Virus record (IMG/VR): IMGVR_UViG_3300037725_000018
Span: 62,001 to 126,000 of that record
Length of the DNA stretch: 64,000 bases
Reading direction: 5' to 3' (one strand)
Position numbers and translations under genes: made by a program. Positions 1 through 64,000 of this stretch are shown here, one piece after another. The notes under the pieces were generated by a model. The model was not told where the DNA came from. It made no database searches and saw only the letters and a list, made by a program, of their open reading frames with translations. How positions within the stretch are numbered: the stretch's first letter is position 1; each line of letters starts with the position of its first letter.

Positions 1-3000
1 ACGTTTATGTCTGTTTCTTTTTGAAGGTCTTCTTTTTCAATGCCTGTGTTCTTTGCCCGATATCTTTCTAAAAAGTGTGGTTCGAGAAGTGAGCCGTATG
101 TTAAGCTGCTTCTAGCGGGAATGATGTTTTGAAGCTGCTTAAAGAACGCTCGGTTAAACTGGTCAATGTAACGAAAATACGTGTTCCAGTCAATATCGTC
201 CGGGTACTTCTCCCAATATTTTTTGTTTAGAGATTCAAGTTCTTTGTATCTTTCGCGCCGAAGATTTTCCGGGTCTGCAAGAAGATCGTTTAGATCGTCG
301 TATCCAACCAAAGCGTTTATGTCTCTGTTGACCGCTTCATTTGGAGAGAAGTAGACTCCAATCTTGTTGCTGTCCTTTCTGTTTAGGTCAAACTCTCCAC
401 GCTCTCTTTTCTCTGTTGGGCTAAGAGATCCAAGAAGGTTAGACTCTTCGATTCGAACCTTCGTTGAAGAGTTTGATAGGCTCCCAATCTTTAAAGGCGT
501 TACGTAGTTTAACCTGTTGTAGTTAACGAAGTCTTCACTTATGTCAATGTAGCCGTTTTCGGTGATTGTTCCAAGGTACGGGTTCGTTTGATTTGGGCTT
601 TCATTTTGAAGATCGTTTTCAGAAAAGTCTAAGTTCACGTAAAGAAAGCGGTTTAAACCAACGCTAAGGTCTTTTCTTTCCGGCCCAAGAATAGACTCTT
701 TGTTATCGTAGTCGTACTTGTATGGGGCCAACACGTGCTCTTTGAACTTCGATTCGTTCAACTGCCGCCTCCATATCTTCACGTTATCTACCTCTCCACG
801 GAAAGACTCTCCAACAAAAAGCACGTCTCCGGAAGAAAGGTCAAAACTTGGGTCAAACGTAAAGTCTTCGAAGTACCAAGTTACGCCCTCGGAAGCTGTT
901 TTCGGGTCGTCAAACTCGTATGGCCCAAGTTCCCCAACCTTTCCAAGTCTTAAAGAAATAAAGTCTTCATCCGGGTTGTAATTAACGTTTAGAGAGTTGA
1001 AGTTTCCATCAAAAATGGGAACCTTGTCTACCCCTGTCCCCACAGAAAGAGTATCCCCACCAATGTTCATCTCGACGTAGCCAAACTCTTCTTTAACAGC
1101 CGGGGATGAAAACTTCTTTAAGTCTACGGTAAGAACGTCTCCACCTCCAGATTCAAGACGCAAAATTCGAAGATCCGAAGACCCTTTGTACTCTGTCCGG
1201 AAGCGAGCCTCGATGCTTTGAACTTTGTCGTCGGGGAACGTCCAATCGATTTCTACGTTTTGACTCCCCATAAATTCCAAAGCCGAAGTTTCGTCTTCGT
1301 ACTCGAAAAACCCCGGATCTGCCTCGGAACTTCCACCCCCATACTCTCGGATTGTAAGGCCGATCTTTGGAACCCCATACATCGAAAGAAGAGCTTGAAC
1401 AGACCTCCGTGTTCCCTTTGTTTTTCCAATGTACGGAACGTTATTTAGAACGCGCCTCCAAATTTGTTTTTGAACGTCTTCTGCCTCGTTTTCTCCACCA
1501 AGAAGAACTTTTTGAAGGTCTTGTTCGCTAAATCCGTTGTAAACTTCAAACCCGAAGCTGTTTGTGATAAACTGCGTCAAGTCTTTAGAAAGACTTTCTA
1601 CTTCATCTATGTCTTCGGAACGGTCTTTGATGTACTGGACATGTTTGATGTATGTGTAGATAATATCAAAGTAGTGGCCGATCATTGAAATGAAAAGCTC
1701 AAAGTTTTCATTTCTCTGGTCGGTCTTGATGTACTCCGGAAGGTTTGTTTGAAGGCTTGAATCGTTATTTCTGTCGTATAGGTCAGCCTCTTTTTTATAC
1801 TCTTCAAGGAAGTTTTGAACGGCTGTGTCACTTGTTGGAAGAAGGTCCCCATTTCCATCCCGGATCTCTTCAGACTCGAAAAGAAACGTTTCAAATCCGT
1901 CTAAGCCTTCAATAAGTGTTGATTTTCGGTCTTGAAGCCGTTGAAGTTTGTTTTGCTCGATAGGGTTGCTTGGGTTGGCTACAGACCCGGAAAAAACCAA
2001 AATTTCATCTATGTCTTGGTTGATGCTTTCGATAAGTCCAAGCTTGTACTCGAAATTTAAGACCCGTTCTTTCGCGCTTGAAAACTTTACGAAGTTTTCA
2101 AATTCAGAATAATCTACATTTAGGTCAACCGAATCTTCATTTTCAAAGATTTGCTCGATGGTTTCTCCACTTGTTTCTTCTTGGCTGTCAAGAAGCGATT
2201 CCCACGTTTGAACGCCTGTGTCTCTTAGGTCTGTCCCGTCTACATCCACAGAAAAGTCCGGTCCCCGAAGAACGGTTTTCGGCTCTTCTTCTCTTTTTTG
2301 CACAAAACGCACGCGATCTATGTACGCCGGGAAGACTTCTTCGTTTACCCAACACTCGCCTCCAGCTTCCACGTCTGGTGGAATTGTTTCATACGTCTTC
2401 AAAACAACAGAGTTTGGGTACTCTGGAAACGTTTGCCGATCAATCGTCCAGTTTACGACATGGAAAGCCGTGTCGTTTCCAAAATTAAGCACATAGCGGA
2501 ATTCTTTTCCGCTTGCGGGTTGGTTAAAGAAAGAGACGAAAGTTTCTTGAAACGGAATATCATACGCCTCAGAGCCAATAAGTTTCGGGCGAACCCGAAT
2601 CTCTTGCCTTGTTTGTGATATCTCGTCAACAACAAGTTTCATTCCAACCTCTGACCCCAAATTTTTGCGAAGAAGCTGCCTCCTTCTCGGTCCCCGGATG
2701 TTCGAGAAGTCTTGGGGAAGGCTCGGATAAAAGACCTTTCTTAGAAACTCATACTTCAAAATATAGCTTGTTTCATTGAGAAGATCAAGACCGTCTAAAT
2801 GCCTGTACGTCGGAAGAAGAAGTTTTCCTTCTTCGTCAATCTTAAACGAGTCTGTGTTTTTCCAGTCTACAAGTTGTCTGTCTTGGTTAAACACAGAAAT
2901 TTCAAGAAAGTCAGACGTTGTATCCCCGAAAAACGCAGTTTCTTTCCCGCGCCCGAACTTTTTTAAGTCCCGTTGAGATACAATTCTCCCTTTAAACGGT

Positions 3001-3050
3001 TCAAATGGGTTTTGATCTACCTGCGAAATGTTTTCTATATTTTGAAGCAT
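1..3050 (-). CDS. Large virion structural protein (baseplate/tail-associated), partial, over 1000 aa, runs off the window start
   Basis: ATG at 3050 (MLQNIENISQVDQNPFEPF). The same frame reads NVDYSEFENFVKFSSAKERVLNFEYKL near 2100 and FFKQLQNIIPARSSLTYGSLLEPHFLER near 100. It is absent from the ORF track, consistent with no stop inside the window, and sits in the baseplate cluster. Confidence 0.75.
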   Translation of the reverse strand, partial: MLQNIENISQVDQNPFEPFKGRIVSQRDLKKFGRGKETAFFGDTTSDFLEISVFNQDRQLVDWKNTDSFKIDEEGKLLLPTYRHLDGLDLLNETSYILKYEFLRKVFYPSLPQDFSNIRGPRRRQLLRKNLGSEVGMKLVVDEISQTRQEIRVRPKLIGSEAYDIPFQETFVSFFNQPASGKEFRYVLNFGNDTAFHVVNWTIDRQTFPEYPNSVVLKTYETIPPDVEAGGECWVNEEVFPAYIDRVRFVQKREEEPKTVLRGPDFSVDVDGTDLRDTGVQTWESLLDSQEETSGETIEQIFENEDSVDLNVDYSEFENFVKFSSAKERVLNFEYKLGLIESINQDIDEILVFSGSVANPSNPIEQNKLQRLQDRKSTLIEGLDGFETFLFESEEIRDGNGDLLPTSDTAVQNFLEEYKKEADLYDRNNDSSLQTNLPEYIKTDQRNENFELFISMIGHYFDIIYTYIKHVQYIKDRSEDIDEVESLSKDLTQFITNSFGFEVYNGFSEQDLQKVLLGGENEAEDVQKQIWRRVLNNVPYIGKTKGTRRSVQALLSMYGVPKIGLTIREYGGGSSEADPGFFEYEDETSALEFMGSQNVEIDWTFPDDKVQSIEARFRTEYKGSSDLRILRLESGGGDVLTVDLKKFSSPAVKEEFGYVEMNIGGDTLSVGTGVDKVPIFDGNFNSLNVNYNPDEDFISLRLGKVGELGPYEFDDPKTASEGVTWYFEDFTFDPSFDLSSGDVLFVGESFRGEVDNVKIWRRQLNESKFKEHVLAPYKYDYDNKESILGPERKDLSVGLNRFLYVNLDFSENDLQNESPNQTNPYLGTITENGYIDISEDFVNYNRLNYVTPLKIGSLSNSSTKVRIEESNLLGSLSPTEKRERGEFDLNRKDSNKIGVYFSPNEAVNRDINALVGYDDLNDLLADPENLRRERYKELESLNKKYWEKYPDDIDWNTYFRYIDQFNRAFFKQLQNIIPARSSLTYGSLLEPHFLERYRAKNTGIEKEDLQKETDIN

Positions 3051-3053
3051 CTG

Positions 3054-3308
3054 TTAAGAAATTTCTCGCGTCTGAATTTCTTCGTTAGACTCTTCGGAAA
3101 GCTCGGTAATTTCGGTGTTAACGGTTTTTCGAAGTTCTTCGTAATCATATGTTTGGCGAAGAAGGTCTACTTGAAGTCTTTCGCTTGGGGCTTGCTCTCC
3201 GTCATACTTGATCTCCCCCTTTGGATTACGCTCGTATTCCGATATTGGAGTGTTTTCGGTTTGAATAATTACGTCTTCAAGCCGGGGATCATCTGTTGGA
3301 ACTGCCAT
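3054..3308 (-). CDS. Hypothetical acidic protein in structural operon
   Basis: 84-aa ORF tightly packed between co-oriented genes. Confidence 0.7.
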   Translation of the reverse strand: MAVPTDDPRLEDVIIQTENTPISEYERNPKGEIKYDGEQAPSERLQVDLLRQTYDYEELRKTVNTEITELSEESNEEIQTREIS

Positions 3309-3699
3309 CGATTGTTACCGTTGTTGTTTTGTCTTCTTGCTCAATTTTTGGACCGTTAAAAACTCTGTTAAAATACCGTTTATAAATCCGATTTCTTCTA
3401 GGTTCTGCCCGGTACTTCACGCCTCTCATGCCTGAACTTTGAAGGAAGTCCCGAATGATTTTCATATTTGTGCGAATGATCTTCATCGGGTTCCCTTCAC
3501 CTGTAAGGTCGTTAAAGCCCCCTTCTTCGGTTTTGAAGCTCCAGTCTACGTATCCCCCGCCTACGTCTTTAAATATCGTTTCATAGCTATTCTCGCCGCT
3601 CTCAAAGCCGAACACAATCGGCCACCTTGCCCGAACTTTACTGTATGGGTAGGTGTCTTTTAAAGCGGCTTCAGCTAGAAGGTCGTTGAAGCGTATCAT
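3289..3699 (-). CDS. Hypothetical protein, MIxFxDLLxE paralogue family (candidate internal head protein)
   Basis: N-terminus MIRFNDLLAE; shares LT(G/N)EG and RxxxY motifs with 9359-9829 and 9826-10329. Confidence 0.7.
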   Translation of the reverse strand: MIRFNDLLAEAALKDTYPYSKVRARWPIVFGFESGENSYETIFKDVGGGYVDWSFKTEEGGFNDLTGEGNPMKIIRTNMKIIRDFLQSSGMRGVKYRAEPRRNRIYKRYFNRVFNGPKIEQEDKTTTVTIDGSSNR

Positions 3700-4715
3700 C
3701 GTGAAGAGACTTTGAATCTATTTGTGTTAGGGCTAAAGTCTACCGTTCGCCCATCGATGTGTTCAAACTGAAACTCGATAGAATAAAACCGCTCGGGCTG
3801 TACGTTTTTTAAGTCCACGTCAAAAAAGTACCCGTCTTCACCGAAGCTACATTTTGACTGCTCGCTAAACGGAATAACCCTTCTTCCATTTCGAAGGTCT
3901 TTGATCTGGTATTTTAAGTCCCCGTTTTCGATTCTTACCGGATCTTTGTCTCTTTGAAATTCTTCGACAAATTGCTGCTTGATATACTTTTCTTTAACAC
4001 TTAAACGAAACCTTTTAATTCCGTTTGGTCGATAGGTTCCCTCAATGTTTTTGATTTGGATCGTGGGGTTTGAGCCAATTCCAATAGACGTGCCTACCGA
4101 CGTGTCAATAAACGAGTCGTCATACTTTACGACAAGCTCTGGCACGTAAATTGTGTGCGTCTTATTGCCGAAGTATTTTAGCTCGTAATCAGTTTCATCA
4201 AACTCCGGGTCAGACTTTAAAAGAAACCCGTGGTTTTCAATGACATTTTCGATCCAAGCCATTACAATTGTTGTAACATCTAAAACAACATCTGTGTCTT
4301 GAAATTCGTCAAACGTTTTGAAATTGCCAAATGAAGAAATGAAGTCTCCACCGGGAGAGTCCCAATCCTCCGGGCCTCTACTTTCCCAAGAGACGCCTTC
4401 GGTCGTTTGAGGCTCGTTAAACTTCCGTCCTCTTCCGCGCTCGAAGTCTTTTTCTAACGGATGCACGTCAATATCGTATTCTGCGGGAACGTTTGACGCT
4501 TCCACGGTGTAAAGACGTAAGTCGGCCTCGAACATTTGCCCGGAAATTCCGCTTCCAATATAATTTTCAACACGCTCTAAGTCAAACTTCGATACGATTC
4601 GGCGCTCGAATCCATTTTCTCTTCCAAGCTCTAAAACCTCGTTGACCCCCACGTTTTGCGTTGGCCTGTCTTCATAGAGGGTCGAGTCTTTAAGTGGATT
4701 TAAAAAATGATACAT
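3696..4715 (-). CDS. DNRLRE/CBM96-like domain structural protein
   Basis: KDSTLYE..N.G..E.LE, W...GGDF, DVT..V.AW....NHGFLLK and P.LVV motifs. Confidence 0.6.
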   Translation of the reverse strand: MYHFLNPLKDSTLYEDRPTQNVGVNEVLELGRENGFERRIVSKFDLERVENYIGSGISGQMFEADLRLYTVEASNVPAEYDIDVHPLEKDFERGRGRKFNEPQTTEGVSWESRGPEDWDSPGGDFISSFGNFKTFDEFQDTDVVLDVTTIVMAWIENVIENHGFLLKSDPEFDETDYELKYFGNKTHTIYVPELVVKYDDSFIDTSVGTSIGIGSNPTIQIKNIEGTYRPNGIKRFRLSVKEKYIKQQFVEEFQRDKDPVRIENGDLKYQIKDLRNGRRVIPFSEQSKCSFGEDGYFFDVDLKNVQPERFYSIEFQFEHIDGRTVDFSPNTNRFKVSSR

Positions 4716-4727
4716 ACAGCTTTTTCT

Positions 4728-5111
4728 TTATTCGTCTTCAACTTCGTGCCACTGGTTGCACCATCCTTCCGGCTTTACTTTGCCGCGAATTTGCGAGCAA
4801 ATGTGGTCTCCAGTCGCAACTTCTTTATATAGATATTCACAGTTTAAACACTTCTGTTCTCCGCTGGCTTCGTCTACGTATTGAGAATCTTCTTTCGACA
4901 TTTTATAGGGTGGAGTTCCAGACCCCAACAACCAATAAAGAAGAATGTTTGTGCTTCTTTCATCCGGGTCCATGTTTTTGAACCGCTCTATGGCCTGCTT
5001 TACTTCTTCGGGGGCGTTTTTCCCGGCGTCTGGATACTCGTATTCTTCGGACAGAAGCTTTTTTACCTCTTCCTCAACAACTGAACGAAGTTTCTTTTTT
5101 GAAAGATACAT
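4728..5111 (-). CDS. HiPIP-like high-potential iron-sulfur protein domain with N-terminal extension
   Basis: C-terminal YVDEASGEQKCLNC...HICSQIRGKVKPEGWCNQW matches the HiPIP Cys pattern CxxC..C..GWC. Confidence 0.7.
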   Translation of the reverse strand: MYLSKKKLRSVVEEEVKKLLSEEYEYPDAGKNAPEEVKQAIERFKNMDPDERSTNILLYWLLGSGTPPYKMSKEDSQYVDEASGEQKCLNCEYLYKEVATGDHICSQIRGKVKPEGWCNQWHEVEDE

Positions 5112-5132
5112 GGTGTGGTTTTTGTATTTGTG

Positions 5133-7013
5133 TTATTTAGCACTTCCCTTTATATCTCGATCCGGAAACTTGATTTCGAAAACTGAAGGATCTAAAGAGG
5201 GATAAATGATATTGTCTTTTGTTGCCGATTCAATGTCGTATATATTGTCTGAGTAGTCGTCTCCAGTCTTGTTTGTAATTTCAAACCTCGAAACGTTTTG
5301 AACTCCGTCAATTTCGTTAAGCTCCCGGATCACTTGGCCGATAATGATCGGCTCTGCAAACCCTTGATTGTCTATGTCAAACAGGTCTCGAAGCTTCGCT
5401 AAACAACGGGCAAGAACTTGGTTTTTGTTATACGTAGAAAAAACCAAAACCTCAAAATTTATGCCAATATTGACCACGAACCCGTCTTTGATGTTCACCG
5501 CGTCTGTAAGCATCCGGAACTGCCGAAGGTAATTTTTCAAGTTCTGTTTGGTTGCGTCGTTTACAGGAGTAAGTTTTTTGTTATCGTCGTATCCTAAGAC
5601 GTAAAGGTTAATTGCAAGCGGGTTTTCCTCTGTTCGGTTTGTAGATCCGGTTTGAACTTCGTCGTTTGTCACATACGCCTTTGCCACCGAACCGTACCTG
5701 CTTGGCATGTTTAGGCTTCGAACCACGTAGTCTTCTTTTGTCACCGCCCGGTCTTGTGCAGAGAAAAAAGCCCGTGCGTTATTTTTGATTTCTTGAACGG
5801 ACTCCGGACCTCTACCTCCTGTTGCCGGAATCGGGTTTTGAACACTTAGGCTGTCTTGAACGTCTTGGACTTGCTGCTGTTTTGTTGAAGACAGAGCTTC
5901 AAAGTCTTGAACGTCAAAATCCACTTGGTCAACAACCGTCAAATCGCTTTTAGGAACGTTAGAGGACGCTCCACCTCCAGACGAATACTGGACCGTAAGC
6001 GTTGTGTTGTAAGGAACTTGTCCGTATGTATTCGTTTGAAGAAAGTTTGACGGGTCAAGCGGTTCTTCAAGCTGCTGTTCGGGAGTAAGAACCGGGTTTC
6101 CGATGTTTTGTGGGTTTGGAACGATTTCTTCGTTTGGTTTGTCCGAAGCTCCGGAGCCAAACTGAAGAAACACGTCTCCGCTTCTGTCTACTCTTTGGAT
6201 GAATCTTCTTGGGGTTCTTTCAAGTTTCAAAAGAGAACGAACGTCAACGTCGTCTGTGAAGTTCGGGTCAGTAACGTTTGTGTTCTTAAACTCTTGAAAC
6301 GTTGTTTCTTGTGCTAGATACGGCACTTCAAACCAACGGTTTCCATCCGAATCGGTCACTTCAAGAATGTCAATGAAATCGTCGTCTCGAATGAAAATCT
6401 TTTGATACGGCTCTGGAGAACCAAAATCAAATGTTCGCGTCCGAATTTCACCTGCAACAGCCGGAACCGTTTTTGAAAGCAAGTATTGAGTCGGTTCCCC
6501 GGAAATGTCCCGATTGAAAATTTCAACGTTCAAAGGGTCGTCAAACCGATCAATGGTAAAGTCTACTTCTCTTGTTGTCCGAAACGTAACGTCAGGGTTG
6601 CTTGAACTTGTAACGGTCATTCCCTGCTCGATTGTAGGAACCACCGAAAAGTCCGGTTCAAGTTCTCCGGTTTGGCTGTTGTTTCGAACGGGTGCGACAA
6701 CAAAAACTTCAATCTCTGTTTGTGCGGGTCTGTTTTGTTTGGGAGTATACCCAAGGACTTGCGCTAAGTCCCGGACGTTCTCTTCTTCTTCAGCGTATTG
6801 AATTAAGTTCTCTCTAAACTGCTGGTCTGTGTAGTAGGAAAGAACGTCACCAACATAAGATGAAAGCTCGATAAAGACATTTCCGATGCTTTCTTCGGAG
6901 AAGTCTTGATACGTCTCCGGGAAGTACGTCTTCGTAAATTCGATTAAACCGTCTTTGATTGAATCAAAGTCGCGGTTGAGATATCGAATGTCTTTTGAAT
7001 TTTCGTTGGGCAT
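5133..7013 (-). CDS. Baseplate wedge subunit (T4 gp6 / baseplate J-like)
   Basis: YLNRDFDSIK..L, DFSE.S.G..FIEL.SYVGDVLSYY, FGSG, GG.GPES..EIK.NA and QDRAVTKEDY motifs. Confidence 0.9.
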   Translation of the reverse strand: MPNENSKDIRYLNRDFDSIKDGLIEFTKTYFPETYQDFSEESIGNVFIELSSYVGDVLSYYTDQQFRENLIQYAEEEENVRDLAQVLGYTPKQNRPAQTEIEVFVVAPVRNNSQTGELEPDFSVVPTIEQGMTVTSSSNPDVTFRTTREVDFTIDRFDDPLNVEIFNRDISGEPTQYLLSKTVPAVAGEIRTRTFDFGSPEPYQKIFIRDDDFIDILEVTDSDGNRWFEVPYLAQETTFQEFKNTNVTDPNFTDDVDVRSLLKLERTPRRFIQRVDRSGDVFLQFGSGASDKPNEEIVPNPQNIGNPVLTPEQQLEEPLDPSNFLQTNTYGQVPYNTTLTVQYSSGGGASSNVPKSDLTVVDQVDFDVQDFEALSSTKQQQVQDVQDSLSVQNPIPATGGRGPESVQEIKNNARAFFSAQDRAVTKEDYVVRSLNMPSRYGSVAKAYVTNDEVQTGSTNRTEENPLAINLYVLGYDDNKKLTPVNDATKQNLKNYLRQFRMLTDAVNIKDGFVVNIGINFEVLVFSTYNKNQVLARCLAKLRDLFDIDNQGFAEPIIIGQVIRELNEIDGVQNVSRFEITNKTGDDYSDNIYDIESATKDNIIYPSLDPSVFEIKFPDRDIKGSAK

Positions 7014-7034
7014 TTTGTCTTTACCTTAGCAGAT

Positions 7035-7400
7035 TTACTCTTCTTCTAAAAATATTTGCATGAATTCAGATGTACCCGGCGTAAAGTCTGTCGTGAATTT
7101 TAGTTGAACCTCTACACCGTTTGTAACAAAATTGATTTGCAAGTTCTCAATTGTCAAATAGCTCATCCACCGCTCGGTTGCAGACCGAATTTCTTCTTCA
7201 ATCCGGTCGCGAGTCCTCTCGGTTTGATTCGAGTAGGTGAGCGTGTGAAGATTTGTTCCAAACTCCGGTTTCATAAGACGCTCTCCTTTCCGGGTAGAAA
7301 GAAGGTTAAACAGGTTGACACGGACCTGCTCTAGATCCGTGTCCGTCCTGTCAAAATATCCGTCTCGGCCTCTACGTAATGGATAATCCAGTCCAATCAT
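7035..7400 (-). CDS. Baseplate protein GPW/gp25 family
   Basis: NLLSTRKGERLMKPEFGTNL motif; adjacent to the gp6-like gene. Confidence 0.9.
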   Translation of the reverse strand: MIGLDYPLRRGRDGYFDRTDTDLEQVRVNLFNLLSTRKGERLMKPEFGTNLHTLTYSNQTERTRDRIEEEIRSATERWMSYLTIENLQINFVTNGVEVQLKFTTDFTPGTSEFMQIFLEEE

Positions 7401-7405
7401 TTATT

Positions 7406-8134
7406 TTATTGGCCGTTTTTATCTCTGTTAATTTCTGCCTTTTTCGCTTTCGAGCGTTTTGGTTGGCGCTGACGTTTTTTCTCTTCTGTAAGCCGTTGTT
7501 TGGCGTCTTCGGAAAGCGTTTGGTCGTCATTGAACATTCCCGGTTTCCAACTTTGGCTTACCTGTGAAGGGCTTGGGCCTTGTGCTCCACCTGCTCCAGC
7601 CGCTGGAGAGTGTCCTTTCTTGTTTTTCATTTTTTCATTTAGGTCTTTCCAACGATTTGTCAAGTTTTCATCAAGAGGAGCGGAGTGTTGGTTCATCGTC
7701 TCTTGAACTGGGTTTTGCCTGCCGCCACCTTGACGTTGCTGTTGCGGTTGGGCTTGCCCTTGACCCCCACCCCCAAAGTACTGCTGATCCATCATTTGTT
7801 TAAAACTTTGGCTTGGATCTTGCTGGGCGTTAATTTGCTGTTGGCCTTGATTTCCTTGCCTGTTGTGGGCGTTAAGCATCTGATCTGCCTGTTGACTTAC
7901 GCCACCACCTTGCTGCCCACCGCCTGCTTGACGTTGAGCATTTCTTCCGATTTCAGACTGTTTGCGGCGTTTCATGATGTTGTTGACCATTTCATCCCCG
8001 GATTGAGACGGGCCAGAGCCGTTCACCTCGTTTAAGACTTCACGAACAATCTGCTTTTTAAGCTGACCGCCCATTTTCTTAACTTCTTCTTTTACGATCT
8101 TGCGAATTACTCCTACTAGTTTTTTCTTGTTCAT
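7406..8134 (-). CDS. Gln/Gly-rich low-complexity hypothetical protein
   Basis: 242 aa; N-terminal KKLVGVIRKIVKEEVKK helix followed by Q/G-rich disorder. Confidence 0.7.
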   Translation of the reverse strand: MNKKKLVGVIRKIVKEEVKKMGGQLKKQIVREVLNEVNGSGPSQSGDEMVNNIMKRRKQSEIGRNAQRQAGGGQQGGGVSQQADQMLNAHNRQGNQGQQQINAQQDPSQSFKQMMDQQYFGGGGQGQAQPQQQRQGGGRQNPVQETMNQHSAPLDENLTNRWKDLNEKMKNKKGHSPAAGAGGAQGPSPSQVSQSWKPGMFNDDQTLSEDAKQRLTEEKKRQRQPKRSKAKKAEINRDKNGQ

Positions 8135-8193
8135 AATATTAATGTAAAGGTCTTATGAATATAGATAACTCTTGTGATTATATATAGAGGCTA

Positions 8194-8733
8194 TTATACA
8201 TATCCTGTCCACGGGTATGGGACCGGAACAGGTGCTCCGGTCGGTTGTGGGGTTAAGCTAATTGTCACTCCCGAAACAGTTTGAAAATGTGCCCGTATAG
8301 ACTGGATAAGTCCATCAATAAATATTTCTATTGATTCAGACTCTTGGGGAAGCGTATAGTTAAATGTTCCCGGAGACGTGACTTGATTGGACGTAACCTG
8401 AATGGAGGGGGGTGGAGGAACGGCAAACTCTAAAATAGCCCCGGTCCAATACGTAATCACCCCTGTTTGAAAAGCCGTTGAAATAGTTTGATATGCAGAC
8501 GCGGTTGTGTTTCCAAAGGCAGAGGAAAACGCTCCGGTAAGAGCGGTTTGAAGCCCTGCCGGGTTTGCTTGAACAACACCGTTTCCGTAAAGTTGATCTT
8601 GTCCACTTTTCACCAGAGAATCGTACCAACTTGTGATTTGGCGAGCCACTTGGGGAATCTGTGGGTCCGAATCAAGATTCCCTTCCAATATGTCCTTTAG
8701 GTCTTGCTCTTGAGACTGGAAATTTATTGGCAT
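8194..8733 (-). CDS. Hypothetical virion/baseplate-associated protein
   Basis: 179 aa, ends PVPYPWTGYV, structural cluster context. Confidence 0.6.
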   Translation of the reverse strand: MPINFQSQEQDLKDILEGNLDSDPQIPQVARQITSWYDSLVKSGQDQLYGNGVVQANPAGLQTALTGAFSSAFGNTTASAYQTISTAFQTGVITYWTGAILEFAVPPPPSIQVTSNQVTSPGTFNYTLPQESESIEIFIDGLIQSIRAHFQTVSGVTISLTPQPTGAPVPVPYPWTGYV

Positions 8734-9338
8734 ACGTTTTGATTGAAGTATTGAATCTCTTCTTCGTAGTGTCTTTTAATCATTTCTTCTGTCTCGGGGC
8801 TGTAAGTGACCGAACTTCTATTTCTTACGTTCTTGTTGTTGTGTGGAAAAGAATCTGTGTTAGAAATGCCCGTCGCCTCTTTTAAGACTCTTTCCAAGTT
8901 TTCAAATCCGTTCTTTCCGTGCCAAATTACATGGTCTACATCTTCACATTTCTCTCCCATATAATAGAAAAACCCGATGCGTCTAGGAATAAATTGCATA
9001 CTGTAATCTCCGCTCATGTTTTCGGTGTTATACGATAAATACCAATCCACATATTCTTTAAACGAATGGTCCTTTGCAAAATTGTAACACTTAGGGAACC
9101 ATTTTCTTCCGTTTCTTTTTTGGCAGTATTTATACCCGGAGTGAAGCCAGTCTACATGATTTCTTGCAATTGAAAACTTTGTGTAATCCCGGTATTTTTG
9201 CTCAACCTCTTTGACCGGGGCGTGTTTGTGTTTATATTTCTCTGTTCCTACGGATTGGTTTAGGAAATTCCGAAGCGAAGTTCCTCCGGTGTGTGGAACA
9301 TGAATAAAAATAAACTTTTTTTCATGGTTGATTCTCAT
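8724..9338 (-). CDS. Sulfotransferase family 2 protein
   Basis: FIFIHVPHTGGTS PAPS-binding motif, FSIARN..DWLHSGY, C-terminal Y.EEI.YF. Confidence 0.8.
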   Translation of the reverse strand: MRINHEKKFIFIHVPHTGGTSLRNFLNQSVGTEKYKHKHAPVKEVEQKYRDYTKFSIARNHVDWLHSGYKYCQKRNGRKWFPKCYNFAKDHSFKEYVDWYLSYNTENMSGDYSMQFIPRRIGFFYYMGEKCEDVDHVIWHGKNGFENLERVLKEATGISNTDSFPHNNKNVRNRSSVTYSPETEEMIKRHYEEEIQYFNQNVCQ

Positions 9339-9358
9339 TGTTTTCTTTTGTCTTGTGA

Positions 9359-9829
9359 TTATTTAATATCTACAAAAACCGTTCCGCTTTCTCTTCGAAC
9401 ATTTGCTTGCGGAAACTGTCTTCGAATAAATGCAAGATACAGTTTTTCCCGTTGCGTAACCGCATCTAGTGGGGTACTATGGTCTTTAGGAATCGGCATG
9501 AATTGAAACCCTTTTATCTCGAAGCCTTCTTTTTTCATGAAATCTAAAGCGTCTAAAGCTATTTTAATCGTAGTTGAAACCACCTTAAACTGCTTTCCTT
9601 CATTTGTGACCCCACCACCTTTTTTCGTCGTAAAATCAACTTCAAGGTATTTTGATATAGGAGATTTGTACACATTAGCTACATACGACCTATTTTCGGT
9701 TTTAAATCTGTATCGGAGGGCGATTTGCGTTCCATCGCGCATTTCCCGAATGTTTTCACTTACTCTTCGAAATTTATAGTAATCGGTCGTGTCTCCTATC
9801 TCTCTAAGCAAATCGTTGAATCTAATCAT
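9359..9829 (-). CDS. Hypothetical protein, MIxFxDLLxE paralogue
   Basis: MIRFNDLLREIGDT; VTNEG..FKVV.T; QRxKLY..FI..QFP.A. Confidence 0.75.
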   Translation of the reverse strand: MIRFNDLLREIGDTTDYYKFRRVSENIREMRDGTQIALRYRFKTENRSYVANVYKSPISKYLEVDFTTKKGGGVTNEGKQFKVVSTTIKIALDALDFMKKEGFEIKGFQFMPIPKDHSTPLDAVTQREKLYLAFIRRQFPQANVRRESGTVFVDIK

Positions 9830-10329
9830 TGCTGTTCCGGAATTACTGTTACTTCATTTCTTCTAACGTGAACCTCGGCGTTTGGAAATTGATTTTTAAT
9901 AAATTTGATATAAAGTCTGTTTCTTTGGTTTGTATCCACCCCTTCTTTTTCTGTGCCGGAAAACTTATAGCCTTTGTAAAACCGGGGAAATCTTCCTTCC
10001 CTCGCCATTTCTTCATGAAAATCTTTCACGATTGAAACGACCGTTCCAACGACCTTGAAAATGTTCCCTTCATTTGTAACGGCACTAAATGGAGTTCTGT
10101 TATCTGGAACTTGATCCCAACCAATTTCAAACATTACGCCAACCCGGTTATTCCACTTACTTTTTGAAAGCTCTACGGTATAGTCAAAATTTTCTGTTTC
10201 AAATTCGTAGATATAAAGTATGTGTGCTTCTTTTCTACCTGTAAGTTTGAACACGTCTTCTACATTTCGATATCGGTAGTGTCCACTTGTATCACCGATT
10301 TCTCTAAGCAAATCGCTAAACTTAATCAT
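9826..10329 (-). CDS. Hypothetical protein, MIxFxDLLxE paralogue (tandem duplicate)
   Basis: MIKFSDLLREIGDT; VTNEGNIFKVVGT; QRNRLYIKFIKNQFPNA. Confidence 0.75.
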   Translation of the reverse strand: MIKFSDLLREIGDTSGHYRYRNVEDVFKLTGRKEAHILYIYEFETENFDYTVELSKSKWNNRVGVMFEIGWDQVPDNRTPFSAVTNEGNIFKVVGTVVSIVKDFHEEMAREGRFPRFYKGYKFSGTEKEGVDTNQRNRLYIKFIKNQFPNAEVHVRRNEVTVIPEQQ

Positions 10330-11639
10330 TATTTCGTGAAGTTTCTTTCGCTAAGTGCCTGTTGTAACCGTTGCTGGATTTGTGCGTATTGGCTAGAGTT
10401 GATTGGTGGACCAGACGGGCCAACCGGAGTCGGGTGCGTTTCTTGTTGCAAGGCGTTTAGAAGGTCTGTTAAAATATCAACAAGCGTTTGCCCTAATACA
10501 ATCGGCTCGGATTGGTCTTCTTCTCCAAAGTACATTTCCGGGACCTCCCAAACAATCTTATCGCTTATGCTATTGAAAACGTCTCCCCCCACTTCTTTTT
10601 CAACAGAGCCTTCGATAGAAGCGGTTAGATTGCCCTCTATAGACCGTTCGACGTTTCCCTCTGTAAGATGTGTGCGGTTGCCCAAAACGTTTGACACAAC
10701 GTTTTTCTCAACGTCGAACGTAAAGTTAGACCGGGTTGTAAGGTTTATATCCCCGGACGCAAACTGCATGATTCGACCGCCGTTTTTGGCGTCCATCACA
10801 ATCCGGTCGGAAACGGTAATTACCTGTTTTCCGGAAAACTCGTTTGGTGGGTTCTCGATGCTTGAAAAGTGAACGTCAGAGTCTTCTGTAGACGGGGTAA
10901 GCTCAAATGTCTTATCTTCCCCCATTGTAATCGAAGCGGGGTCTTTGTTTATATCTTCACGAATTCTTTCTAAATCCTCTAAGTCCGAAGCCTCTTCCGG
11001 CTGCCCACACCGGAGCCGAACAACTGGTTTACCTGTCTCTGTGTTCGAGCCAAATCGGAGGCTGTTTGAAAATCGGCCTTCAAAAATAACGTCTCCCTCG
11101 TCGTGAACAAGAGGTTTAAAATTATTAGTCGCTTCGAAAGTTTCCCCCAACACAACATCGGAGTTTGACCCTTGGCTGTTTCCAAGCCCGGTGGACGCCT
11201 CTTGGTAGTTTTGGTTTTGACCAGAAGATCCCTTTTGAAGATCCGGGTCAATGCTAACAAACGGAAGCTCGTTGTGGTTTTGATTTAACCTGTAGTTTAC
11301 AACCCCAAGGTAGTAGTAGTTTCCCACAAACCGACCAACCAAAACCATTTCGTGACGAAGCGGATACTTTTGAACGTTCCCATTAAACGGCTTCGCATAG
11401 AAAAGCTGGTCTTCTGGTTTGTTGGTTTGGCTTTCGACAAACCGAAACTTCACCTTCCCAATATCTTCAAACCCTTGAAAGTCTTCGTGATCTTCGCTTC
11501 GAATCACGTCTACAACTTCTCCCGTTTCAAGCTCGAAAAACTCTTGTGCGGTGTTGTCCTGTGCAAGCTGCTGTTCAGTTCGAAGACCGGGGCTTCCAGT
11601 TGCTTGGTACCGTTTTTGCCTTGTCTTCTTGTATGCCAT
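10329..11639 (-). CDS. Baseplate hub/central spike protein (gp5/VgrG-like)
   Basis: N-terminal OB-fold-like region, EGD.IFEGRFSNSLRFG, 8-residue VxGN beta-helix repeats, C-terminal HPTPVGPSGPP. Confidence 0.75.
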   Translation of the reverse strand: MAYKKTRQKRYQATGSPGLRTEQQLAQDNTAQEFFELETGEVVDVIRSEDHEDFQGFEDIGKVKFRFVESQTNKPEDQLFYAKPFNGNVQKYPLRHEMVLVGRFVGNYYYLGVVNYRLNQNHNELPFVSIDPDLQKGSSGQNQNYQEASTGLGNSQGSNSDVVLGETFEATNNFKPLVHDEGDVIFEGRFSNSLRFGSNTETGKPVVRLRCGQPEEASDLEDLERIREDINKDPASITMGEDKTFELTPSTEDSDVHFSSIENPPNEFSGKQVITVSDRIVMDAKNGGRIMQFASGDINLTTRSNFTFDVEKNVVSNVLGNRTHLTEGNVERSIEGNLTASIEGSVEKEVGGDVFNSISDKIVWEVPEMYFGEEDQSEPIVLGQTLVDILTDLLNALQQETHPTPVGPSGPPINSSQYAQIQQRLQQALSERNFTK

Positions 11640-11641
11640 TA

Positions 11642-12142
11642 CTAGTTGCTTTCTTTCCTGTTTTGTTTAACCTGTTCTTTCGCGCTTTCTGCCTTTTGCT
11701 CTAACGCTTTAATTTCTTGATCGATCTTTGAAGAATCTTCACTTGCAGTTGAAGGTTTAGTGTCGTTTTTTGATTTTTTGTCTTCTCGGATCTCTTTTGC
11801 AAGGTCTTGAAGCTGCTTCTTTTCTTCGTCGGAAATCTTTCCACCACCGCCCATCGAGTCGAGTTCTTCCGCATTTCTCATTCCGGATGTTACAAGCCTC
11901 TGGACGATTGTTGCAACCTTCACAAGCTTCTCGTCGTTTTGAACGTCAATTTCAAGATACTCTTTTACAAGCGGAACCAAAATTGTAGCGTCGTTTACGC
12001 TGTCAATCATGTCGGAAAGCTCGTCAATGAGTTCCTCGATTTTTTCGGCTTTCCGGGTAGAGTTTTTATCGATTCGCTCTAAAAGGTCGGCAAAGCTTTG
12101 ATTTCCGTATATGTCTATACTATCTAAGTCAATCATTGGCAA
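11642..12142 (-). CDS. Conserved hypothetical coiled-coil protein
   Basis: 166 aa; LVPLVKEYLEIDVQNDEKLVKVATIVQR. Confidence 0.65.
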   Translation of the reverse strand: MPMIDLDSIDIYGNQSFADLLERIDKNSTRKAEKIEELIDELSDMIDSVNDATILVPLVKEYLEIDVQNDEKLVKVATIVQRLVTSGMRNAEELDSMGGGGKISDEEKKQLQDLAKEIREDKKSKNDTKPSTASEDSSKIDQEIKALEQKAESAKEQVKQNRKESN

Positions 12143-12175
12143 TTTTTGTTTGATGCATTTTATTACTGTCTATGC

Positions 12176-12189
12176 ATAAATATATAGCC
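12176..12189 (-). promoter_or_regulatory. Candidate late promoter CTATATATTTA
   Basis: Lies between a terminator and the structural operon; the TATATAT(T/A) core recurs at about 8180, 20045, 27415, 36320, 46605, 57105 and 58085. Confidence 0.45.
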
Positions 12190-12230
12190 AAAAAGAAAAG
12201 GCCCACCGGAAAAACCGATGAGCCTTCTTC
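12190..12230 (-). terminator. Rho-independent terminator
   Basis: GAAGGCTCATCGG-TTTTT-CCGGTGGGCCTTTTC hairpin followed by a T-run. Confidence 0.65.
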
Positions 12231-12430
12231 ACTTGTTTCGCAAATCAATCGTTTTGCATTTATCCTTGTTAAACTTTACAGAAGAAGATGCAAGATACTT
12301 AGCGTCACCGTCTTCAAGTATAAGCTTAACAGGGACGTTGTTTCTAATGCAACTGTTTATTTTTCTAGAAACTTGGGGGTATTCTTTTGACAGTCTTTTA
12401 GAAAGTTGTGACTCTGGCGCTTGCGGCATG

Positions 12431-13204
12431 TTAGAAAAATTCGTTTTCTTCTTCTCCTTCAGGCGTAATGGTTCCCTCTTCTTTAAATCGCTCGATGCAC
12501 TCGAAGTAGTGGTCTTTGAATTTCTTAACGACCTTTGTAATGTACTGTGCCTTTTCTACTCCGGAATACTCCCGGATCATAAGATAGAGGTTTCTCTTTT
12601 TAAACGTGTCAATGTTGTCTCTCTTTTTGAAGATATCAATAAGAGCGTTTGCAATTCGAATGTCCCGGTCTTTGTTGAATTCTTTGTAAATCCGTTTTTC
12701 CCAATGATCGATGAAGAGGTCCATGAACTCTTCAAGTTCTTCGCTCATTTCATTGTCCGGATCAATCGGAATTTGAAAGTCGTAATCCTCCTGATCGATG
12801 GACTGTTCTTTCTTTTGCTTTTTGTAGTTCTTCTTATTTAGGCTAATTCCTTTCGTGTAAGCGATGAACGAGTAGTACGAAAACGCCTTCCCTTTATCTT
12901 CATCGTAATTTGAAAGCTTTGAAACAAGGTGAGAGAGAATGCGCTGCTTGAAATCTTCTTTTGATACTTCATAATAGTCAAAAGAGTTCATGTTCACGAC
13001 GTACTCGACAAGCTTTTTAAACGGCTCTTTGATACGCTCCCGGTAAATGTTTGAACGCTCCCTCTGGTCGTCTGTAGCATTGTACTCTAAGATTGCATCA
13101 TCTACGTCTTCGGTGAAGTAGTAATCATCGTTTTCTTGGTTTTCATTTTCTTGAACTTGATCCGAAGATACAGTTCGAGTCTCTTTAACTTTCTTTGTTG
13201 ACAT
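12431..13204 (-). CDS. Phage sigma-factor-like protein (T4 gp55-like, putative late sigma)
   Basis: YYFTEDVDDAILEYN, and KLSNYDEDKGKAFSYYS resembling sigma region 2.3 (FD..KG..F.TY). Confidence 0.6.
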   Translation of the reverse strand: MSTKKVKETRTVSSDQVQENENQENDDYYFTEDVDDAILEYNATDDQRERSNIYRERIKEPFKKLVEYVVNMNSFDYYEVSKEDFKQRILSHLVSKLSNYDEDKGKAFSYYSFIAYTKGISLNKKNYKKQKKEQSIDQEDYDFQIPIDPDNEMSEELEEFMDLFIDHWEKRIYKEFNKDRDIRIANALIDIFKKRDNIDTFKKRNLYLMIREYSGVEKAQYITKVVKKFKDHYFECIERFKEEGTITPEGEEENEFF

Positions 13205-13275
13205 ATGGTATCTGTAAAATTTAAATGTTCATTCGTCCGTTCAAACCGGAGAAAGCAAGATTTGTTCCAAAACCT

Positions 13276-13569
13276 TTACTCTAAGTCAAGATCAATTTCT
13301 TCTTCATCATAAAATCCCATTCGATAAAGATCATACATGAGGCGCTTTAGACTTTTAAAAAAGAATCCAACCTCGTCGTCAGATTCAAAAGCTCCAATCC
13401 GGTCAAGACGTTCAAGTTGAGACTTGTTTTCTTCGATCCGGGTTGCAATCTGCTCGTACCATTCCTCGTAGAAAACAACCTTTTGGTTTAGGTTCCATGT
13501 GGCATATCCCAAAATCAGAGATATCCCGAAAAAAAGACCCGCAAGTATCGAAACAAATGTGTAAGACAT
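13276..13569 (-). CDS. Hypothetical membrane-anchored protein
   Basis: N-terminal TM helix; FESDDEVGFFF motif. Confidence 0.65.
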   Translation of the reverse strand: MSYTFVSILAGLFFGISLILGYATWNLNQKVVFYEEWYEQIATRIEENKSQLERLDRIGAFESDDEVGFFFKSLKRLMYDLYRMGFYDEEEIDLDLE

Positions 13570-13587
13570 GTTTTGAAAACTTAAAAC

Positions 13588-14241
13588 TTATTCATACATC
13601 GATCCGAAAACTTCATCAAAGTCCTTGCTTGCCTCGTCTTTCTTTGGATTTTCGTTTTCAGAAGAACTCTTTCTTCCATCCCCGTCATATACCTTATCGA
13701 TACCTTCGGTGCCCCCGGAAAGCTTCTTTCGAAGCATCTTATCAATCATGTGAAAGTATTTATCAAGCTGGTCTTTAGACGCCCCGGACATTTTTTTCTT
13801 GATAAAGACGTAATACTTGTCTCCGGGGTCAAGATCCCACTTGTTTGCAAGCTCTTCTGTCCGTTCTTCTCTAAGAGTTTCGATTGGTGGGTTTTGGTTT
13901 TTCCGGCTCTCCCTCTCAACGTCGTAATTCTCGTCACCTTCAAGAGCCTCGTCTTTTGTTTCTGAGGCAGTTTCTTCTTCGGAAGTGGCTTCGGTCGGGT
14001 CTTGATTTGAATCAGTTTCAAAACGGCTTTCAAGCCTTTCAAGATGCTCTTGGAAGTCTACCTCTTTTTCAATGGATTGTGCTTTATCAGTGACCCGCCG
14101 GATCACGTCCAAAGCATCTTCGGTGTTTAAATCAGAGAGGCTTTGGTTAACACGTGAATCGATTAGATCAGAAACTTCGTCAATCTTGTTTTCGATCCTT
14201 TGTTTTGAAGCTCGAATATATTTTTCGTTTGATGTTGTCAT
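13588..14241 (-). CDS. Hypothetical acidic protein
   Basis: 217-aa ORF in operon. Confidence 0.65.
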   Translation of the reverse strand: MTTSNEKYIRASKQRIENKIDEVSDLIDSRVNQSLSDLNTEDALDVIRRVTDKAQSIEKEVDFQEHLERLESRFETDSNQDPTEATSEEETASETKDEALEGDENYDVERESRKNQNPPIETLREERTEELANKWDLDPGDKYYVFIKKKMSGASKDQLDKYFHMIDKMLRKKLSGGTEGIDKVYDGDGRKSSSENENPKKDEASKDFDEVFGSMYE

Positions 14242-14265
14242 AACTCTTTTCTATCTTATGTATTC

Positions 14266-14523
14266 TTACTGCTCTTTAACTAACCGTTCTTTCTTTTGTT
14301 TCGAGTAACCTTTAATTTCATGCTCTCTTTTCAAAGCGGTGCTTCGAGTATGTCCATCTTCGGTGTACACAACTTTTGCCGGAAGCCTGCTTCGGACATA
14401 TTTACTTCCGGTTCCGTTTCGATGCTTTTCAATTCTCTTTTCAACGTCTTTGGTGATTCCACAATACAGAGAATCGTCTCGACACCGAAGAAGATAAACT
14501 TTCCACTCCTTTTTGTCTTTCAT
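14266..14523 (-). CDS. GIY-YIG nuclease (UPF0213/YhbQ-like)
   Basis: VYLLRCRDDSLYCGITKDVEKRIEKH, GSKYVRSRLP, ALKREHEIK. Confidence 0.9.
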   Translation of the reverse strand: MKDKKEWKVYLLRCRDDSLYCGITKDVEKRIEKHRNGTGSKYVRSRLPAKVVYTEDGHTRSTALKREHEIKGYSKQKKERLVKEQ

Positions 14524-14584
14524 GTATAAATACGTAATTTAATTTTGAAAAGACTCAATCCCCGGCAGGTTCACAAAAACTTCA

Positions 14585-16084
14585 TTACCAAAAGCTATGA
14601 TCGTTTACTTTTGTCTGTTCTTCTGTGATTTTGTTTGACGGGTCTTCATATAGGTCTCTTTTCACTTCCGGAAGGTTTGCCTTCACGTATTCGTTTCTCT
14701 TTTTTGAAATTTCTGCGCTTTCTTCGTCTTTTTCAATGAGAGTGCATGAAACGCCTTCAAGTTGAGCGGCAATACCTGTTGTTCCACTTCCGGCAAAGGG
14801 ATCTAAAACGTGACCGTCTTTTGGCGTTATAAGCCGCACAAGGTATCCCATAAGCTCGATTGGCTTGACCGTGGGATGTGTGTTTTTTTCAACTCCCAAG
14901 TGCCTGTCTTTATCGCCGTTGGCTTTCGGGCAATAGAAAAATCGTGAAGCGCCTCCAGAATCTCCGTGCTGGTTTTGGGGACTGGAAACACCTTCGATAA
15001 ACTCTGTGGAGGGGTCAGATTCGTAACCGGAAACTGCCTCTTTCATCGCTCCTGACTTGGTTTCTCCACTTTGATCATCAAGCATCACCGAAGCCCTTTC
15101 ATCGAGAAAAAGGTTTGCTGGATAACGCCCTTTATTTTCTACTGTGTGGAAAAATCGTGAAGCGCCTCCAGAATCTCCCCGATTTGATGGAGAATTTGGT
15201 TTGTTGTCTGGAACAAATCCTTCCACTTCATAACTTTTTTCATCTGAGTAGTCGTAGGTTTTGCCACCTTCATCAATCCCGCTTTGATCGTCAAGAATCA
15301 CCGACGCTCTATCATCGAGAATCAGATTTGCGGGGTAACGTCCGTCGTTTGACATGTTCCATTCTTTTCCTTCCATAGTGCCTTCGCCTCGCCCTTGATT
15401 TCCCATAAACTTCCCTTCACTAAATCCAGATCCGGTCGTGACGGAAATAGAATCTTGAGTTGTGATTCTACAACCGTCAATATTGATTGCACCTGTGCCG
15501 TGTTTTAGGACGGTTTCAACGACCGTTCCACTTAGAGGCTTCCGGGCAAGAACAATAGGCTCGTGAGCGGGTTTTAACGCAGTCCCCCAACCTTTCCATT
15601 TCTTTGCCTCTTCGGTGGCGGGGGCGGTGATGTCAACTTCTGTTTGCTCAACAGGCTCTCGGCTGATAGCCATATCCCCTTTTTTACCGTTACGTGAGAG
15701 ATCACGGCTAACAGTTTTTTGTCCGACCACCTCGCGCTCGACGCCTGCTGCCTTGTCGAGCGCCTTTGAAACGTCGTGGTTTTTTGGAAATCCTCCACCA
15801 TATATCCACATAAGCGTGTCTCGAATTTCAAATCCGGCGTCTTCAATTGCAACCATCATTCGGTGGTGGGTCCGTGTCCCTCCAAATGCCAAAAGATGTG
15901 CCCCCGGTTTAAGAACGCGGTACACTTCTTCCCAAAATTCTTGGTTGAAGGCAATCCCGGACTCGTCCCACCGCTTGCCCATAAATCCAAGCTCGTAAGG
16001 AGGGTCTGTCACACACGAGTCGAATGTGTTTTCATCTTGATTTTGAAGTTTGTTTAAAGAGTCTCCGCTAATAACATTTACCAT
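14585..16084 (-). CDS. Orphan DNA N6-adenine/N4-cytosine methyltransferase (beta class) with internal 71-codon duplication
   Basis: DPPY near the N-terminus; HPTVKP and DPFAGSGTT near the C-terminus. Confidence 0.92.
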   Translation of the reverse strand: MVNVISGDSLNKLQNQDENTFDSCVTDPPYELGFMGKRWDESGIAFNQEFWEEVYRVLKPGAHLLAFGGTRTHHRMMVAIEDAGFEIRDTLMWIYGGGFPKNHDVSKALDKAAGVEREVVGQKTVSRDLSRNGKKGDMAISREPVEQTEVDITAPATEEAKKWKGWGTALKPAHEPIVLARKPLSGTVVETVLKHGTGAINIDGCRITTQDSISVTTGSGFSEGKFMGNQGRGEGTMEGKEWNMSNDGRYPANLILDDRASVILDDQSGIDEGGKTYDYSDEKSYEVEGFVPDNKPNSPSNRGDSGGASRFFHTVENKGRYPANLFLDERASVMLDDQSGETKSGAMKEAVSGYESDPSTEFIEGVSSPQNQHGDSGGASRFFYCPKANGDKDRHLGVEKNTHPTVKPIELMGYLVRLITPKDGHVLDPFAGSGTTGIAAQLEGVSCTLIEKDEESAEISKKRNEYVKANLPEVKRDLYEDPSNKITEEQTKVNDHSFW

Positions 16085-16114
16085 AACGTTTTGTTCGATT
16101 TTGCATTTATACTT

Positions 16115-16441
16115 TTATCGGACCCGGATTCCCCCCGTATCTGTGCGGCTATATGTTCTTCGGTTTGGTCGGGTGTTTGAAACTCCGGAGTCTTCTTTTT
16201 CCTCTTCGCCCTTGGAAACGGCCTTGAAAAACGTTCGGACGCGCTCTTTTGTCTCTTTCTCTACGTCTAAAAGCTCGCTGTCTGTCATGTCAACATCTTC
16301 TTGATCTACAACTTCAAGAATTGAAGCCGGGGCCTCGTCGTTGTCAAGATAACTTCCTTTTCTATTAACAACTCCAAACTTCTCTGCCCAGCCAATACTT
16401 ACATAGTTTCCAGACTTGGGGTTTAGGATTTCCTCTTTCAT
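16115..16441 (-). CDS. Hypothetical protein
   Basis: 108-aa ORF in operon. Confidence 0.6.
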   Translation of the reverse strand: MKEEILNPKSGNYVSIGWAEKFGVVNRKGSYLDNDEAPASILEVVDQEDVDMTDSELLDVEKETKERVRTFFKAVSKGEEEKEDSGVSNTRPNRRTYSRTDTGGIRVR

Positions 16442-16463
16442 AGGCTTGTAAATTAAATTTTAG

Positions 16464-16943
16464 TTAATTTTTGATTTTTTCAAACGATGAGGGGTAGTCT
16501 AAGTCTTCACACGAGTCTGTTGTCGGTTTTGTTACAACCACATAGTCGTCTTTCATCCATGTTACACAAACAACTCCATCGTGGTTGGGGAAAACATGTT
16601 TTTCGGTAAGAGTTGGGTCGTCAATTTGATTCGGATAGCAGGACACAATGAGGTCTGCAGGCTCTGCCTCTTTTTGAATTTTAGACACTCCACGCTCTTT
16701 GAAGTGTTGAACCCAAACAGATATAGTGTCTCCGGTTATTGGCTCCTTGTTTTCATTAACTTCAATCAGATTAGCATACGCGCCTTCACAGCTTAGGCAG
16801 TTTAAGGCGTTCCACGTCTGTTTTCCATTTGGCTCTTTGAAATATCGTTGATTTACCTGTGGTCCAGTACATGAGACAAGAAACAAAAGAGCCAAAACAC
16901 AAGCTACACGGCCCCAAACTCTTTTACTTTTCACGTTCTTCAT
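16464..16943 (-). CDS. Putative lipoprotein
   Basis: Basic N-terminus, hydrophobic stretch, lipobox LVSC. Confidence 0.65.
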   Translation of the reverse strand: MKNVKSKRVWGRVACVLALLFLVSCTGPQVNQRYFKEPNGKQTWNALNCLSCEGAYANLIEVNENKEPITGDTISVWVQHFKERGVSKIQKEAEPADLIVSCYPNQIDDPTLTEKHVFPNHDGVVCVTWMKDDYVVVTKPTTDSCEDLDYPSSFEKIKN

Positions 16944-17184
16944 CAGCTTTCCAGTTCAAAAATCCATAAATCATAATCCCCATTGTGATGAATGAAGATA
17001 CTACAAATCCGTATTGTCCTGCAATATAAGCTATGATCCCCGCACAAAAAATTGATATCCCTTGAAATACAAATCCAAGCTTGTTCTTCCGAGAAAGAAG
17101 CCACATCCCAAAAAGCCCGAACACAAGGGATATCCAGTCTAATCCATAGTATACTTTAAAACTTTCAACAAGCAGTTCAAACAT
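16924..17184 (-). CDS. Short PnuC-like (nicotinamide riboside transporter-like) 3-TM protein
   Basis: LDWIS..FGL.GMWLL..K..LGF and IYGFLNWK motifs. Confidence 0.55.
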   Translation of the reverse strand: MFELLVESFKVYYGLDWISLVFGLFGMWLLSRKNKLGFVFQGISIFCAGIIAYIAGQYGFVVSSFITMGIMIYGFLNWKADEEREK

Positions 17185-17210
17185 ATTTGAAGCAGAAACA
17201 CTTTTGGTTG

Positions 17211-17250
17211 TGGACCCGGTAGGACTTGAACCTACGACCTTCGTGTTATG
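17211..17250 (-). pseudogene. 3' half of a split resident tRNA(CAT), probably Ile2
   Basis: CATAA-CACGA-AGGTC-GTAGG-TTCAAGT-CCTAC-CGGGTCC-A; truncated at the anticodon. Confidence 0.85.
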
Positions 17251-17297
17251 TAACTTTTCATAGGTCCAATGATATATATTAAAAAAGGGATAACATA

Positions 17298-17828
17298 ATG
17301 AAAAATAGAAACAATTATGAAGTTCAAAAAAAACGTGCGAAGTACCGTAAAATGATGCTTATTGAAAAAGCGGGTGGCGAGTGTAAAAAGTGTGGATATA
17401 GTAAAAACATAGCAGCACTTGATTTTCACCACACTAAAGATAAGAAATTTAGATTAGACTCCAGACACCTTTCTAATTCATCTTGGGATAGAATTTTAAG
17501 AGAGTTTGAAAAGTGTATTTTACTATGTGCAAACTGCCATAGAGAACACCACAACCCGAATTTTACAAAAGATAAAGTAAAATTGGAGTTAGACGAAACC
17601 TACAATCCAAAAAAGTCCACTGAAAATAGATGTTCCGAATGTGGCACTATAATATCATCTAAAGCTAAAATGTGTGTTCCATGTTTTCGTAAAAGTCGTG
17701 AAAAAATCAAATGGCCGGAAACATCTTGGTTAGAAGAAAAAGCTTTAGAATATTCTTTTTCTGCTTTATCAAGACGTTTGGGGGTTTCCGGTAACGCAAT
17801 TCGTAAACGAATTAAAAATCATAAATAA
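17298..17828 (+). CDS. HNH homing endonuclease
   Basis: CKKCG..LDFHH..CILLCANCHREHH, a second CxxC/CxxC zinc finger and a C-terminal HTH; AT-rich; the only clear plus-strand gene. Confidence 0.85.
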   Translation: MKNRNNYEVQKKRAKYRKMMLIEKAGGECKKCGYSKNIAALDFHHTKDKKFRLDSRHLSNSSWDRILREFEKCILLCANCHREHHNPNFTKDKVKLELDETYNPKKSTENRCSECGTIISSKAKMCVPCFRKSREKIKWPETSWLEEKALEYSFSALSRRLGVSGNAIRKRIKNHK

Positions 17829-17837
17829 TCTTCGTCG

Positions 17838-17909
17838 TTGGCCCGATGGGATTCGAACCCATAACCAGTCGCTTATGAGGCGAACGCTCAACCATTGAGC
17901 TACGGGCCA
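17838..17909 (-). tRNA. tRNA(CAT), Ile2 or Met
   Basis: Cloverleaf TGGCCCG/CGGGCCA, loop CTCATAA, TTCGAAT T-loop. Confidence 0.85.
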
Positions 17910-18174
17910 AAATGTATATGCTACGGGTCCTTTCGCTACTTTATGTATTCGACAAATTCAAAAACCGTGCTTGAAGATTTTGCCTTTTCAATCAAACCGG
18001 GAAGGCTGTTTGTATCGTCAACCCGTGTCCAATCGGTCTTTTCCTCTTGACCTTTGTTAGACACTCCAACCCAAGTTGTTCCCATGTTTGTTGAAACTCC
18101 TGTGCAACTACCCGGTGGCTTCTGGCAAGGAGACGTTCCGATCTTTATCGTTCCATCGCTTTTTTCGAAGATTC

Positions 18175-18750
18175 TCATGTCCACATCCACGGAATAAGTT
18201 TTGCGATTCGTTCGTATGCTTCTTGGTCTTTTAATCTAATTCGGCGTTCAAGGCGTGAAGCTTTTGTTTTATAGACTTTTCCTTTGTCTGTTCGCTTGTA
18301 GCCTTGCATTTCTTCAAGCTTTGTGTTTTCTTGTCCCAAAGGAATTCTTTGGTTTCTTTCCATTTCCCTGTATTCGGAGATCACGTCAAGAAGACGCTCC
18401 CGGTCTTCTTTAAACCATTTATACACGCGGTAAGCAGTTCGGTAATACCCGTTTGAACGGCTTGAATTTGCGTTTTGATCCAAAGCGGACAAAACTTCCT
18501 CTTCGGTTTCCGCTCGCCGCGTAGAGCTTTCTTGCTCTTCTACAAACTTGAAGAATTGCTTTTTCATAACAGTTGGCAAACGGTCGGAAGGCTCTGCCCA
18601 CATTCCAACCGGAACGTCTGTTCGGTACAGGTGTGTTCGGGTTTTAAAGTTTGACCGAAATATGCGGAAGGCTCTACGTATTCCACTTGTTTTAGCGTTG
18701 GAAAGAAAATACTTCAAGCCTTCCCACCACATTCGAATCCAATAGATCAT
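18175..18750 (-). CDS. Hypothetical protein
   Basis: 191-aa ORF. Confidence 0.6.
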   Translation of the reverse strand: MIYWIRMWWEGLKYFLSNAKTSGIRRAFRIFRSNFKTRTHLYRTDVPVGMWAEPSDRLPTVMKKQFFKFVEEQESSTRRAETEEEVLSALDQNANSSRSNGYYRTAYRVYKWFKEDRERLLDVISEYREMERNQRIPLGQENTKLEEMQGYKRTDKGKVYKTKASRLERRIRLKDQEAYERIAKLIPWMWT

Positions 18751-20307
18751 GGCAAGTTAAAAATTGTGTTTAGCTTGCAGATAGAAGGCTGTGTGTTGCT
18801 ATTCCATTTCCCGCTTGCTTATGTCACAACGGCGAATTTCCAGTTCATCGGGATCATACCCTTCATATTGAACCAAATCCCGTTTAAGATCCAATACCGT
18901 GCCTGAAACCATTGATTCTACCGGGGTTCCGTTGGCAAGATAAACGTATCCCGCATGAACCGGATAGTTATTTTCAAGAACGGTTTCAGTTTCGTAAATC
19001 ACGCCTTCATCTTTGCTCATTGGTCTTTACTGTTTAGTTGAGATACAGTTTCACTTTCGTTAAAACGCTTTCTCCTCGCCTTTGGTGAAAACACCGAAAC
19101 CCCACGTGTGGGGGAATACTTTCGCCAGAGAGTATTGCCCCAACGAAAGCGTTCCCCCACCGAAAGGGAACCAAAATTCACCTTCTCCTTATTGTTATTA
19201 GTCTTCATTGACCACCTCGAACTTGTCGTTTGGGACCCAAAGCGTAACGTTGTCCGAACGCTTCAAAAGCGTGTACACGTTGTCTTCGGAAAGAACCGTG
19301 CAAACCTCATGCTTTTCAAACGTCACGTTTCCGAATCCGTACGTGTCGTTCATCTTAACCTTTTGCGTACTCATAAGTTTTAAGGTGTTTGTGTCGTGAA
19401 AGTTAGTTGTGAAAAAGGCCCGCCCCCAAGTAGCTAACCTAAGCTACAACCTCTCGCTTCTTCTGGTCTTCCCGCTCGATCCGGGCACGCTTCCGTGCAA
19501 CCTCCTGAATTTCGTCTTCGTAGTCGTCTACCATACCGGACTCGAAGAACTTGGAAGTCACGTCCACGTCCCGGACGTTTCCGTCTTGAAGCGGATTGAC
19601 GGAAAGCAGGTCAACGGTTTCCCCGTCGAACCGTCCGCGAATCTTGTATGCGTTATCGCTGGTCTTGAAAGTAAAAACAGTCATTGTACTTTGTAACTTG
19701 ATTTTGCCTTGTGTTAGTGAATGGGGCTTCCCCCGTTGATCCACCCTTTTTAATGATCTCGGTTAAGAAGGGTTCCAATGTTCTCTGTGAAATTTGTGTG
19801 ACCGCGCAATTCGTTTATCTTCTCCTGCACGTCCAGCTCAATTGATTTTGTTGAATAATCTGTGGATTCAAGTAAGCTCTTGGCCGCTTTAAGCCTTTTG
19901 AGATTATCCGCAGTTTCTAGTAGCTTATTTAGTTTCATTTTCCTTTGTGATTTTGTAATTGACTTCTATTAAATGGCCGTATGCATTTATTTCATCTACT
20001 CTGCAAAACTTGACCTTTGTTGTGTCCTTTGCATTGTTATAAATATATACGTCGCTAGAAGATACAAGATGATCTTCGTATATGTACTTTACCTTAGATT
20101 CGTTTTTAATAACGGTGTACTCGCTGCGTGGGAGACAATTTTTTTCGGTATGTCAAGGCTCAAAATATGTCCCAACCGCAAGCGCAGAGAGGATAACAAA
20201 AAACACGGCAACGCCGTTTTCTTTCTTCCCAATCACCCCAAATACAAGCCCGATTATAAAGGCTACGGAAAAAATTATTAGCCAAAGGCCAAGTACAAAC
20301 ATAATTT

Positions 20308-21312
20308 TTATAGGTTATTTACAGATTTAAACCTTTCTACCGCCACTTCTCTACCTTCCTGCAAAAGAAACGTGTGATACTCTTCAGTTGTTTCAAATTG
20401 GTCTTTGAAACGCCCAAGAGCCGTTCCAAGTTCTTTTCCCGTCAAGTTCGAATGATTCATGGCGACGTTTCCGTTAAACACTTCACGGGCTTTCTCGCGC
20501 CTTCTGTGCTCTTTTTCAAGCCGGGTTTCCCAAGCGTTTAGGTCCACTCCGGTCATTGAAAGAACCTTTTCTTTCATATGGCTTTTTGAAGGCCGGGTCT
20601 TGTTTTGACTTTTAGGAACGCTTTCAAGATACTTCATCCACTTCTGGTAGGTCTTTCTTTTTGTGTCCCGGTGCCTCTGGTCTGCCGTTAAATTTTCGGA
20701 CACGAAAGCCTTTCTATGAAAATACTTCGAACCTACGACGTATTCGAAAACTTCTTCTAGGTCTTCAAAACCTTTCTTGAACCGATCCCATGAAAACCCA
20801 AGAAGCCCAAATGCAGTTTCCGGGTCGGTCGTAACTGCAAGTTCTCCAAGCTTTACGCTTTTGTCTTCGGTATAATGCGTGTACCGAACGCCTTGAAACC
20901 CATGCTTTAGGCCAACCCACCGGGCAACCTTTCCCATAAGGTTCCCAAGGTCGTTATAGGCAAAAAACGCCTTTGCCATGTCCCACCACTTATGCCGCAT
21001 AAACACAAGGTCAAGTTGAAATGGGGCTCCTTTAACGGATGTGTAGTCTAAAGACACAACGTTTCCGTTGTTGAACGTTTCTTTTGGCCCAAGGGAGTTA
21101 ACAAGCTTCCATTTGTCAACAGCAGGTTTCCGGACAAGAACATCCATATCCCCGTGACTTGACTTTGAGTGATATGGGCGAACAAAATGATAATCGGTTT
21201 CTTCGGAAAGTCCAAACCTACGGCTAAACTGGTTTGATAGCTTCTGTTGTGTCCGGTAAAAATCAGAACTAAGAAGCCTCTCTGTATGTGTATCAAGTGC
21301 GTTTCCACCCAT
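20308..21312 (-). CDS. Nucleotidyltransferase-superfamily protein
   Basis: MGGNAL start, SHGDMDVLV (hGDhD) and FQLDL third acidic motif. Confidence 0.65.
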   Translation of the reverse strand: MGGNALDTHTERLLSSDFYRTQQKLSNQFSRRFGLSEETDYHFVRPYHSKSSHGDMDVLVRKPAVDKWKLVNSLGPKETFNNGNVVSLDYTSVKGAPFQLDLVFMRHKWWDMAKAFFAYNDLGNLMGKVARWVGLKHGFQGVRYTHYTEDKSVKLGELAVTTDPETAFGLLGFSWDRFKKGFEDLEEVFEYVVGSKYFHRKAFVSENLTADQRHRDTKRKTYQKWMKYLESVPKSQNKTRPSKSHMKEKVLSMTGVDLNAWETRLEKEHRRREKAREVFNGNVAMNHSNLTGKELGTALGRFKDQFETTEEYHTFLLQEGREVAVERFKSVNNL

Positions 21313-21797
21313 GTCTTCTTTGCCATTTGTTGTTAAAACCGTTCACCATTTTATATTACTGCCTCACTTCTTCGGTGTTCCCGCCTTCGCAACGAAAACT
21401 TACAGGTAACGTAAAACTCTTGGCTTGATATAGCTATTGTAGTAGTAACGCACGTCAATCGGAATTGGATATTTTCCATTGTTGTGATAATAGCATATTG
21501 GGCTTGAAATCTTAAACACAACTATATTTTTCTTTCTAGACCACCGTTTAAAGTCTGAATTGCTTAAACCAGTATCATCTTCGTTAGACACTATTACCAT
21601 TGTTAAGGTGTTATCAAATTGTAGAGTCTTCATTTAGAAAGTCAAATTTGCGCTTCGCCTCATCTAGAGAAAGCTTGTTTAAGTCTTGAAAATCCGGTAC
21701 TTCGTAATAGTAGATTACAGAAACTTCTCGCCTTTTTTACGCTTTTTGGATAAAGTGTAGTCATTTTTTTGTTTGTTTTTTAATTGATAAATTCTTG

Positions 21798-22934
21798 TTA
21801 AAGAGTTCCTTCTGCAGCTTCAATGAGAACCTCTTTATCTTCGATTCCAGTTCGAAGCTGAAAGCTATGTGCCCGTTCGATCATTTCTCCAAACTTCGGG
21901 CCGGGTTTGTGCCCACGATCAATGAGGTCTTTCCCTTGAACAATCGGGTCAACTTCTACGCCTGTATCCCGAAACCACCGAAAATCTCCCAAACGAATGG
22001 CGCAAATAACCTTCTTAAAGTCTTTAAAGCGGTCTCCAAGTCTGTGTTGAAGCATTCTTACCTCAAAAGGGGTAGGGTTCGGGCTTGACGTTTGAATCGT
22101 TTCTAAACCCTTCTGGAAAGCCTTAACGCGACTTACCAAATTATTTGAAAGTTTGAGGCTTTCTCCAAGAGCCTCCGGGTCTTCCGCGTTTAAAAGAAAC
22201 GTTTCCATCCGGAGACGTTTCGGGGCCGAATCAATGGCAATCTTTCGAAAAACGTCCGTTTCCGGAAATCCAAAGTCTTCAAGAAGCCCAACCTTTTCCA
22301 TAATCGAAAGAAACCGGGAAGGTTTTTTGTCTTTAAACGCCTTCTTAACTTCCATGACCACCCGCTCGACGGAAACCACATTGGAAACGTCCGGGCCGAA
22401 TCGCTTCATCATTTGAAACGTTTCCGGTTCAATGTCAAACCCGAACCTTCCGGCAAACCGGGCTGCGCGAACAATCCGAAGGAGGTCTTCTTTGAACCTG
22501 CGCTTCGGAGCCCCAACGGTTTTTACAATGCCGTTTTGAAGGTTTTCTTTTCCCCCAAAGGGGTCAACAAGGTTTCCACTTGCGTCTATTGCCATTGCGT
22601 TGATTGTGAAGTCCCGGCGAGAAAGGTCCGTGGAAATGTCGTTTGCAAACTCTACGGTTGCTCTACGTCCATCAGTGGACACGTCCTTTCGAAAGGTTGT
22701 GATTTCAAACGGGAAACCATCGACCACGGCTGTAACTGTTCCGTGGTCTACCCCGGTCTTTTTGACGGGAACGCCTCTCTTCTCACACTTTTGAACCACA
22801 GTTTTCGGAACATCAGATGTTGCAAGATCAATGTCGTCAAACTCGCGGCCAAAAATTGAGTCCCGAACGCACCCGCCAACCGCATGAATATCGGAAAGAA
22901 AGTCAAACGTGTCAAGCGCCTCGTTTACTGTCAT
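21798..22934 (-). CDS. cca: tRNA nucleotidyltransferase (CCA-adding enzyme, class II)
   Basis: VGGCVRD, DIDLAT, EITTFR, DLSRRDFTINAMA, RFKEDLLRIVRAARF. Confidence 0.9.
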   Translation of the reverse strand: MTVNEALDTFDFLSDIHAVGGCVRDSIFGREFDDIDLATSDVPKTVVQKCEKRGVPVKKTGVDHGTVTAVVDGFPFEITTFRKDVSTDGRRATVEFANDISTDLSRRDFTINAMAIDASGNLVDPFGGKENLQNGIVKTVGAPKRRFKEDLLRIVRAARFAGRFGFDIEPETFQMMKRFGPDVSNVVSVERVVMEVKKAFKDKKPSRFLSIMEKVGLLEDFGFPETDVFRKIAIDSAPKRLRMETFLLNAEDPEALGESLKLSNNLVSRVKAFQKGLETIQTSSPNPTPFEVRMLQHRLGDRFKDFKKVICAIRLGDFRWFRDTGVEVDPIVQGKDLIDRGHKPGPKFGEMIERAHSFQLRTGIEDKEVLIEAAEGTL

Positions 22935-22962
22935 TGTTTTTTTTTTTTGTTTAGATTAAAAC

Positions 22963-23002
22963 AAAAAACGTGGAAACAGGCCATGCAAGACCCATTTCCA
23001 CG
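22963..23002 (-). terminator. Rho-independent terminator
   Basis: CGTGGAAA...TTTCCACG stem followed by TTTTTT. Confidence 0.65.
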
Positions 23003-23041
23003 CCAATGCCCTGTAGGAGGTGATTACAAGAGCAATTTGAT

Positions 23042-23608
23042 TTAGCCGATCATCGGTCCATCGGTGCGAATCACGTCGTACGTCTCACCGAACATGGTGA
23101 TTTCGTCAACGTTTTCAAGGCGATAGTCCCGGAGAATCACCCGGTCTTCAACGCCTTGCCGACTAGAACCGGACGAAGAATAAAGGTACTCTTCGATTTC
23201 TTCCCGGTCGATTTCGTTCCAGTTTTCATCGTAGTAAGTGGACGTTGCCGATTCCACCTTGACTTCAAGGTAAAACCGCTCTTCACCGTTCTTGACGTGT
23301 CGCACAAGCGGCGTTCCGTCAACCCGGCTACCCCACCGACGCGGTTCCGGTTCAAAATCCGGCTCGACGCCTTCTCGCTCCCTCTGGTTGTTCACAGAGT
23401 TTGCGTAGACGAAATTAACAAGCCCCCGAACTTCCGAAACTTTTCGGACGGTGCAATTTCCGTCTTCGTCGTGATACTCGTTGTAAGGAGTACCCCGACC
23501 ATTGACGGTTTTCCGCATACGCGGCGTTGTCACCGTTCGGAACGAAACGAACGACGCCCGTGAAGGCACGTTTTCAAGAACCGCTCGCAAGTCTTCAAGG
23601 CGAATCAT
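23042..23608 (-). CDS. Conserved phage hypothetical protein
   Basis: 188 aa with YANSVNNQREREG motif; own promoter and terminator. Confidence 0.7.
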   Translation of the reverse strand: MIRLEDLRAVLENVPSRASFVSFRTVTTPRMRKTVNGRGTPYNEYHDEDGNCTVRKVSEVRGLVNFVYANSVNNQREREGVEPDFEPEPRRWGSRVDGTPLVRHVKNGEERFYLEVKVESATSTYYDENWNEIDREEIEEYLYSSSGSSRQGVEDRVILRDYRLENVDEITMFGETYDVIRTDGPMIG

Positions 23609-23660
23609 AACTTCAAAAGTTTTTTGTGACCGTTTCTGTTAACCCCTTCCCTCCCTGACG

Positions 23661-23694
23661 CAATACTTACACGCAGGGAAGAAAGGCTGGTTTC
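23661..23694 (-). promoter_or_regulatory. Promoter of the recurring G(G/A)AAC-N16/17-NRT(T/G)WA class
   Basis: GAAAC-N16-CGTGTAA; near-identical copy at 61080-61108. Confidence 0.65.
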
Positions 23695-24356
23695 GCTTTG
23701 TATGTGAAGACGGGGTGAAGGTTTTATGAAGACCCTTCAATGTCGGTTTCAGAAAAGTCAACCCCCAACATAAAAGACTGCACTTCCCCGATGTTCATAA
23801 ACACATACTTTCGACCGGACGGTTTAATTTCGACGTATGCCCGTTCGATCCGGTTGTTTTTAAAAAGACGTTCAACTCCGGATAGGTCGTTTATAAGGCT
23901 GTCTACGTCTTCAAAACCGTTAATTTGAAGCATTCCGGTTTTGTTTGACGTAACCTCATTTACGACCAAATTTCCGGTTTCGTATCTTGAAAGATCGCTC
24001 ATAACAGGGAAAGGTTTTTTAATTGAGCTTGTGGTTTTCGATTCCAAAACGCCCAAGAGCACCGGACGCTAAACGCTGTTCCCGCTTCGTTTCAAACTCC
24101 ATCCGGTGAAACTCTTTATCGGACGGATGAGGATACGATGCATACGGAATAACGTCTTCTCCAGTATGCGTCGAAATAATGTCTGCCGCATTGTCCAGAT
24201 CGTCAGCGGGAACGTCAAGGTAGTAGTGAGCAGAAGAGTTCATCGGCTTGCTTTTTTATTAAAAGTGGTTCTTTGTCTATCTACCGTATAAAATGCGAAA
24301 GGCCGGGAGCGGTTCCCGGCCTTTCGGTGAAGATTCTATTAAGTGTTTTTCGTTCT

Positions 24357-24902
24357 TTATTGGACAAGTCCTTCTCTACCTACAGTCTTTTGGACATAAT
24401 CATACATCCCAATCCCGCTTGACACGCCTGCGTTTAGGCTTCGAACACTTCCAAACTGCGGGATGGATACAATATGGTCGCAAAGGTCAAGAACATTTTC
24501 GGACAAACCATTTCCTTCGCTTCCGAAAACCAAAAGAGGGTTTTCCGGCCAATCAAAAGAACGCAGGTCTTCGGTTTCGTAGTTTGAAAGTTGGTTTTCA
24601 AACCCAACCCATGTAAATCGGGTTTTCAAAAGACGGGCTTCAATTGGTACCTCGATGTGTTGCACGTCTGTATAATGATAGGTGCCAACCGCCCCGCGCT
24701 TGTCCCACTGCCTCTTTCCTACGTAAAAAACTCTTTGCGCCCCAAACGCATTTGCGTTTCGGACCAAGCTTCCGATATTAAAGTCTCCTTCCCAATTTTG
24801 CATCAAAACGGCAAAACCGTTGTTGTTTTCGGAAAGGTGCTTACGGATCTTTTCAGTTTCGTGGGATCGAAACTGGTCAAGTACGTTTCTGTTTGCTGAC
24901 AT
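24357..24902 (-). CDS. TrmH/SpoU-family RNA 2'-O-methyltransferase
   Basis: NIGSLVRNANAFG, LVFGSEGNGL and SIPQFGSVRSLNAGVS SPOUT motifs. Confidence 0.92.
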   Translation of the reverse strand: MSANRNVLDQFRSHETEKIRKHLSENNNGFAVLMQNWEGDFNIGSLVRNANAFGAQRVFYVGKRQWDKRGAVGTYHYTDVQHIEVPIEARLLKTRFTWVGFENQLSNYETEDLRSFDWPENPLLVFGSEGNGLSENVLDLCDHIVSIPQFGSVRSLNAGVSSGIGMYDYVQKTVGREGLVQ

Positions 24903-25648
24903 ATGAATTGAAGTAACCGTTTTGTTATAAAGAAAGCGCGTTCTTAAAAGTGCTCAAATGGCTTCGACTCTGAATGCCCGGTACTTAACCGATTTTTAGC
25001 CCAACCCAAAACGTATTTTGGATCTTCGTCATTTGAAATTGTGGTTAGGTTCACGACAGGAATAGCTTTGCCTTCTAAGCCTGACCGATACTCTTTGAAC
25101 TCTTCATAATTTGAGTTTTCATCAAACACAACAAGCATAAGCAGAAACCTTCCATTTACGTGATTTTGAAAAACTCGCGGTCAATTTCTCCCATAACGTA
25201 CGTTCCGTTTGAAGTGTCAAACTCGACGTAGGTTCTTCGAATTCCGGTCTTCACATTCCCGGCGTCGTATTCTTTCTTTTCTATAGAGTTGACGGTATAT
25301 TCACTGCCGCCAAGGGTGATTGTAACCGTTTTTCCATCATCAAGAGCCTGCTTTAATACTTCAAACATGTTCGTTATATGTATTTATTTATAATTGTTTT
25401 GGTCTTTCTGTAAGTAGGGACAAACGTTCTTGGCAGAAAACCTCTACCCTCTTGCTTTGGAAACTTTTGAACACAAACAAAACTGTCTTCTTCTTCAACC
25501 TTAAAGTCAAGAATGCAGAGAGGAAAAACTATATCCACTTTCCATCTTGTGCCACCATCTTCAGGATCGACCCGAACTGTAAGTCCGATTTCTTCTTTTA
25601 TCGAATCTTCAAGGTCTTCAAAAACGATAATCATACCTGACAAGTTAT

Positions 25649-25726
25649 TGGTACACTTGGGAGGACTCGAACCCCCAACCCCGGCATTAGAAGTGCCGTG
25701 CTCTAATCCAGTTGAGCTACAAGTGT
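25649..25726 (-). tRNA. tRNA-Arg(TCT)
   Basis: Cloverleaf, loop CTTCTAA, encoded CCA. Confidence 0.92.
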
Positions 25727-26003
25727 ATTTTTTTCATTGACTTTTTTGAAACTGGTTCCACCTGTCGGCCCATTCTTTGAAAGCTTGCCCGATCTCTTTT
25801 TCGTCTTCGGTTTTGTTACCGCAGACAAAAACGTTTTGTTCCCTGTCTACGGAGAGAATTTCTTCCCCTTCCGGGGATTTAAGGTCAAACGGGAAGATGT
25901 CCCAATACACACTTTCTTTATCGATTTTGACCTTGTTAAATTCAAAAACCTCTTTGTCATTAGACATGATCTATGAATTTGGATTTGTAATTGGGTTAAT
26001 ATG

Positions 26004-26076
26004 AGCGGGTGATGGGATTCGAACCCACGACCTTCTGCATGGCAAGCAGACGCTCTAACCACTGAGCTACACCCGC
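26004..26076 (-). tRNA. tRNA-Gly(GCC)
   Basis: Cloverleaf, loop TTGCCAT. Confidence 0.92.
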
Positions 26077-26216
26077 TGGCTCCTATTTGGTATAGCGCCG
26101 GGGGGCGCTCCATTAATGAGAAATCCTTAATGGCTCCACCTTTCTTTACTGTAAGGTCCGTGTGGCCGCGATCTTTTTACTAACTCGACACGCCTTCCGG
26201 TTGGCAAATCAAGCGT

Positions 26217-26540
26217 TCAAAAAGATTCGTTTGAAAAAATGATTTCATCCGGGTCTACATATACCGTTCCATCCCATCGGATATACACGCGCCTTTCTCC
26301 ATTTGTTCCTAAAGCCCGGTACATTTTTTTAAGCGTGTAAGAGCTATTTAGCTTTCCGGTGTTTAAATCTTTTTTTACAACCCTCGTTCCATTTGTGGCA
26401 TAGTATTTGACTTCAACAGTTTCAAGCCAAGCAAAAGTTCTATCTTCGTTTATAAGGCGAACCGGACGCCACGCAAACCACTTATGCCAGCCTTTTTCTA
26501 TCTTAGCAATTCGGTCTACGAAACTCTCTACGCCATTCAT
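26217..26540 (-). CDS. Hypothetical protein
   Basis: WHKWFAWRPV...AWLETV motif. Confidence 0.6.
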   Translation of the reverse strand: MNGVESFVDRIAKIEKGWHKWFAWRPVRLINEDRTFAWLETVEVKYYATNGTRVVKKDLNTGKLNSSYTLKKMYRALGTNGERRVYIRWDGTVYVDPDEIIFSNESF

Positions 26541-26595
26541 TTTTGACTTTTTGACTTTTTGACTTTAAGGGGTCTTTAAAAACTGAAAAATGCTG

Positions 26596-26667
26596 CTGCT
26601 CCGGATGGATTCGAACCATCACTGACGGGTCCAAAGCCCGTTGTCCTGCCAATTAGACGACGGAGCA
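26596..26667 (-). tRNA. tRNA-Gln(TTG)
   Basis: Cloverleaf, U1-A72, loop CTTTGGA. Confidence 0.9.
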
Positions 26668-26676
26668 GTGATTGAG

Positions 26677-26964
26677 TTACATTTCGTTTTCAGAGTCAAA
26701 AGAACGAACAAGAGCGTCTTTAACAACGTGAAGACTGTTCGGGCCTTCAAACTTGTACTTTTCTTCGAAGCGGTCAGTTCCAAGAGCTTCTATCGATTCG
26801 TAAAAAACGCCTCGAAAGAAAGAACTTGTTACTGCCATTACAAAATCCGGGAAAACGAACTTGTAACTTTGATTGTCTTTGTCAAGTGTTGAAAGCCCAT
26901 AAGATTCTCGGAAGCTTTTCCCGTTTTCATAGCCGCTAAAAATCGTTGCATCTTCAGGGATCAT
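26677..26964 (-). CDS. DUF4325/STAS-like protein
   Basis: FSG.ENG..FR and VTSSFFRGVFYESI..LG..F..KY.F motifs. Confidence 0.6.
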   Translation of the reverse strand: MIPEDATIFSGYENGKSFRESYGLSTLDKDNQSYKFVFPDFVMAVTSSFFRGVFYESIEALGTDRFEEKYKFEGPNSLHVVKDALVRSFDSENEM

Positions 26965-27188
26965 TTTTTGTCTTGGATTTTAAAAATCGTTTAAGAGCAT
27001 AATGGGCGTCTAATTCCAATGCTGCTTTTGTTTCTGATGAAACGCCGTCTCTCTTAGAGCCAAGCAAAGAGCTAATGAACGTTTTAACATCACTTTTTTG
27101 ATTGGCTCGAACTTTAATTTGATTTTGAACAACTTTTTTTACTTCGTCCATTTAGATGTTATATATCAATTTAAAAGATAAAATAAGG

Positions 27189-27263
27189 TCGGGTGAGTTG
27201 GATTTGAACCAACGGCTCCCTGCTCCCAAAGCAGGTGCTCTGGCCTGACTGAACTATCACCCG
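27189..27263 (-). tRNA. tRNA-Pro(TGG)
   Basis: Cloverleaf, loop TTTGGGA. Confidence 0.92.
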
Positions 27264-27419
27264 ATGTTTCCGTGAGACCTGTTTAACTAAAAACCCTTGC
27301 ACTCCCACAGGTCATGGGGGGACCAATTCGCCACGTTCGGTGACATAGCCGTATTCTTATCGACGGAAAGCGAAGATTTCGGCGTCGGGATTATCACGTG
27401 TCTACCAATAATATATAGC

Positions 27420-27557
27420 AGATTGCCAATTTTAACGCCTTATTTGGCGAATGCGTTTAAGTGTTTTCTTCACCTTTAAAAGAACTTTCAATCAAGTCCT
27501 TCTTGGAATCGAACCAAGGTATCCGTATATTTAAGGATAAATTGCTGTAGGCAATCT
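27420..27557 (-). ncRNA. ACAGCA-motif RNA 1 (Y-RNA-like, degenerate permuted tRNA domain)
   Basis: Stem AGATTGCC/GGCAATCT, TACAGCAA, T-arm CTTGG-TTCGATT-CCAAG followed by a closed acceptor-like hairpin. Confidence 0.7.
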
Positions 27558-27559
27558 TG

Positions 27560-27633
27560 CGATCCCTCCCGGATTCGAACCGGGGACCTCTTCCGTGACA
27601 GGGAAGCATCCTAAACCACTAGACCAAGGGACC
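27560..27633 (-). tRNA. tRNA-Asp(GTC)
   Basis: Cloverleaf, loop CTGTCAC. Confidence 0.92.
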
Positions 27634-27881
27634 GTTTCATTCTTCAATCGCTTCCATCCAAACGGACGGTTCGTTTACCGTAAACCGAACAACGGTTCCG
27701 TCTTCAAATTTTAATCGAACGATATTTCCAGAATTTGCAAACCGCTTTGTAATCGTTGTTGATTCAACGGTTTTTCCTTCCATCCAATCGGCAATTTCTT
27801 CTTGGTAGTTTGAAACCATCTTCTGTATATTTGTTAACAAAAGCGCAAAGAATTAGTTCCTACTTTATAGAACTTTAAAAC

Positions 27882-27943
27882 AAACTGCTTTTTCTTTTTT
27901 TTGATATATGTAATCAAAGAGAAAAGTTGCTGTTAGCAGCTTT
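27882..27943 (-). ncRNA. ACAGCA-motif RNA 2 (minimal, no tRNA domain)
   Basis: Stem AAGCTGC/GCAGTTT, TAACAGCAA, then a simple AT-rich hairpin. Confidence 0.6.
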
Positions 27944-27944
27944 G

Positions 27945-28018
27945 TGTGGGTGGTGGGGATCGAACCCACAGCCTCCTGCTTGGAAGGCAGGCTATCTAGC
28001 CAATTGATATACACCCAC
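27945..28018 (-). tRNA. tRNA-Gly(TCC)
   Basis: Cloverleaf, loop CTTCCAA. Confidence 0.9.
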
Positions 28019-28023
28019 AAAAC

Positions 28024-28139
28024 AGGCTACACAAGAAAAGTGTGCTACCATTACACCATACGGGTTAAACCCGCACTTGGATTCGAACCAAGACCTTCTG
28101 CTTATAGGCAGATAAAAGTATGTCTGCTGCAGGTAGCCC
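28024..28139 (-). ncRNA. ACAGCA-motif RNA 3 (circularly permuted tRNA-like domain)
   Basis: Stem GGGCTAC/GTAGCCT, CTGCAGCAG, anticodon-like hairpin, T-arm, acceptor TGCGGG/CCCGTA closed by TTTAA, D-arm GTGTAATGGTAGCAC. Confidence 0.8.
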
Positions 28140-28200
28140 TATGTTTATCGTACGTCTATATATAGACTTTAGAAGCACTTGGTTCCGTAAGTCTATATAT

Positions 28201-28467
28201 TCACTTGTTCTTAACTTGGACTACAACTTCGTCCGAGTTTGAAACATATGCGTAAATTGCATATCCTAAATTACCGAGACCGAATGTGAACCACACAGTT
28301 AGTATGAACCAGATGAAATGAACAAACCCGGACCCGTAACTGTTCTTTCTAACCCTAACGTGTTTATCACTTTGTTCGGATACGGAATAGCCTTGGATTT
28401 GGTAATCGTCTACTTTGTTGTGAAGTTCTTCTTCGGTAGAGACTTTTCTAATTCTAACGTTTGGCAT
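28201..28467 (-). CDS. Small membrane protein
   Basis: HFIWFILTVWFTFGLGNLGYAIY TM hairpin; own promoter. Confidence 0.65.
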   Translation of the reverse strand: MPNVRIRKVSTEEELHNKVDDYQIQGYSVSEQSDKHVRVRKNSYGSGFVHFIWFILTVWFTFGLGNLGYAIYAYVSNSDEVVVQVKNK

Positions 28468-28548
28468 AACTGTATTTTAGTTTATAAATGATAGGAAGTT
28501 AAAATTTAGATGAATATATTTGTTCATCTGTTACTTTTATGCTATTCG

Positions 28549-28621
28549 GGTGAGTATCCGGATTTGAACCGGAACTAAGGCGACCACAACGCCTCGTGCT
28601 ACCAATTACACCATACCCACC
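28549..28621 (-). tRNA. tRNA-His(GTG)
   Basis: Cloverleaf, G-1:C73, loop TTGTGGT. Confidence 0.92.
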
Positions 28622-28679
28622 ATGTTTGGCGATTGTTTCACGCCAAACCGTCGCACGCAACCACGTGAACGGAAATATG

Positions 28680-28753
28680 TAACACGGGTGGGACTCGAAC
28701 CCACTAAAGACAGCTTGAAAGACTGCCTACGCGACCGCTTTGTATTCCGTGTC
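28680..28753 (-). tRNA. tRNA-Glu(TTC)
   Basis: Cloverleaf, loop CTTTCAA, atypical A8A9 and D-arm. Confidence 0.82.
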
Positions 28754-28761
28754 AAATATTG

Positions 28762-28834
28762 CACGGGTACTAGGACTTGCACCTAGATCCCCGGTTTTGG
28801 AGACCGGGATGTTTCTAAATTCCACCATACCCGT
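28762..28834 (-). tRNA. tRNA-Trp(CCA)
   Basis: Cloverleaf, loop CTCCAAA, T-loop TGCAAGT. Confidence 0.85.
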
Positions 28835-28849
28835 GTACCAATTCTAATT

Positions 28850-29155
28850 CTAATAGTCTTCGAAGCGGTCGTGAACCTTAATCGGATCATCGGAAGGAAA
28901 CCGCTTGTCGCTGGAATAAATGAAGTTTCCACCGAACATCGGTCCCCGCTTTCCATCCGGAGTTTCAACCGGAACTGCGTACGTGACCGTTTTACCGAAC
29001 ACGGTCTTTTCGGCAATCCGAACGGCAGGGGAATCTTCGGAAGGCTCAAACGGCCCTTCGGCGTTTACGATTACAACCGAGTCAACACGGCTCGTAACAC
29101 CGCCGTTGGTCGTGTCCGCTCCGTTTCGAGAATAAACGTTTGCGCGAATACCCAT
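28850..29155 (-). CDS. Conserved phage hypothetical protein
   Basis: TNGGVT, MFGGNFIYSSD.RF and I.VHDRFE motifs; preceded by a GGAAC promoter. Confidence 0.75.
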   Translation of the reverse strand: MGIRANVYSRNGADTTNGGVTSRVDSVVIVNAEGPFEPSEDSPAVRIAEKTVFGKTVTYAVPVETPDGKRGPMFGGNFIYSSDKRFPSDDPIKVHDRFEDY

Positions 29156-29262
29156 AGCTTCAAGTGTCTTTGATTGGGGTTTCCTTTCTTAACTTCACTA
29201 TATTCAATGCAACGCAAAGGAATTGGTTCCGAAAGAAACGGCACTTCACAAAAGCTTCATAC

Positions 29263-29541
29263 TTACTCTGTGCTATCGGAAACTTCGTCAAACGCTTCAT
29301 CTAAACTCTGCTCTTCCGGAGAGGCAAAACCTTTTTCGTCGCCACTGCTTCTTACGTCCCGTTCAACGCGCCAAATGTCGTTTACAGGGTACTTATACAC
29401 TTTTCCGTTTAGGTCCTCGATGCAGTAAAAACTTCCTTTCTCGTACGTGTTAACCGCTCCGTGATAGACCTTTTGAAAAGAAGACTTCAATTGAACTTTT
29501 ACTGTATGTGTATCTTGTTTTTCGTAACTATGCTGACTCAT
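29263..29541 (-). CDS. Hypothetical protein
   Basis: NTYEKGSFYCI and KYPV..IWRV motifs. Confidence 0.6.
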   Translation of the reverse strand: MSQHSYEKQDTHTVKVQLKSSFQKVYHGAVNTYEKGSFYCIEDLNGKVYKYPVNDIWRVERDVRSSGDEKGFASPEEQSLDEAFDEVSDSTE

Positions 29542-29568
29542 ATTGGCTTTTTACTACGGGTGAATGTG

Positions 29569-29641
29569 TGGAGCCAGTCGGATTCGAACCGACAACTTGA
29601 ACCGTGCAAAAGTTCCGCTCTACCGTTAGAGCTATGGCCCC
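29569..29641 (-). tRNA. tRNA-Ala(TGC)
   Basis: G3:U70, loop TTTGCAC. Confidence 0.92.
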
Positions 29642-29708
29642 ATAAGTCAAGGGTGACTCTACCAAAGTCCATTTAATCGGCAACTTACCGACCCTTGAAA
29701 AATAAAAC

Positions 29709-29829
29709 AGACTGCAATTGATTTAGTGCTCTGCCAGTTGAGCTACCCGTCCAAAAGCGGACGGGGTAGGACTCGAACCTACAACCTCTCCTTCCATGTA
29801 GGATATCAATGGATTGCTGTATGCAGCCT
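29709..29829 (-). ncRNA. ACAGCA-motif RNA 4 (circularly permuted tRNA-like domain)
   Basis: Stem AGGCTGCA/TGCAGTCT, TACAGCAA, T-arm GTAGG-TTCGAGT-CCTAC, acceptor CCCGTCC/GGACGGG closed by GCTTTT, then TA-GCTC-AACTGGCA-GAGC D-arm. Confidence 0.85.
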
Positions 29830-29902
29830 TGGAAATCAACATTTCTTTTTTATCTTGGCACTATTATATATGCTCTATCTATGTAAATGTTTCAAGTTTC
29901 CC

Positions 29903-30088
29903 TTATTCTTCATCTTTTTTCATGTCTTCTATGAACAACTTCGAAGCTACCTTCGCTTCTTCCACAGACTTTTCCGGCGTGCCGCCAATTCCCGACATAC
30001 CCGGAAGGTCCGGAGAAGTTGTTACGTAGCACTCGTCTTTTGAGTTCCACCGTGTTTTAAACCGAACATCTTTTATGCTTTCAATCAT
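29903..30088 (-). CDS. HicB-like antitoxin domain (orphan)
   Basis: WNSKDECYVTTSPDLPGMSGIGGTPEKSVEE. Confidence 0.75.
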   Translation of the reverse strand: MIESIKDVRFKTRWNSKDECYVTTSPDLPGMSGIGGTPEKSVEEAKVASKLFIEDMKKDEE

Positions 30089-30295
30089 TGTTTTTTAAGG
30101 TCTTGAATGACTTCGTACGTAGAAGGACGATATTTTTCTCCGGAAAACCCAAACGTGTAAGAAAGCTCTTCACGTTTATCCATCACACGGTCAAGTAAAC
30201 TATCCCATAGCACTTTGGCTTCTTCTTTTGTCAAATCTACATTTTTTTCTTCTACAAAATCTACGTACCAGTCTTCAAAATCGTTCATATCACTT

Positions 30296-30751
30296 TTACT
30301 TTTGGTTTTTAAATCTCCACACGTGAACATTTTCAGGCAAAACCTCAACTGCGGGTTCTACCTTTGAAACTTTAAGCCCACCGTTTCCGATCCCCGGATA
30401 ATTTAGGTCAAAACGTTTGTCCGAATTCCGGTTCGCAATCTGTCTAAGCAAAAGAGCAGACTTTGCAATCAAAGAAAGATCGGCCTCTTCTTTAAAGTGT
30501 GTTTTTACTTGAAAGGCCACAATCTTGTTTGAAGAGGTTACAAGTCCATACGAACCCAAGTCCCCGCACTTGTTTTGAATCTTCTCTCCAAGCCTTCTGT
30601 CAAGGCCCTCGAACCTATCTCTTGCGGTTTTGGCAATCCCACGCCCCATAACAACCGCACCATTTTTTTTGATGAAGCTGTTTGTTGTTATGCAGAAGGC
30701 GTCGGTTTCTTCATAAACGCTCCACATGTCTCCAAATTCGTAGGTAGGCAT
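30296..30751 (-). CDS. Macro-domain (ADP-ribose-binding/hydrolase) protein
   Basis: GDMW, ITTN..IKKNGAVVMGRGIA, FQVK.H, PGIGNGGL. Confidence 0.85.
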   Translation of the reverse strand: MPTYEFGDMWSVYEETDAFCITTNSFIKKNGAVVMGRGIAKTARDRFEGLDRRLGEKIQNKCGDLGSYGLVTSSNKIVAFQVKTHFKEEADLSLIAKSALLLRQIANRNSDKRFDLNYPGIGNGGLKVSKVEPAVEVLPENVHVWRFKNQK

Positions 30752-31152
30752 AAGCTGTTTTTAAATGAACACGTGTAGAAGAATCGAAAGTACGGTTGCG
30801 GCCCCGGTAGCGATAAACCAAATAGCTTGTTTGTTGAAAAGTCTGTTTGACTCTTTCAAAATATCTTCTGCTTTTCGTCTAACTTCGCGACGTTTTGAAA
30901 GTTGGTTGTAAATGTGGGAGATTCCTTTCCCGCCATAGAACGTTGAAAATGCCGTTCCAACAAAACAAGAAATAACGCCAAATGGAATCGTTCCGGTAAC
31001 AAGAGAAGCTAAAATTGTCGAGAAGCAAAAAATCAACAGGGTAAACATCAACACAAAAGAAAGTGAAACTGCTATAAGGAGCGACAGTATCTTTTCGGTT
31101 CTCATAATAGTCTTGTAGGTAACTGGTTTATAGTGGGCACGTGATAAAGATG

Positions 31153-31228
31153 TACTCCCGGCGGGATTTGAACCCACGATCTCCAATTTATAAGATTGGG
31201 GCTTTATGCCAGACTAAGCTACGGGAGT
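31153..31228 (-). tRNA. tRNA-Ile(TAT)
   Basis: Cloverleaf, stem CCAAT/ATTGG, loop CTTATAA. Confidence 0.88.
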
Positions 31229-31560
31229 ATCCCACCTTTTTGCGTTTTACCCGATCAGCTTTCGCTTTCCTGCGTTTTCGTATTCCTCTTTCTCTTTCTG
31301 TACGCCTTGAAGGATCATCCGGATTCGATCACGAAGAACCCCACTTGTAGCGGAAAGGGGGATAGAGATCCAAAATAAAAAGAAATTGGTAATGAAGAAC
31401 CCAACCCAATATGGGCGTCCCTGCGGACGTTGGAAAACGTAGGTTTCAACGGACATATAAAGTGTCCAAAGAGTTGCGATAGTAAGAAGAACTACAGATA
31501 GCGTGTTCATTTTTTCTTTTGGTTTCTTTAGATTTAAAAGTTTCAACTTATAGCAAACGT

Positions 31561-32220
31561 TCACCCGTACTGGCTTACGCCTTCAAACATATCATACCGA
31601 AGCTTCGCATATGGAAGTGTGTCGATATCGGAAGGCTTAGGATGGGTGAACATGATTCCTTCTACATAGGCATTGTTTTCATGCGCCTCTTGAAAAGACG
31701 TTCCGTGAAACGTCGAATAAAACAGAGGAATCAACCCGTTTTCAAACCAGCTTTCAATTGCGTCGAACGTCTTCGGGTACTTTCCCCAACTTTCGTATTG
31801 AAGCTTTCTTCGGCTATAAGAGCTAAAAGGAATCCAGATGTGTTCGTTTAGGTCATAAGGGTTTCCTTGAACTTTCGGGCCAACGACTTCCCCAAAGTGT
31901 TGACCGTCTGTTAGCGTTTCAACATACCCACGATCTACAGAATTTCGAATTGCATCTGTGATCCTACGGTCCCCATGAAAAGCAGGAACCCGGTTCTTTC
32001 GGTTCATAACTTGAACAATTTGCCCGTTTTGAATCAAAACAGACACGTTTGTTCCGTCAATTTTTTCAATTGCCATTGTACGCGGATCATTAAAAACCCA
32101 ATCGTAGCTATTGCCGTTGTCGTCTGTGTTTACTTCGTCAACGACAAAGTATCCACCGTTTCGCTCTTCACGAACAAACGGCGAATGAATCTTCGGCATG
32201 TCTCGCATAAAAGACTGCAT
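31561..32220 (-). CDS. RNA ligase-like nucleotidyltransferase (start moved off the tRNA-Ile overlap)
   Basis: EKIDGTN (KxDG), GEVVGPKVQGNP, EGIMF and AKLR ligase motifs. Confidence 0.8.
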   Translation of the reverse strand: MQSFMRDMPKIHSPFVREERNGGYFVVDEVNTDDNGNSYDWVFNDPRTMAIEKIDGTNVSVLIQNGQIVQVMNRKNRVPAFHGDRRITDAIRNSVDRGYVETLTDGQHFGEVVGPKVQGNPYDLNEHIWIPFSSYSRRKLQYESWGKYPKTFDAIESWFENGLIPLFYSTFHGTSFQEAHENNAYVEGIMFTHPKPSDIDTLPYAKLRYDMFEGVSQYG

Positions 32221-32269
32221 ATAGAATTGACGTAGCCTTTTAATTAAGCAAATATAAAGAGAGTTTTTG

Positions 32270-32343
32270 TTGTCCCGGTAGGATTTGAACCTACGGCACA
32301 CGATGTATCAGACCGATGCTCTACCAGACTGAGCTACGGGACA
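32270..32343 (-). tRNA. tRNA-Ile(GAT)
   Basis: Cloverleaf, loop CTGATAC. Confidence 0.88.
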
Positions 32344-32681
32344 ATACTACTTTTGCTATCTATTGAATTGCTTCCTCGTTGAACTTACTAGCGGGTTCGC
32401 GGCTCACAATGACATTTGCTTCGTCGTCTTCGTACTGCATGTATTCCGCGTCAACCGCGTTCATAAACTCGTAAGCTTCCGGGTAGTGGTCTTGCATCGT
32501 AGAAGATGAAAGAATTCCACTCTTTCCGTCGCCGTTGTTGGACACGTGATAGACAACCATGATCTTGAGGCTTTTTGATTAGCGGTTAGCTTTCTTTCCT
32601 CGCAAATGCACCTATTACATGCGGAAAACCGCGTTGTGTTTCAAATAAAAGTGTGAAGCCTCTTTGAAGATATTTGATCTG

Positions 32682-32765
32682 TGTTGGTGGAGGGATTCGA
32701 ACCCACACGGTATGAAAACCACAAGATCCTAAATCTTGCGCGTCTACCAATTTCGCCACACCAAC
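32682..32765 (-). tRNA. tRNA-Leu(TAG)
   Basis: Class II cloverleaf, loop TTTAGGA. Confidence 0.92.
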
Positions 32766-32863
32766 ATTGAACCCCAAGCTTTCATTTACGTGTCTGAATG
32801 TGAACTTGGGGTTCTTGATACTTTAGGCCGCAAAGACGGCTCTTTTGGTCCATACCCAACTTT

Positions 32864-32905
32864 CTCTTTTCCATATGGAGTTCCCTCTTTTCCATATGGA
32901 GTTCC
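32864..32905. repeat. 21-bp tandem duplication (encodes GTPYGKE x2)
   Basis: CTCTTTTCCATATGGAGTTCC twice. Confidence 0.9.
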
Positions 32906-33191
32906 GGTTTCAAAATCCAAATCGGATTTGAAAATAAGATAGAGAACTGCAGAAACAAAAAGTAAGAAAAGGTATGGTCCGGTCATTTTTGATTTAAATC
33001 GAGAGAACAAGGATTGCAATGATGAAAAGAACCACCACAAGAACGCCAAGTCCAAGTGCAACCTTGGAAATTGTGTTCTCGGTAAGCTCATCTTTTACGT
33101 CTTCGAAGCTGTCTAGATCGTTTGGTTCTTGCATAATAAAAGGCGTCTAAGCTATAAGAATGGATTCTAAGGCGTAACAGTTAACGTTTAG

Positions 33192-33277
33192 TACCGGAGA
33201 CGGGACTCGAACCCGTACGCCCGTTAAAGAGCATCAGATCCTTAATCTGACCTGTCTTCCAATTCCAGCACTCCGGT
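33192..33277 (-). tRNA. tRNA-Leu(AAG)
   Basis: Class II cloverleaf, TCAGA-TTAAGGA-TCTGA. Confidence 0.88.
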
Positions 33278-33286
33278 ATAAATGAC

Positions 33287-33574
33287 CGATTTTTTTCGTT
33301 TGGCGGCTCAACAAATTTAAATGGCGCTAGACGCCAGCATAATTCATTGTCCACATACTGTACAAATCATGAAAATTAATGAACAAACAATCACAAGATA
33401 CTCTTTACGGAAGTAAATCACTCTTCCGGTTGAGCCGCCAAACGAAAAAAACCGATCAAGATTCCCTCTGGTTGGTGGCTCAACATATGCCATAGCATGA
33501 ACACCAATTCACAATACTAATAAATTTACGGAAGTAAATCACTCTTCCGGTTGAGCCACCAACCGGAGGGAACC
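33287..33574 (-). ncRNA. Two tandem long-stem RNAs (33287-33454 and 33460-33574) with an identical 33-nt core
   Basis: Terminal inverted repeats of about 25 bp; shared TTTACGGAAGTAAATCACTCTTCCGGTTGAGCC at 33404-33436 and 33525-33557. Confidence 0.7.
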
Positions 33575-33633
33575 TATTCCCTCCTTTTTACTCACTTGGG
33601 TTTAACTTACGTCGTGCCCAAGTGTTTCAAAGA

Positions 33634-34059
33634 TTACTCGACTTCAATCTTCTTCGTGACCTCTTCATCTTGACCACTCTTAGGAACAGAAACGGTCAAG
33701 ACTCCACGGTCAAGAGAAGCGGAAATCGAATCCGCTTCCATACTTGGTTGAAGCCGAATGCTCCAAGAACGGCTTACCTGTGATTGACCACGGATTACCG
33801 TTCCTTCGTTGCCTGACTCTTTTTCGGTCGAGTCAGACATTTGGACTCTCAAAACGTTGTCTTTGGTTACTTCAACGCTTACGTCTTCCCGGTCAATTCC
33901 GGGAACATCAAAACCGATTTCATATCGGTCGTCATATTCGACAATCCGATAATCACTTCGGTTTTGGCGAGTAAGTCCGTTGAAGATATCATCAAAGAAA
34001 TTATCGAAACGAGAGATTCGGTTGTTTCGATTCATCGTAGGGACAACAGAGTTTGTCAT
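33634..34059 (-). CDS. Small heat-shock protein (Hsp20/alpha-crystallin)
   Basis: DVPGIDREDVSVEV and ISASLDRGVLTVSVPK. Confidence 0.92.
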   Translation of the reverse strand: MTNSVVPTMNRNNRISRFDNFFDDIFNGLTRQNRSDYRIVEYDDRYEIGFDVPGIDREDVSVEVTKDNVLRVQMSDSTEKESGNEGTVIRGQSQVSRSWSIRLQPSMEADSISASLDRGVLTVSVPKSGQDEEVTKKIEVE

Positions 34060-34189
34060 GGTTGGTTCTTATGGTTTTTTGGTTCATTCATGAACTCCAC
34101 TGATTTATGTATACGACATTTGAGCAGCGTGGAGCGTGCTGCCCAAAACTCTTGGTAAAATCCGGTATTTCAAAGAAACAAAGTTGTTG

Positions 34190-34263
34190 TAGCGGGAAGT
34201 GGATTTGAACCACTGGCCTTCGGGTTATGAGCCCGATGAGCTTCCAAACTGCTCTATCCCGCA
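34190..34263 (-). tRNA. Initiator tRNA-fMet(CAT)
   Basis: 1:72 mismatch, three G-C pairs in the anticodon stem, loop CTCATAA. Confidence 0.9.
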
Positions 34264-34344
34264 ATGTGTGTTAATATATATCTTCTAAACCGAAATTTGT
34301 TTCGGCTTTTATATGAAGACTCTATAAATCATCACTAATGTTTG

Positions 34345-34417
34345 CTTCGGGGGTAGGATTCGAACCTACAGCAACACGGTTAACAGCCGTGCGTTCTACC
34401 AATTGAACTACCCCGAA
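34345..34417 (-). tRNA. tRNA-Asn(GTT)
   Basis: Cloverleaf, loop CTGTTAA. Confidence 0.92.
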
Positions 34418-34837
34418 GTGTAATGTGTCTTACTTGTTTCCTTGTTTCCGTGTTTTCTCTTCATTCTTCTATACCAACGGGTGTTTTCATTGGTCTTTGC
34501 GACTTTCCCGCTTCCAGAACACACGTCACAACCGTCTCCGCTGCATTTAGGGCAAGTGACAGACTCTTTATTTTTGTATTTCATACTTCCGGTTATAGGT
34601 TATTTTGACTTTGAAATAGCGTATCGAAAGTTGCTTGCATTTTCTCCGTTTTCTTCTATCCAACCACTTGCTTGAACCCACTTCCCTTTGATTGGGTTCC
34701 AAAGAAGGTCTTCTTTGTATACAGTTTCATCCGAACTTAATTTTCTATACCCCTTTGGAATCTCGTTGGGGAAGGGATGTTTCAAAGAAGGAATGCCCAT
34801 TTTAAAAGCGGTTTTCAATTTGAACGTATTTAAAAGA

Positions 34838-34913
34838 TGGTAGCCGGGGTGGGGCACGATCCCACAACATTCGCCTTGTAAGGACGATGTTCTTCCAATT
34901 GAACTACCCGGCT
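34838..34913 (-). tRNA. tRNA-Val(TAC)
   Basis: Loop CTTACAA, atypical T-loop ATCGTGC, encoded CCA. Confidence 0.88.
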
Positions 34914-34935
34914 GTGTATATGTCTTTTCTTCGTG

Positions 34936-35008
34936 TAACCCCGGCAGGAATCGAACCTGCAACTAGACGGACATGAACCGTCTGCTCTACCGATTGAGCT
35001 ACGGAGTT
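34936..35008 (-). tRNA. tRNA-Met(CAT), atypical loop
   Basis: GACGG-TTCATGT-CCGTC (G37, U38). Confidence 0.82.
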
Positions 35009-35091
35009 ATTCAAGCCATTCAGCCAACTCGTAAACAAAGAAGAAGAAAGCTGGAACGACAATGATAATTGTAACCAAAGTTTGAATCATG

Positions 35092-35166
35092 AGCCGTGTG
35101 AGGGATTTGAACCCCCGGCATGCTCATTACAAGTGAGCTGCTCTGGCCAGACTGAGCTAACACGGC
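35092..35166 (-). tRNA. tRNA-Thr(TGT)
   Basis: Cloverleaf, loop CTTGTAA. Confidence 0.92.
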
Positions 35167-35288
35167 GTGTTTGCGGGATTCGAACCCGCGATTCCTTTTC
35201 AGGCTGGTTTCCCGGCACCGCTTTGTTTTGCTATACCGAACACCGTCATGTCCGGTTTGCCTTCTACGTAGAAAACAACTTTCACATT

Positions 35289-35366
35289 TGGAGACCCCGG
35301 TGGGATTCGAACCCACGTCAACCACGTTAACAGCGTGGCGCTCGAACCTAACTGAGCTACGGAGTC
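35289..35366 (-). tRNA. tRNA-Asn(GTT), second copy
   Basis: Loop CTGTTAA, encoded CCA. Confidence 0.9.
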
Positions 35367-35377
35367 TTAAATAAAAG

Positions 35378-35451
35378 TAACACGGGCCGGACTCGAACCG
35401 ACTAGAACATGATTGAAAGTCATGCTACGCGACCGCTTTGTATTCCGTGTC
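35378..35451 (-). tRNA. tRNA-Glu(TTC), second copy
   Basis: Loop CTTTCAA; acceptor and D-arm identical to 28680-28753. Confidence 0.82.
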
Positions 35452-35472
35452 ATATCAAGTCAACTGGTTTTG

Positions 35473-35546
35473 TAAGGGTGGTGGGACTCGAACCCACTAT
35501 CCACAGATTAAAAGTCTGTTGCTTATGCCACTTAAGCTTCACCCCT
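35473..35546 (-). tRNA. tRNA-Lys(TTT)
   Basis: Loop CTTTTAA. Confidence 0.9.
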
Positions 35547-35620
35547 ATGTTTTTTTAACCCACCTTTTTACACGTAGAGAGTAAAAACCTGTTTCATGAA
35601 AAGCAATTAAACTCAATTTG

Positions 35621-35694
35621 CACGGCTGACGGGATTCGAACCCGCGACCTCTTCCGTGACAGGGAAGCATTCTAGACCACTGAACTACAGCCGT
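35621..35694 (-). tRNA. tRNA-Asp(GTC), second copy
   Basis: Loop CTGTCAC. Confidence 0.9.
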
Positions 35695-35702
35695 GTACTT
35701 AG

Positions 35703-35856
35703 GAGAATGTTGCATCCACCACCTTAGCGGGATTCGAACCCGCGACTACCGCAATCTAGCGCGGCACTCTGACCTACCTGAGTTATAAGGTGTCACCAAC
35801 GGCGGTGGGATTCGAACCCACAGATACCGATCAAGCACCGTTACAGCAACATTCTC
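35703..35856 (-). ncRNA. Double tRNA-like RNA enclosed in an 11-bp stem
   Basis: GAGAATGTTGC/GCAACATTCTC encloses an anticodon-less mini-tRNA and a cloverleaf (35719-35792) with a 6-nt loop. Confidence 0.7.
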
Positions 35857-36112
35857 TTATTATACATTGTCCTTGATTCCGGCCTACAAGGACTATAACA
35901 CACGCTTTATAAATCCGGACGTGTGGGTTCGGCTATAAACGCCTACGGGAAGTCACCGTGCTGGCGGTTTCCTGTCCCGCTCTTCTACAAAGGCCAGCAC
36001 CTTTGGAAGCAACCGTTCATAAGTATTAAAGAACGTCTTTCTCTCTTAACTTCACTACAGTAAACAACTCTGCTTGGAAGTTGTTTCGTGAAGGTCGCTT
36101 AAAGAAATTTTG

Positions 36113-36187
36113 TACTCCGTCACGGATTTGAACCGTGGTTTCATGGATGAGAACCATGCGTCCTTAGCCAGACTAGACGAACGGAGC
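36113..36187 (-). tRNA. tRNA-Glu(CTC)
   Basis: Loop TTCTCAT. Confidence 0.9.
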
Positions 36188-36192
36188 ATGTA

Positions 36193-36296
36193 AGACATAA
36201 AGCATTAGGATTCGAACCCTGTTTTTTAAGGCTTCGGCACCACATTTTACGGATTCGAACCGCGCCGGGTGCGACCATACCAACCACTTTATGTCT
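36193..36296 (-). ncRNA. Structured RNA with two T-loops in a 10-bp closing stem
   Basis: AGACATAAAG/CTTTATGTCT; GGTTCGAATCC twice. Confidence 0.6.
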
Positions 36297-36380
36297 CAAC
36301 AAGTCATGTTGGTTTTTATATATAGGCTCTAACCGATAAAGTTTCAATCCGTTTGGTTATGAAATTTTTACCTGTATGTG

Positions 36381-36456
36381 TAAGGGTAGAGGGATTTGAA
36401 CCCCCGACTCACGGATTAAAAGTCCGTTGCTCTAGGCCAGACTGAGCTATACCCCT
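36381..36456 (-). tRNA. tRNA-Lys(TTT), second copy
   Basis: Loop CTTTTAA. Confidence 0.9.
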
Positions 36457-36480
36457 AAGTGGACACGTGCTTTGAAATTA

Positions 36481-36651
36481 TTGACAAGCGGTGTGCTTTT
36501 ACGCCAAATCGCGAGAGTATTAATCACAGGACGCCTTACCAGTTACGGGGTGCGCTCTCACTTCGTTGACAGCCATCTATTTTCACATACGCGGTCAACG
36601 GCGAACTCTTTAAAGGATGGATGCTTCTAATCCCACCTTCCGCTTTGTCAA
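36481..36651 (-). ncRNA. 23S rRNA H43/H44 (L11-binding domain) mimic RNA
   Basis: GGTGGGA-TTAGAAGCA-TCCATCC-TTTAAAGAGT...GCGTAAAAGC-ACAC closed by TTGACAA..GCGG/CCGC-TTGTCAA. Confidence 0.75.
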
Positions 36652-37009
36652 CAGTTTCAAAAGAACAACGCTTCTTTCTTATTTCCAATATGCTTTACTG
36701 CGTTTTATCAAGTTTGATCCGTAGTTTTTATGAAGAAACTGTTAATTATTATCAACTCAAGGCCATATTTAGTTCATTCGAATAAGGAACGCTTGGCGAA
36801 TCTTTAGGTCCCGGTACCGCTTCTTATACTGCTCTCGAAGAACGGGGTTCGGCTCACTTTTGAAACTCTCTTTCGTTTCTTCAATGGCTTCACCAAGCTC
36901 GCCAGCCTTGTTGTAGAGGTCTTTGGTAGCTTTGCTTTTGCCAATGATGTTCATAATCAAGCTTTTTTGTGTGAAAGGATCTCTCTCTTTATCCACAGGC
37001 TTTAATGCG

Positions 37010-37300
37010 TTAGCTTGTCTGCCGTTCCGGAATCGTCATTTCAATCTCGACTTTCACATCATCTTCAATCTCTTTGTTTACAGAAAGCTTAATTCCACCG
37101 GAAGCCACATACGTTTGGTCAGAATCTTCGCTTACGTCAAGGTGCCTGTAAAGTTGATCAATGGTTTCTATAATCTTGTCTTCATCGGGAACTTTCATCT
37201 TCCCCCATGAATGAAGTAGTTTCCAATCTAAGTGTTCATAGATTGGTTGGACTTTTTTTGCAAACGAGCGAACACGTTTCCTACTAAGTTTGTCTTCCAT
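37010..37300 (-). CDS. Hypothetical protein
   Basis: 96 aa; LDW..W..VP..I..TI..L and ASGG. Confidence 0.6.
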   Translation of the reverse strand: MEDKLSRKRVRSFAKKVQPIYEHLDWKLLHSWGKMKVPDEDKIIETIDQLYRHLDVSEDSDQTYVASGGIKLSVNKEIEDDVKVEIEMTIPERQTS

Positions 37301-37351
37301 ATTATGTGCGGTTTTTGGGTTACAACAGGTTTGTTATATGACCCGCGACTG

Positions 37352-37430
37352 TGGTTCTCCCGGTAGGACTCGAACCTACGCATACAGAGATTAAGAGTCT
37401 CCAGCTCTGACCTGACTGAGCTACGGGAGA
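37352..37430 (-). tRNA. tRNA-Lys(CTT)
   Basis: Loop CTCTTAA, encoded CCA. Confidence 0.9.
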
Positions 37431-37431
37431 A

Positions 37432-37675
37432 TGTGGGCGGGAGTTGCACCCGCCTCTTTGGTTATGGCTACTTCGACCACCGATTCCGGTAAAAACGCAA
37501 GGTCTTTTCGACCTTTTTTGCCTTCCTTCGGTGATCCGGTTCGTTACGGTTGGTTTCCTGCTTACGCTTCCCGCAACCGTGGCGACTCGGGTTGGCGTGA
37601 AAGGCGCAGCAAACTCCCCGGTAATGGGCCGCAACGCTAACCTTTTGGTCAGGATGCTTCCGATTAACCTGCATA
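37432..37675 (-). ncRNA. GC-rich multi-stem RNA of about 240 nt ending in a T-arm-like hairpin
   Basis: Stems ACGGTTG/CAACCGT, AAGGTC-GAAA-AGACCTT and GGCGGG-TGCAACT-CCCGCC; abuts tRNA-Lys. Confidence 0.55.
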
Positions 37676-37734
37676 TCAATTCACCTTCTTGGCTTTCTTT
37701 GATAACGCACCCCTTTAAATGGAGCCTTTCGAAA

Positions 37735-38187
37735 CTAGTTTCGTGAAGCTTTTGTGAACGTTACGTTAGAAAGGTCAACACTTGAACCTTTTAGATACCC
37801 CTTCAAAACTTCTTTGCTTGGCTCGTCACAAGAGTAACGGATCTCTACTTCTCCGTGCTTTTTGACCTCATCTACAACGCCGGAAAACGAATTCGCAGAA
37901 TCAATGCTGTCAAAAAAGATCACTTCTGGCTCGTCTTCAACAAACCGAACGTCTTCGATGCTTTCAGGGAAGTATCCACCCCCGGTCATTTCACGAGATG
38001 AAAACCATCTATAACTCACTTCTTTTTCTTCGTAAGAAGAGACGTTGCCGTTAGCCTTTTCTAAAATAATGTTCATCATTCTAGAAATTGCTAGATCATC
38101 ATAATCGTAAACGAGATACCCGTCTACGTAGACCGCGTTCCAACTATCAGAAAATACTCGCACTATATCGTGACCCTCATTTTTCAT
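37735..38187 (-). CDS. Hypothetical protein
   Basis: 150-aa ORF in operon. Confidence 0.6.
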   Translation of the reverse strand: MKNEGHDIVRVFSDSWNAVYVDGYLVYDYDDLAISRMMNIILEKANGNVSSYEEKEVSYRWFSSREMTGGGYFPESIEDVRFVEDEPEVIFFDSIDSANSFSGVVDEVKKHGEVEIRYSCDEPSKEVLKGYLKGSSVDLSNVTFTKASRN

Positions 38188-38448
38188 AACGTGTGGTTTT
38201 TTACGTGTTTTTGAATTTCAAGAAACGTGAGGCTTTTCAAATCAATCTTGTCAAACCGGGTAGAACTTACAATAAACGAATAGCCATGTTCCCCCTCTTT
38301 TACCCTTACTAAGTCAAAATCATTTATATTGGAGGTCGTTACCTTTAGGTTGCTTGAAAGCCTATCATATAGGCCGACAACTTCATACCATTCTCCTTTA
38401 TTTAAACCCTTTAAACTATCTGTGGAACACCTTAGCTTCATGACGCAA

Positions 38449-38853
38449 TCAATTTTTGTTTCTAGTAGACGCAGAGTAAGCGGGGCCAATAAGCTCGGAA
38501 AGTTTATACTCTACAAACTTGTCGTCTTTTCCCACATCTTCGATGATAAGAAGATCGTCGCAAAATTCCGACAACGTGTGTTGACAAAGACCACACGGCG
38601 CTTCTCCAGTCTGGTTTTGGGCAGACACCGCCAACATATCAAAATTTGTGTGGCCGTCTTCAACCGCTTTGAAAGCGGCAAGCATTTCCGCATGAACAGA
38701 CGTAGACCTTCCGGAAACCTCTACGTTACAGCCCCCATAAGTGTTGTTATTGACTAAAACAGCAGCACCAACTTTGTACCCGCTATATTTGGCATATGCC
38801 TTTTCTTTAAATTTTCTAGCCACTTTTACTAACCGTAACTTTTGATCTTTCAT
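38449..38853 (-). CDS. cdd: Cytidine deaminase
   Basis: AYAKYSGYKVGAAVL, GCNVE, HAE and PCGLC zinc motifs. Confidence 0.92.
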   Translation of the reverse strand: MKDQKLRLVKVARKFKEKAYAKYSGYKVGAAVLVNNNTYGGCNVEVSGRSTSVHAEMLAAFKAVEDGHTNFDMLAVSAQNQTGEAPCGLCQHTLSEFCDDLLIIEDVGKDDKFVEYKLSELIGPAYSASTRNKN

Positions 38854-39104
38854 TTTTTCGAGTTCTTAAAAATTCGTTTCCAAACGTCTTCAATAAGCGG
38901 GGAAAGGTCTTCATTTTCTAAAACCGAAGTTACGTGACTAATAACCTCTCTTTCCCGGCACTTATCTTCAGTTTCAACACCGTTTTCTTCTTTGATTCTT
39001 TGTATTTCGTCTACAATAAGCTGGCGTTGATCTAGAAGCTTGACAATTCGTTGGTCTACATCGTCAATCTTTTCTCTGTGCTCTTCAATTCGGTTTTTAC
39101 TCAT
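38850..39104 (-). CDS. Chorismate mutase type II (AroQ)
   Basis: REKIDDVDQRIVKLLDQR..IQRIK..D..REREV. Confidence 0.85.
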   Translation of the reverse strand: MSKNRIEEHREKIDDVDQRIVKLLDQRQLIVDEIQRIKEENGVETEDKCREREVISHVTSVLENEDLSPLIEDVWKRIFKNSKK

Positions 39105-39619
39105 ATTTGGCTATTTGACTTTTTAATGAGAACTTTATCTTTTGTGTCATATCTGTACGTTAGGGAGAAAGGCAAAATGGAAAATGTTCCTTGAAAATCA
39201 AGTTCATCGACGTATTTTTCGCCTCTTCCTTTTTTTAGGTACGCAATTGTAACGTGTGGATCATAGTCAAACCGGATTTCGTTTTTTCTTTGCTTACAAA
39301 AGCTATGCTCTTCTTTAAGGCGACCGGACTTAACGTTGAACTTTAAAACATCAAACCAAGGGTTTTCAAAAAGCCCAACCCCGGTAATTTTTAAATTTGG
39401 AAATTCAAACTTGTTTTCATTTTCAACGATCCAGTCTTTTTCATCATTTATCCAACCGTAAAAGACGGTACAATGTGGAAAAAGCTCGTATCCGTATGTG
39501 TCTGCTTTTCCGTATACGTCTTTTTCATCGACGGTTTGAAGAATCGAAAGCCAACCGTCCCACTTCAAATCATACATTAAACAGCCTTTTGGAGACCGAC
39601 GTTTTTCTTTGGTTTTCAT
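39101..39619 (-). CDS. 2H phosphoesterase (Acb1/T4 gp57B-like or 2'-5' RNA ligase-like)
   Basis: Two HxT motifs: PHCTVFYG and PHVTIAY. Confidence 0.8.
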   Translation of the reverse strand: MKTKEKRRSPKGCLMYDLKWDGWLSILQTVDEKDVYGKADTYGYELFPHCTVFYGWINDEKDWIVENENKFEFPNLKITGVGLFENPWFDVLKFNVKSGRLKEEHSFCKQRKNEIRFDYDPHVTIAYLKKGRGEKYVDELDFQGTFSILPFSLTYRYDTKDKVLIKKSNSQI

Positions 39620-39629
39620 GTTTTTATCT

Positions 39630-40289
39630 TTACTTTTGAACAGTTCGTTTAACCCTTTGATCTTTAGGCTTTTCAAGAAGATAAAAGGTTCCCTTCTCTC
39701 GAATAAAGTGCTTAGAGTGAAGTTCCATATTCACCCGGACAAAATCTTGACCTTCAACCTCTTCTTTCTCTGCCACTTCATCAACGGTTTCGCCGTGCGG
39801 TTTAAAATAGAAGATTTGAAATTCTTCGTTGGAAAGCTCTTCCTCGTCGTAAATGATTTGCGTTAGGTCGTCCATGTTGCTAATGTTGTACTTTTCGTCT
39901 ACGGCGTCGTATTGATCTCTAACCCGCTCTTGAAGATCATCAATCCAACTGCCAAGGTTGTTGATCTCTTTTACTTCTACCGGGTCTTGATCGGCAAACA
40001 CAAAAGAGCCAAAACAGGAAAAATCTGTTCCGTCCGGGTTCCCGTCTTCATCTACGGTGAGGTGCTCTTTCTCGGAAAGGCTAAAGACGTAAGCTTTTCC
40101 CTTGTCTTTATTTCTTTCTGCAAAATCTTCAATGTCTTCAACAATGTAGTTACGCGGAAGGTAATATTCATCACCTATCTTCACATAGTTTTGATCTTGG
40201 ACAACTTCAATGTCCATGTTCATCCCAAGATCGATAAGCATATCTTCATCTAAAGGATTTTGCTGCTGTTTTTCAATAAGCTCAAACAT
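39630..40289 (-). CDS. Hypothetical acidic protein
   Basis: 219-aa ORF. Confidence 0.6.
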   Translation of the reverse strand: MFELIEKQQQNPLDEDMLIDLGMNMDIEVVQDQNYVKIGDEYYLPRNYIVEDIEDFAERNKDKGKAYVFSLSEKEHLTVDEDGNPDGTDFSCFGSFVFADQDPVEVKEINNLGSWIDDLQERVRDQYDAVDEKYNISNMDDLTQIIYDEEELSNEEFQIFYFKPHGETVDEVAEKEEVEGQDFVRVNMELHSKHFIREKGTFYLLEKPKDQRVKRTVQK

Positions 40290-40336
40290 ATACTGTTATT
40301 GGTTGTTTTAATTGAATATAAATAACGCAAGATGCA

Positions 40337-41812
40337 TTACACGCGAACCATGTCGTAACGATCATCCATGATCGTATTCAACGTAATTTGAATCGGGGTA
40401 ATGTTTTGGCCGGAAAGAATGTTCTTCATAATTGACGGGCTAAATCCGCTCACAAGAGCAGCTCCGCTTTCGGAAAACCGAACCGGATTATTCCCGCTAT
40501 CATCTAGGTTCCAAAACACAATGTTTGGGGCTTCGTATCCAGCTTTTTCGTACTTCTCCCGGACCATGTTCATCGCAGACACCGAACGCCCATCAATATT
40601 GTATGAATCAAACTGCATGTCGGACATAACAAGAATTGTTTCCGGCATTTGGTTTTCGGGTACGTTTCTGCTTTTTGCAAAGGAAAGCAAGCTTTCAAAC
40701 ATCGCAGAAATGTTTGTATTCATTCCCCAAGAAATTTCGTTTAGGCTTTCTACCCGATCTCGGAGATTTGAGCCTCCGATTTCAACGAAACTTGGGTTTT
40801 CGCTAAACGTCACAACCCGGTTTTGAAATGGTCCGGTGTTGTGCTCTGCCGTGTAAAGTCCAAGCCCGATAGCAACGTCAATCGGCCTTGTGGACGAGTT
40901 AGAGTTATAGGAAGCAGTCATGCTTCCGGACACGTCAACAACGGATAGAACATTATCTTCCATCCACACAGGAAGGTTCTTCCACTGCCCTTCAAGTTGC
41001 TTTAGCTCTTTGTCTCCGATAGAAGAGCCGCTTCCAAAAGCATTTCGGGATTGAAGAATGGGCTTGACAATTTCATGTGGAAAAATCGCCCCCGCACTCA
41101 TTTTTGTGTCTGTAGATTCGTCAAGCACGTCGTCTAGGTAAGCTTCAAAACGATCTTCGTCGTTTCGAACAAATGCATTCCGATACTTCCGGATTGCTTG
41201 AGATGGAACAGACTCGTAATCAATGCTATCCCAATTTTCTTCGCACATGTCCTGTTCAACTACGTCACGAAGACCGGACACAAGCTTTCTGTACCGCTTA
41301 GAGCGGTTTCCTACACTTCCACTATCAAACATGTGGTCACGGAGATCCGTAAACATGTCGTGGTCGGACTTGCCTTCAGACGGTGCCCACTTCGCCGCAA
41401 GACTGTCTCCGGACTCCAAGGCTTTTTCATAAAAATTCAAAGCGTCTTCATACACTTCGGTTCCCTTCGTTGAGTGAAGAACATCGTCCCAACGCCCGTA
41501 TTCGGGAATTAGATCAAGGTTTTTTCGGGCCGTTTCTGGATCGTTCTCTGCAAGCCACCGGAACATAATCCGAAACGTTCGCCGCTCTCCTTGTCCCCCG
41601 CGAATGTCGCGGTTATAGAAAAGTGACCGAAGAGCACCTTCCTTCGTTTCTTGATACGCCTTTCGAAAAAGGTCTTCGATGTATTCCGGGTCTTTTGAGC
41701 GAGACGCGCCCATAGAGAAGAAAAGATCCACAAGGTCTTTGCCGCTTGTGGAATGGGTCTTCATCCCATTTTCGGTCGTCTCGTCGTAAATTCCGGTTAG
41801 AATCTTGTTCAT
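40337..41812 (-). CDS. DUF2828-family helical plus vWA protein (Ro60/TROVE-like architecture)
   Basis: TTENGM, RDIRGGQGER, YGRWDD, AKWAP, MIDAS DVSGSM, WGMNTN, SDMQFD, VFWNL, VSGFSP. Confidence 0.9.
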   Translation of the reverse strand: MNKILTGIYDETTENGMKTHSTSGKDLVDLFFSMGASRSKDPEYIEDLFRKAYQETKEGALRSLFYNRDIRGGQGERRTFRIMFRWLAENDPETARKNLDLIPEYGRWDDVLHSTKGTEVYEDALNFYEKALESGDSLAAKWAPSEGKSDHDMFTDLRDHMFDSGSVGNRSKRYRKLVSGLRDVVEQDMCEENWDSIDYESVPSQAIRKYRNAFVRNDEDRFEAYLDDVLDESTDTKMSAGAIFPHEIVKPILQSRNAFGSGSSIGDKELKQLEGQWKNLPVWMEDNVLSVVDVSGSMTASYNSNSSTRPIDVAIGLGLYTAEHNTGPFQNRVVTFSENPSFVEIGGSNLRDRVESLNEISWGMNTNISAMFESLLSFAKSRNVPENQMPETILVMSDMQFDSYNIDGRSVSAMNMVREKYEKAGYEAPNIVFWNLDDSGNNPVRFSESGAALVSGFSPSIMKNILSGQNITPIQITLNTIMDDRYDMVRV

Positions 41813-41917
41813 GGCGATAATTTATAACTTTAGTTTCGTTAATAGTAAAAAGCTTCTTCTCTTTCTCTAACCTCTAAAACAAAAAAACGAAGGGATGGTT
41901 CCAAGTTCAAACACTCT

Positions 41918-42373
41918 TCACAACACGTTTTGAACAGAAGCTATTTTAGAATTGTAGTAAGAAGATTCTCCTGTAACTTCTTCTCCCGCCCACGAAGGAA
42001 CATCTTCATCTGTATTTTCCATTTCAAGAAGAATTAGATCCCGGTCTTCAAAAAAGTCTACGCTAACAGACCCGGTTTCAGTTTTAAGGTAATACCGTTT
42101 CTTTTTAAGCCCGGACACCGCAGACTTTTTTAATTCTCTGTACTGGTGCTTGTTAATCACCGTTTCATTTTCTTCCCGGCAGTGGGCATACCCGCCTTGT
42201 TTGACCGTAAGCCGATAAGACTCTCCACCGTTTCTTTTTCGAATCCGAACTTCCGGGTCACTTTGGCTTATGTAGTACTGCTCAATTTCAACAGTTTTCT
42301 CAACGTCTTCTCGGCTTACTTTCGAATTCCAATCATCTTTTGAAACCAAAAACTTTCTTTCTTTTTCGACCAT
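41918..42373 (-). CDS. CYTH-domain triphosphate tunnel metalloenzyme
   Basis: EKERKFLV, IEQYY, VRIR, LTVK, W.G.EVT..YYN. Confidence 0.9.
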   Translation of the reverse strand: MVEKERKFLVSKDDWNSKVSREDVEKTVEIEQYYISQSDPEVRIRKRNGGESYRLTVKQGGYAHCREENETVINKHQYRELKKSAVSGLKKKRYYLKTETGSVSVDFFEDRDLILLEMENTDEDVPSWAGEEVTGESSYYNSKIASVQNVL

Positions 42374-42402
42374 AACACTTGAATATAACTTTTATGAATA
42401 AA

Positions 42403-43686
42403 TTACCACCAAACCTTCTTGTTCACGTTTTCAACCGAACCTTTTCGGTCGTACGTCCAAAGGTAAGCGGTTTTTGGAACTCCAGTCCATCCGTTTTGCC
42501 ATTCGTATTTTCCGGAGTTTGTAACGCTTCGCATAAACTGGACATTTAGGCCAACAGAGTCTTTTGAGCGAAGGAATTGATACTGTTCTTCGTTGTGAAT
42601 ATCTCCAAGGAAGGCTTTTCGAATGCCCCCCTTTGTATTTGCCCAAATATCTGTTGCCTCTTCCGCAAAGTTTGAAGGGAGGCGCTGCATCTTTGAACGA
42701 GTCTTGCAATGGTATCCGTGAGCCATAAGGAATCCACATTTTCCAAACCTATAATACTTGCGCTCTTTCCGGGAATAGTCAATATTCACATGCGAAGTAG
42801 AGCTAAACGCATGTTTTAAAAGCATCCCCAAAAAGAAGTCCAAGTCTTCGTCGTGGTTCCCGTAAATCACCGGAACGGTAACAACCGGAAACTGCTCGGC
42901 TGCGTACCGGAGAACTTCAATGAGCATTTCCGACCCGGTTTCAAAACTCTCTTGAAACGGCACAATGACCCGTTGAGGCGTTCCACGCTTTGTTGTGTTT
43001 CGGTCGTCGTTTACCGTCCAAAAGTCCGATCCAACCGGGAAGAAAAGCCGTTTAACGCCTTTTTCTTTTGCCTCGTCAATAAGTCGTATAGATTTTTCTT
43101 TAAACGTCTGGACGTTGTCTTCAATCGTATCGTCTGTGTCGTATCCAGTTTCAGACGCCAAAACAACTTTGTCAATATGGGCGTCGTGAAGTCCAATAAC
43201 TCCACAAAAGTCTTTTGGGTTGGAAGGAGTCGGTTTATCAATTTTCGGCGTTGATATGTTTTCGAGCCGATCCGAAAAATACTTCGTTATGTGTTCGAAA
43301 TCTGAACGGTAGTCAGACCGGACCTTCACAGAAAACTTTGTGCTTCCGTCTGCACCTTCCCAAATCGTGTATTTGGAAACTTCTTCTTCGTCAAGCCCGT
43401 GCTGGTTTAAAAACCGTTGAAGCGGCGTAAGGTTTGAATCGTCTTCATCTGAAACGTTGGAAGGGGGAGCTGGCTTAACTTCACCTTCATACGTAGTCTC
43501 CGGGCTTTCTTCATCCCGAACCTTTTCTCTTACTTTAGACCGGATCTTTTGTACCTGAGTTTCGTCTACGTTGTCGGAGGCAAACATGTCTTTAATTTTG
43601 CCTACCCCCCACTTTAGGTATCCGGTGTTTTCTTCAAGGTACTTTCGAAGTTCTTCCGCGCTAAGATGCTTTTTTTCTCTTCCCAT
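42403..43686 (-). CDS. Calcineurin-like metallophosphoesterase
   Basis: DAH, GSD, GNHD, AHG and GDIH motifs. Confidence 0.85.
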   Translation of the reverse strand: MGREKKHLSAEELRKYLEENTGYLKWGVGKIKDMFASDNVDETQVQKIRSKVREKVRDEESPETTYEGEVKPAPPSNVSDEDDSNLTPLQRFLNQHGLDEEEVSKYTIWEGADGSTKFSVKVRSDYRSDFEHITKYFSDRLENISTPKIDKPTPSNPKDFCGVIGLHDAHIDKVVLASETGYDTDDTIEDNVQTFKEKSIRLIDEAKEKGVKRLFFPVGSDFWTVNDDRNTTKRGTPQRVIVPFQESFETGSEMLIEVLRYAAEQFPVVTVPVIYGNHDEDLDFFLGMLLKHAFSSTSHVNIDYSRKERKYYRFGKCGFLMAHGYHCKTRSKMQRLPSNFAEEATDIWANTKGGIRKAFLGDIHNEEQYQFLRSKDSVGLNVQFMRSVTNSGKYEWQNGWTGVPKTAYLWTYDRKGSVENVNKKVWW

Positions 43687-43815
43687 TTGATATAAATCTG
43701 TTTGAAACTTGTGTATATTGGTAGGTCATTCGGAGAAGTAACTTTGTTTTATAGATAGTTTAGGGTGTAGATAATACGGCAACTGCATGTTAAAATTCAT
43801 ACAGACTTCATCTTG

Positions 43816-43907
43816 CGGTAGGAGTGGGGGACGATCCCACAAGGCCATATTTCAGGTTCGGCACCTTTCCAAGATGCTACAGTCGCCAACTATCTGTTTG
43901 CCCTACC
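43816..43907 (-). tRNA. tRNA-Ser(GGA)
   Basis: Class II, loop TTGGAAA, T-loop ATCGTCC. Confidence 0.82.
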
Positions 43908-43917
43908 ATGTATGTAG

Positions 43918-43989
43918 TAGCCACGTGGAGAATCGAACTCCAACTCTCCTGCACGTCAAGCAGGCGCTTTTCCGTTAAGCTACGTGGCT
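43918..43989 (-). tRNA. tRNA-Val(GAC)
   Basis: Loop TTGACGT. Confidence 0.88.
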
Positions 43990-44188
43990 ATGGGTTTGGA
44001 ACTCCCCAACTGGCAAGTTCCAATTTCCACGTCACAACGTCGATTTCTTCGTCGTAATCGAAACCCAAAACGTAGTAATACTTTCTTCCGATTTCAATCG
44101 CGTAACACTTCTTCAAAGCGTCAGAAAACTTGTTGAGCGTTTTCGTCTGGCTTAAAGAAACATCAATCCACTTCTTCGTCATTCTTTT

Positions 44189-44701
44189 TTAGTGAAACAC
44201 ATATGGCTTCCAAGATTCATCTAATGTACCCATATTTTTGAAGATCGAGAAGTATGTTGGTCGGTAAATATCCAAGTCCTCTTTTCCGGTTCCAAGAATA
44301 TCTTCGACCTCCGAAAGCGGCTTGTCTCCTTTCGTTTGGTTGCAACTTTTGCAAGCGGTCACAAGATTTTTCCACGTGTTCTTTCCACCTTTACTTTTTG
44401 GTTTGACGTGATCTAGCGTAAGATTATCTTCACTTCCGCAGTACACGCACTCGTGATTATCTCGCTTGTAAATGTTTGAGCGGGTAAGGCTTACGTTGCC
44501 TCGGGGACGCTGCACGTACTGTTCAATCACCCGGACAATGGAAGGGGCATAAATTTCTGTAGATGGAGAGCGAAGAACCGTGTTTTCATAGCGGTTGATA
44601 ACTTCTACCCGGTTTTTAAACTCCAACGTAAATCCTCTCTCAATAGGAACAACGTAAAGTGGTGTGTAATCTTTATTTAGAACAAGTGTCTGCTTATTCA
44701 T
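44189..44701 (-). CDS. HNH endonuclease (McrA-like HNH family)
   Basis: LVLNKDYTPL, RD..CVYCG, LTLDHVKPKSKGG..W.NLVTAC..CN..K. Confidence 0.92.
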   Translation of the reverse strand: MNKQTLVLNKDYTPLYVVPIERGFTLEFKNRVEVINRYENTVLRSPSTEIYAPSIVRVIEQYVQRPRGNVSLTRSNIYKRDNHECVYCGSEDNLTLDHVKPKSKGGKNTWKNLVTACKSCNQTKGDKPLSEVEDILGTGKEDLDIYRPTYFSIFKNMGTLDESWKPYVFH

Positions 44702-45063
44702 GGCTTAACCATTATCTTGTTAGCTCGCTTGTATGAATTAGTTAATTGGTTGCTTTGATTAGATGTTGTTGTGACTATATTCTAAAGTCCTTGTTCCACT
44801 TTCAGTTTCAAATTCCCAACAAATTGAAATAAGACCCCTTGCCCATTTTCCCTGCGAATAGTTATCTACTAGCCTTGCCCATTCTTCCATAGGAAGACTG
44901 TCAAATGGAAGGGTCAATTCTGTTTTTGAATCCGCATAAAAAGGCCCATCGTATTTTTTGGTCTTCTTTTTGTCTCCCGGTAAACGGTACTTGATGGTCA
45001 AATGTTCTTTGTGTATCTTAATCATTTTTATATATCTCAACCGGGAAAAAAGTAGCAATAAAG

Positions 45064-45147
45064 TACCTCCGGTGGGACTCGAACCCACACGCCTCAAAGG
45101 ACACCGAATTTTGAATTCGGCACGTCTGCCGATTCCGTCACGGAGGC
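45064..45147 (-). tRNA. tRNA-Leu(CAA)
   Basis: Class II, loop TTCAAAA. Confidence 0.92.
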
Positions 45148-45817
45148 TTTCGTTTCTATTCTTCTTGTGTGTGCTTTGAGCAACCAAATTCGCTCCCGTC
45201 TTCTCCTGCTGGAGGGTTGAACGGGTACTTCAGACCTCCAAACTCTTGCGAAAGTTCTTTGTTCCCGCAAAGAGGAACGCCTTCTTGAACTTCAAAGAAA
45301 ACGCATGTTTCGCATGTATCGTTCATAGCAAACTCACCTTTTGACTTTTGATTCATTGATTAGCTATTCTTCATCCCAATACTTTTCCGTGAACTCTTTG
45401 AACTCTTCTTTGTCCTCTTCCCAATCCCCGCTCCAGTTTGGAAATACTTTTTGAAAGCCAATGTATCCTAAACGGGAACGAAGCTTTTCGTACTCTACTT
45501 CAAGAGTTTTTTCTTCATCGACCGGAACCAAACTTGAATGTGAAATAAGTCTTTCCACAGACCCGGCAGAAGACTTCGTTCTTCCGGTTTCAACGTTTTG
45601 CAAGATGTATCGCTTCAAAGTTATTGTTTCCCCGGCTTTTGATCCACGTCTTGCCTCTTTCTTCGTTTCTTGAACGTGAACTTCATATACTCTTTCTCCG
45701 TCTGTAAACCTATCTCCAACCTCGATCATAACAGTTTTTTGTTTTATGTTCGTCAATTATAAACGGTCTGAATTGTACCATTGTTTTTCATGTAACCGAA
45801 AAGTTAACGATGAAAAA

Positions 45818-45860
45818 GGTAGCCCCGGTGGGGATCGAACCCACACTGAACAGTTTTTAA
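45818..45860 (-). pseudogene. 3' half of a split resident tRNA-Leu(TAA)
   Basis: T-TAA-AA-ACTGT-TCAGT-GTGGG-TTCGATC-CCCAC-CGGGGCT-ACC. Confidence 0.85.
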
Positions 45861-45949
45861 TGGTACTCCCGGAGGGACTCGAACCCCCAATCCATATTTC
45901 AGGCGTCTGATCTTAAGTCAGAAGTGTATTCCAATTCCACCACGGGAGC
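45861..45949 (-). tRNA. tRNA-Leu(TAA)
   Basis: Class II cloverleaf, TCTGA-CTTAAGA-TCAGA, encoded CCA. Confidence 0.92.
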
Positions 45950-45957
45950 ATATACTT

Positions 45958-46572
45958 TTAGTTCATGTTAATGCTGTTTTCATCTATCAAACGTTTACAT
46001 CTATAATAATTTCCACCTTTCGCTGCTAATCCTACTTCTAACAATGCCTGTCTTATATTATCGTTTCGTTTCAAAGATGAAATCAATGTTGAATCACTCA
46101 CCTTTTTGCTTCCGGTATTTATATTTCTTCCTCTAAAGTAACTTGTCTGTGAATGGCAGTTGGGACAGAGAAGTCTCAAATTTTCAACACGGTGGTCTAG
46201 GCTATTGCCGTTTATGTGATCTATTTCTAAAGTTATGGGTTTTCCATTCCATGTATCCGATAAACCGCACTCATAACACTTTTCTTTCAAAATGCCTTTT
46301 TTTAATGCAAATTTTTTAACATACGCTCCCGGAAGATTAGAGTTCTTTTGAAAAACTTCTTCCTTTGATTTCAGCAGTTTTCCTTTTGACCAATCTCTTT
46401 TGCCATCAAAGTGAGAAAGGTCTTTTTTTCCCTCTTCATAAGCTTTTTTCAGACCATTGCTATTCTTCTTTTTAACTTATGGACACTTTTGATATGTTTC
46501 TTCGCAACATTTTTTTCCATTACTTAAAACATACCTTGCTTCTCTATCGCAACCATAATCGCACTTATTCAT
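45958..46572 (-). pseudogene. HNH homing endonuclease with premature in-frame TAA at codon 32
   Basis: ATG at 46572 (MNKCDYGC...KCP*VKKK) is in frame with CYECG..LEIDHINGNSLDHRVENLRLLCPNCH; TAA at 46477-46479. Confidence 0.8.
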
Positions 46573-46631
46573 TATACCTACTTTTTTAATTCATTCGCGG
46601 ATATATAGTAGGTATACGAAAGTTTTAATGG

Positions 46632-46664
46632 TTAAACTGCCTCTTCCGGTTGGGCTACAGGGCC
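46632..46664 (-). pseudogene. 5' half of the split tRNA-Leu(TAA)
   Basis: GGCCCTG-TA-GCCCAACCGGAAGAGGCAGTTT; GGCCCTG pairs with CGGGGCT and GCAGT with ACTGT of the 3' half. Confidence 0.8.
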
Positions 46665-46902
46665 GTAAAAATTATTCGAGAGTATGACTTCCACTTCCGG
46701 TAGAAAAGTAAACAAGTTCTCGGACTGAAAAAGGTTTGATTTCTATGTCAAACCGATCATCCCAATCTTCAACGTACCAGCACTTCCTATAAAGAGTGTT
46801 TAAAATCGCATCAGAGTTCGGACCGGATGTTAAAAGAGGTTTGTTAACTTCGGCCTTAAACGCTTCCTCAGAATCTTCGATTATAACAAGCATAGGTGGT
46901 TT

Positions 46903-47346
46903 TTAAAGTTTAATGTAGGCATACGCAAGCCCACAGGCGGTCAAAAACCCAAGTGCAAACGGGTTGTCAATGGGAATAGGTGTACTACAAATATTAGGGT
47001 CAATAGCACATGCTTGTCTACATTTAATATCACTTGGGTTGTTTTCACAATATTCAGCACATTTTTGTGAATTTCCATTTCCGTTGATAATTCCGTTACA
47101 AGCGTTTTTACTTCCCTTCCCCTTTCCATTATTCCAAGTTACAGGTCCGGGCGTGTAATCACCTGAAAGCCCACTAGAGCGTTCACGTTGGCTTCTATCG
47201 GGCGTTTGGCGTTCGGCCCGTGTGGTACCAAAGGAACTGTCTTCACTTGGCTCTGCCCAACTTGGAAGGTTCTGTGCGTTTGCCGGGGCAAAAAGCAGTA
47301 TAAGTGAAAAAATGCAAACGATCTGTTTTATTGGTTTCTTTTTCAT
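46903..47346 (-). CDS. Secreted protein with PID-CTERM-like sorting signal
   Basis: Signal peptide (ANA-Q), AQNLPSWAEP, C-terminal PIPIDNPFALGFLTACGLAYAYIKL. Confidence 0.65.
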   Translation of the reverse strand: MKKKPIKQIVCIFSLILLFAPANAQNLPSWAEPSEDSSFGTTRAERQTPDRSQRERSSGLSGDYTPGPVTWNNGKGKGSKNACNGIINGNGNSQKCAEYCENNPSDIKCRQACAIDPNICSTPIPIDNPFALGFLTACGLAYAYIKL

Positions 47347-48184
47347 TTTGTTTGTGATATGTATACACGCTTTATGCAAAAAAATCAAGCACAAGAAGCG
47401 TCATGGCAATTGAAGTTTGCCCGTTCCAGTAAAAGTACAAAGCGATGTTTTCTACGATGTAAGTGCTGTAGCTTTCGATTGTCTTAATCATCGGTTTTCG
47501 TTTTTTGTTGTGAAAGGCTCTCTCTATTTGTTTGTAACTACGCTCCTTCTTCAATGTTCCACCGGACAATCATTTCACAAAAGGGGTGAAAGAATCATAA
47601 GCTCTTTAATTTTTTCCGGGTTCAAGGTCGTTTCGTAAACTTTTTCCCACTTATCTGCGTACCTAACTTTTCTTTTGGGCACATTGATGATTATGTCCAC
47701 AAAATCGAAGTCTTCATCATCGTATGCGGCGGGGTTTGACTTCGTTTTTTGTTCGTAAAGGCCCCGGTTTGACCGGACACAAGAAGCCTCTTTTTTGTCT
47801 TCGATCAAAATGAGCATTTTCTACATCACTCTTGTAAGTAGCCAAAGCTTAACAGGGCCTTCAAAATAGTCAAGGTGCTCTAACGTTTCTTTTACCTCTT
47901 CTTTAACCCGTTCAAGTTTATCAATTGAATATCCAACATCTTCGTCTTCGGTGTACTTAGACCTACCGCTTAGATGTTTTCCAATGTACACGTCTTTTGA
48001 ATCGTGTCCCCGGTGTGGTTCCCCGTAAAAAACGGCTGTGTACCCGTCTAAATCGTCATTATCTTCAATGTCCGGGTAGTAAAGGTTATCGTAATCCTCT
48101 CTGCTGTCGTTTTCTATCTTTACGCCTACCAAAAGCGTATGCCGTTTATACATTCCCATAGCTTTGAAAACCGTTTGTGTTTAT

Positions 48185-48213
48185 AAAAAAAGGGTGGCGT
48201 TTGCCACCCTTTT
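48185..48213. terminator. Rho-independent terminator (potentially bidirectional)
   Basis: AAAAAAAGGGTGGC-GTTT-GCCACCCTTTT. Confidence 0.75.
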
Positions 48214-48230
48214 TGTTTCAATTGAACGTG

Positions 48231-48701
48231 TTAGCTCACCTGCTCGGTGTGCTTGCAATTCGGGTAATTGTTGCAACCGTAAAACTCTCCGTACTTCCCA
48301 TCCCGCTTGACCATAGGGCCGTGGCCGTGAGGGCAATCCGGACCAAGAAGATCCCGCCAATTTTCAAGGCGGCTTGCAAGGTTTTTGCGCCAAGTCTTGA
48401 TCCGGTTCACGCGCTTGGTTCCCCCAACGCGCTTGATTTCACCGTCACCATCTTTCATGAAGATTCCAACGCGAATTGCGTCCTTTCCACGACCACGGGC
48501 AGAACCGTCTTTGATGGACGTGTAAACCCGAACGGTAAGCGGAATGCCTTCTTCAGAACGGTGAAAGCGTCCGTACACCTTCTCTTTCGTTCCGGCAACG
48601 TCAACGGGAAGAAAACCTCGGTCGGAAAGAAATTCATCCATTTCCGACTCCGAAATGTTTGCGTAACTGCGAGCACTCATTGGTCTTTGGTTTTTTGTCA
48701 A
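48231..48701 (-). CDS. Protein with C-terminal topoisomerase-type zinc ribbon
   Basis: CPHGHGPMVKRDGKYGEFYGCNNYPNC; R..G.DAIRV motif. Confidence 0.75.
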   Translation of the reverse strand: MTKNQRPMSARSYANISESEMDEFLSDRGFLPVDVAGTKEKVYGRFHRSEEGIPLTVRVYTSIKDGSARGRGKDAIRVGIFMKDGDGEIKRVGGTKRVNRIKTWRKNLASRLENWRDLLGPDCPHGHGPMVKRDGKYGEFYGCNNYPNCKHTEQVS

Positions 48702-48728
48702 GGGGCGTCCTTTGTCAAATCCACTACG

Positions 48729-49457
48729 TTACACGCGAGCAAGCTTTCTCTGTTTCAAAACCTTGTGTGAAGATTCTGTGTAATCAATGGCGATTCTCTC
48801 TATCCCACTTTTTGAAATTTCAGAAATCGTCGGATGAATCTTTTTGTTCTTTTCCCACGCTTTTTCTGCTTTTTCTGTTTGAATGCCGGAGGCGTAAAGC
48901 CGAAGGTCGAAACAATTTCCAAGAATTTTCGCCATTGTTTCATAGAGCATAGAGCCGATCCCTTTTCTTCGGTGCTCTTCTTCTACGCAAATATAATCTA
49001 CAATAGGCTTGCCCACATGAAAATCAAAGAATTCTTCGTATTTTTCCCAATACCTCTCCTTTAGCTTTTTAACGTATTCCCAAAAAAGCGTCCTCTTTTC
49101 TTCTTCGGTCTTTTTAGAATACTGCTTTCGGTTATTTGAGATCCATTTGTCCCAAGATTCAACCTCTTTAGAGAACCCGGACGTATACGCTGCAATTGGA
49201 CCATTCATCTCCCGATCCGGGCGAATCACAGACTTTACGTCTCGTAGCCAACGAATAAAGCCAAAGTCCCCGGAATACTTCTCTTCCCAAGTTTCTTCTG
49301 GAACGTAAGAAACTTTAATGTGTCCGACGCTGGTTTTGGGATTTATGAACTTTGGGTGATCTAACTTCCCGTAAGCTTCAAGCGAATGGACGACCCAACC
49401 CCGGTCGTCAATTTCTTTCTCTTCGGTGAACTCAAATTCAACACCTGAGAGATTCAT
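48729..49457 (-). CDS. GNAT-family acetyltransferase (start moved off the tRNA-Ser overlap)
   Basis: ICVEEEHRRKGIGSMLY acetyl-CoA motif A. Confidence 0.75.
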   Translation of the reverse strand: MNLSGVEFEFTEEKEIDDRGWVVHSLEAYGKLDHPKFINPKTSVGHIKVSYVPEETWEEKYSGDFGFIRWLRDVKSVIRPDREMNGPIAAYTSGFSKEVESWDKWISNNRKQYSKKTEEEKRTLFWEYVKKLKERYWEKYEEFFDFHVGKPIVDYICVEEEHRRKGIGSMLYETMAKILGNCFDLRLYASGIQTEKAEKAWEKNKKIHPTISEISKSGIERIAIDYTESSHKVLKQRKLARV

Positions 49458-49483
49458 CGTTTCATCGGGTTTGTTCAAAAGAG

Positions 49484-49574
49484 CGGAGGGGGAGGGATTT
49501 GAACCCCCGTGACTATATTTCAAGCCAACTCCCTTAGCAGGGGAGCGCGATAAGCCGAACTCTGCCACCCCTCC
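49484..49574 (-). tRNA. tRNA-Ser(GCT)
   Basis: Class II, loop CTGCTAA. Confidence 0.92.
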
Positions 49575-50225
49575 TTGTCAACTTCAATACATAAACCTAT
49601 TCTCGCTTTTCAAGTTTCAAGAATCAAAGTGCTTCACAGCCTTTTCATACGAAGAAGAGCCTTTTGGAATTTCAATCCAGTTTTTTTCAAAACGCACGCT
49701 TTCGCATCTAGGTCTGTAGTTTCTTCGGTAGACTTCCCCGGTTTCTTTACAATACTTCACGTCCATTAAAAGTAGTTCTTTTTGTCCCCCGCTTACAGAC
49801 TTCACCGGAAGAGGAACCTTTTTGTATTCCCAATCCCGACCCCTATGCTTGCGGTTTTGTTTGTTTTTAGGGTGTATGTATTCAAAGACAAGGTTAATTG
49901 CAAAAATACCTGCAGAGGCTAAAACAACTACCGATCCCAAAAGGATAAAAAGGGTAAGATACGGTTCCATAGTCTATGTGTTAAGCCGGGTGTCCATAAA
50001 TTGATTGAAAGGATCTGTACAAACGCCGCTCTACATTTTGAACCCATTCTCTGTACTGAAACTCTTCGGCAATCAAATCGTCTTCAATAACTGAATCTGC
50101 AGCTTCGTTGACATTGATGTATGTATTAATTTCTTCGTCAACAAAAAGCTCGCCGTCTTCGATGTGAAACTTAGTTTCGGGATGATTCAATCGAAGGTCT
50201 TTCAAAAGAGATTCGTGATTATACG

Positions 50226-50771
50226 TCATTTTTGTTTCGGATTTAAATTTCTTTTAAAGTGTTTGCGGTTGAAAAACATTAAAAGACGCGCAAGAAAGTT
50301 CCGGATAGGTCCACGGTCATGCAAAAGCACAATTTCAAGAAGACGGCGTCCATCGGTTTTATAAGCCTTCCCGTTTCTGTCAATCCCTTTATTGGGGGTT
50401 AACGAACCCATTAAGATTTTCGCGTTTACAAACAGGAAGGCAAAGGAAATAGCGGACATAAACCCGTAGAAAATGCTTCCAGCCATAAAAAGCGAAAAGA
50501 AAAAGTTTACCGATTCTGCAAAAAGAGAGAACAAAATGTAAGTAAAAATCGGCCCGGAAGCCACGATCATGAGGGTGTCATTAACTGGAAGTCTTCTTGG
50601 GACATTAAAGCCTATGCACCCACTTTTTCCACTTGAAGAAATATGAAGATAGTCCGGGATGTTTCCTGTGCATATAGATCCAAAGTAATGCCCAACCTCG
50701 TGAAACGCAACCGAAATTAGATAAAACGGATAAAGAAGAAGTTCAATAAAGTTTTTTATCTTTGTTTTCAT
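50226..50771 (-). CDS. M50-family (site-2) membrane zinc protease
   Basis: HEVGH in a TM segment, VASGP, LTP..TDG. Confidence 0.75.
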   Translation of the reverse strand: MKTKIKNFIELLLYPFYLISVAFHEVGHYFGSICTGNIPDYLHISSSGKSGCIGFNVPRRLPVNDTLMIVASGPIFTYILFSLFAESVNFFFSLFMAGSIFYGFMSAISFAFLFVNAKILMGSLTPNKGIDRNGKAYKTDGRRLLEIVLLHDRGPIRNFLARLLMFFNRKHFKRNLNPKQK

Positions 50772-50809
50772 ATTGTAACTGGCTTTAATTGCTAATGTAA
50801 ACTTGGTAA

Positions 50810-50896
50810 CGGAGAGCGGAGGCATCGAACCTCAAGATTTTTCAATCTCCATCTGATTTCGAATCAGCGATAGGTGCCAAACCTACGTCACTCTCC
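50810..50896 (-). tRNA. tRNA-Ser(CGA), atypical
   Basis: Loop TTCGAAA, long variable arm, extended D-stem. Confidence 0.75.
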
Positions 50897-50900
50897 ACAG

Positions 50901-50975
50901 AGGACGGGGTAGGATTTAAACCTACATAGTTGGAGTTGCAATCCAACGCCTAAAGTCAGGTTCGGCCACCCGTCC
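50901..50975 (-). tRNA. tRNA-Cys(GCA)
   Basis: Loop TTGCAAC, U73, T-loop TTTAAAT. Confidence 0.82.
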
Positions 50976-51180
50976 TTTCCTTTTACTTGTACTCTTCGCT
51001 TTCTTCTACAAGCTCAGAGTCCCAATCTTTAATTGAAGAGCGGGGAATTCCGTGAGCAAGTTCAAGCCCGGTTAGGATCTTATCAACGTCTTCGATCCAG
51101 ATTCCGCGCTTTTCAATGATATTTCCGTTTTTCTTCTCCACTCGAACGTTAATAAAAGGCATATAATTAAGTTGGGTAAG

Positions 51181-51606
51181 TTATGATTGATTGATGATCG
51201 AATCCACGTGCGTAAACTTCTTTACACGCTTTGGGTGCTTCTTTTCGTCCCAAGGGTGAGGAACAATTATTGGCTTGATTCCTTCGGCAAGGTCTACAAG
51301 ATTAAGCTCATTTACACTATCATCAAAATGCATAACGGAGCCTAGGCTTTGAAGTTTCTCCGCTTTAAGTGAACCATTTGTGAAATGAATATCTTCTACC
51401 GGAAGGTCGTGCTTGTCAGCAAAATCGAAAACGTCTTTTGAGTGAATCTTGTTTCTTGAAGTTACGATATGAACAGTATGCTCTCTAGCCAAGTTTCGAA
51501 GAAGGTCCAGAATTTTTTCGTTTGCGTGAAGCGAAGAAACCCAAAACCCGTCTTCAAGTTTCGGCTCTGTCAACGTATCATCGAAATCGAACGTGACTAC
51601 AGCCAT
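51181..51606 (-). CDS. HAD-superfamily phosphatase
   Basis: FDFDDTL, IVTSR, K, HFDD motifs. Confidence 0.85.
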   Translation of the reverse strand: MAVVTFDFDDTLTEPKLEDGFWVSSLHANEKILDLLRNLAREHTVHIVTSRNKIHSKDVFDFADKHDLPVEDIHFTNGSLKAEKLQSLGSVMHFDDSVNELNLVDLAEGIKPIIVPHPWDEKKHPKRVKKFTHVDSIINQS

Positions 51607-51877
51607 TAGCTTTTCGGTTTTTTAATCTAAAGGGTATATTTTACTTCCTTCTTTACGCTGTTAATACCGTGTCGAGACTTAATTGTTTCACCACTTATAG
51701 AATACACAGCGTCACAAATAGAGAGAATTTCAAAAGAAACCAACCGGGCCGCAACTTCAATACTTGGATTTGGATTAAAAAAAGCCGAACGTCTTTTGGG
51801 TGAAGAAACCTCTTCAATTTGTTTATTACCAAATAAAAGAATCATAACTTACGTGAAGATTTTAAAATGCAGAAATG

Positions 51878-51949
51878 TGGAGCCAGTAGGATTCGAACCT
51901 ACAACATTCTGTATGCCATACAGACACTCTACCGTTGAGTTATGACCCC
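51878..51949 (-). tRNA. tRNA-Ala(GGC)
   Basis: G3:U70, loop ATGGCAT. Confidence 0.9.
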
Positions 51950-52291
51950 ATTTGGGGCGAACCGGGGGGCTACTCCGGCGTTTAACGGTTGATCTTTAAT
52001 CGCTCCCTACCCAACCCGCTAAGACAGATCAACTTGATTAATCGTCGCTTTCAGACGTTAGATACCATTCGCCAATCACGTGTTCTTTTTCTACGACAAA
52101 CCTACTTGGAGTCACCGTCTTTTCACGAAGACAACTTTTTGCCGCATTTTGTTTTACAATGTCACGAACTTGTCGTGGAACATTTTGAAGCGTGCGTTCT
52201 GCCTCTTCTGTAAATACAACCTTGTCTTCACCAGCAACGTCTGTCATCTTCATCACCCCTTTGTTTTTGAATTTTAGTTAGAGTAAAGTAG

Positions 52292-52373
52292 TGGATGGAG
52301 TAGGAGTCGAACCTACACAGCCAGAGGCGACAGATTTACAGTCTGCGGGGCTCGCCAAGTGCCCAGCCCATCC
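52292..52373 (-). tRNA. tRNA-Tyr(GTA)
   Basis: Class II, loop CTGTAAA. Confidence 0.9.
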
Positions 52374-52757
52374 GTTTATTCATTCATATGTAATAGCCTA
52401 CAAGTTTTTTTGTTCCCAGATCAAGAACGCGCTTTTAGTTTTAATCTGTATTTAACACGTCAATCATATTTTCAATGCCTTCAACGTTTAAAGATACCGC
52501 GTCAATGTTTTCAAACATCGAAAGCACATTAGGTTTAATGAGAGACAGGTAGAATTTTTCTCCACCAACTACAATTGCGGTTTCGTCTTCTAAGAACGTG
52601 AAATCCAATCCGGGATTTCGATGTTTTAAAACCGCAACCGTGCAGTAGTCTAGATTTTCTCTTCCTATGTCTTCTACAATTTTTTTTTCTTGATCTGTGA
52701 GTTTTGATTTTGAGATTTCTTCAATATTGAAGTTCACTTGATTAGTTATTTGTGGGA

Positions 52758-52799
52758 TGATTGCTATGTTCGCCGTCTTGATTGCTATGTTCGCCGTCT
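52758..52799. repeat. 21-bp tandem duplication
   Basis: TGATTGCTATGTTCGCCGTCT twice. Confidence 0.9.
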
Positions 52800-52988
52800 T
52801 GAACGCGACGAACCACAACTCGCTTATCTTCCCCTCCAACGTTGACGTTGCGTTCGTCAACTTTCTTTGAACAACGCTTCCCCTTAGCGTACTCTATAGC
52901 CTGCTTTACGCCTTTTACAAGTTTGTTGAAATTATTTTCATCCATTTTTTAAAAACGTTTTGTGTCCGAAATACACGTGTTTAAAAAG

Positions 52989-53062
52989 TAACCCTAGGAG
53001 GACTCGAACCCCCACTCTCCGCGTCCGTAGCGCGGCGTCGTATCCAGTTGGACTATAGGGTT
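52989..53062 (-). tRNA. tRNA-Arg(ACG)
   Basis: Loop CTACGGA. Confidence 0.9.
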
Positions 53063-53074
53063 AAAGGATTGTTG

Positions 53075-53148
53075 TACGCCCGGAAGGATTCGAACCCTCA
53101 ACTTTCTGATCCGAAATCAGAAGCTCTATCCAGTTGAGCTACGGGCGC
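53075..53148 (-). tRNA. tRNA-Arg(TCG)
   Basis: Loop TTTCGGA. Confidence 0.9.
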
Positions 53149-53234
53149 ATAATTTAAGAAAAAATTCTTGTTAACGGCTAAGTACAAGTCTTATTTGTAT
53201 TCACCAATAAGTATCTCTTAAAGAGGCTAATGTT

Positions 53235-53795
53235 TCAAGAGTGGTGGTTTTTTTCAAATGGATTGTCTACCGGGCTTGATTTTTCACATGTGGTTAGGAC
53301 CTCTTCTAAACTTACAGGTCGGTAGTTCCAAGAGTCAACGCCAACATCAATTCTATTTTTTCCCGTAAGCTTGTGTCCGGTGTGTTCATGCCCGTGCAAA
53401 TGAATGGCGCTATAGTGCCGTTTGTTCCACATTTCAATCGGGTAGTGAAAAAGAACAATCGTTTTCGGGTGCTTCGAATTTTCTTGAGGAATCGTTAGCT
53501 CTTTGTAGTTTTGAAAAGATGCAAACTCGCTACGAACGCTTGAAGTCGGTCGGTCATGATTGCCCGTAACCAGATGAACATTTCCATTCAAAACGTCGAG
53601 AAGGCTTCGAACGCGATTTGAATCTCCAAAGGTTAGGTCGCCCAAGTGATAAATATCATCGCCGCTTGAAACCTCTCTATTCCAGTTTTCAATTAAAGTG
53701 GAGTTCATCTGCGAAACCGATTTGAAAGGTCTTTCCGCATAATTGATGATATTTCGGTGATCAAAATGGGTATCACTTGTGAAGTACGTAGCCAT
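53235..53795 (-). CDS. Calcineurin-like metallophosphoesterase
   Basis: FTSDTHFDH, HLGD, GNHD, FHYP, HLHGH.H, DVGVD. Confidence 0.92.
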   Translation of the reverse strand: MATYFTSDTHFDHRNIINYAERPFKSVSQMNSTLIENWNREVSSGDDIYHLGDLTFGDSNRVRSLLDVLNGNVHLVTGNHDRPTSSVRSEFASFQNYKELTIPQENSKHPKTIVLFHYPIEMWNKRHYSAIHLHGHEHTGHKLTGKNRIDVGVDSWNYRPVSLEEVLTTCEKSSPVDNPFEKNHHS

Positions 53796-54041
53796 TCAGT
53801 TTTCTTCTAGATACTTTTCAAATTCGTCAAGAAGCTCCGGGTAGTCAGAAGGAGAACCCTTGTCTAGAAAGTAAAACAAAGAGTAAAAATTCATTTCATC
53901 TGCAATCTGTTTTACCCCTTGTCTATCAAACATGTTCGTCTTTCCAGAATTTTTTACCTTTTTCATCTGGCTAAGAACAAATGTTCGCCTCTGATTTGAA
54001 TCAAATATTTCACTTCTGTAAACCGGATGCATGGTTTTCAC
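53796..54041 (-). CDS. DUF5049-like protein
   Basis: SGKTNMFD..V..IA..M.F..L motif. Confidence 0.6.
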   Translation of the reverse strand: MKTMHPVYRSEIFDSNQRRTFVLSQMKKVKNSGKTNMFDRQGVKQIADEMNFYSLFYFLDKGSPSDYPELLDEFEKYLEEN

Positions 54042-54460
54042 CTCACTTGAAAATTTTCGCTAAAGCATAAACGCAAAAGTCAAAAGAAGAACAATCAAGC
54101 TTGCAAGGAAAGCGATAAATGTCTTCGTAAGCTTTGCGCCAGTTGTATTTTGGTTGTGACGGGCAGAGACGTCCAAAAAATCTGCCATAAGGAAAGACAA
54201 GAGCATCCCTGCCGCCACAAGAATTTGAGTTAAATTGATTGGTTAATTCGGATTTCTCCGTACGTTCGAAGGTCTTCATATGCTTCAAAAGCTACGTCTT
54301 CAAATTGAATATAGCTTTTGATTGTAGACTTAGGCGTTGAAATCACCGTTCGGTTTCCAGTGTCATGATTAGAAACCCGCGTCCACCCGTGAACTCGAAC
54401 GACACCCGGATTTGGTTTGTGAACTAGGGTTCGATTTTAGTGTGAAAAAGTTATCAAAAG

Positions 54461-54551
54461 AGGTAGGAGGGGGATTCGAACCCCCGTGACCGTATTGCAG
54501 GCCAGTCGGTTTTCAAGACCGATGCAATAAACCAGACTCTGCCATCCTACC
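54461..54551 (-). tRNA. tRNA-Ser(TGA)
   Basis: Class II, loop CTTGAAA. Confidence 0.92.
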
Positions 54552-55261
54552 TTGTCAAATATGAATGCTAAATCTTGTTAATGATTTTCATCGCCTGCTT
54601 GTGAAGCCATTTCCGGATGTAACGCTTGAGGATCTTCTTCGGGCTTAGAGAAGCCCAAGTCTCAATGTCGGAAATGTGCTTTCTAATTTTGTAAATTTTG
54701 CTTGAAAGACTCATAACAGTCTGAAAGCTGTTTCTTTCCTAATGCATTTAGGTAAACGCCGCCTCCTTTACGCTGTTCCCTTCTCGCAAGTGTGATATAC
54801 GGAGTTTACAGCCTCTTCACATTTTTTACAATAGAAACCATTTCCAAAGCCCAAAATTACAACGTTGGGATTCCCGGAAACAAGACGGTTAATAATCTTT
54901 TTCGTTTTGATCGCGCAAGTCTGAAAGAAGTTTTGTGTTTCCTCGATCATAGTCTTTTCTTGCTTGTTCAATTAGGTCGTTTAGTCTTCCTTGCCGAACA
55001 TTTTCTTCAATTTGAATGTCCCACTCGTCTTTTGCTCCTAGCTCTTCGTAAATGTCTCTCGCAATATCGTAGAATTTCGAGTCACAAAGCTTTGCTTCCG
55101 AAAGAAGAACATAAAACGCAAGACGCATGTTAGCGATTTCCCGGAGAAGAAGGTCGTTTTCTTCGTTCGGTGGCGGGTTCTTTCTTTGGTTTTTCTCCTT
55201 GATTTTTTCTGCTTTCAAAATGTAATTTTTGACCCTCTCTAGCTTTTCTCTGTCCATCCTA

Positions 55262-56014
55262 TCACTCATTTCTTTTTTTGACTATGTGTTGTAGAATATA
55301 ATTTTTAGTTTCAAAAGCAAGGCTTCTGTCGTTGGAAGTAACGTAGCCGAGCCTTCGCGTGTTCCCGACCCCTGCCTCCGGGTTTCCGTTTGAGTCTACA
55401 GTTACGATAGACTCTGCGCCTTTGATTGTTCTGTTTAGAACTCGAAGCATTTTTTGGTTCACGTCGTACTTTCCCGGACTCCCAAAAAACGGAACGCAAA
55501 CTCCGTGACCGCTCTTTTTCATTTTCTGCATCTGGTCGCTGTTTCGAAGATGAACTTCGATGATCTTGTCTCCGATGAACTCGAAGTTAAGATTCCCTGT
55601 ATATCCGACAAGATATTTTGAAGTCCAGCTTTTTGCTACCGTTAGATCCGGGTTTTTGATCTCTTCCCAACAGGAAAACACATCCTTCTTTTTATCGACT
55701 CTAAGGGCAAACACGTCACTTACAGAGCCGTTTTTAAGCGAGCAGTCAAACGTCCAATGCTTTCCCTCTAAATACTCGCTCCAAAAAAGGCCGGGATGAA
55801 GCCTTCCCTTTACAGGGGAGTTTGCTTTAAACGATTTCGCTCCTAAAGAATACAGGTTCGTAATCGGTTTGTAAAAAACCGGATAGTTTTTTGGCTCAAC
55901 GCCTGCAGGGGCGCAAGTTATGTTTTGCGTCTTTGAAAGCCAAAGCTTGTTGTATACAAAGTTGTAACCGGGATTTTGAATCCATGCTTTACCGTCTGTT
56001 TCTTTTGACCTCAA
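55262..56014 (-). CDS. ATP-grasp-like hypothetical protein
   Basis: YPVFYKP, WSEYLEG, N.EFIGDKIIEVHLR. Confidence 0.55.
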   Translation of the reverse strand: MRSKETDGKAWIQNPGYNFVYNKLWLSKTQNITCAPAGVEPKNYPVFYKPITNLYSLGAKSFKANSPVKGRLHPGLFWSEYLEGKHWTFDCSLKNGSVSDVFALRVDKKKDVFSCWEEIKNPDLTVAKSWTSKYLVGYTGNLNFEFIGDKIIEVHLRNSDQMQKMKKSGHGVCVPFFGSPGKYDVNQKMLRVLNRTIKGAESIVTVDSNGNPEAGVGNTRRLGYVTSNDRSLAFETKNYILQHIVKKRNE

Positions 56015-57112
56015 CGCTCTTGACTGAATTTAAATGCCACTACATAGTTAACCTCTTTCCCACTTACTAATATGTAGCTTTTCAGGGTAGTAAAAATTCA
56101 CCTTCGCAGAAGCGTTTGAAACTCTACATGGTTTTCTGGTCTTAACGACCGTTTCGTAAATTACGCTTCCGGAGTCAAGGTGTTTGAAGTTTGTATGTGT
56201 GTGGTGATGTTTTTCGATAAGATCAGAATCTACTTTCAACGACCAACTATAAAAATCGTCTTCAAGTTTAACGTTGTCAACAAAAAATCCAATCCACCAA
56301 AGCCCGGAAACCGTTTTTCCGGGGCCAACAAGCAGTTTTGGGTCAAAATCTATGCTACAAGGTGTGGCCTTTTTAAAGTACAGAATGTCTTTTTCGGCTT
56401 TAAGTTTATCCATTTCTTCTTTACTTTAGGCGATTTACCACTTTCTTTCTCCACTCGTTTGTAAGAAGGTCTGCCCGGAGGATATCATCTTCGGTAGGTG
56501 GACTACATGTGACCCCGTGAGTCATTGAACTCCATTTTTCCTGAATTCGAAAAAGAGTACGTTCAAGCCACTGGTCAACGTTTTCTTCTTCGATTTCAAA
56601 CTCAAAACGCCCATACGGGTGTCCATCAATGTAGTACGAAACAAGATACTTTGCGTCTTCTTCTTCTGACATTTTACTTGTTGTAATCTGTTTGTTAATG
56701 TTATCTACAAGTCTTTCAATGCGTGTAATTTAATTAGTCTACTACCATCTTGTTTCTTACATATGAATGATTGCCGTTTATTTAAAGGGTATTTTACAGA
56801 AGGTTTGCAAGAACATTGTTTACTAATCGTCAAATACGGTAGGCCAGAGTTCTTCAGGAGTGTTTGGGTCTTTCTTTCGTTCTTCTACGATTTTTTTAAA
56901 CCGTTTATTCATACCTTCTTTAAAGTGTTTGTAGAATTTTTTTCTTTCCTGTTTGGTTTCGGAAACAATATATGCGTATATTAGAGACAGAGCTTCAAAT
57001 ATTACTTCAAACTCCGGTTCAGGGATAGAATTTTCCTCCATAAATATAATTTCAAAAGGATAAGTGATGCATAAGCTTTTGAGATATTAATGCGATGCAA
57101 TAATATATAGGT

Positions 57113-57509
57113 TCAAAGTAGTAGAAAATATGAAAGTAAAGTGAGAATACTAATGAATGACCTCCCATTGGTAATCCCCCGAACGAGTTCTGCGTTTACG
57201 TATCGAAAAATCTTTTTCTCTATCGAAAGTCCCGCATATCCGGTGAACCTTCGATTTTCTCTTTCGTGAAGAGACTTACTATTTTCATAAAACCCAACAA
57301 TGTAAGTATCGTTAAACCCAATTTCAACACCCGGATTAACTTCGTTGTAGCCCTTACTACGGTCGGTATGGTAGCTACTAAACATAATAGAGACAGAAGT
57401 TATCTCTTGTGTGGGAGCCGGATTGACCGACGCCAAAAAAACAAATTTCAAGAGAACAGAAAAAACCTCTTCACGATACTTTGTAACTGATTTAAAGTTT
57501 TGTTGCCAT
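57113..57509 (-). pseudogene. Degraded PagP-like outer-membrane beta-barrel gene
   Basis: SYH....YNEVNPGVEIG and GFYENS motifs; the nearest ATG (57509) is out of frame and the C-terminus runs into AT-rich sequence. Confidence 0.4.
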
Positions 57510-57515
57510 GTTTTG

Positions 57516-57588
57516 TGCTACCGGGTGGAGTCGAACCACCGACACCTAGAGCTTCAATCTAGTGCTCTACCAACTGAGCTACGGCAGC
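57516..57588 (-). tRNA. tRNA-Phe(GAA)
   Basis: Loop TTGAAGC. Confidence 0.92.
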
Positions 57589-57891
57589 ATGTGTGATTTA
57601 TGTCCAATTTTTTGCCTTTTTGTGTGCCTTTGTAATAAACATTTTTCGGGAACGTATCGAGCAATCTTCATAAACATACCGTTCAAGCCGACGATGTTGA
57701 CTGGCAAACTCTTCAACGTATGCTTTAAAGTCTTCCCGGCTTTTAGCACGGTTGGCTTTTGCCGCTTGAACCGCAACCATGTTTATTAGCTCTTCTCGGT
57801 CTGTCATTTTTTTTCGTGTGTTTCTCTTTGTTAACTCACTCTATAAAACCGCAATCTCGACATGTTGTTCCAAAATCAAATGTGAAGAAAT

Positions 57892-57926
57892 AAAAAAGCC
57901 CCGATCCGCGCCAAACGAACCGGGGC
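57892..57926 (-). terminator. Rho-independent terminator
   Basis: GCCCCGGTTCG...CGGATCGGGGC-TTTTTT. Confidence 0.8.
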
Positions 57927-58078
57927 AAGCTGTCGCCTATGCAACGTAAGCCAACCAGTCATGGCACGAAGGTCACATTCCCATCCCGAACGCTTGAAAA
58001 GCGTGAGAAGCGGTAAAAACGCTGTTGAAATTTCTGGTTTTGAAAGGTCATGACAGTTAGCTGAATTTGCATAATGTG
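57927..58078 (-). ncRNA. Independently transcribed rod-like small RNA (6S-like architecture)
   Basis: Nested stems TATGCAA/TTGCATA, AGCTAAC/GTTGGCT and GTCATG/CATGAC; CTATATATT upstream and a terminator downstream. Confidence 0.6.
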
Positions 58079-58593
58079 TTAATATATAGGTCCAACGCCC
58101 GATTTTTTCAGTTTAATGAACGATCTCCCATTTGTATTCTCCAGAACAGGTCCTGCGTTTAAACGTTTTCAAAGAAAAACACGGAAGAGAAAGCCCAACC
58201 TTCTCGCAAGATTTTTTAATCCCGCTTCGAAACTTAGAAGGAACTGCTTTCCCGTTAACGTAATCCGGCTCTTTATGAAAGAAAAAACAGGTCCCGTCCT
58301 CGTCTACGCCAATGTATCTGTGCCAGCTTTCAATTTCTCTTTCAATTCCAAGTTCATTCATCGCATTTTTTCTTCTATTTTGCTAGAAAGTTTTGACTTT
58401 GAAACTTCAAACCCTCCAAGTCTAGTGTACCAGTCAAGCCCAATCTCACTGCTCAAAAGTCTTTTAGAAATCCTATACTTGTCGGGTTTGATAGGATCGG
58501 GCTTAATTAGATAATCGCCTTCAGAAGTGCCATTCAAAATAGCAGAGGAAACATCACCTTCTGAAATTTCTGTTCTTTCAATTATAATGAACA

Positions 58594-58944
58594 TCAAACC
58601 GCGTGTCTATTAGAATGAACATCGCCACCGCACTTCGGGCAAACAGGGTTTCCATCTTCGTCCCTATTTACGTCACCAGAATCAAACATCTGGTCCCAAC
58701 CGCAACGGCGATCCTCTTTTTTCACCTTTCGAATGTGTTTGCAATACCCGTTTTCGTCGGTGCCGTTTTGAAACTTATACGAACTACACGTGCAAGACCA
58801 ATCGTTTTGATACTTATCTTCCCGATGGTGATCGGGACCAAACTTCACCGTGTATGTCTTTGAAGAGCTTGAAGACTCTACTCCCGTAGAAAACGTTCGA
58901 GCCGTGTTGCAAGCCCACTTGTGAACAACCGTATTCGCTGGCAT
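58594..58944 (-). CDS. SWIM zinc-finger protein
   Basis: WSCTC...CKH plus CPKCG. Confidence 0.85.
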   Translation of the reverse strand: MPANTVVHKWACNTARTFSTGVESSSSSKTYTVKFGPDHHREDKYQNDWSCTCSSYKFQNGTDENGYCKHIRKVKKEDRRCGWDQMFDSGDVNRDEDGNPVCPKCGGDVHSNRHAV

Positions 58945-59064
58945 AGCTTAAAAAAGGTGTGTTTGTTCTCTTCTCTATTTCACTTTCTGTAACGGCGCAG
59001 GGTAAGTTTTGTTTCCTACTTTACAAAAACTTAATTCATGAAATTCATGGCTTCACCATTTAAG

Positions 59065-59709
59065 CTATTTATTAAGCTCGTTTGGTTCAACCTCTTTTCG
59101 AAGCCAATCTTCATCGGTTTGCACGTGATCGGGACGAACCCATTTCGCTAAATGCAGACTAAAGTCTTCAAAATCAAACCCCGAAACAGTTCGCATTACA
59201 TAACCCTCTACCGGATCTTCGGATGTTTCATTCAAACGCTTCTCGTTGAACTTTCGGATCTTACTTTCATCATACATCCCCCGCCAAATAACAGGGACGT
59301 GATTTAAATCCAAGAGGCCACACCACTCCACAGTTTTATCCCAACTTAGGCACTTGTTTTCTTCGTTCCAAATGGAAAACACGTAGAAGTATGAATCCAG
59401 ATTTTCATACTTGATGGAGTGTTTTGCGTACACGTTTTCCCCACAAATTCGCCACCCGTCCGGAAGTTGGTGCCCAACCCTTCCGGCTGTCTTTCCTGCC
59501 CATGTGCGGGAGGGGTGATACGGCGTCTGTAGGCTTCGTGCATGGTATTCGCCGTTGGAGTAGATGGTTGTGTTTTCACCGTCCATCTTCTCCGTTAAAA
59601 TGACTTCACGGCCTTCAAAAAAGCTAACGTCTTCATGGTAATCATCGTCTCTGTGCTTTTCAGGAGACCACGGAACGTGTTTGGTTGAAGGGTACTTTTG
59701 CTTTTTCAT
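59065..59709 (-). CDS. RNA ligase (Rnl2-like nucleotidyltransferase domain)
   Basis: KYPSTKHVPWS, TEKMDGEN, GEN, FYVFSIW, EGYV and AKWVR motifs. Confidence 0.88.
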   Translation of the reverse strand: MKKQKYPSTKHVPWSPEKHRDDDYHEDVSFFEGREVILTEKMDGENTTIYSNGEYHARSLQTPYHPSRTWAGKTAGRVGHQLPDGWRICGENVYAKHSIKYENLDSYFYVFSIWNEENKCLSWDKTVEWCGLLDLNHVPVIWRGMYDESKIRKFNEKRLNETSEDPVEGYVMRTVSGFDFEDFSLHLAKWVRPDHVQTDEDWLRKEVEPNELNK

Positions 59710-59875
59710 GGGTCTAACTTTAAAATGAGCCTTCTTACTACTTCGGGTTTTTGTGTTGAAGCTTCTCTGTTGCAAATGTAAACCGAATCCGTGTCGTATG
59801 TAAAAAACTTCGTGGCAACGGACTTGTTCCTAGCAACAACAACGATCATGTTATTTAAATTTCAACCAGACACTT

Positions 59876-59909
59876 AAAAAAATGGGGGCAAGCTTTTTGG
59901 CTTGCCCCC
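59876..59909 (-). terminator. Rho-independent terminator
   Basis: GGGGGCAAGC...GCTTGCCCCC followed by ATTTTTTT. Confidence 0.75.
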
Positions 59910-59937
59910 GGTATTGATTCAAATGTTTGGCGCGTTT

Positions 59938-61035
59938 TTAAAGGCCAAACGGATTCGGAACGACGTTTTCGCAATCAAGAGTCTTCTTTTCAAGAAGATC
60001 CCCGGCTCGGCGTTGAAGCCGCACTTGATCTCCGTCCGCAATATTGAATCCATCGGACGTGTAATCGTGACTTGCAAACCGGGTAATCCCGTTAATCACG
60101 TCCCAAACGGACACGTCGGTTAGAGCGTTCTTACGTTGCGTGATCGACATGTCCCGAACGTTTGGAGAGTTATCAAGGGAAGCATATGCGTCTCGAATGT
60201 GGGCAACCGGAATAAGCTTTTCAACCACCGCATTCGGCCCGTCCTCTGCCTTGTATTCATTAATAAGGCTTCGGGACTTCATTACTTCGTCCACGCTTGC
60301 GCGTGTGTTTGCGGCCCGGTCAATGTAATCGGGCAGGTCCTCTCGAATGAAGCCGTTTTGGGCTAGGGTGTCAAACTTCTCGAAGAAGCTTTCCATGTTG
60401 CGGTCGTCAAGCCCGGAAATGCTGTAATCGGAATCGTACGTTCCGATAAGCTGGTTAGTACACCACAGCCGCTCAATTTGCGGGAGAAACTTCATTTCTC
60501 CACGGTCCATCATGAACGTCATTCCCGTACTAAACATTTCATCTTCCATGCCTTGAAAACCTGTAAGGTCAAGCTGTTTGTTTGCCTTCACGCTAACAGC
60601 GACCTTATTGCTTCCCGCAAGAAAATTGTTGTCGAAAAGGTCAAGCCCGTAACGGTCCATCATACGCTCTACAAGGTCGAAAAACCCTTCGGCGGTAATG
60701 TGATTCATGTCCGTGCTAAAACCGGACACAGACCCGTTCTTGCGGTCAAGAGCAACGGACACGTTAAGGCCCTTCTTGTTTGCAAGCCCGGAACGAAGTG
60801 CCCGGATAAGGCCAACACGTGCGTCGTCTCCAAGGACCTCTTCAACGTGATTTCCAAACTTGTTGGACATACCAACAATGTCGTGAAGATCCTCTACGGC
60901 AGACCGTTCCATTTGAAGGTTCTTGCCTTCAACCGAAACAGAGTTTAGACTTTCAAGATCAACATTTGAAAGCTCTGTTTCGTAGTATACAGGCTGCTCG
61001 TCAATTGCGGTTTGCTTAAAGCTGGAGTAATCCAT
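59938..61035 (-). CDS. DUF932-like protein
   Basis: RLWCTN motif and SVWDVINGITRFASH. Confidence 0.6.
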   Translation of the reverse strand: MDYSSFKQTAIDEQPVYYETELSNVDLESLNSVSVEGKNLQMERSAVEDLHDIVGMSNKFGNHVEEVLGDDARVGLIRALRSGLANKKGLNVSVALDRKNGSVSGFSTDMNHITAEGFFDLVERMMDRYGLDLFDNNFLAGSNKVAVSVKANKQLDLTGFQGMEDEMFSTGMTFMMDRGEMKFLPQIERLWCTNQLIGTYDSDYSISGLDDRNMESFFEKFDTLAQNGFIREDLPDYIDRAANTRASVDEVMKSRSLINEYKAEDGPNAVVEKLIPVAHIRDAYASLDNSPNVRDMSITQRKNALTDVSVWDVINGITRFASHDYTSDGFNIADGDQVRLQRRAGDLLEKKTLDCENVVPNPFGL

Positions 61036-61079
61036 ATTGAAGTGTTTTGGTTTTGGGTTTCTTCGTTTAATGCACTAAG

Positions 61080-61108
61080 TTACACGCAGGCAAGAAGAGT
61101 TTTGTTTC
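61080..61108 (-). promoter_or_regulatory. Promoter of the G(G/A)AAC-N16/17 class
   Basis: GAAAC-N17-CGTGTAA upstream of the 61035 start. Confidence 0.65.
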
Positions 61109-61169
61109 ATGAAGAGTATGTGAAGGGTTGGCGGCTTTTATCACCAACCCTTCACCACATCTGTTTTAT

Positions 61170-62252
61170 TTAGTTGTTGTTCCACGTTCGACGTTCAAGC
61201 CCGTAACGGTCCACAAACTTTTGAACGTAGTATCGGGAAACGGATTCGGGAATGATTCCACGGTCCCGAAGTGCCCGGTGCGTTGCAGACACGTTGCCGT
61301 TGTTTTCGTTTAGAACCTCTCTCGCAACGTCTACGTCAAGGTCTTCCATAATGTCATACTCTTCCCCGCCCGTAGACGAACTTTCGTTAGAAGCGTTCTC
61401 TGAGGCTTGAGTGGACTCTCCATTTTCGGACGTTCCGTTAAGAAGGTCTTCAATGGAATCGAAGTTATTTTTCTTTTCGTTTCTCTTCCGCTCTTTTTCG
61501 GCAAATTCACGGGCTTCGTCGTGGGTTTTCTTTTTGTGCTCGTCAAACTCGATGCTACTGTTCGTGATTTGAAAATACAGCCGTTCGTTTCCGTTTCCAC
61601 GCCGATTTTTGTCAAACATCATATACCGTTCTTCCCCATCCCACCGAAGCATAAGGCTTGCGGTGATAAGGTGCTTTAGCATGTTTGACCCGGTAAATTC
61701 ACCGGACTTGTTTACCTGTTGGATAAGGCCGAAAGAAGTGTAGTACACATCCCCGTCTACTTCCACCCCTTCGGTCATGTCGTACATGAGGTTGATCAGA
61801 TTAAGAATCGTTGACTTTTTTGTGGACGTGTTCATCGAATAGGCAAATTCAAGAAACGCGGCCCAACTGTCAACGACCACATAATCATACCCTTTTTGAA
61901 GCTCTTCTTCAAAGTCTTCAACCGGGTTACTTCCGGTTCGTGTATCCACGTACCAAACAGGAATGTCCGCAAACTCCGGAAACCTACGTGTCATGTATGC
62001 CACGTCATTCTTCCGCATTTCAGCAGATACAAACAGGACATTATATCCCGCTTCATTCATGTTCGATAGCATGTCCATCGTAAACGTAGACTTTCCGATT
62101 CCCGGATCACCGAAAATCATCGTAACCGTTCCACGGGAAAGCCCACCATCTGCGGACAGGAAATCATCCAGAACATCATGCCCGGTCGAAAGAGGCTCCC
62201 AAAGCTTAGGATCAATCGTTTCATTCGAAATCTTCGTCGTCTCTACAGACAT
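61170..62252 (-). CDS. RecA-superfamily ATPase (RadA/Sms-like N-terminal domain) with C-terminal HTH
   Basis: GDPGIGKST, FVSAE, VVVDS, NKSGEFTGSNMLKH, KNR. Confidence 0.85.
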   Translation of the reverse strand: MSVETTKISNETIDPKLWEPLSTGHDVLDDFLSADGGLSRGTVTMIFGDPGIGKSTFTMDMLSNMNEAGYNVLFVSAEMRKNDVAYMTRRFPEFADIPVWYVDTRTGSNPVEDFEEELQKGYDYVVVDSWAAFLEFAYSMNTSTKKSTILNLINLMYDMTEGVEVDGDVYYTSFGLIQQVNKSGEFTGSNMLKHLITASLMLRWDGEERYMMFDKNRRGNGNERLYFQITNSSIEFDEHKKKTHDEAREFAEKERKRNEKKNNFDSIEDLLNGTSENGESTQASENASNESSSTGGEEYDIMEDLDVDVAREVLNENNGNVSATHRALRDRGIIPESVSRYYVQKFVDRYGLERRTWNNN

Positions 62253-62821
62253 AAAAGGACGTTGGCGTTTGTGATTGGTTGCTTTCTTTTAAATCCAATC
62301 TTTCAAACAAGCCTTTTTTAAAACAGTTCCGATTTCAAATGTGAAGCTTCTGTTTAGAAACTTAGGTTCGTTTAATCTTCATCATCTTCATTGTCGTCAT
62401 TTTGGGAGCGGCTTTTGTCATTTGCCATAGCCCGAAGCTTTTTTGAATCTTGCCTGCTCTTCCAATACTTCTTTTGACTTTCTTCAGAAGCGGTGCCTTT
62501 GAGCTTTTGCTTCATTTGATCGGTCTTCCCTTCTTTTTCTGCCTGCTCTTTTTTTTCTTTGAACTTATCAAAAAAATCTGACATTATACTACGTTACATG
62601 TTTTTAGATGTTATTTTATCAATTTAAAAGTAAATTTTCTCTCTGTATGCGGCTTCTAATAGCATATACTCGTTGAGAATATGTATACTTTACTTTGTCA
62701 TTTATATATTTTGAATTAATTGTGAAGAAGAATATACTTCTTTCTCTAAGACTTAATATTTCAAGGTCTGGGAACTCGCTGGATTCATTTTCAGTTAGTA
62801 TAACAATAGCCATCGCTGTTA

Positions 62822-63280
62822 TTAGCCATATCTGTTTTTAATTTTGTCTTTAAGCCCAAGACCACGGTTTACATCCACGATCATGTTTCTGACTCGACCC
62901 GAATGGTTTTTCCATCCGGGCTTTTCGGTGTCTTCACCATTGAAGATTTTTTGAATAGCAAACGCGGTTGCCGGGGACCTGCTTTGCCCCGCTTGACAAT
63001 GAACGAAAATATTTTCAGCTTGTGCTTTGTGTTTGTTTACAAAATCAAGAATCTTTCGGGCGTGATACTTTTGAATTGGAAGAAAACGCCCACCAAAGTC
63101 GTCTTCGGAATCGTGAAAGCTTACATAGAGAACGTCCACAAACGCTTCTTCATTAAGGCTGGCGTTTTCAATATCCGGAGAAGATATAGAAATCATAATC
63201 GTATTCAACGGAACGTCTTCTTTTGTTAGACGTTCTGCTTCTCCACGATTAAAAACCCGGATACTTTTAAACTTTTTCAT
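62822..63280 (-). CDS. Dual-specificity/tyrosine protein phosphatase
   Basis: HCQAGQSRS (CX5R) and FHD general-acid loop. Confidence 0.88.
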   Translation of the reverse strand: MKKFKSIRVFNRGEAERLTKEDVPLNTIMISISSPDIENASLNEEAFVDVLYVSFHDSEDDFGGRFLPIQKYHARKILDFVNKHKAQAENIFVHCQAGQSRSPATAFAIQKIFNGEDTEKPGWKNHSGRVRNMIVDVNRGLGLKDKIKNRYG

Positions 63281-63329
63281 AGAATATAGACATTAATATT
63301 TGAATTGAAAACAGATAAAAATTTTATAG

Positions 63330-63743
63330 TGGACCCGGCGGGATTCGAACCCGCGTCCGCAGCACCTTTGCAACATCGGTTGTCACAGTCTTAGAATGGT
63401 CTTTATTTTTGACCGACAGACTATTGTATTAGACCACACAAAAGTTTGTGGGTTTTATTTCAACCCGCTATCGGACTTGTTTTACGTTCTGCCTACCAAG
63501 CAAAACAAGTTGAAGCCCAGTAGGAATATCCGATGGTGTGTGCCTTACTCTCTATCGGAGTCGAGAAGTAAGGCTGCAGTTACGCCGCAAGAGAAGCGCC
63601 GAAGTGCTCCTCCATGTTGACGCCTGCAGGAACGCGGTTAACGTTGCCAAGTATTGATTCCGTCAGTTATTTTATGCCCACCTAACGGTAAGGGCAGACT
63701 GCCGACCTTGCTCCGCGTGCTACGTCGAAGCCGTGTCAGGCCC
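63330..63743 (-). ncRNA. ssrA: tmRNA
   Basis: 5' GGGCCTGACACGGCTTCGAC, 3' GGACGCGGGTTCGAATCCCGCCGGGTCCA, G3:U70; tag frame 63648-63580 GNVNRVPAGVNMEEHFGASLAA*. Confidence 0.92.
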
Positions 63744-63884
63744 ATTATGTGAAAGAACCAAGAGGGATTAGACCTTACCGAAACTGAATCGGGGTTGCCC
63801 CTTTGCCTCTTTTTGCGTGTAACTAAATGGTGCTGAAAACAAGTTGTTCCCCGCGAAATAAATCTTCATAGAACCTTTAAAGAG

Positions 63885-63956
63885 TGGAGGATAGGGGAAT
63901 CGAACCCCTAACTCTGCCGTGCAAAAGCAGCGTGTTTCCGTTAGCACCAATCCCCC
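63885..63956 (-). tRNA. tRNA-Ala(TGC), second copy
   Basis: G3:U70, loop TTTGCAC. Confidence 0.88.
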
Positions 63957-64000
63957 ATGTCAAAACTTAATACCAGAAAAAACCGTTACATAGATGATCA

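What the first reader, a model, noticed from the sequence alone, without database searches (positions are those of the whole stretch)
33287..33574. Tandem long-stem RNAs with constant scaffold and variable U/G-rich loop
Seen: two adjacent units are each closed by a near-perfect stem of about 25 bp. The outer halves differ completely yet still pair, and the inner GG(C/U)GGCUCAAC/GUUGAGCC(G/A)CC shows a compensatory change. Both contain the identical hairpin CGGAAG-AGUGAUUUA-CUUCCG-UAAA, followed by a variable single-stranded region (about 90 and 40 nt) sharing AGUAU..UGUGA.UUG..UGUUCAU. The loops are complementary to several ATG-containing tracts (for example ATGAAAATTAATGAACAAACAATC). Inference: a scaffold-plus-guide/antisense or protein-decoy RNA family, possibly excised by RNase III.
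Basis: partly seen in the sequence, partly recalled or inferred. Interest (0 to 1): 0.75.

Follow-up and report, generated by a model that had tools for sequence, protein, structure and literature searches.

The report
Paired long-stem RNAs in phage tRNA array
Two neighbouring, previously undescribed structured small RNAs sit between a heat-shock gene and a tRNA in a 223 kb uncultured tidal-flat phage that also encodes a Ro60-like RNA-binding protein, so they may be a new kind of Y-RNA-like partner, though neither expression nor binding could be tested here.

Summary
The structure is real. Two abutting units (33459-33575 and 33283-33458, read on the minus strand) are each closed by a 26 or 30 bp helix with a 6 bp hairpin stacked directly on it. 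Each has a 44 or 95 nt variable insert. They are the only long inverted repeats in the 223 kb phage genome.

Seven stem pairs change on both sides. G.U wobbles favour the minus strand, which carries hsp20 and all 40 tRNAs.

Across strains the unit B stem arms are invariant. Its interior changes fast, largely by exchange with unit A. The "identical 33-nt core" is specific to this strain.

The claimed complementarity to ATG tracts is only the locus's own opposite strand. No antisense target exceeds chance in the phage genome.

No Rfam family matches, and no homologue was found outside this lineage.

New context: a Ro60 structural homologue lies 6.8 kb upstream on the same strand, and a YrlA-like tRNA mimic lies 3.5 kb downstream.

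Best reading: co-transcribed RNAs, probably released by host RNase III and RNase P, that serve as protein-binding scaffolds. They may be non-canonical Y-RNA-like partners of the phage Ro60, but they lack the canonical Ro-binding motif. Function remains inferred.

The parts
33459..33575 (-). Unit B (117 nt). 5' arm 33550-33575 and 3' arm 33459-33484 form the 26 bp helix P1. P2 hairpin is 33529-33549 (6 bp stem, 9 nt loop). The variable interior is 33485-33528.
   Evidence: Inverted repeat I2. MFE fold. Model match at 118.8 bits. Stem arms invariant across strains while the interior varies.
33283..33458 (-). Unit A (176 nt). 5' arm 33429-33458 and 3' arm 33283-33312 form the 30 bp helix P1. P2 hairpin is 33408-33428. 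The interior is 33313-33407 and includes a small hairpin at 33322-33336.
   Evidence: Inverted repeat I1. Fold. One compensatory C-G to U-A change and several G.U to Watson-Crick changes among strains.
33191..33277 (-). tRNA-Leu(AAG). It starts 5 nt after the end of unit A, so RNase P cleavage here would define unit A's 3' end.
   Evidence: ARAGORN and Rfam. 100% conserved among strains.
33634..34059 (-). hsp20 gene, immediately upstream. No minus-strand terminator lies between it and unit B, so co-transcription is inferred.
   Evidence: Pfam HSP20, E = 1e-15. Terminator scan.
33565..33584 (.). 8 bp hairpin (GGAGGGAA / UUCCCUCC) that overlaps the first bases of unit B's 5' arm. On the minus strand it is an alternative pairing for that arm. 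On the plus strand it is followed by a U-run and looks like a terminator.
   Evidence: Conserved in all strains.
40337..41812 (-). Ro60 structural homologue (Pfam DUF2828 + DUF7788, with a vWA-like C-terminal domain). It is the candidate protein partner.
   Evidence: PHROG 850, E = 1e-128. Pfam. AF2 model pLDDT 85.7, pTM 0.83. Top 13 PDB matches are all Ro60, TM about 0.6 over the full length. Mycobacteriophage homologues are annotated 'Ro-like RNA binding protein'.
29699..29822 (-). YrlA-like tRNA-mimic RNA, the probable canonical-type Y RNA of this phage. It is context, not part of the two units.
   Evidence: RF02553 full-length match, 40.5 bits, E = 9e-8 locally, with good T-arm and D-arm. 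The control in mycobacteriophage Rose5 scores 36.4 bits beside its Ro-like gene.
31561..32301 (-). RNA-ligase-domain gene (PF09414), 1 kb downstream in the same array. RNA-repair context.

Best explanation
The two units are paralogous structured small RNAs, transcribed on the minus strand as part of the hsp20 / tRNA polycistron.

Shape: in each unit the 26-30 bp helix P1 and the 6 bp hairpin P2 join with no linker. Together they should stack into one rod of 32-36 bp, with a 44-95 nt variable insert on the 3' strand. This is a stem-bulge-stem layout.

Biogenesis (inferred): host RNase III cuts the perfect P1 helices. This uncouples the hsp20 mRNA from the tRNA precursor and releases the units. 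RNase P cleavage at tRNA-Leu, 5 nt downstream, sets unit A's 3' end.

Function (inferred): what stays constant is the inner 11 bp of P1 and the P2 stem. The P2 loop and the insert are exchangeable. That pattern fits a protein-binding scaffold. The most likely partner is the phage's own Ro60 homologue, which would make these non-tRNA-like, Y-RNA-like RNAs accompanying the YrlA-like RNA in the same array.

Shown: the structure, its covariation, its uniqueness in the genome, the strand bias, and the Ro60 fold of the nearby protein.
Inferred: transcription, RNase III and RNase P processing, and Ro60 binding.

My estimates: functional RNA-level structure about 0.85; RNase III processing about 0.6; Ro60 partner about 0.3.
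For: Structure:
- z = -12.9 against shuffles.
- 98.3% of stem cells pair, against 51% or less when slid. Seven pairs change on both sides.
- One compensatory change and several G.U to Watson-Crick changes occur among strains of unit A.
- These are the only long inverted repeats in 223 kb.

Strand:
- All 40 tRNAs, the tmRNA and hsp20 are on the minus strand.
- The minus strand folds 15 kcal/mol better than the plus strand.
- The unit A wobbles pair only on the minus strand.

Scaffold pattern:
- Unit B stem arms and tRNA-Leu are 100% identical across strains. The unit B interior is 74-89% identical. hsp20 is 96.5% identical.

Ro60 link:
- The protein at 40337-41812 is a full-length Ro60 fold.
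- It lies on the same strand, in the same tRNA and RNA-repair array.
- A YrlA-like RNA is present, and a positive control behaves the same way.
- The literature defines Y RNAs as a long 5'/3' stem plus a large internal loop, usually two or more per genome. One is often a long hairpin that escapes homology search (PMC4201824).
- Thermus phage phiLo Ro60 binds two adjacent phage-encoded Y-like RNAs (PMC12135203).
- Long-stem RNAs with a constant closing stem and a variable interior recur in the tRNA arrays of other Ro-like-encoding phages.
Against: - No transcript data. No RNA run was listed for this sequence.
- Neither unit has the GNCGAA(N)G / CGAA Ro-binding motif. The stems have no bulge.
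- The Ro60 gene is 6.8 kb away, further than the roughly 2 kb reported for characterised bacterial Y RNAs.
- A better Y RNA candidate already exists at 29699-29822.
- The model finds no homologue beside 80 other Ro-like genes (1.37 Mb), nor in the nearest GenBank phage.
- In other phages the long-stem elements track tRNA 3' ends, so their link to Ro60 may only reflect shared residence in tRNA arrays.
- Covariation rests on few independent events: one paralogue split plus a few strain changes.
- A perfect 26-30 bp helix would be cut by RNase III, which is not how known Y RNAs mature.
Confidence: 0.4

Rival explanations
1. Purely cis-acting processing and stability cassette. The two helices exist only as RNase III sites. 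They separate the hsp20 mRNA from the downstream tRNA precursor and leave protective stem stubs. The excised pieces have no function of their own.
For: - Perfect helices longer than 22 bp sit exactly between an mRNA and a tRNA and abut each other.
- The outer stem sequence is free to vary as long as it pairs.
- Long-stem spacers flush with tRNA ends are common in other phage tRNA arrays.
- The interior is poorly conserved.
Against: - It does not explain why the inner 11 bp of P1 and the flush P2 hairpin stem are kept in both paralogues and in every strain.
- It does not explain why two units are maintained.
- It does not explain why none of the other roughly 40 tRNA junctions in this genome has such a helix.
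Confidence: 0.25
2. Trans-acting antisense or guide RNAs. The variable interiors pair with host or competitor transcripts.
For: - Constant scaffold with a variable interior that diverges faster than its flanks.
- The host genome is unknown, so host targets cannot be excluded.
Against: - No complementarity above chance to the phage genome.
- None to its tRNAs, tmRNA or YrlA-like RNA.
- The quoted 'targets' were the locus's own opposite strand.
- Interior differences are mostly segments swapped between units A and B.
- No guide-using effector gene (Cas, TnpB/IscB, Argonaute) was noticed among the neighbours scanned.
Confidence: 0.1
3. Decoy for a host defence or nuclease that recognises double-stranded RNA or a specific hairpin. 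Examples are an RNA anti-CRISPR mimicking a host repeat, or a sponge for a dsRNA sensor or RNase.
For: - Exceptionally long perfect duplexes and a conserved hairpin stem.
- The neighbourhood is rich in counter-defence style RNA-repair genes: RNA ligase, CCA-adding enzyme, CYTH and a 2H-like phosphoesterase.
Against: - The host and its CRISPR repeats are unknown.
- The hairpin loop is not conserved among strains.
- No match to the scaffold in 185,579 prokaryotic species genomes beyond the number expected by chance.
Confidence: 0.1
4. The functional transcript is on the plus strand. It would be an antisense small RNA ending at the terminator-like hairpin plus U-run at 33565-33584.
For: - A plus-strand terminator-like site lies immediately after unit B.
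- The palindromic stems fold on either strand, z = -15.5 for the plus strand.
- Unit B's mismatch and wobble are neutral between the strands.
Against: - There are no plus-strand genes nearby.
- The only plus-strand promoter-like match is weak, and promoter matches are below chance for the region.
- Unit A's four wobble positions would be A.C mismatches on the plus strand.
- The plus strand folds 15 kcal/mol worse.
Confidence: 0.07
5. DNA-level element: a miniature transposon, a cruciform or origin, or a recombination site.
For: - Long inverted repeats.
- HNH endonuclease genes occur in the array.
- Assemblers break contigs at the repeats.
Against: - One locus only. There are no dispersed copies in this genome or in any collection searched.
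- The outer ends differ between the units while pairing is kept, the opposite of transposase-recognised ends.
- No target-site duplication is visible.
- Strand-asymmetric wobbles.
- No reverse transcriptase for a retron-type element.
Confidence: 0.05
6. Tiny Cys-rich or hydrophobic peptides are encoded in the interiors. Unit A would give GUG..VIVCSLIFMICTVCGQ*. Unit B would give (M)NWCSC...
For: - A start codon with an AAAGAG stretch 6 nt upstream in unit A and in some unit B variants.
- A stop-to-stop change (UGA to UAA) and one synonymous AAC/AAU change among strains.
Against: - The unit B frame is broken by 4-nt and 11-nt indels among strains, giving products of 10 versus about 34 residues that run through the stem.
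- Most in-frame changes in unit A are non-synonymous, for example Ile to Arg.
- U/G-rich sequence yields Cys codons by composition alone.
Confidence: 0.03

Closest known systems
Bacterial and phage Y RNAs of the non-tRNA-like kind (Salmonella and M. smegmatis YrlB, Deinococcus Yrn2, Thermus phage phiLo Yrl1/Yrl2)
   Same: - A long stem formed by the 5' and 3' ends, a large internal loop or bulge, and a stem-bulge-stem layout.
- Size of about 100-180 nt.
- Two or more per genome, side by side and processed from one precursor.
- Same strand as a Ro60 gene.
- They accompany a tRNA-like YrlA.
- They evolve too fast for homology search (PMC4201824, PMC12135203).
   Different: - No GNCGAA(N)G / CGAA motif and no bulged helix.
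- The stems are perfect and much longer.
- The conserved part of the stem is next to the loop rather than near the termini.
- 6.8 kb from the Ro60 gene.
- The partner protein is the divergent DUF2828-type Ro60, which does not reach the Pfam TROVE model.
- Binding is untested.
Phage T4 RNAC and RNAD (species 1 and 2 stable RNAs)
   Same: Two small RNAs side by side. They abut a tRNA gene inside the tRNA cluster of a large myovirus, lie on the same strand as the tRNAs, and have unknown function (PMC3014915, PMC9697503).
   Different: - No sequence or structural similarity. RNAC has a T-arm and no long closing helix. RNAD folds no better than shuffles.
- My model does not match them.
- In T4 they lie downstream of the tRNA. 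Here they lie upstream.
RNase III processing helices (rRNA operon spacer stems, T7 early-region R sites)
   Same: Helices of 20 bp or more formed by sequences that flank a released RNA, placed between cistrons of a polycistronic transcript.
   Different: - The enclosed RNAs here are not rRNA or mRNA.
- Both units keep an internal hairpin module.
- T7 sites carry internal loops that direct single-strand cuts, whereas these stems are perfect.
- Cleavage is not demonstrated.
Long-stem spacers of other Ro-like-encoding phage tRNA arrays
   Same: - A 20-24 bp near-perfect closing stem of constant sequence, a variable multi-hairpin interior, and several copies per array.
- Same strand as the tRNAs, within 10 kb of a Ro-like gene.
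   Different: - Unrelated in sequence. My model does not detect them.
- They begin exactly at a tRNA's 3' ACCA, whereas the window's units precede a tRNA.
- They are themselves uncharacterised, as far as I could find.

Membership tests
Y RNA (Ro60 partner RNA) | Long stem formed by the 5' and 3' ends, enclosing a large internal loop | tested here: met
   P1 helices of 26 and 30 bp enclose 65 and 116 nt. Pairing is supported by covariation.
Y RNA (Ro60 partner RNA) | Ro60-binding motif (GNCGAA(N)G in bacteria, CGAA in phiLo Yrls, GGUCCGA in animals) in a bulged helix near the 5' end | tested here: not met
   No GNCGAA(N)G or GGUCCGA in either unit. One CGAA occurs only in unit A's paired 3' arm. 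There is no bulge.
Y RNA (Ro60 partner RNA) | Encoded close to a Ro60 gene on the same strand | tested here: inconclusive
   A Ro60 fold homologue is present on the same strand. It lies 6.8 kb upstream, with tRNAs and other genes between. Characterised bacterial Y RNAs lie within about 2 kb.
Y RNA (Ro60 partner RNA) | Physical association with Ro60, and dependence on it for stability | not testable with these tools
   Needs gel-shift or co-purification assays. No RNA data were available.
YrlA (Rfam RF02553, tRNA-like Y RNA) | Match to the covariance model, with T-arm and D-arm modules | tested here: not met
   No YrlA match over the units at E up to 10. The D-arm-like GCUC...GAGU seen in this strain is lost in unit B of related strains. 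The separate element at 29699-29822 does match.
RNase III substrate | About two turns (20 bp or more) of uninterrupted double-stranded RNA | tested here: met
   30 bp and 26 bp helices, the latter with one mismatch.
RNase III substrate | Cleavage by RNase III in vivo or in vitro | not testable with these tools
   No transcript ends are available. The phage encodes no RNase III, so it would have to be the host enzyme.
Retron non-coding RNA (msr/msd) | Adjacent reverse transcriptase gene | tested here: not met
   No RVT_1 match anywhere in the 223 kb genome. The controls did ring.
Miniature inverted-repeat transposable element | Multiple dispersed copies with conserved terminal repeats and target-site duplications | tested here: not met
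   Only this locus in the genome. None in the viral, metagenome or prokaryote collections. The outermost stem sequences differ between the units.
CRISPR mini-array or RNA anti-CRISPR | Direct repeats matching a host CRISPR repeat | not testable with these tools
   The host is unknown. The units are inverted-repeat hairpins rather than repeat-spacer-repeat. The scaffold is absent from 185,579 species genomes.
Type III toxin-antitoxin antitoxin RNA (ToxI-like) | Tandem direct repeats of about 36 nt next to a ToxN-family toxin gene | tested here: not met
   The units are 117 and 176 nt hairpins. The neighbours are hsp20 and tRNA-Leu.
T4 RNAC/RNAD | Sequence or structure homology to T4 species 1 and 2 RNAs | tested here: not met
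   The folds differ. Model R2 gives no significant match in the T4 tRNA region with filters off.

The most novel reading that the evidence does not exclude
The units are founding members of an unrecognised class of phage RNAs: rod-shaped scaffolds embedded in tRNA arrays, with swappable interiors. In this reading they are the missing non-tRNA-like Y RNAs of the widespread DUF2828-type phage Ro60 proteins, which occur in more than 700 sequenced phages. They would tether or gate host nucleases such as PNPase during infection, and different interiors would recruit different partners. The ACCA-stem elements in other phages' tRNA arrays would be their functional counterparts.
Probability: 0.2. Interest if true: 0.75.

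Novelty: new variant of a known kind. Interest (0 to 1): 0.55.

Why it matters
Large phages commonly carry tRNA arrays, RNA-repair enzymes and a Ro60-like protein. More than 700 GenBank phages match this one, yet the RNA partners of these proteins are known for only a handful of phages.

Small stable RNAs made from phage tRNA clusters (T4 RNAC and RNAD) have had no known function for about fifty years.

This is a structurally well-defined RNA pair with covariation support, sitting in such an array next to a Ro60 homologue. Together with the recurrence of long-stem RNAs in other such arrays, it gives a concrete, testable candidate for what these RNAs do.

If the Ro60 link fails, the element is still a clean example of a phage-specific processing module that current annotation misses entirely.

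Tried and rejected
1. Rfam at gathering and at permissive thresholds: nothing over the units.
2. Exact and degenerate core patterns in viral contigs, metagenome contigs and prokaryote genomes. These gave only chance matches with no closing stem and no model hit.
3. Covariance models R1 and R2 gave no homologue in any of these:
   - the nearest GenBank phage, LR756508.1;
   - 86 loci around Ro-like genes;
   - four contigs found through RNA-ligase homologues;
   - the T4 tRNA region.
4. Relatives through Ro-like and RNA-ligase proteins. The 86%-identity Ro-like contig stops short of the locus. The RNA-ligase homologues at about 60% identity sit in unrelated phages.
5. tRNA-mimic reading of the 5' part (GCUC-AACCGGAA-GAGU looks like a D-arm). 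Rejected, because unit B in related strains loses the 3' half while keeping the competing hairpin.
6. Antisense to the phage genome, tRNAs, tmRNA or YrlA-like RNA: no better than shuffles. The 11-bp match to the tRNA-Leu variable arm (I7) is within chance.
7. Retron: no reverse transcriptase.
8. Micro-ORFs: the frames are not conserved.
9. Expression: no RNA run was listed. Laying DNA contigs gave only the variants already seen.
Full report
WHAT THE WINDOW IS. The window is bases 62001-126000 of a 223,357-bp IMG/VR virus record with 43% G+C, judged complete. It carries 40 tRNA genes and a tmRNA, all on the minus strand, as are nearly all long ORFs. Baseplate and DNA-metabolism matches indicate a large myovirus. 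Near-identical DNA occurs in tidal-flat metagenomes. No GenBank phage is close at the DNA level.

CHECK OF THE OBSERVATION. Read on the minus strand, two units abut with no spacer.
- Unit B is 33575 to 33459 (117 nt).
- Unit A is 33458 to 33283 (176 nt).
- Each is closed by a long helix, P1. In unit B it is 26 bp with one C.A mismatch. In unit A it is 30 bp, all paired as RNA with two G.U.
- A hairpin, P2, follows the 5' arm with no linker. It has a 6 bp stem (CGGAAG/CUUCCG) and a 9 nt loop.
- Next come UAAA and an interior of 44 nt (unit B) or 95 nt (unit A). The interior contains small hairpins and runs directly into the 3' arm.

The 301-nt stretch folds at -134.4 kcal/mol, against -73.7 +/- 4.7 for shuffles (z = -12.9). 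The 33-nt core is found exactly twice, with none expected by chance. A scan of the whole genome for inverted repeats with arms of 18 bp or more and loops of 300 nt or less returns these two units and nothing else. The structural observation is therefore real and exceptional.

One sub-claim is not real. The 'ATG-containing tracts' said to be complementary to the loops are the plus strand of the same locus (33369-33392). With the locus masked, the loops' best complementarity elsewhere in the genome is 13 and 11 nt, which is typical of shuffled loops.

RELATIVES AND COVARIATION. Searching the neighbouring hsp20 protein found two near-identical proteins. Their seven contigs come from related strains. 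A covariance model of the two units finds both units in every contig that reaches the locus.

Within unit A, the window differs from the other strains in the outer stem in three ways:
- a fully compensatory change, C5-G172 to U-A;
- U.G to U-A;
- G.U to G-C.

One lineage (L007/L010) has two further U-A to U.G changes. Pooling seven distinct variants of both units gives these results:
- 98.3% of stem cells pair, against 31-51% when the 3' partner is slid by 1-3 columns.
- Seven pairs change on both sides: six between the paralogues and one among strains.
- No shuffle out of 500 reaches the observed covariation score.

The independent events are few, but they all point the same way.

STRAND. Each transition in a Watson-Crick pair gives a G.U on one strand and an A.C on the other. 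In unit A, four of four such changes give G.U on the minus strand. Unit B is neutral, with one of each. The minus strand folds 15 kcal/mol better, and it is the strand of hsp20 and every tRNA. A plus-strand terminator-like hairpin with a U-run lies just after unit B (33565-33584). I therefore keep a plus-strand transcript as a low-probability rival.

WHAT IS CONSTANT AND WHAT VARIES.

| Segment | Identity across strains |
|---|---|
| Unit B stem arms (52 nt) | 100% |
| tRNA-Leu | 100% |
| hsp20 coding sequence | 96.5% |
| Unit B interior plus P2 loop | 74-89%, with 4-nt and 11-nt indels |

- Laying contigs from four more runs placed every unit B difference inside 33486-33544.
- The P2 loop of unit B is AGUGAUUUA in the window, identical to unit A. 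In other strains it is AUUAACACA or AUUAAUGCA. Conversely, some strains carry unit A's UAAAGAGUAUCGU segment in unit B.
- The units therefore exchange segments. The 'identical 33-nt core' is a recent conversion in this strain.
- What is truly constant in both paralogues and all strains is the inner 11 bp of P1 (GGYGGCUCAAC / GUUGAGCCRCC), the P2 stem and its flush junction, YAAA, and short U/G-rich motifs.

WHAT IT IS NOT.
- No Rfam family matches, even at E up to 10.
- It is not a tRNA mimic. The D-arm-like reading fails in related strains.
- It is not a retron. There is no reverse transcriptase in the genome.
- It is not a mobile DNA element. It occupies a single locus, there are no copies in any collection, and the terminal sequences differ between the units.
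- It is unlikely to be coding. The small Cys-rich frames are broken by indels among strains.
- It shows no antisense relation to anything in the phage. No pairing with the genome, the 40 tRNAs, the tmRNA or the YrlA-like RNA exceeds that of shuffled interiors.

THE UNEXPECTED CONTEXT. A 491-aa gene lies 6.8 kb upstream on the same strand (40337-41812).
- It matches PHROG 850, 'RNA-binding protein' (E = 1e-128), and Pfam DUF2828 + DUF7788. It does not match the Pfam TROVE model.
- A confident AlphaFold model (pLDDT 85.7, pTM 0.83) has Ro60 structures as its 13 best PDB matches. These are Xenopus, human, Deinococcus Rsr and Thermus phage phiLo Ro60, aligned over the full length at TM about 0.6. 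Only vWA domains follow.
- Homologues occur in 711 GenBank phage records. Those in cluster-E-type mycobacteriophages are annotated 'Ro-like RNA binding protein'.

Ro60 proteins work with Y RNAs. The permissive Rfam scan found a full-length YrlA match at 29699-29822 on the minus strand. It scores 40.5 bits, below the curated 69, and has well-matched T-arm and D-arm modules. As a control, mycobacteriophage Rose5 gives a 36.4-bit YrlA match about 125 nt after its Ro-like gene, and locus L101 gives 34.1 bits just before its gene. Scores of this size are therefore what phage YrlA RNAs give. This phage thus has a Ro60 homologue and a tRNA-like Y RNA in the same array. The array also holds an RNA-ligase-domain gene, a CCA-adding enzyme, a CYTH protein and a weak 2H-phosphoesterase match. 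The same neighbourhood of tRNA array, Ro-like gene and RNA ligases is seen in Aeromonas phage Aeh1 and Listeria phage AG20.

ARE THE TWO UNITS Y RNAs? The literature gives the defining features.
- A GNCGAA(N)G motif near the 5' end.
- A location near Ro60 on the same strand.
- Two or more per species, of which one is tRNA-like and another a long hairpin that homology searches miss (PMC4201824).
- In Thermus phage phiLo, Ro60 binds two phage-encoded Y-like RNAs that lie side by side. They have a stem-bulge-stem layout and can bridge to host PNPase (PMC12135203).

The units meet the architectural and arrangement criteria. They fail the motif criterion, and they lie further from the gene than usual. 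The model finds nothing similar beside 80 other Ro-like genes. I therefore do not file them as Y RNAs. I hold 'Y-RNA-like partner of the phage Ro60' as the most specific functional hypothesis, at roughly 0.3.

A BROADER PATTERN. A generic scan of those 80 loci (1.25 Mb) found 33 long-stem elements. Many belong to one family.
- Their 5' arm is ACCAUAUUGAAA..., forming a 20-24 bp closing stem.
- Their interiors are variable and multi-hairpin.
- There are several copies per locus, and they fold well (z about -5 to -8).
- Each begins exactly at the 3' ACCA of a tRNA.

Long-stem RNAs with a constant closing stem and a variable interior are thus a recurrent, apparently undescribed component of phage tRNA arrays that also hold Ro-like genes. 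This cuts both ways. It makes the window's units part of a wider phenomenon. It also shows that the link to Ro60 could be indirect, because both simply live in tRNA arrays. T4's RNAC and RNAD are the classical positional analogue, being tandem, abutting a tRNA and of unknown function. They are structurally unrelated.

MECHANISM I COMMIT TO. The units are co-transcribed with hsp20 and tRNA-Leu. No minus-strand terminator intervenes. Host RNase III cuts the perfect P1 helices, and RNase P cuts 5 nt after unit A. Together these cuts uncouple the mRNA from the tRNA and release two rod-shaped RNAs. The constant inner-P1/P2 module is a protein-binding platform, most likely for the phage Ro60 homologue. 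The exchangeable interior presents single-stranded U/G-rich sequence to a second factor. Only the structure, its conservation pattern and the protein fold are shown here. Transcription, processing and binding are inferred. The main rival is that the helices are processing signals only, with nothing more to them.

VERDICT. This is a real, exceptional, lineage-specific pair of structured RNAs that current libraries miss. The most informative new fact is the Ro60 / YrlA / RNA-repair context. Interest is moderate to high. The function remains open but can be tested directly.

Noticed in passing
window 40337-41812 (-): A 491-aa DUF2828 + DUF7788 protein is a full-length structural homologue of Ro60, although it does not match the Pfam TROVE model. 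Homologues occur in 711 GenBank phage records, usually beside tRNA arrays and RNA ligases.
   Followed up: yes
window 29699-29822 (-): Sub-threshold but full-length YrlA (tRNA-like Y RNA) match of 40.5 bits, with good T-arm and D-arm. It is comparable to the 36.4-bit match beside the Ro-like gene of mycobacteriophage Rose5 (L019:5523-5631).
   Followed up: partly
window 36591-36640 (-): A 50-nt stretch in a tRNA-array gap aligns with high posterior probability to large-subunit rRNA model positions 1182-1231 (E = 2.5e-5). By my recollection this corresponds to the L11-binding GTPase-associated centre. It may be a phage-encoded rRNA-domain mimic or decoy.
   Followed up: partly
L062:3577-3712, L063:1966-2063 and 3028-3127, L068:6290-6398, L101:4000-4089 and 5721-5893, and others: A multi-copy family of long-stem RNAs in the tRNA arrays of other Ro-like-encoding phages. 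The constant 20-24 bp closing stem starts at the upstream tRNA's 3' ACCA (ACCAUAUUGAAA...), and the interiors vary. There is no Rfam match.
   Followed up: partly
L020:11878-12142 (Aeromonas phage Aeh1, NC_005260): Two abutting, unannotated tRNA-like elements with D-arm and T-arm motifs, closed by extended 14 and 19 bp stems. They lie just upstream of an odd 122-nt 'tRNA-Val' and 2.5 kb downstream of the Ro-like gene.
   Followed up: partly
L021:1744-2212 (Listeria phage AG20, NC_020871): Two copies of a nested, AT-rich long hairpin (up to 26 bp arms) at the head of the tRNA array, 6 kb upstream of the Ro-like gene. z = -9 against shuffles.
   Followed up: no
window 33565-33584 (+): An 8 bp GC-rich hairpin followed by UUUUU on the plus strand looks like an intrinsic terminator, although no plus-strand gene lies upstream. 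On the minus strand the same bases compete with the start of unit B's stem.
   Followed up: partly
window 35719-35792 (-) and 50810-50897 (-): One tRNA-like gene that ARAGORN cannot assign (it reports a two-base anticodon). A second element matches tRNA-Sec below threshold (40.6 bits against a cut-off of 47).
   Followed up: no
window 63329-63743 (-): Phage-encoded tmRNA with an unusually long predicted tag peptide ending in ...GASLAA.
   Followed up: no
window 33397-33407 and 33225-33235 (-): The conserved UAAAGAGUAUC after P2 of unit A can form 11 contiguous pairs with the variable-arm region of the adjacent tRNA-Leu. A systematic duplex test against shuffles found this within chance.
   Followed up: yes

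What the first reader, a model, noticed from the sequence alone, without database searches (positions are those of the whole stretch)
35703..35856. Two tRNA-like domains clamped inside one 11-bp stem
Seen: GAGAAUGUUGC/GCAACAUUCUC encloses (a) a mini-tRNA AACGGUG..GUGGG-UUCGAAU-CCCAC-CGCCGUU lacking the anticodon arm, and (b) a full cloverleaf whose anticodon loop is only 6 nt (CUAGAU). The 5' strand contains UUGCUGUA, the exact complement of the UACAGCAA motif of the Y-like RNAs; at 8 nt this could be chance. Inference: a bivalent non-decoding tRNA decoy, possibly interacting with the ACAGCA family.
Basis: partly seen in the sequence, partly recalled or inferred. Interest (0 to 1): 0.7.

Follow-up and report, generated by a model that had tools for sequence, protein, structure and literature searches.

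The report
Clamped double tRNA mimic in phage
A large uncultured phage from tidal-flat sediment carries a 154-nt gene for an RNA in which one 11-bp stem holds a shortened tRNA-like hairpin and a complete tRNA shape that cannot read codons; natural variants keep this fold through paired mutations, so it is a real structured RNA, probably a tRNA look-alike that binds proteins rather than decodes.

Summary
On the minus strand of 35703-35856, an 11-bp perfect stem encloses an acceptor/T-arm minihelix and a full cloverleaf. The cloverleaf scores 50 bits as Rfam tRNA and has a 6-nt anticodon loop.

The window is part of a 223-kb phage record with 40 tRNAs and a tmRNA. None of the ordinary tRNAs has such a clamp.

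Three natural alleles were recovered. Between them the clamp changes at three base pairs, always on both sides. One acceptor pair and one T-stem pair also covary, and the anticodon arm is rebuilt with a 5-nt loop. The D arm, T loops and junction strands stay constant. Alleles B and C differ at about 11% of element positions but about 0.2% in 1 kb of flanks.

The UUGCUGUA motif is not conserved, so pairing with the ACAGCA (YrlA-like) RNAs is not supported.

Three context findings bear on function:
- A DUF2828 protein 4.5 kb upstream folds like Ro60.
- A YrlA-like RNA lies in the same array.
- A second clamped two-T-loop RNA (36192-36297) also covaries.

Best reading: a stable, non-decoding tRNA-mimic RNA that acts as a decoy or tether. 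Expression, processing and partners are untested.

The parts
35846..35856 (-). 5' strand of the 11-bp clamp (RNA positions 1-11, GAGAAUGUUGC)
   Evidence: Sequence. Three of the 11 pairs change on both sides in allele C (6/149, 10/145, 11/144).
35843..35845 (-). Junction strand UGU between the clamp and the minihelix
   Evidence: Invariant in alleles A, B and C. The brine-run contig shows no difference over 35830-35856.
35798..35842 (-). Mini-tRNA: a 7-bp acceptor-like stem (AACGGUG/CGCCGUU), a 13-14-nt connector holding a conserved GG, and a T arm (GUGGG-UUCGAAU-CCCAC)
   Evidence: folds as such on its own, though z is only -0.65. In the brine variant the T stem reads GCAGG/CCUG, which is two compensated pairs. 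Acceptor pair 20/54 goes from U.G to U.U in alleles B and C. An alternative 3-bp pairing, GGU/GCC to GGA/UCC, fits those alleles.
35793..35797 (-). Linker GGUGA between the two modules (GAUGA in allele C)
35719..35792 (-). Full cloverleaf tRNA mimic: acceptor CACCUUA/UAAGGUG, D arm, 5-bp anticodon stem with a 6-nt loop CUAGAU, 5-nt variable loop, T arm, discriminator G
   Evidence: ARAGORN tRNA-???. Rfam tRNA scores 50.2 bits and 50.5 bits for allele C. Acceptor pair 71/131 goes A-U to G-C. T-stem pair 114/130 goes G-C to G.U to A-U. The anticodon arm is rebuilt as UCCGG-UUAUU-CCGGG in allele C.
35714..35718 (-). Junction strand UGGAU between the cloverleaf's discriminator G (35719) and the clamp
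   Evidence: Invariant in the three alleles.
35703..35713 (-). 3' strand of the clamp (GCAACAUUCUC). tRNA-Asp starts 8 nt downstream, at 35694.
36192..36297 (-). E2, a second clamped RNA: stem GAGACAUAAAG/CUUUAUGUCUU encloses two UUCGAAU T-loop modules, directly 5' of tRNA-Glu(CUC)
   Evidence: In the L137/L138 lineage the clamp changes A-U to G-C, G-C to A-U and G.U to A-U, and stays fully paired.
40337..41812 (-). Ro60-like protein (Pfam DUF2828 + DUF7788/VWA), 4.5 kb upstream on the same strand. Context only; a possible partner.
   Evidence: Pfam. AF2 model with pLDDT 87.7. The top 13 Foldseek PDB hits are all full-length Ro60/Rsr or TROVE-domain entries, among them 2nvo (E 3e-9) and Thermus phage phiLo Ro60.
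29699..29822 (-). YrlA-like Y RNA holding the UACAGCAA motif in its 5' strand. Context only.
   Evidence: Rfam YrlA full-length match, 40.5 bits, E 5e-8, below the gathering score of 69. Conserved in L136 at 41.7 bits.

Best explanation
The element is a gene for a stable, non-decoding tRNA-mimic RNA of a jumbo-type phage.

Architecture. It folds into a three-way junction. An 11-bp terminal helix formed by the 5' and 3' ends holds two modules side by side. One is an acceptor/T-arm minihelix, a tRNA 'top half' whose 13-14-nt connector keeps a GG like a D loop. The other is a complete L-shaped tRNA body whose anticodon loop is too short (5-6 nt) and too variable to read codons.

Most likely mechanism (inferred).
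- The RNA is made as part of the tRNA array.
- Its 3' end is set by RNase P cutting at tRNA-Asp 8 nt downstream.
- The clamp seals both ends. This protects the RNA and keeps the acceptor ends of both modules from being trimmed, CCA-tailed and charged.
- The two tRNA-shaped modules then occupy a protein that recognises the tRNA elbow/acceptor. They act either as a decoy for a host tRNA-directed enzyme or defence nuclease, or as a Y-RNA-like tether working with the phage's own Ro60-like protein.

Shown: the sequence, the fold's conservation by compensatory change, the lack of a conserved anticodon loop, the fast cassette-like divergence, and the Ro60-like and YrlA-like context.

Inferred: expression, end formation, absence of charging, and the protein partner.
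For: Fold under selection.
- Alleles A and C differ by about 16%, yet 98.8% of 82 pair cells stay paired, with 5 double-sided changes (3 in the clamp). Slid controls give none.
- Random substitution would break about 9 pairs.
- Allele B supplies a G.U intermediate for pair 114/130 and a G.U to A-U change at 97/104.
- The brine variant compensates two pairs of T stem 1.

Non-decoding.
- The anticodon loops are CUAGAU, CUUGAU and UUAUU.
- The D arm, both T loops and the junction strands are invariant or nearly so.

The clamp is specific to this element. No ordinary tRNA of the phage has a leader/trailer complement longer than 7 nt. A second clamped two-T-loop RNA, E2, also covaries.

The element is a discrete, fast-changing unit. 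Alleles B and C differ by 12 mismatches plus 5 gap columns inside it, against 2 mismatches and 4 gap columns in 983 nt of flanks.

Context.
- The region encodes a Ro60-like fold, a YrlA-like RNA, a CCA-adding enzyme and an RNA ligase, and a weak 2H-phosphoesterase match and a CYTH protein.
- Phage Ro60 is known to bind several Y-RNA-like RNAs defined by a 5'-3' stem and CGAA motifs (PMC12135203).
- YrlA RNAs are established tRNA mimics (PMC4201824).

No ORF of 60 aa or more overlaps the element on either strand.
Against: - There is no expression or end-mapping data. No RNA run was listed.
- Both modules have 7-bp acceptor stems of normal geometry and could be RNase P substrates. M. smegmatis YrlA with a 7-bp stem is one (bioRxiv 10.1101/312249). 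The clamp may therefore exist only in a precursor.
- The clamp is a perfect helix whose sequence changes between alleles. Ro60-binding strands of Y RNAs, by contrast, are sequence-conserved.
- The Rfam YrlA model does not match the element even at E up to 10.
- More distant phages with the Ro60-like gene have a YrlA-like RNA but no copy of this element within 10 kb.
- Only three full alleles and one partial allele are known, all from one lineage.
Confidence: 0.45

Rival explanations
1. Dimeric precursor. The 154-nt unit is only a processing intermediate. RNase P cuts 5' of both modules and 3' trimming plus the phage CCA-adding enzyme release two small RNAs: a 45-nt minihelix and a 74-nt tRNA-like RNA. 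These two are the active species. The clamp pairs leader with trailer to order or delay processing.
For: - Both acceptor stems are 7 bp, stack directly on 5-bp T stems, and have a G discriminator.
- U lies at -1 of the minihelix.
- The phage's genuine tRNAs also lack encoded CCA, and the phage has its own CCA-adding enzyme.
- Dimeric tRNA precursors are classical in T4. I could not check this here; it rests on established knowledge.
- M. smegmatis YrlA is cut by RNase P and then CCA-tailed (bioRxiv 10.1101/312249).
Against: - Leader and trailer sequences of ordinary precursors are not kept paired by compensatory change. Here 3 of 11 clamp pairs covary and both junction strands are invariant.
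- No other tRNA of the array has such a stem.
- An 11-bp duplex only 3-6 nt from both cleavage sites should hinder RNase P and 3' exonucleases. This is inference.
Confidence: 0.27
2. Y RNA proper. The clamp is the binding site of the phage Ro60-like protein, and the two tRNA-like modules are the effector-binding end. On this reading the element is a new Y RNA subtype that tethers Ro60 to a tRNA-binding enzyme. This is a special case of the best explanation.
For: - A Ro60-like fold is encoded 4.5 kb upstream on the same strand.
- YrlA-like RNAs lie in the same array and next to a 51%-identical Ro60-like gene in L127.
- Bacteria and phages usually have several Y RNAs per Ro60 (PMC4201824, PMC12135203).
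- The element has the generic Y-RNA layout: a terminal 5'/3' stem plus a tRNA-like module with CGAA loops.
Against: - The clamp has no bulge, and its upper 3 bp are swapped in allele C. Ro60 contacts a conserved 5' strand (bioRxiv 10.1101/312249).
- There is no YrlA model hit.
- The modules are in normal tRNA order, not the permuted YrlA order.
- The element is absent from the distant Ro60-like loci.
Confidence: 0.18
3. Decaying tRNA genes. Two tRNA pseudogenes, one with an internal deletion and one with a 1-nt loop deletion, happen to be flanked by an inverted repeat. The unit has no function.
For: - Phage tRNA arrays hold remnants. Orphan T arms occur at 35177, 27506 and elsewhere.
- An 11-bp inverted repeat alone is within chance for 64 kb.
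- The element diverges faster than its flanks.
Against: - The divergence is compensated: 5 double-sided changes, 98.8% of cells paired and about 9 breaks expected.
- The tertiary-core nucleotides and both T loops are kept.
- Allele C still scores 50.5 bits as tRNA.
Confidence: 0.07
4. One reading: the clamp's 5' strand (UUGCUGUA) opens and base-pairs with the UACAGCAA motif of the YrlA-like RNAs, so the element acts as an anti-Y sponge.
For: The exact 8-nt complement exists. TACAGCAA occurs 4 times in the window against 1.1 expected. The motif lies in the predicted Ro60-binding 5' strand of the YrlA-like RNA.
Against: - Allele C reads UUAUUGUA, with both changes compensated within the clamp.
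- The YrlA-like RNA of the L136 lineage, which is 99.6-99.9% identical to the allele B/C contigs over shared sequence, keeps UACAGCAA.
- 3 of 100 shuffles reach 4 matches.
- The 8-mer is buried in a stable helix.
Confidence: 0.03

Closest known systems
YrlA-type bacterial and phage Y RNAs (Rfam RF02553; Chen et al. 2014, PMC4201824)
   Same: Non-decoding tRNA mimics with a terminal stem made by the 5' and 3' ends. They keep the D-loop/T-loop core and are encoded on the same strand near a Ro60 gene, in phages inside tRNA regions. This phage has one, at 29699-29822.
   Different: YrlA has one tRNA-like module in circularly permuted order (closed acceptor, open anticodon stem) and a bulged stem with a conserved 5' strand. 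The element here has two modules in normal order, open acceptor stems at a three-way junction, and a perfect, sequence-variable clamp. The YrlA model gives no match.
Yrl1/Yrl2 of Thermus phage phiLo bound by phage Ro60 (PMC12135203)
   Same: Phage-encoded RNAs near a phage Ro60, recognised by a 5'-3' stem flanking a region with CGAA motifs. There are several per phage.
   Different: Those RNAs have a stem-bulge-stem layout without full tRNA cloverleaves, and their binding to Ro60 was shown experimentally. Here binding is untested.
T4 stable RNA species 1 (rnaC), and species 2 (rnaD), in the T4 tRNA cluster
   Same: Small stable non-tRNA RNAs encoded within a phage tRNA cluster. rnaC has a tRNA-type T arm (CCGGG-UUCGAAU-CCCGG) and paired ends. 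Their function is still unknown.
   Different: rnaC has a single T arm plus long unrelated hairpins. It has no second module, no complete cloverleaf and no sequence similarity.
Ordinary tRNA (RF00005) and tRNA pseudogenes
   Same: Module 2 scores 50 bits and has every tertiary-core nucleotide.
   Different: Its anticodon loop is 5-6 nt with no conserved anticodon. It is enclosed with a minihelix in a covarying clamp, and its 3' end runs into the clamp.
Acceptor/T-arm minihelices and armless mitochondrial tRNAs
   Same: Module 1 equals the 12-bp coaxial 'top half' of tRNA. By established knowledge this is the minimal substrate of RNase P and CCA-adding enzymes.
   Different: Here it is a natural, genomically encoded unit fused to a second tRNA shape in a phage.

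Membership tests
tRNA (RF00005), module 2 | Cloverleaf scoring above the Rfam gathering score | tested here: met
   50.2 bits against 29. Allele C scores 50.5 bits.
tRNA (RF00005), module 2 | 7-nt anticodon loop with U33 and a purine at 37, and an anticodon kept among relatives | tested here: not met
   The loops are CUAGAU (6 nt), CUUGAU (6 nt) and UUAUU (5 nt). ARAGORN gives 2-nt 'anticodons' for alleles A and B. It reads allele C as Ile(tat), which by my reading of the sequence requires opening a G-C pair and puts U at position 37.
tRNA (RF00005), module 2 | Free 3' end that is CCA-tailed and aminoacylated | not testable with these tools
   No CCA is encoded and the 3' side continues into the clamp. 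No RNA data were available.
YrlA (RF02553) | Match to the covariance model | tested here: not met
   No YrlA hit on 35703-35856 at E up to 10. The same model finds 29699-29822 at 40.5 bits.
YrlA (RF02553) | Permuted tRNA topology (acceptor closed by a loop, ends at the anticodon stem) | tested here: not met
   Both modules are in the normal 5'-acceptor to T-arm to 3'-acceptor order.
Y RNA (generic) | Long stem formed by the 5' and 3' ends | tested here: met
   An 11-bp clamp with 3 covarying pairs.
Y RNA (generic) | Conserved, bulged Ro60-binding helix with a sequence-conserved 5' strand | tested here: not met
   The helix is perfect, and positions 6, 10 and 11 of the 5' strand change in allele C. 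Only GAGAA/UUCUC is constant, and over too little divergence to be informative.
Y RNA (generic) | Encoded near a Ro60 gene on the same strand | tested here: met
   The Ro60-like fold at 40337-41812(-) lies 4.5 kb upstream. Pfam TROVE itself finds nothing in the genome.
Y RNA (generic) | Physical binding to Ro60 | not testable with these tools
   Complex prediction does not fold protein-RNA jobs.
tRNA pseudogene | Neutral decay: substitutions break stems as often as chance predicts | tested here: not met
   One broken pair observed against about 8.7 expected, and 5 compensated pairs (P about 5e-6).
Phage tRNA-cluster stable RNA (T4 rnaC type) | Non-tRNA RNA with a T arm and paired ends inside a phage tRNA cluster | tested here: met
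   The location is shown and the T4 comparison. This is a loose descriptive class with no sequence homology.

The most novel reading that the evidence does not exclude
E1 and its neighbour E2 define a new class of phage RNA: 'clamped multi-T-loop tRNA mimics'. These would be three-way-junction RNAs that present two tRNA elbows at a fixed geometry. They sit in an island of translation-apparatus mimics together with YrlA-like RNAs, a copy of the 23S L11-binding domain and a tmRNA. They would act as anti-defence decoys for host tRNA-directed nucleases or sensors. Their cassette-like hypervariability within one phage population would be the trace of an arms race.
Probability: 0.2. Interest if true: 0.8.

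Novelty: new variant of a known kind. Interest (0 to 1): 0.6.

Why it matters
Phage tRNA arrays are now read mainly as supply lines against host tRNA-cleaving defences and codon mismatch. This element shows that such arrays also hold selected RNAs that look like tRNA but cannot decode.

If it binds a tRNA-recognising factor, it would be a natural bivalent tRNA mimic. That is a compact tool for probing or blocking RNase P, CCA-adding enzymes, tRNA-targeting toxins or Ro60 complexes.

The work also gives two context results. The widespread phage DUF2828 protein is Ro60-like by fold, and it co-occurs with YrlA-like RNAs. This extends the Ro60/Y-RNA system to many large phages: 711 phage records match the protein.

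The sharp local divergence between alleles, with the fold kept, marks the element as a candidate conflict locus that can be tested directly.

Tried and rejected
- Exact and near-exact DNA patterns in IMG/VR found no relative. The Ro60-like protein found no close locus there either.
- megablast and blastn against 50,697 phage records gave only a tRNA-Met piece of XacN1.
- The single metagenome scan used a pattern that was too loose (two T loops plus the D arm). It returned 120 ordinary tandem tRNAs and no homologue, so that scan was wasted.
- A single-sequence covariance model (R1) found only tandem tRNAs in 39 loci and no second copy in the phage genome.
- A custom search over 1 Mb for stems of 9 bp or more enclosing two T arms found only this element plus chance cases.
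- The second read-laying run on four low-share runs gave nothing.
- No RNA run was listed.
- Complex prediction (Ro60-like protein plus the RNA) was not folded, because the tool gives no result for RNA partners. This is not evidence either way.
- The sigma-70 scan found no promoter for the element. A perfect TATAAT 2 nt upstream is kept in alleles A to C, but the -35 is weak (3 of 6), so I make no promoter claim.
- A doublet-decoding or frameshift tRNA was considered and rejected, because loop length and sequence differ among alleles.
- AlaRS-type acceptor identity (G3:U70) is absent from both modules.
- No close paralogue exists among the phage's tRNAs. The best is 72% to tRNA-Asp, mostly in the T arm. 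The anticodon arm faintly resembles that of tRNA-Arg(ACG).

Full report
**What is there.** Read on the minus strand, 35856 to 35703 gives a 154-nt RNA. Its parts, in order, are:
- GAGAAUGUUGC, the 5' strand of the clamp;
- UGU;
- AACGGUG, then the 14-nt connector CUUGAUCGGUAUCU, then GUGGG-UUCGAAU-CCCAC, then CGCCGUU (the minihelix);
- GGUGA;
- a complete cloverleaf: CACCUUA, UA, ACUC-AGGUAGGUCA-GAGU, G, CCGCG-CUAGAU-UGCGG, UAGUC, GCGGG-UUCGAAU-CCCGC, UAAGGUG, G;
- UGGAU;
- GCAACAUUCUC, the 3' strand of the clamp.

ARAGORN reports the cloverleaf as tRNA-??? with a two-base anticodon. Rfam tRNA scores it 50.2 bits. The minihelix alone scores 16.4 bits. RNAfold keeps the clamp in the minimum-free-energy fold of all three alleles, and keeps the full cloverleaf in alleles B and C. 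The z-score for allele A is -4.35. No ORF of 60 aa or more overlaps the element.

**Where it sits.** The window is part of a 223-kb viral record from a tidal-flat metagenome. It holds 40 tRNA calls and a tmRNA, all on the minus strand. tRNA-Asp begins 8 nt after the element. The region also encodes a CCA-adding enzyme, an RNA ligase, a CYTH protein, a weak 2H-phosphoesterase match, and a DUF2828/DUF7788 protein at 40337-41812.

**Is it more than chance?** An 11-bp inverted repeat alone is not exceptional in 64 kb, and the 8-nt complement to UACAGCAA is weak evidence. The clamp is nevertheless specific. None of the ordinary tRNAs or the tmRNA has more than 7 nt of leader/trailer complementarity.

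The decisive evidence came from natural variants.
- Laying Logan contigs on the region showed two variant forms. I rebuilt them.
- I then found both on assembled JGI contigs through neighbouring genes. Allele B is L143:117-269. Allele C is L137:941-1092, and is identical in L138 and L142.
- Between A and C, about 16% of positions differ, yet 98.8% of pair cells remain standard pairs. Five pairs changed on both sides: 6/149 U-A to C-G, 10/145 G-C to A-U, 11/144 C-G to U-A, 71/131 A-U to G-C, and 114/130 G-C to A-U. Structures slid by one to three columns show none.
- Allele B supplies the G.U intermediate at 114/130 and turns G.U into A-U at 97/104.
- In allele C the whole anticodon arm is replaced by UCCGG-UUAUU-CCGGG.
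- A contig from a brine run shows T stem 1 as GCAGG/CCUG instead of GUGGG/CCCAC, which is two further compensated pairs.
- Random placement of 20 substitutions would break about 9 pairs, and gives five compensated pairs with P about 5e-6.

The only uncompensated change is U.G to U.U at 20/54 in the minihelix acceptor. An alternative three-pair helix (GGU/GCC in allele A, GGA/UCC in alleles B and C) would absorb it. The exact pairing of the minihelix's lower part therefore stays open.

**What is kept and what varies.** These parts are invariant:
- the D arm with A14, G15 and G18G19;
- C48 and G46 of the variable loop;
- the junction strands UGU and UGGAU;
- the GG of the minihelix connector.

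Both T loops change only G to A at the purine position 57. The clamp's upper pairs, the linker and the anticodon arm vary. The loops are 6, 6 and 5 nt long with unrelated sequences. ARAGORN reads allele C as Ile(tat); from the sequence, that reading requires opening a G-C pair and puts U at position 37. This is the pattern of an RNA selected for tRNA shape, not for decoding.

**A fast, discrete unit.** Alleles B and C lie in almost identical genomes. There are 2 mismatches and 4 gap columns in 983 nt of flanks. Inside the 153-nt element there are 12 mismatches and 5 gap columns. The reference lineage is about 8% diverged from these contigs overall, and the element is again the most diverged feature. 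Gene conversion or diversifying selection could both produce this, and I cannot separate them.

**A family of two.** The stretch 36192-36297(-) is a second RNA, E2. In it the stem GAGACAUAAAG/CUUUAUGUCUU encloses two UUCGAAU modules, directly 5' of tRNA-Glu. In L137 and L138 its clamp changes at three pairs, two of them on both sides, and stays fully paired. A search of 1 Mb of other phage tRNA regions, and of the phage's own genome, found no further member.

**Context: a Ro60/Y-RNA system.** Pfam TROVE finds nothing in the genome. However, the DUF2828 protein models confidently (pLDDT 87.7), and its 13 best PDB matches are all full-length Ro60/Rsr or TROVE-domain entries, including the Ro60 of Thermus phage phiLo. 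The Rfam YrlA model matches 29699-29822(-) over its full length at 40.5 bits, E 5e-8, which is below the gathering score. The UACAGCAA motif aligns to the 5' strand that is the predicted Ro60-binding side. A phage with a 51%-identical Ro60-like gene also has a YrlA-like match 4 kb away on the same strand.

**Does the element pair with them?** In allele C, UUGCUGUA is UUAUUGUA. Both changes are matched on the other strand of the clamp. The YrlA-like RNA in the related contig L136 keeps UACAGCAA. L136 is 99.6-99.9% identical to the allele B and C contigs where they overlap, although it does not itself cover the element. Selection thus acts on the internal helix, and I reject the pairing idea.

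**Mechanism.** The data show a selected, non-decoding, two-module tRNA mimic held by a terminal helix. I consider it most likely (0.45) that the clamped RNA is the working form. On this reading the helix protects the ends and keeps both acceptor ends from maturing. The two tRNA shapes engage a tRNA-recognising protein, as a decoy or as a tether.

A link to the Ro60-like protein is plausible from neighbourhood and general layout. It is weakened in three ways: the clamp has no bulge and its sequence varies, the YrlA model does not match, and the element is absent from more distant Ro60-like loci. I give it 0.18 as a special case.

The main rival (0.27) is a dimeric precursor cut by RNase P into a minihelix and a tRNA-like RNA. 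The normal 7-bp acceptor stems favour it. The covarying clamp, the invariant junction strands and the lack of clamps elsewhere in the array count against it.

Plain pseudogenes (0.07) are contradicted by the compensation.

**Comparison with known systems.** The element works like a Y-RNA-type tRNA mimic but fails the YrlA membership tests on model score, permuted topology and conserved 5' strand. It shares its genomic niche with T4 species 1 RNA, which has one T arm and paired ends, but has no homology to it. It is best filed as a new variant of the known kind 'phage-encoded tRNA-mimic RNA'.

**Limits.** The evidence rests on three full alleles and one partial allele from one lineage. There are no RNA data and no binding test. 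One costly metagenome scan was lost to a loose pattern.

Noticed in passing
window 36591-36640 (-): A 50-nt stretch matches the L11-binding GTPase-associated-centre region of 23S rRNA (GGUGGGAUUAGAAGCAUCCAUCCUUUAAAGAG). Rfam LSU_rRNA_bacteria scores it 27.6 bits, E 7.7e-6, and the archaeal model scores 24.1 bits. It lies in a non-coding gap of the tRNA array and may be a ribosomal-RNA mimic.
   Followed up: partly
window 36192-36297 (-): E2 is a second RNA with an 11-bp terminal clamp around two UUCGAAU T-loop modules, directly 5' of tRNA-Glu(CUC). The clamp covaries in L137 and L138 (A-U to G-C, G-C to A-U, G.U to A-U).
   Followed up: partly
window 29699-29822 (-); L136:8612-8737: A YrlA-like Y RNA with permuted tRNA topology and UACAGCAA in its 5' strand. 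It gives a full-length Rfam YrlA match at 40.5 bits, below the gathering score, and is conserved in a related contig at 41.7 bits.
   Followed up: yes
window about 28021-28140 (-): A second RNA with YrlA-like permuted topology, read by eye. Its parts are T arm CUUGG-UUCGAAU-CCAAG, closed acceptor UGCGGGU-UUA-ACCCGUA, D arm GGUG..GCAC, terminal helix GGCUAC/GUAGCC, and CUGCAGCAG in the 5' strand. The Rfam YrlA model does not detect it.
   Followed up: partly
window 40337-41812 (-): The DUF2828/DUF7788 protein is Ro60-like by predicted fold, although Pfam TROVE misses it. tblastn finds homologues in 711 phage records (Escherichia, Mycobacterium, Salmonella, Vibrio, Listeria, Staphylococcus and others), so a Ro60-type system may be common in large phages.
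   Followed up: partly
window 35167-35262 (-): An orphan T arm (CGCGGG-UUCGAAU-CCCGC) lies 6 nt 5' of tRNA-Thr. Upstream, ACGGUGUUCGGUAU resembles ACGGUGCUUGAUCGGUAU of the minihelix, which suggests a possible paralogous remnant.
   Followed up: no
window 33283-33458 and 33459-33575: Two adjacent very long inverted repeats: 30-nt arms at 93% and 26-nt arms at 92%. They share the GTTGAGCC.CCAA motif and sit next to tRNA-Leu(AAG). Their nature is unknown.
   Followed up: no
window 35866-36045 (-): About 190 nt just upstream of the element is almost identical between lineages that differ by about 8% elsewhere. It holds a hairpin (GUGCUGGC...GCCAGCAC) and ends in a conserved TATAAT 2 nt before the element. 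It could be another RNA or a regulatory region.
   Followed up: partly
L143:355-583 versus L137:1178-1249 and window 35547-35619: The spacer between tRNA-Asp and tRNA-Lys is 229 nt of unrelated sequence in the allele B contig, against about 72 nt in the others. L137 and L138 also carry an extra 66-aa ORF between tRNA-Lys and E2, and the allele B/C lineage carries a PDDEXK_5 nuclease gene after tRNA-Glu(UUC). The array is a mosaic of cassettes.
   Followed up: no
window 63329-63743 (-): A phage-encoded tmRNA (Rfam 91 bits) with tag peptide GNVNRVPAGVNMEEHFGASLAA.
   Followed up: no
L044, L080, L123, L115 (metagenome loci): Unrelated contigs carry a tRNA-like unit whose D arm (TAACTCAGTTCGGTTAGAGT) is followed by a short segment and a T arm without a normal anticodon arm. 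This is another possible truncated tRNA mimic in other phages.
   Followed up: no

Follow-up and report, generated by a model that had tools for sequence, protein, structure and literature searches.

Phage RNAs with the sequence signature of the uL11-binding domain of 23S rRNA form a large family in phages and prophages

To our knowledge, the imitation of rRNA by other RNAs has so far been limited to loose, cis-acting sites in ribosomal-protein mRNAs, and we know of no rRNA-mimicking leader for ribosomal protein uL11. Mimicry of rRNA and phage RNA decoys are known ideas; the RNA family described here appears to be undescribed, and a full-text literature search found no description of such an RNA. 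The rRNA domain concerned belongs to the GTPase-associated centre (GAC) of 23S rRNA. Its 58 nt alone are the binding site of the C-terminal domain of uL11, and their fold is stabilised by the substitution U1061A (PMC1802607); in the complex, Gly130-Thr131 of the uL11 C-terminal domain hydrogen-bonds the U1060-A1088 pair (PMC2175356).

The DNA analysed in this work (64 kb in total, “the window”) is phage DNA. The baseplate wedge protein that it encodes shares 51% identity with that of an uncultured phage of 484 kb, and a DNA methylase is encoded as well. Its 40 tRNA genes and a tmRNA all lie on the minus strand. When the region was compared by blastn with the phages of GenBank, only tRNAs were matched, indicating that the window phage has no close cultured relative.

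The element and its likeness to the GTPase-associated centre

Read on the minus strand from 36651 to 36481, the sequence was as the first-pass annotation had given it: UUGACAA-A-GCGG-AAGGUGGGA-UUAGAAGCA-UCCAUCC-UUUAAAGAGU in the 5' half, then 100 nt ending in UUUG, and GCGUAAAAGC-ACA-CCGC-UUGUCAA in the 3' half (Table 1). The insert reported by that annotation was present, and its length, put there at about 95 nt, was 100 nt counting the UUUG linker. Positions 1051-1108 of E. coli MG1655 rrlB were used as the comparator; the E. coli string quoted at first pass matched them exactly, and the E. coli GAC sequence printed with U1061A in PMC1802607 is otherwise the same.

Table 1. Coordinates of the element, of its parts and of selected genes in the window.
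Feature	Position	Strand	Remarks
Closing helix, distal 5' strand UUGACAA	36645..36651	-	Pairs with 36481-36487; A36644 bulged
Closing helix, proximal 5' strand GCGG (23S 1052-1055)	36640..36643	-	Pairs with 36488-36491
H43 equivalent (1056-1081)	36614..36639	-	Stem 36638-36631 with 36621-36614
H43 nine-base loop UUAGAAGCA	36630-36622	-	A1067 is 36628
U1060 equivalent in H43	36635	-	
Junction UUAAAGAGU (1082-1090)	36605..36613	-	Lone pair U1082:A1086 and triloop
Junction base A1088	36607	-	
Junction base U1090	36605	-	
Inserted domain, 100 nt	36505..36604	-	Between 1090 and 1091
Insert base stem	36604-36601 with 36512-36509	-	UCGC with GCGA
Insert hairpin	36600-36594 with 36570-36564	-	CGUUGAC with GUCAACG
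Insert AAGUG	36563-36559	-	
Insert class-A module CACCCCGUAACUGGUAAGG	36552-36534	-	
Insert linker UUUG	36508-36505	-	
H44 equivalent, 3' part	36491..36504	-	G1091 C1092, loop GUAAAA (1093-1098), G1099 C1100; ends with A1101 C1102 A1103 C1104
A1095 equivalent	36500	-	
A1101 equivalent	36494	-	
Closing helix, 3' strand CGC then UUGUCAA	36481..36490	-	
tRNA-Lys(UUU) gene	36380..36456	-	Same strand, 24 nt downstream of the element
CCA-adding enzyme	21798-22934		
Ro-like DUF2828 protein	40337-41812		3.7 kb from the element
RNA ligase (Pfam PF09414)	59068-59829		

With the insert removed, 40 of the 50 core positions (1055-1090 plus 1091-1104) were identical to E. coli 23S 1055-1104, and 6 of the 10 differences formed three compensatory pairs: 1058:1080 (U:A to G:C), 1064:1074 (C:G to A:U) and 1090:1101 (A:U to U:A). 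The alignment shows a core that reproduces, in its predicted structure, 23S 1055-1104, the three-way junction of the H42 end, H43 and H44 which constitutes the minimal uL11-binding domain. Shared with the rRNA GAC are the H43 stem with its nine-base loop, U1060 and A1088, G1071 and C1072 together with the pairs G1091-C1100 and C1092-G1099, G1055:C1104, A1103, the pair 1082:1086 with a UAA triloop, which we take to be the lone-pair triloop of the rRNA domain, and the H44 loop GUAANA. All of the bases expected to build the tertiary core (U1060-A1088, G1071, C1072, the 1091-1092/1099-1100 pairs and 1082:1086) were found in the window copy. H44 (1087-1102) was not continuous: its 5' strand was split by the 100-nt insert, and its loop was GUAAAA instead of GUAAUA. 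The minimum-free-energy fold of the window copy was no better than those of shuffled sequences (z = -1.13), a score that carries no information on an RNA reliant on tertiary contacts.

The motif TTAGAAGCA-N7-TTTAAAGAG, allowing up to 2 mismatches, matched the window once vs. 0.02 times in shuffled sequences, so that its presence is not a chance expectation. No rRNA gene was detected in the 64 kb at Rfam gathering thresholds, and none of the Rfam 15 families, L10_leader and other leaders included, matched the region of the element at E<=10; the element thus stands alone and belongs to no rRNA operon, in agreement with the initial proposal of a free-standing GAC copy. A genuine 23S gene or fragment was considered and rejected, because the flanks were a small ORF and a tRNA and the H42 sequence was not kept.

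A family of phage and prophage RNAs

The element is a member of a large, so far unannotated family of non-coding RNAs from phages and prophages. A scan of IMG/VR with the 5' motif returned at least 118 loci; about two thirds of the 5'-motif loci listed read GGA-N-GU-N-GGC-UUAGAAGCA-GCCA-N-C-N-UUUAAAGAGU before continuing into non-rRNA sequence, and most of those listed carried GCGUAANAGC-ACAC 85-315 nt downstream. An independent scan, which used only the family-specific 3' string UUUGGCGUARNAGCACAC (real rRNA has GAGUGCGUAAUAGCUCAC), returned at least 120 IMG/VR loci, as well as 88 loci in bacterial and archaeal genome contigs from many phyla. Among 82 new viral loci from this second scan, the 5' half was recognised by fuzzy matching in 77, and a covariance model identified the complete element in all new 3'-anchored viral loci except those truncated by the end of their contig. 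The two pattern scans, of the kind suggested by the first-pass annotation, and the covariance model together yielded at least 156 distinct copies, drawn from IMG/VR, from contigs of bacterial genomes and from phages in culture; all of these copies were unannotated and none had a match in Rfam. A covariance model built from 17 copies on other contigs, with the window excluded, gave a single match in the window (36652-36479 on the minus strand, 92.7 bits, E=2.4e-25, model positions 1-190); the same model found one copy in each of 95 other member loci, with the exception of L141, which had two. Two copies were present on one 409-kb contig.

The family has spread through phages of Proteobacteria, Bacteroidota, Clostridia and other phyla. 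Its cultured carriers included Pseudomonas phages pf16, in which the element occupies the space from tRNA-Asn to tRNA-Pro, Astolliot, Milchi and UNO-G1W1, Aeromonas phage 4_4572, Xanthomonas phages XacN1, XbC2 and XaC1, Cronobacter phage GAP32, Pectobacterium phage CBB, Serratia phage BF, Erwinia phages pEa_SNUABM and Kaldavass, Yersinia phage fHe-Yen9-04, Acinetobacter phage ME3 and a Vibrio phage. The element was never annotated in these genomes; its region was blank or covered by a “hypothetical protein”.

In a formal count over 98 sequences, 94.6% of the cells were paired vs. 72.3% after shuffling (0 of 500 shuffles reached the observed value), and the covariation score was 0.475 vs. 0.127; slid controls gave 35-46%. 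Four features were backed by covariation: the variable closing helix, H43, the tertiary pair 1082:1086 and the base stem of the insert. The Watson-Crick covariation in the first three bears out the earlier suggestion, made from changes in the H43 stem, that the fold is under selection. The closing helix comprised 8-9 bp; positions 1047-1054:1105-1112 were paired in 69-100% of cases vs. about 40% in shuffles and used all Watson-Crick pair types, and G1055:C1104 was kept in 154 of 154 members. Since this helix has no conserved sequence across the family, the sequence of H42 is not copied, which distinguishes the phage element from the rRNA GAC. In H43, 1058:1080 occurred as all four Watson-Crick pairs (U:A 56, G:C 45, A:U 26, C:G 9), 1057:1081 was A:U in 126 and C:G in 13 copies, 1064:1074 was C:G in 132 and A:U in 7, and 1062:1076 also covaried; G1059:C1079 was invariant, position 1078 was U or C, and position 1061 was free (U 79, A 39, G 18, C 4; n=140). 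The pair 1082:1086 (U:A 90, C:G 37, A:U 9) enclosed a UAA triloop, GAGU (1087-1090) was kept in 138 and U1090:A1101 in 135 of 140 members, and the H44 consensus was GCGUA(A/G)NAGC-ACAC, with 1096 and 1097 as the most variable positions of the H44 loop.

Conservation was also scored in 80 distinct, model-aligned copies that had been found through the 3' half only, a set chosen to avoid counting positions fixed by the search patterns. In this set conservation was 99% for U1060, 98% each for A1088, G1089 and U1090, 96% for G1087 and 95% for G1071, vs. 79% A and 14% G at 1067, 69% for G1068 and 75% for A1070. The junction, described at first pass as retained, was indeed nearly invariant across the family (1087-1090, U1060, A1088, G1071 and C1072); the A1067 loop, described in the same way, was retained in the window but not strictly in the family, in which A1067, G1068, A1070 and A1096 are relaxed by comparison with rRNA. 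The pattern is that of selection acting on the core in its predicted fold and on the surface which the C-terminal domain of uL11 reads. The two loop tips, with their factor and thiostrepton contacts, are under weaker selection, and the relaxation of A1067 argues against selection for those contacts and for selection on the core.

Nearly all copies carried an extra domain at a fixed position after U1090, with a base stem of 4 bp, which covaried across insert classes, and a (C)UUUG linker at its end; UUUG was present in 40 of 52 members of a set not selected on the linker. The insert is not peculiar to the window phage, then, and constitutes a hypervariable domain of the whole family. Its length ranged from 25 to 383 nt, and 154 inserts fell into 86 sequence clusters, 70 of them singletons. 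An insert of this kind with its UUUG linker between 1090 and 1091 separates the phage copies from the rRNA GAC, as does position 1101, which was A in insert-bearing copies vs. U in rRNA and in insert-free copies. The window belongs to class A, the largest insert class (38 members), characterised by a 19-nt module, CACCCC-R-(GNRA or UAAC)-Y-GGUAAGG, preceded by AAGUR. The module was invariant in 18 aligned members and the pair flanking it covaried (G:C 10, U:A 8), which together suggest a putative binding site of its own. Three loci (L045, L094 and L100) had insert-free 58-nt versions with the rRNA-like UCAC, two (L128 and L194) had a plain 29-nt hairpin as insert, and 7 copies had a second hairpin after A1077, in the 3' strand of H43, at a site presumably in or near the uL11 footprint. 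The family thereby shows which insertion sites a classic model of RNA tertiary folding tolerates in nature. Compared with E. coli 16S, 23S and 5S rRNA by nhmmer and blastn-short, the inserts gave nothing above chance, and an origin as a copy of the sarcin-ricin loop, 5S loop E or the 16S decoding region, considered by eye, was rejected on that basis.

Two pairings are available for the lower stem of H44. RNAalifold paired the UG of the linker with C1102-A1103 and left A1101 bulged, which would turn the three-way into a four-way junction; the rRNA-like alternative, U1090-A1101 plus G1087-C1102, is equally compatible with the alignment, and covariation does not choose between them because all of the bases involved are invariant.

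Genomic context and proposed function

In contrast to the rRNA GAC, the phage-encoded element lies outside any rRNA gene and within tRNA arrays. Of the 156 copies, 88 had a tRNA gene within 500 nt and 103 had one within 2 kb, always on the same strand. The median gap was 6 nt to the tRNA upstream and 12 nt to the one downstream, with no preferred identity of the flanking tRNA. A scan around the window element revealed no sigma-70 promoter and no terminator on the minus strand. When 1242 ORFs located within 4 kb were clustered by BLASTP, no cluster was present in more than 7 of the 156 loci, and Pfam searches of the top ORF clusters and of the 75 nearest neighbours revealed no recurrent family; any protein partner would therefore be the host's. 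Homologues of uL11 or uL10 were detected neither in the window nor in 302 other loci, and no bL12 homologue was detected in the window; a borderline ORF of 68 aa in locus L033 resembled the L12 C-terminal domain.

Genes for RNA repair occurred near some copies. The gene directly upstream of the element in XacN1 is annotated as a 2'-5' RNA ligase, and a jackhmmer search begun with its product reached the RNA ligase of the window at E=2.5e-108; in L033 the element is flanked on one side by a HAD domain of the type known from “Swiss Army Knife” RNA-repair proteins and on the other by a Macro domain; Macro-like genes were present within about 6 kb in 10 member loci, and a CCA-adding enzyme gene was 92-93 nt away in one subgroup. 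These neighbours were given little weight, since such genes accompany tRNA arrays generally, and a Macro/RNA-repair linkage was rejected as a general trait, being suggestive only in L033 and XacN1. The Ro-like DUF2828 protein was likewise rejected as a dedicated partner: DUF2828 occurs in 711 phage records, yet linkage to the element is rare (5 of 156 loci have the gene within 4 kb, and in GAP32 it is about 180 kb away).

The best explanation, to which we give somewhat less than an even chance, is that a stable phage RNA, released by tRNA processing, presents the GAC fold in trans and most probably binds host uL11. Strand agreement and tRNA-like spacing suggest that the element is co-transcribed with the tRNAs and that its ends are made by tRNA-processing nucleases, and the preserved tertiary signature suggests that its core folds like the GAC. 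The folded core would then bind host uL11 in trans through the uL11 C-terminal domain, so that free or exchangeable uL11 might be drawn off the ribosomes or a small uL11-RNA particle built. uL11 is needed for the activation of RelA (the relC phenotype), and a relaxed, RelA-blind state during infection is a possible outcome. In favour of uL11, position 1061 is A in 39 of 140 members, the base of the fold-stabilising U1061A variant. Against it, the insert interrupts the 5' strand of H44, 7 members have their second hairpin at or close to the presumed uL11 footprint, the hypervariable insert has no role in the model, and uL11 is as abundant as ribosomes, so that titration would need a very abundant RNA.

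Other readings of the same data were weighed. That the RNA is a decoy substrate for host or competitor effectors which attack GAC RNA (ADP-ribosyltransferases, nucleases or methyltransferases), sparing the ribosomes, seems rather unlikely to us. A bacterial toxin does ADP-ribosylate 23S H44 at 1095-1098 and thereby blocks the GTPase of EF-G (PMC8661411), but 1096 and 1097, inside the mapped target of this toxin, are precisely the loop positions that vary most, and A1067 is relaxed. The islands of tRNA and RNA-repair genes in which the element lies (in the window with an RNA ligase, a CCA-adding enzyme, a Ro-like protein and tmRNA), the ligase neighbour in XacN1, the HAD and Macro flanks in L033 and the Macro-like genes near 10 loci would suit a decoy, and a parallel may be drawn with the way in which phage tRNAs take over from, or outcompete, tRNAs attacked by host defences; the RNA-repair neighbours are, however, anecdotal and cluster with tRNA arrays anyway, and the macro-like ORF of the window had no Pfam confirmation. 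We know of no anti-phage system that targets the GAC, although the family is a possible pointer to undiscovered host effectors of this type. It also appears improbable that the GAC fold is a stable, nuclease-resistant frame or a docking handle whose insert, differing between phages, is the working part. A constant core with hypervariable inserts (86 clusters among 154), two tolerated insertion sites, and the invariant class-A module with its covarying flanking pair would be consistent with such a scaffold, but the insert-free and plain-hairpin copies indicate that the core alone is maintained, and a mere frame need not keep rRNA-identical unpaired nucleotides across phyla.

For uL1 and L10(L12)4, it is well established that mRNA leaders mimic rRNA (PMC10931766). 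That the element is a cis-regulatory mimic of that type, controlling a downstream gene, has a very small probability and is largely refuted by the genomic context, in which tRNA genes flank the element at 6-12 nt, no conserved ORF or recurrent neighbour gene follows, no ribosomal-protein gene is nearby and neither L10_leader nor any other Rfam leader matches. That the element is an assembly chimera containing host rRNA, or a captured piece of rRNA in decay, has practically no chance of being correct, and the family data refute it. Over about 35 nt the identity of the 5' half to real 23S reaches 100%, and some phage records do contain contaminating rRNA (short “phage” entries with a 23S annotation), but the element is carried, with compensatory changes and no flanking rRNA, by over 150 independent contigs, among them the finished genomes of phages in culture. 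The closing helix is private to each copy, and the copies have the insert site, UUUG linker and A1101 in common. Complete cultured-phage genomes show the same architecture, which speaks against the chimerism raised at first pass.

The proposed capture of uL11 by the phage RNA forms part of a wider and more tentative proposal, namely that phages of many phyla may use an RNA copy of the GAC in trans to capture uL11 or GAC-directed enzymes, blinding the RelA-dependent stringent response or neutralising ribosome-directed immunity. If true, a viral mimic of an rRNA domain that is free-standing would be on record for the first time, and would point to an unrecognised front of phage-host conflict at the base of the ribosomal stalk. 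What the family provides is a near-exact copy of the uL11-binding domain, selected for its fold and maintained as a stand-alone phage gene, with cultured carriers in which it can be worked on at the bench, and hence a testable hypothesis on how large phages might manipulate the stalk base, uL11 and possibly the stringent response.

Comparison with other known systems

The leaders of ribosomal-protein operons (the uL1 site of rplKA and the L10(L12)4 site of rplJL) share with the phage element the principle of a non-ribosomal RNA imitating a protein-binding site of rRNA. They are, however, cis-acting 5'UTR elements located upstream of ribosomal-protein genes and loose structural mimics, whereas the phage element is a free-standing gene of tRNA arrays, a near copy of rRNA in sequence, and in the window is followed by a tRNA-Lys gene and not by a ribosomal-protein gene.

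Y RNAs, including YrlA, which pair with Ro60/Rsr, also occur in phages, have a long terminal helix made from the 5' and 3' ends and, in YrlA, contain a module that mimics an RNA of translation (tRNA in YrlA, rRNA in the phage element); a Ro-like DUF2828 gene is likewise found close to the window element. The closing helix of the phage family nevertheless has no conserved Ro-binding sequence, a Ro-like gene is near in 5 of 156 copies only, and the Rfam models of Y RNAs did not match the element.

The large RNAs GOLLD and ROOL occupy the same niche inside the tRNA arrays of phages and prophages. Their Rfam models matched neither the window nor the element, which is much smaller and has a core recognisable as an rRNA domain; the family would be a third RNA class, after GOLLD and ROOL, in the unexplained cargo of phage tRNA arrays. 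RNA decoys and replacements of phages, such as defence-escaping tRNAs and pseudo-ToxI, resemble the element in being phage RNAs which imitate a cellular or defence RNA to redirect a protein; the phage element differs from them in that it mimics a functional centre of the ribosome.

RNA-maintenance genes, tRNAs and tmRNA of the window

Forty tRNA genes were detected in the window with Rfam and ARAGORN; together with a phage tmRNA, all lie on the minus strand and span approximately 46 kb. One tRNA-like gene, for which ARAGORN left the anticodon unnamed (“ag”), may have an unusual anticodon loop. The CCA-adding enzyme, the RNA ligase, the cytidine/dCMP deaminase, the tRNAs and the tmRNA make up an RNA-maintenance island. 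The window also encodes a Ro-like RNA-binding protein, homologues of which were found in 711 phage records, rarely in proximity to the 23S rRNA mimic.

Coordinates and strands of genes in the window and of the neighbours of the element in L033
Feature	Sequence	Positions	Strand	Remarks
CCA-adding enzyme	window	21798-22934	-	
tRNA-like gene	window	35719-35792	-	Rfam tRNA, 50.2 bits
Cytidine/dCMP deaminase	window	38449-38853	-	
Ro-like RNA-binding protein	window	40337-41812	-	DUF2828 + DUF7788 + vWA; 3.7 kb 5' of the element
RNA ligase	window	59068-59829	-	Pfam PF09414 (RNA_ligase)
tmRNA	window	63327-63743	-	Rfam score of 91 bits; tag peptide predicted by ARAGORN: GNVNRVPAGVNMEEHFGASLAA
Neighbour gene	L033	3398-3604	+	
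Neighbour gene	L033	4946-5461	+	
Neighbour gene	L033	6055-6504	+	

Neighbours of the element in other loci

In the Xanthomonas phage XacN1 (L119, record positions 150244-150606), the element occupies an unannotated gap directly after ORF260, a gene annotated as “2'-5' RNA ligase”; used as a jackhmmer query, the ORF260 product retrieved the RNA ligase of the window (E=2.5e-108). The L033 contig is 518 kb long; there, one neighbour of the element has a HAD domain of the kind present in “Swiss Army Knife” RNA-repair proteins, the neighbour on the other side is a Macro domain protein, and a 68-aa ORF located 2 kb upstream showed a borderline match to the C-terminal domain of ribosomal protein L7/L12 (26.1 bits vs. 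a cut-off of 25.9).

Among the 75 ORFs adjoining the element in loci L002-L086 (alignment A5), two nearest neighbours encoded MazG pyrophosphohydrolases, two encoded R2K-clade ATP-grasp enzymes (one R2K_2 and one R2K_3), and one encoded a class II aminoacyl-tRNA synthetase core. These neighbours are singletons, yet they fit a theme of translation and alarmones.

Structural variants of the element

Seven members of the family (L146, L173, L175, L193, L199, L200 and L214) carry, besides the insert after U1090, a second hairpin insertion in the 3' strand of H43, immediately 3' of A1077. The element is present twice in L141, a 409-kb IMG/VR contig (3763-4089 and 4721-4945, both on the minus strand), with approximately 630 nt between the copies. 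The versions in L045, L094 and L100 are devoid of the insert and measure about 58 nt (e.g. L094, 1753-1823, plus strand); a GIY-YIG endonuclease gene was observed near the one in L045. The closing helices of these insert-free versions are CUAG/CUAG and UUUAGAC/GUCUAAA, and all three retain the rRNA-like UCAC, vs. ACAC in copies with the insert.
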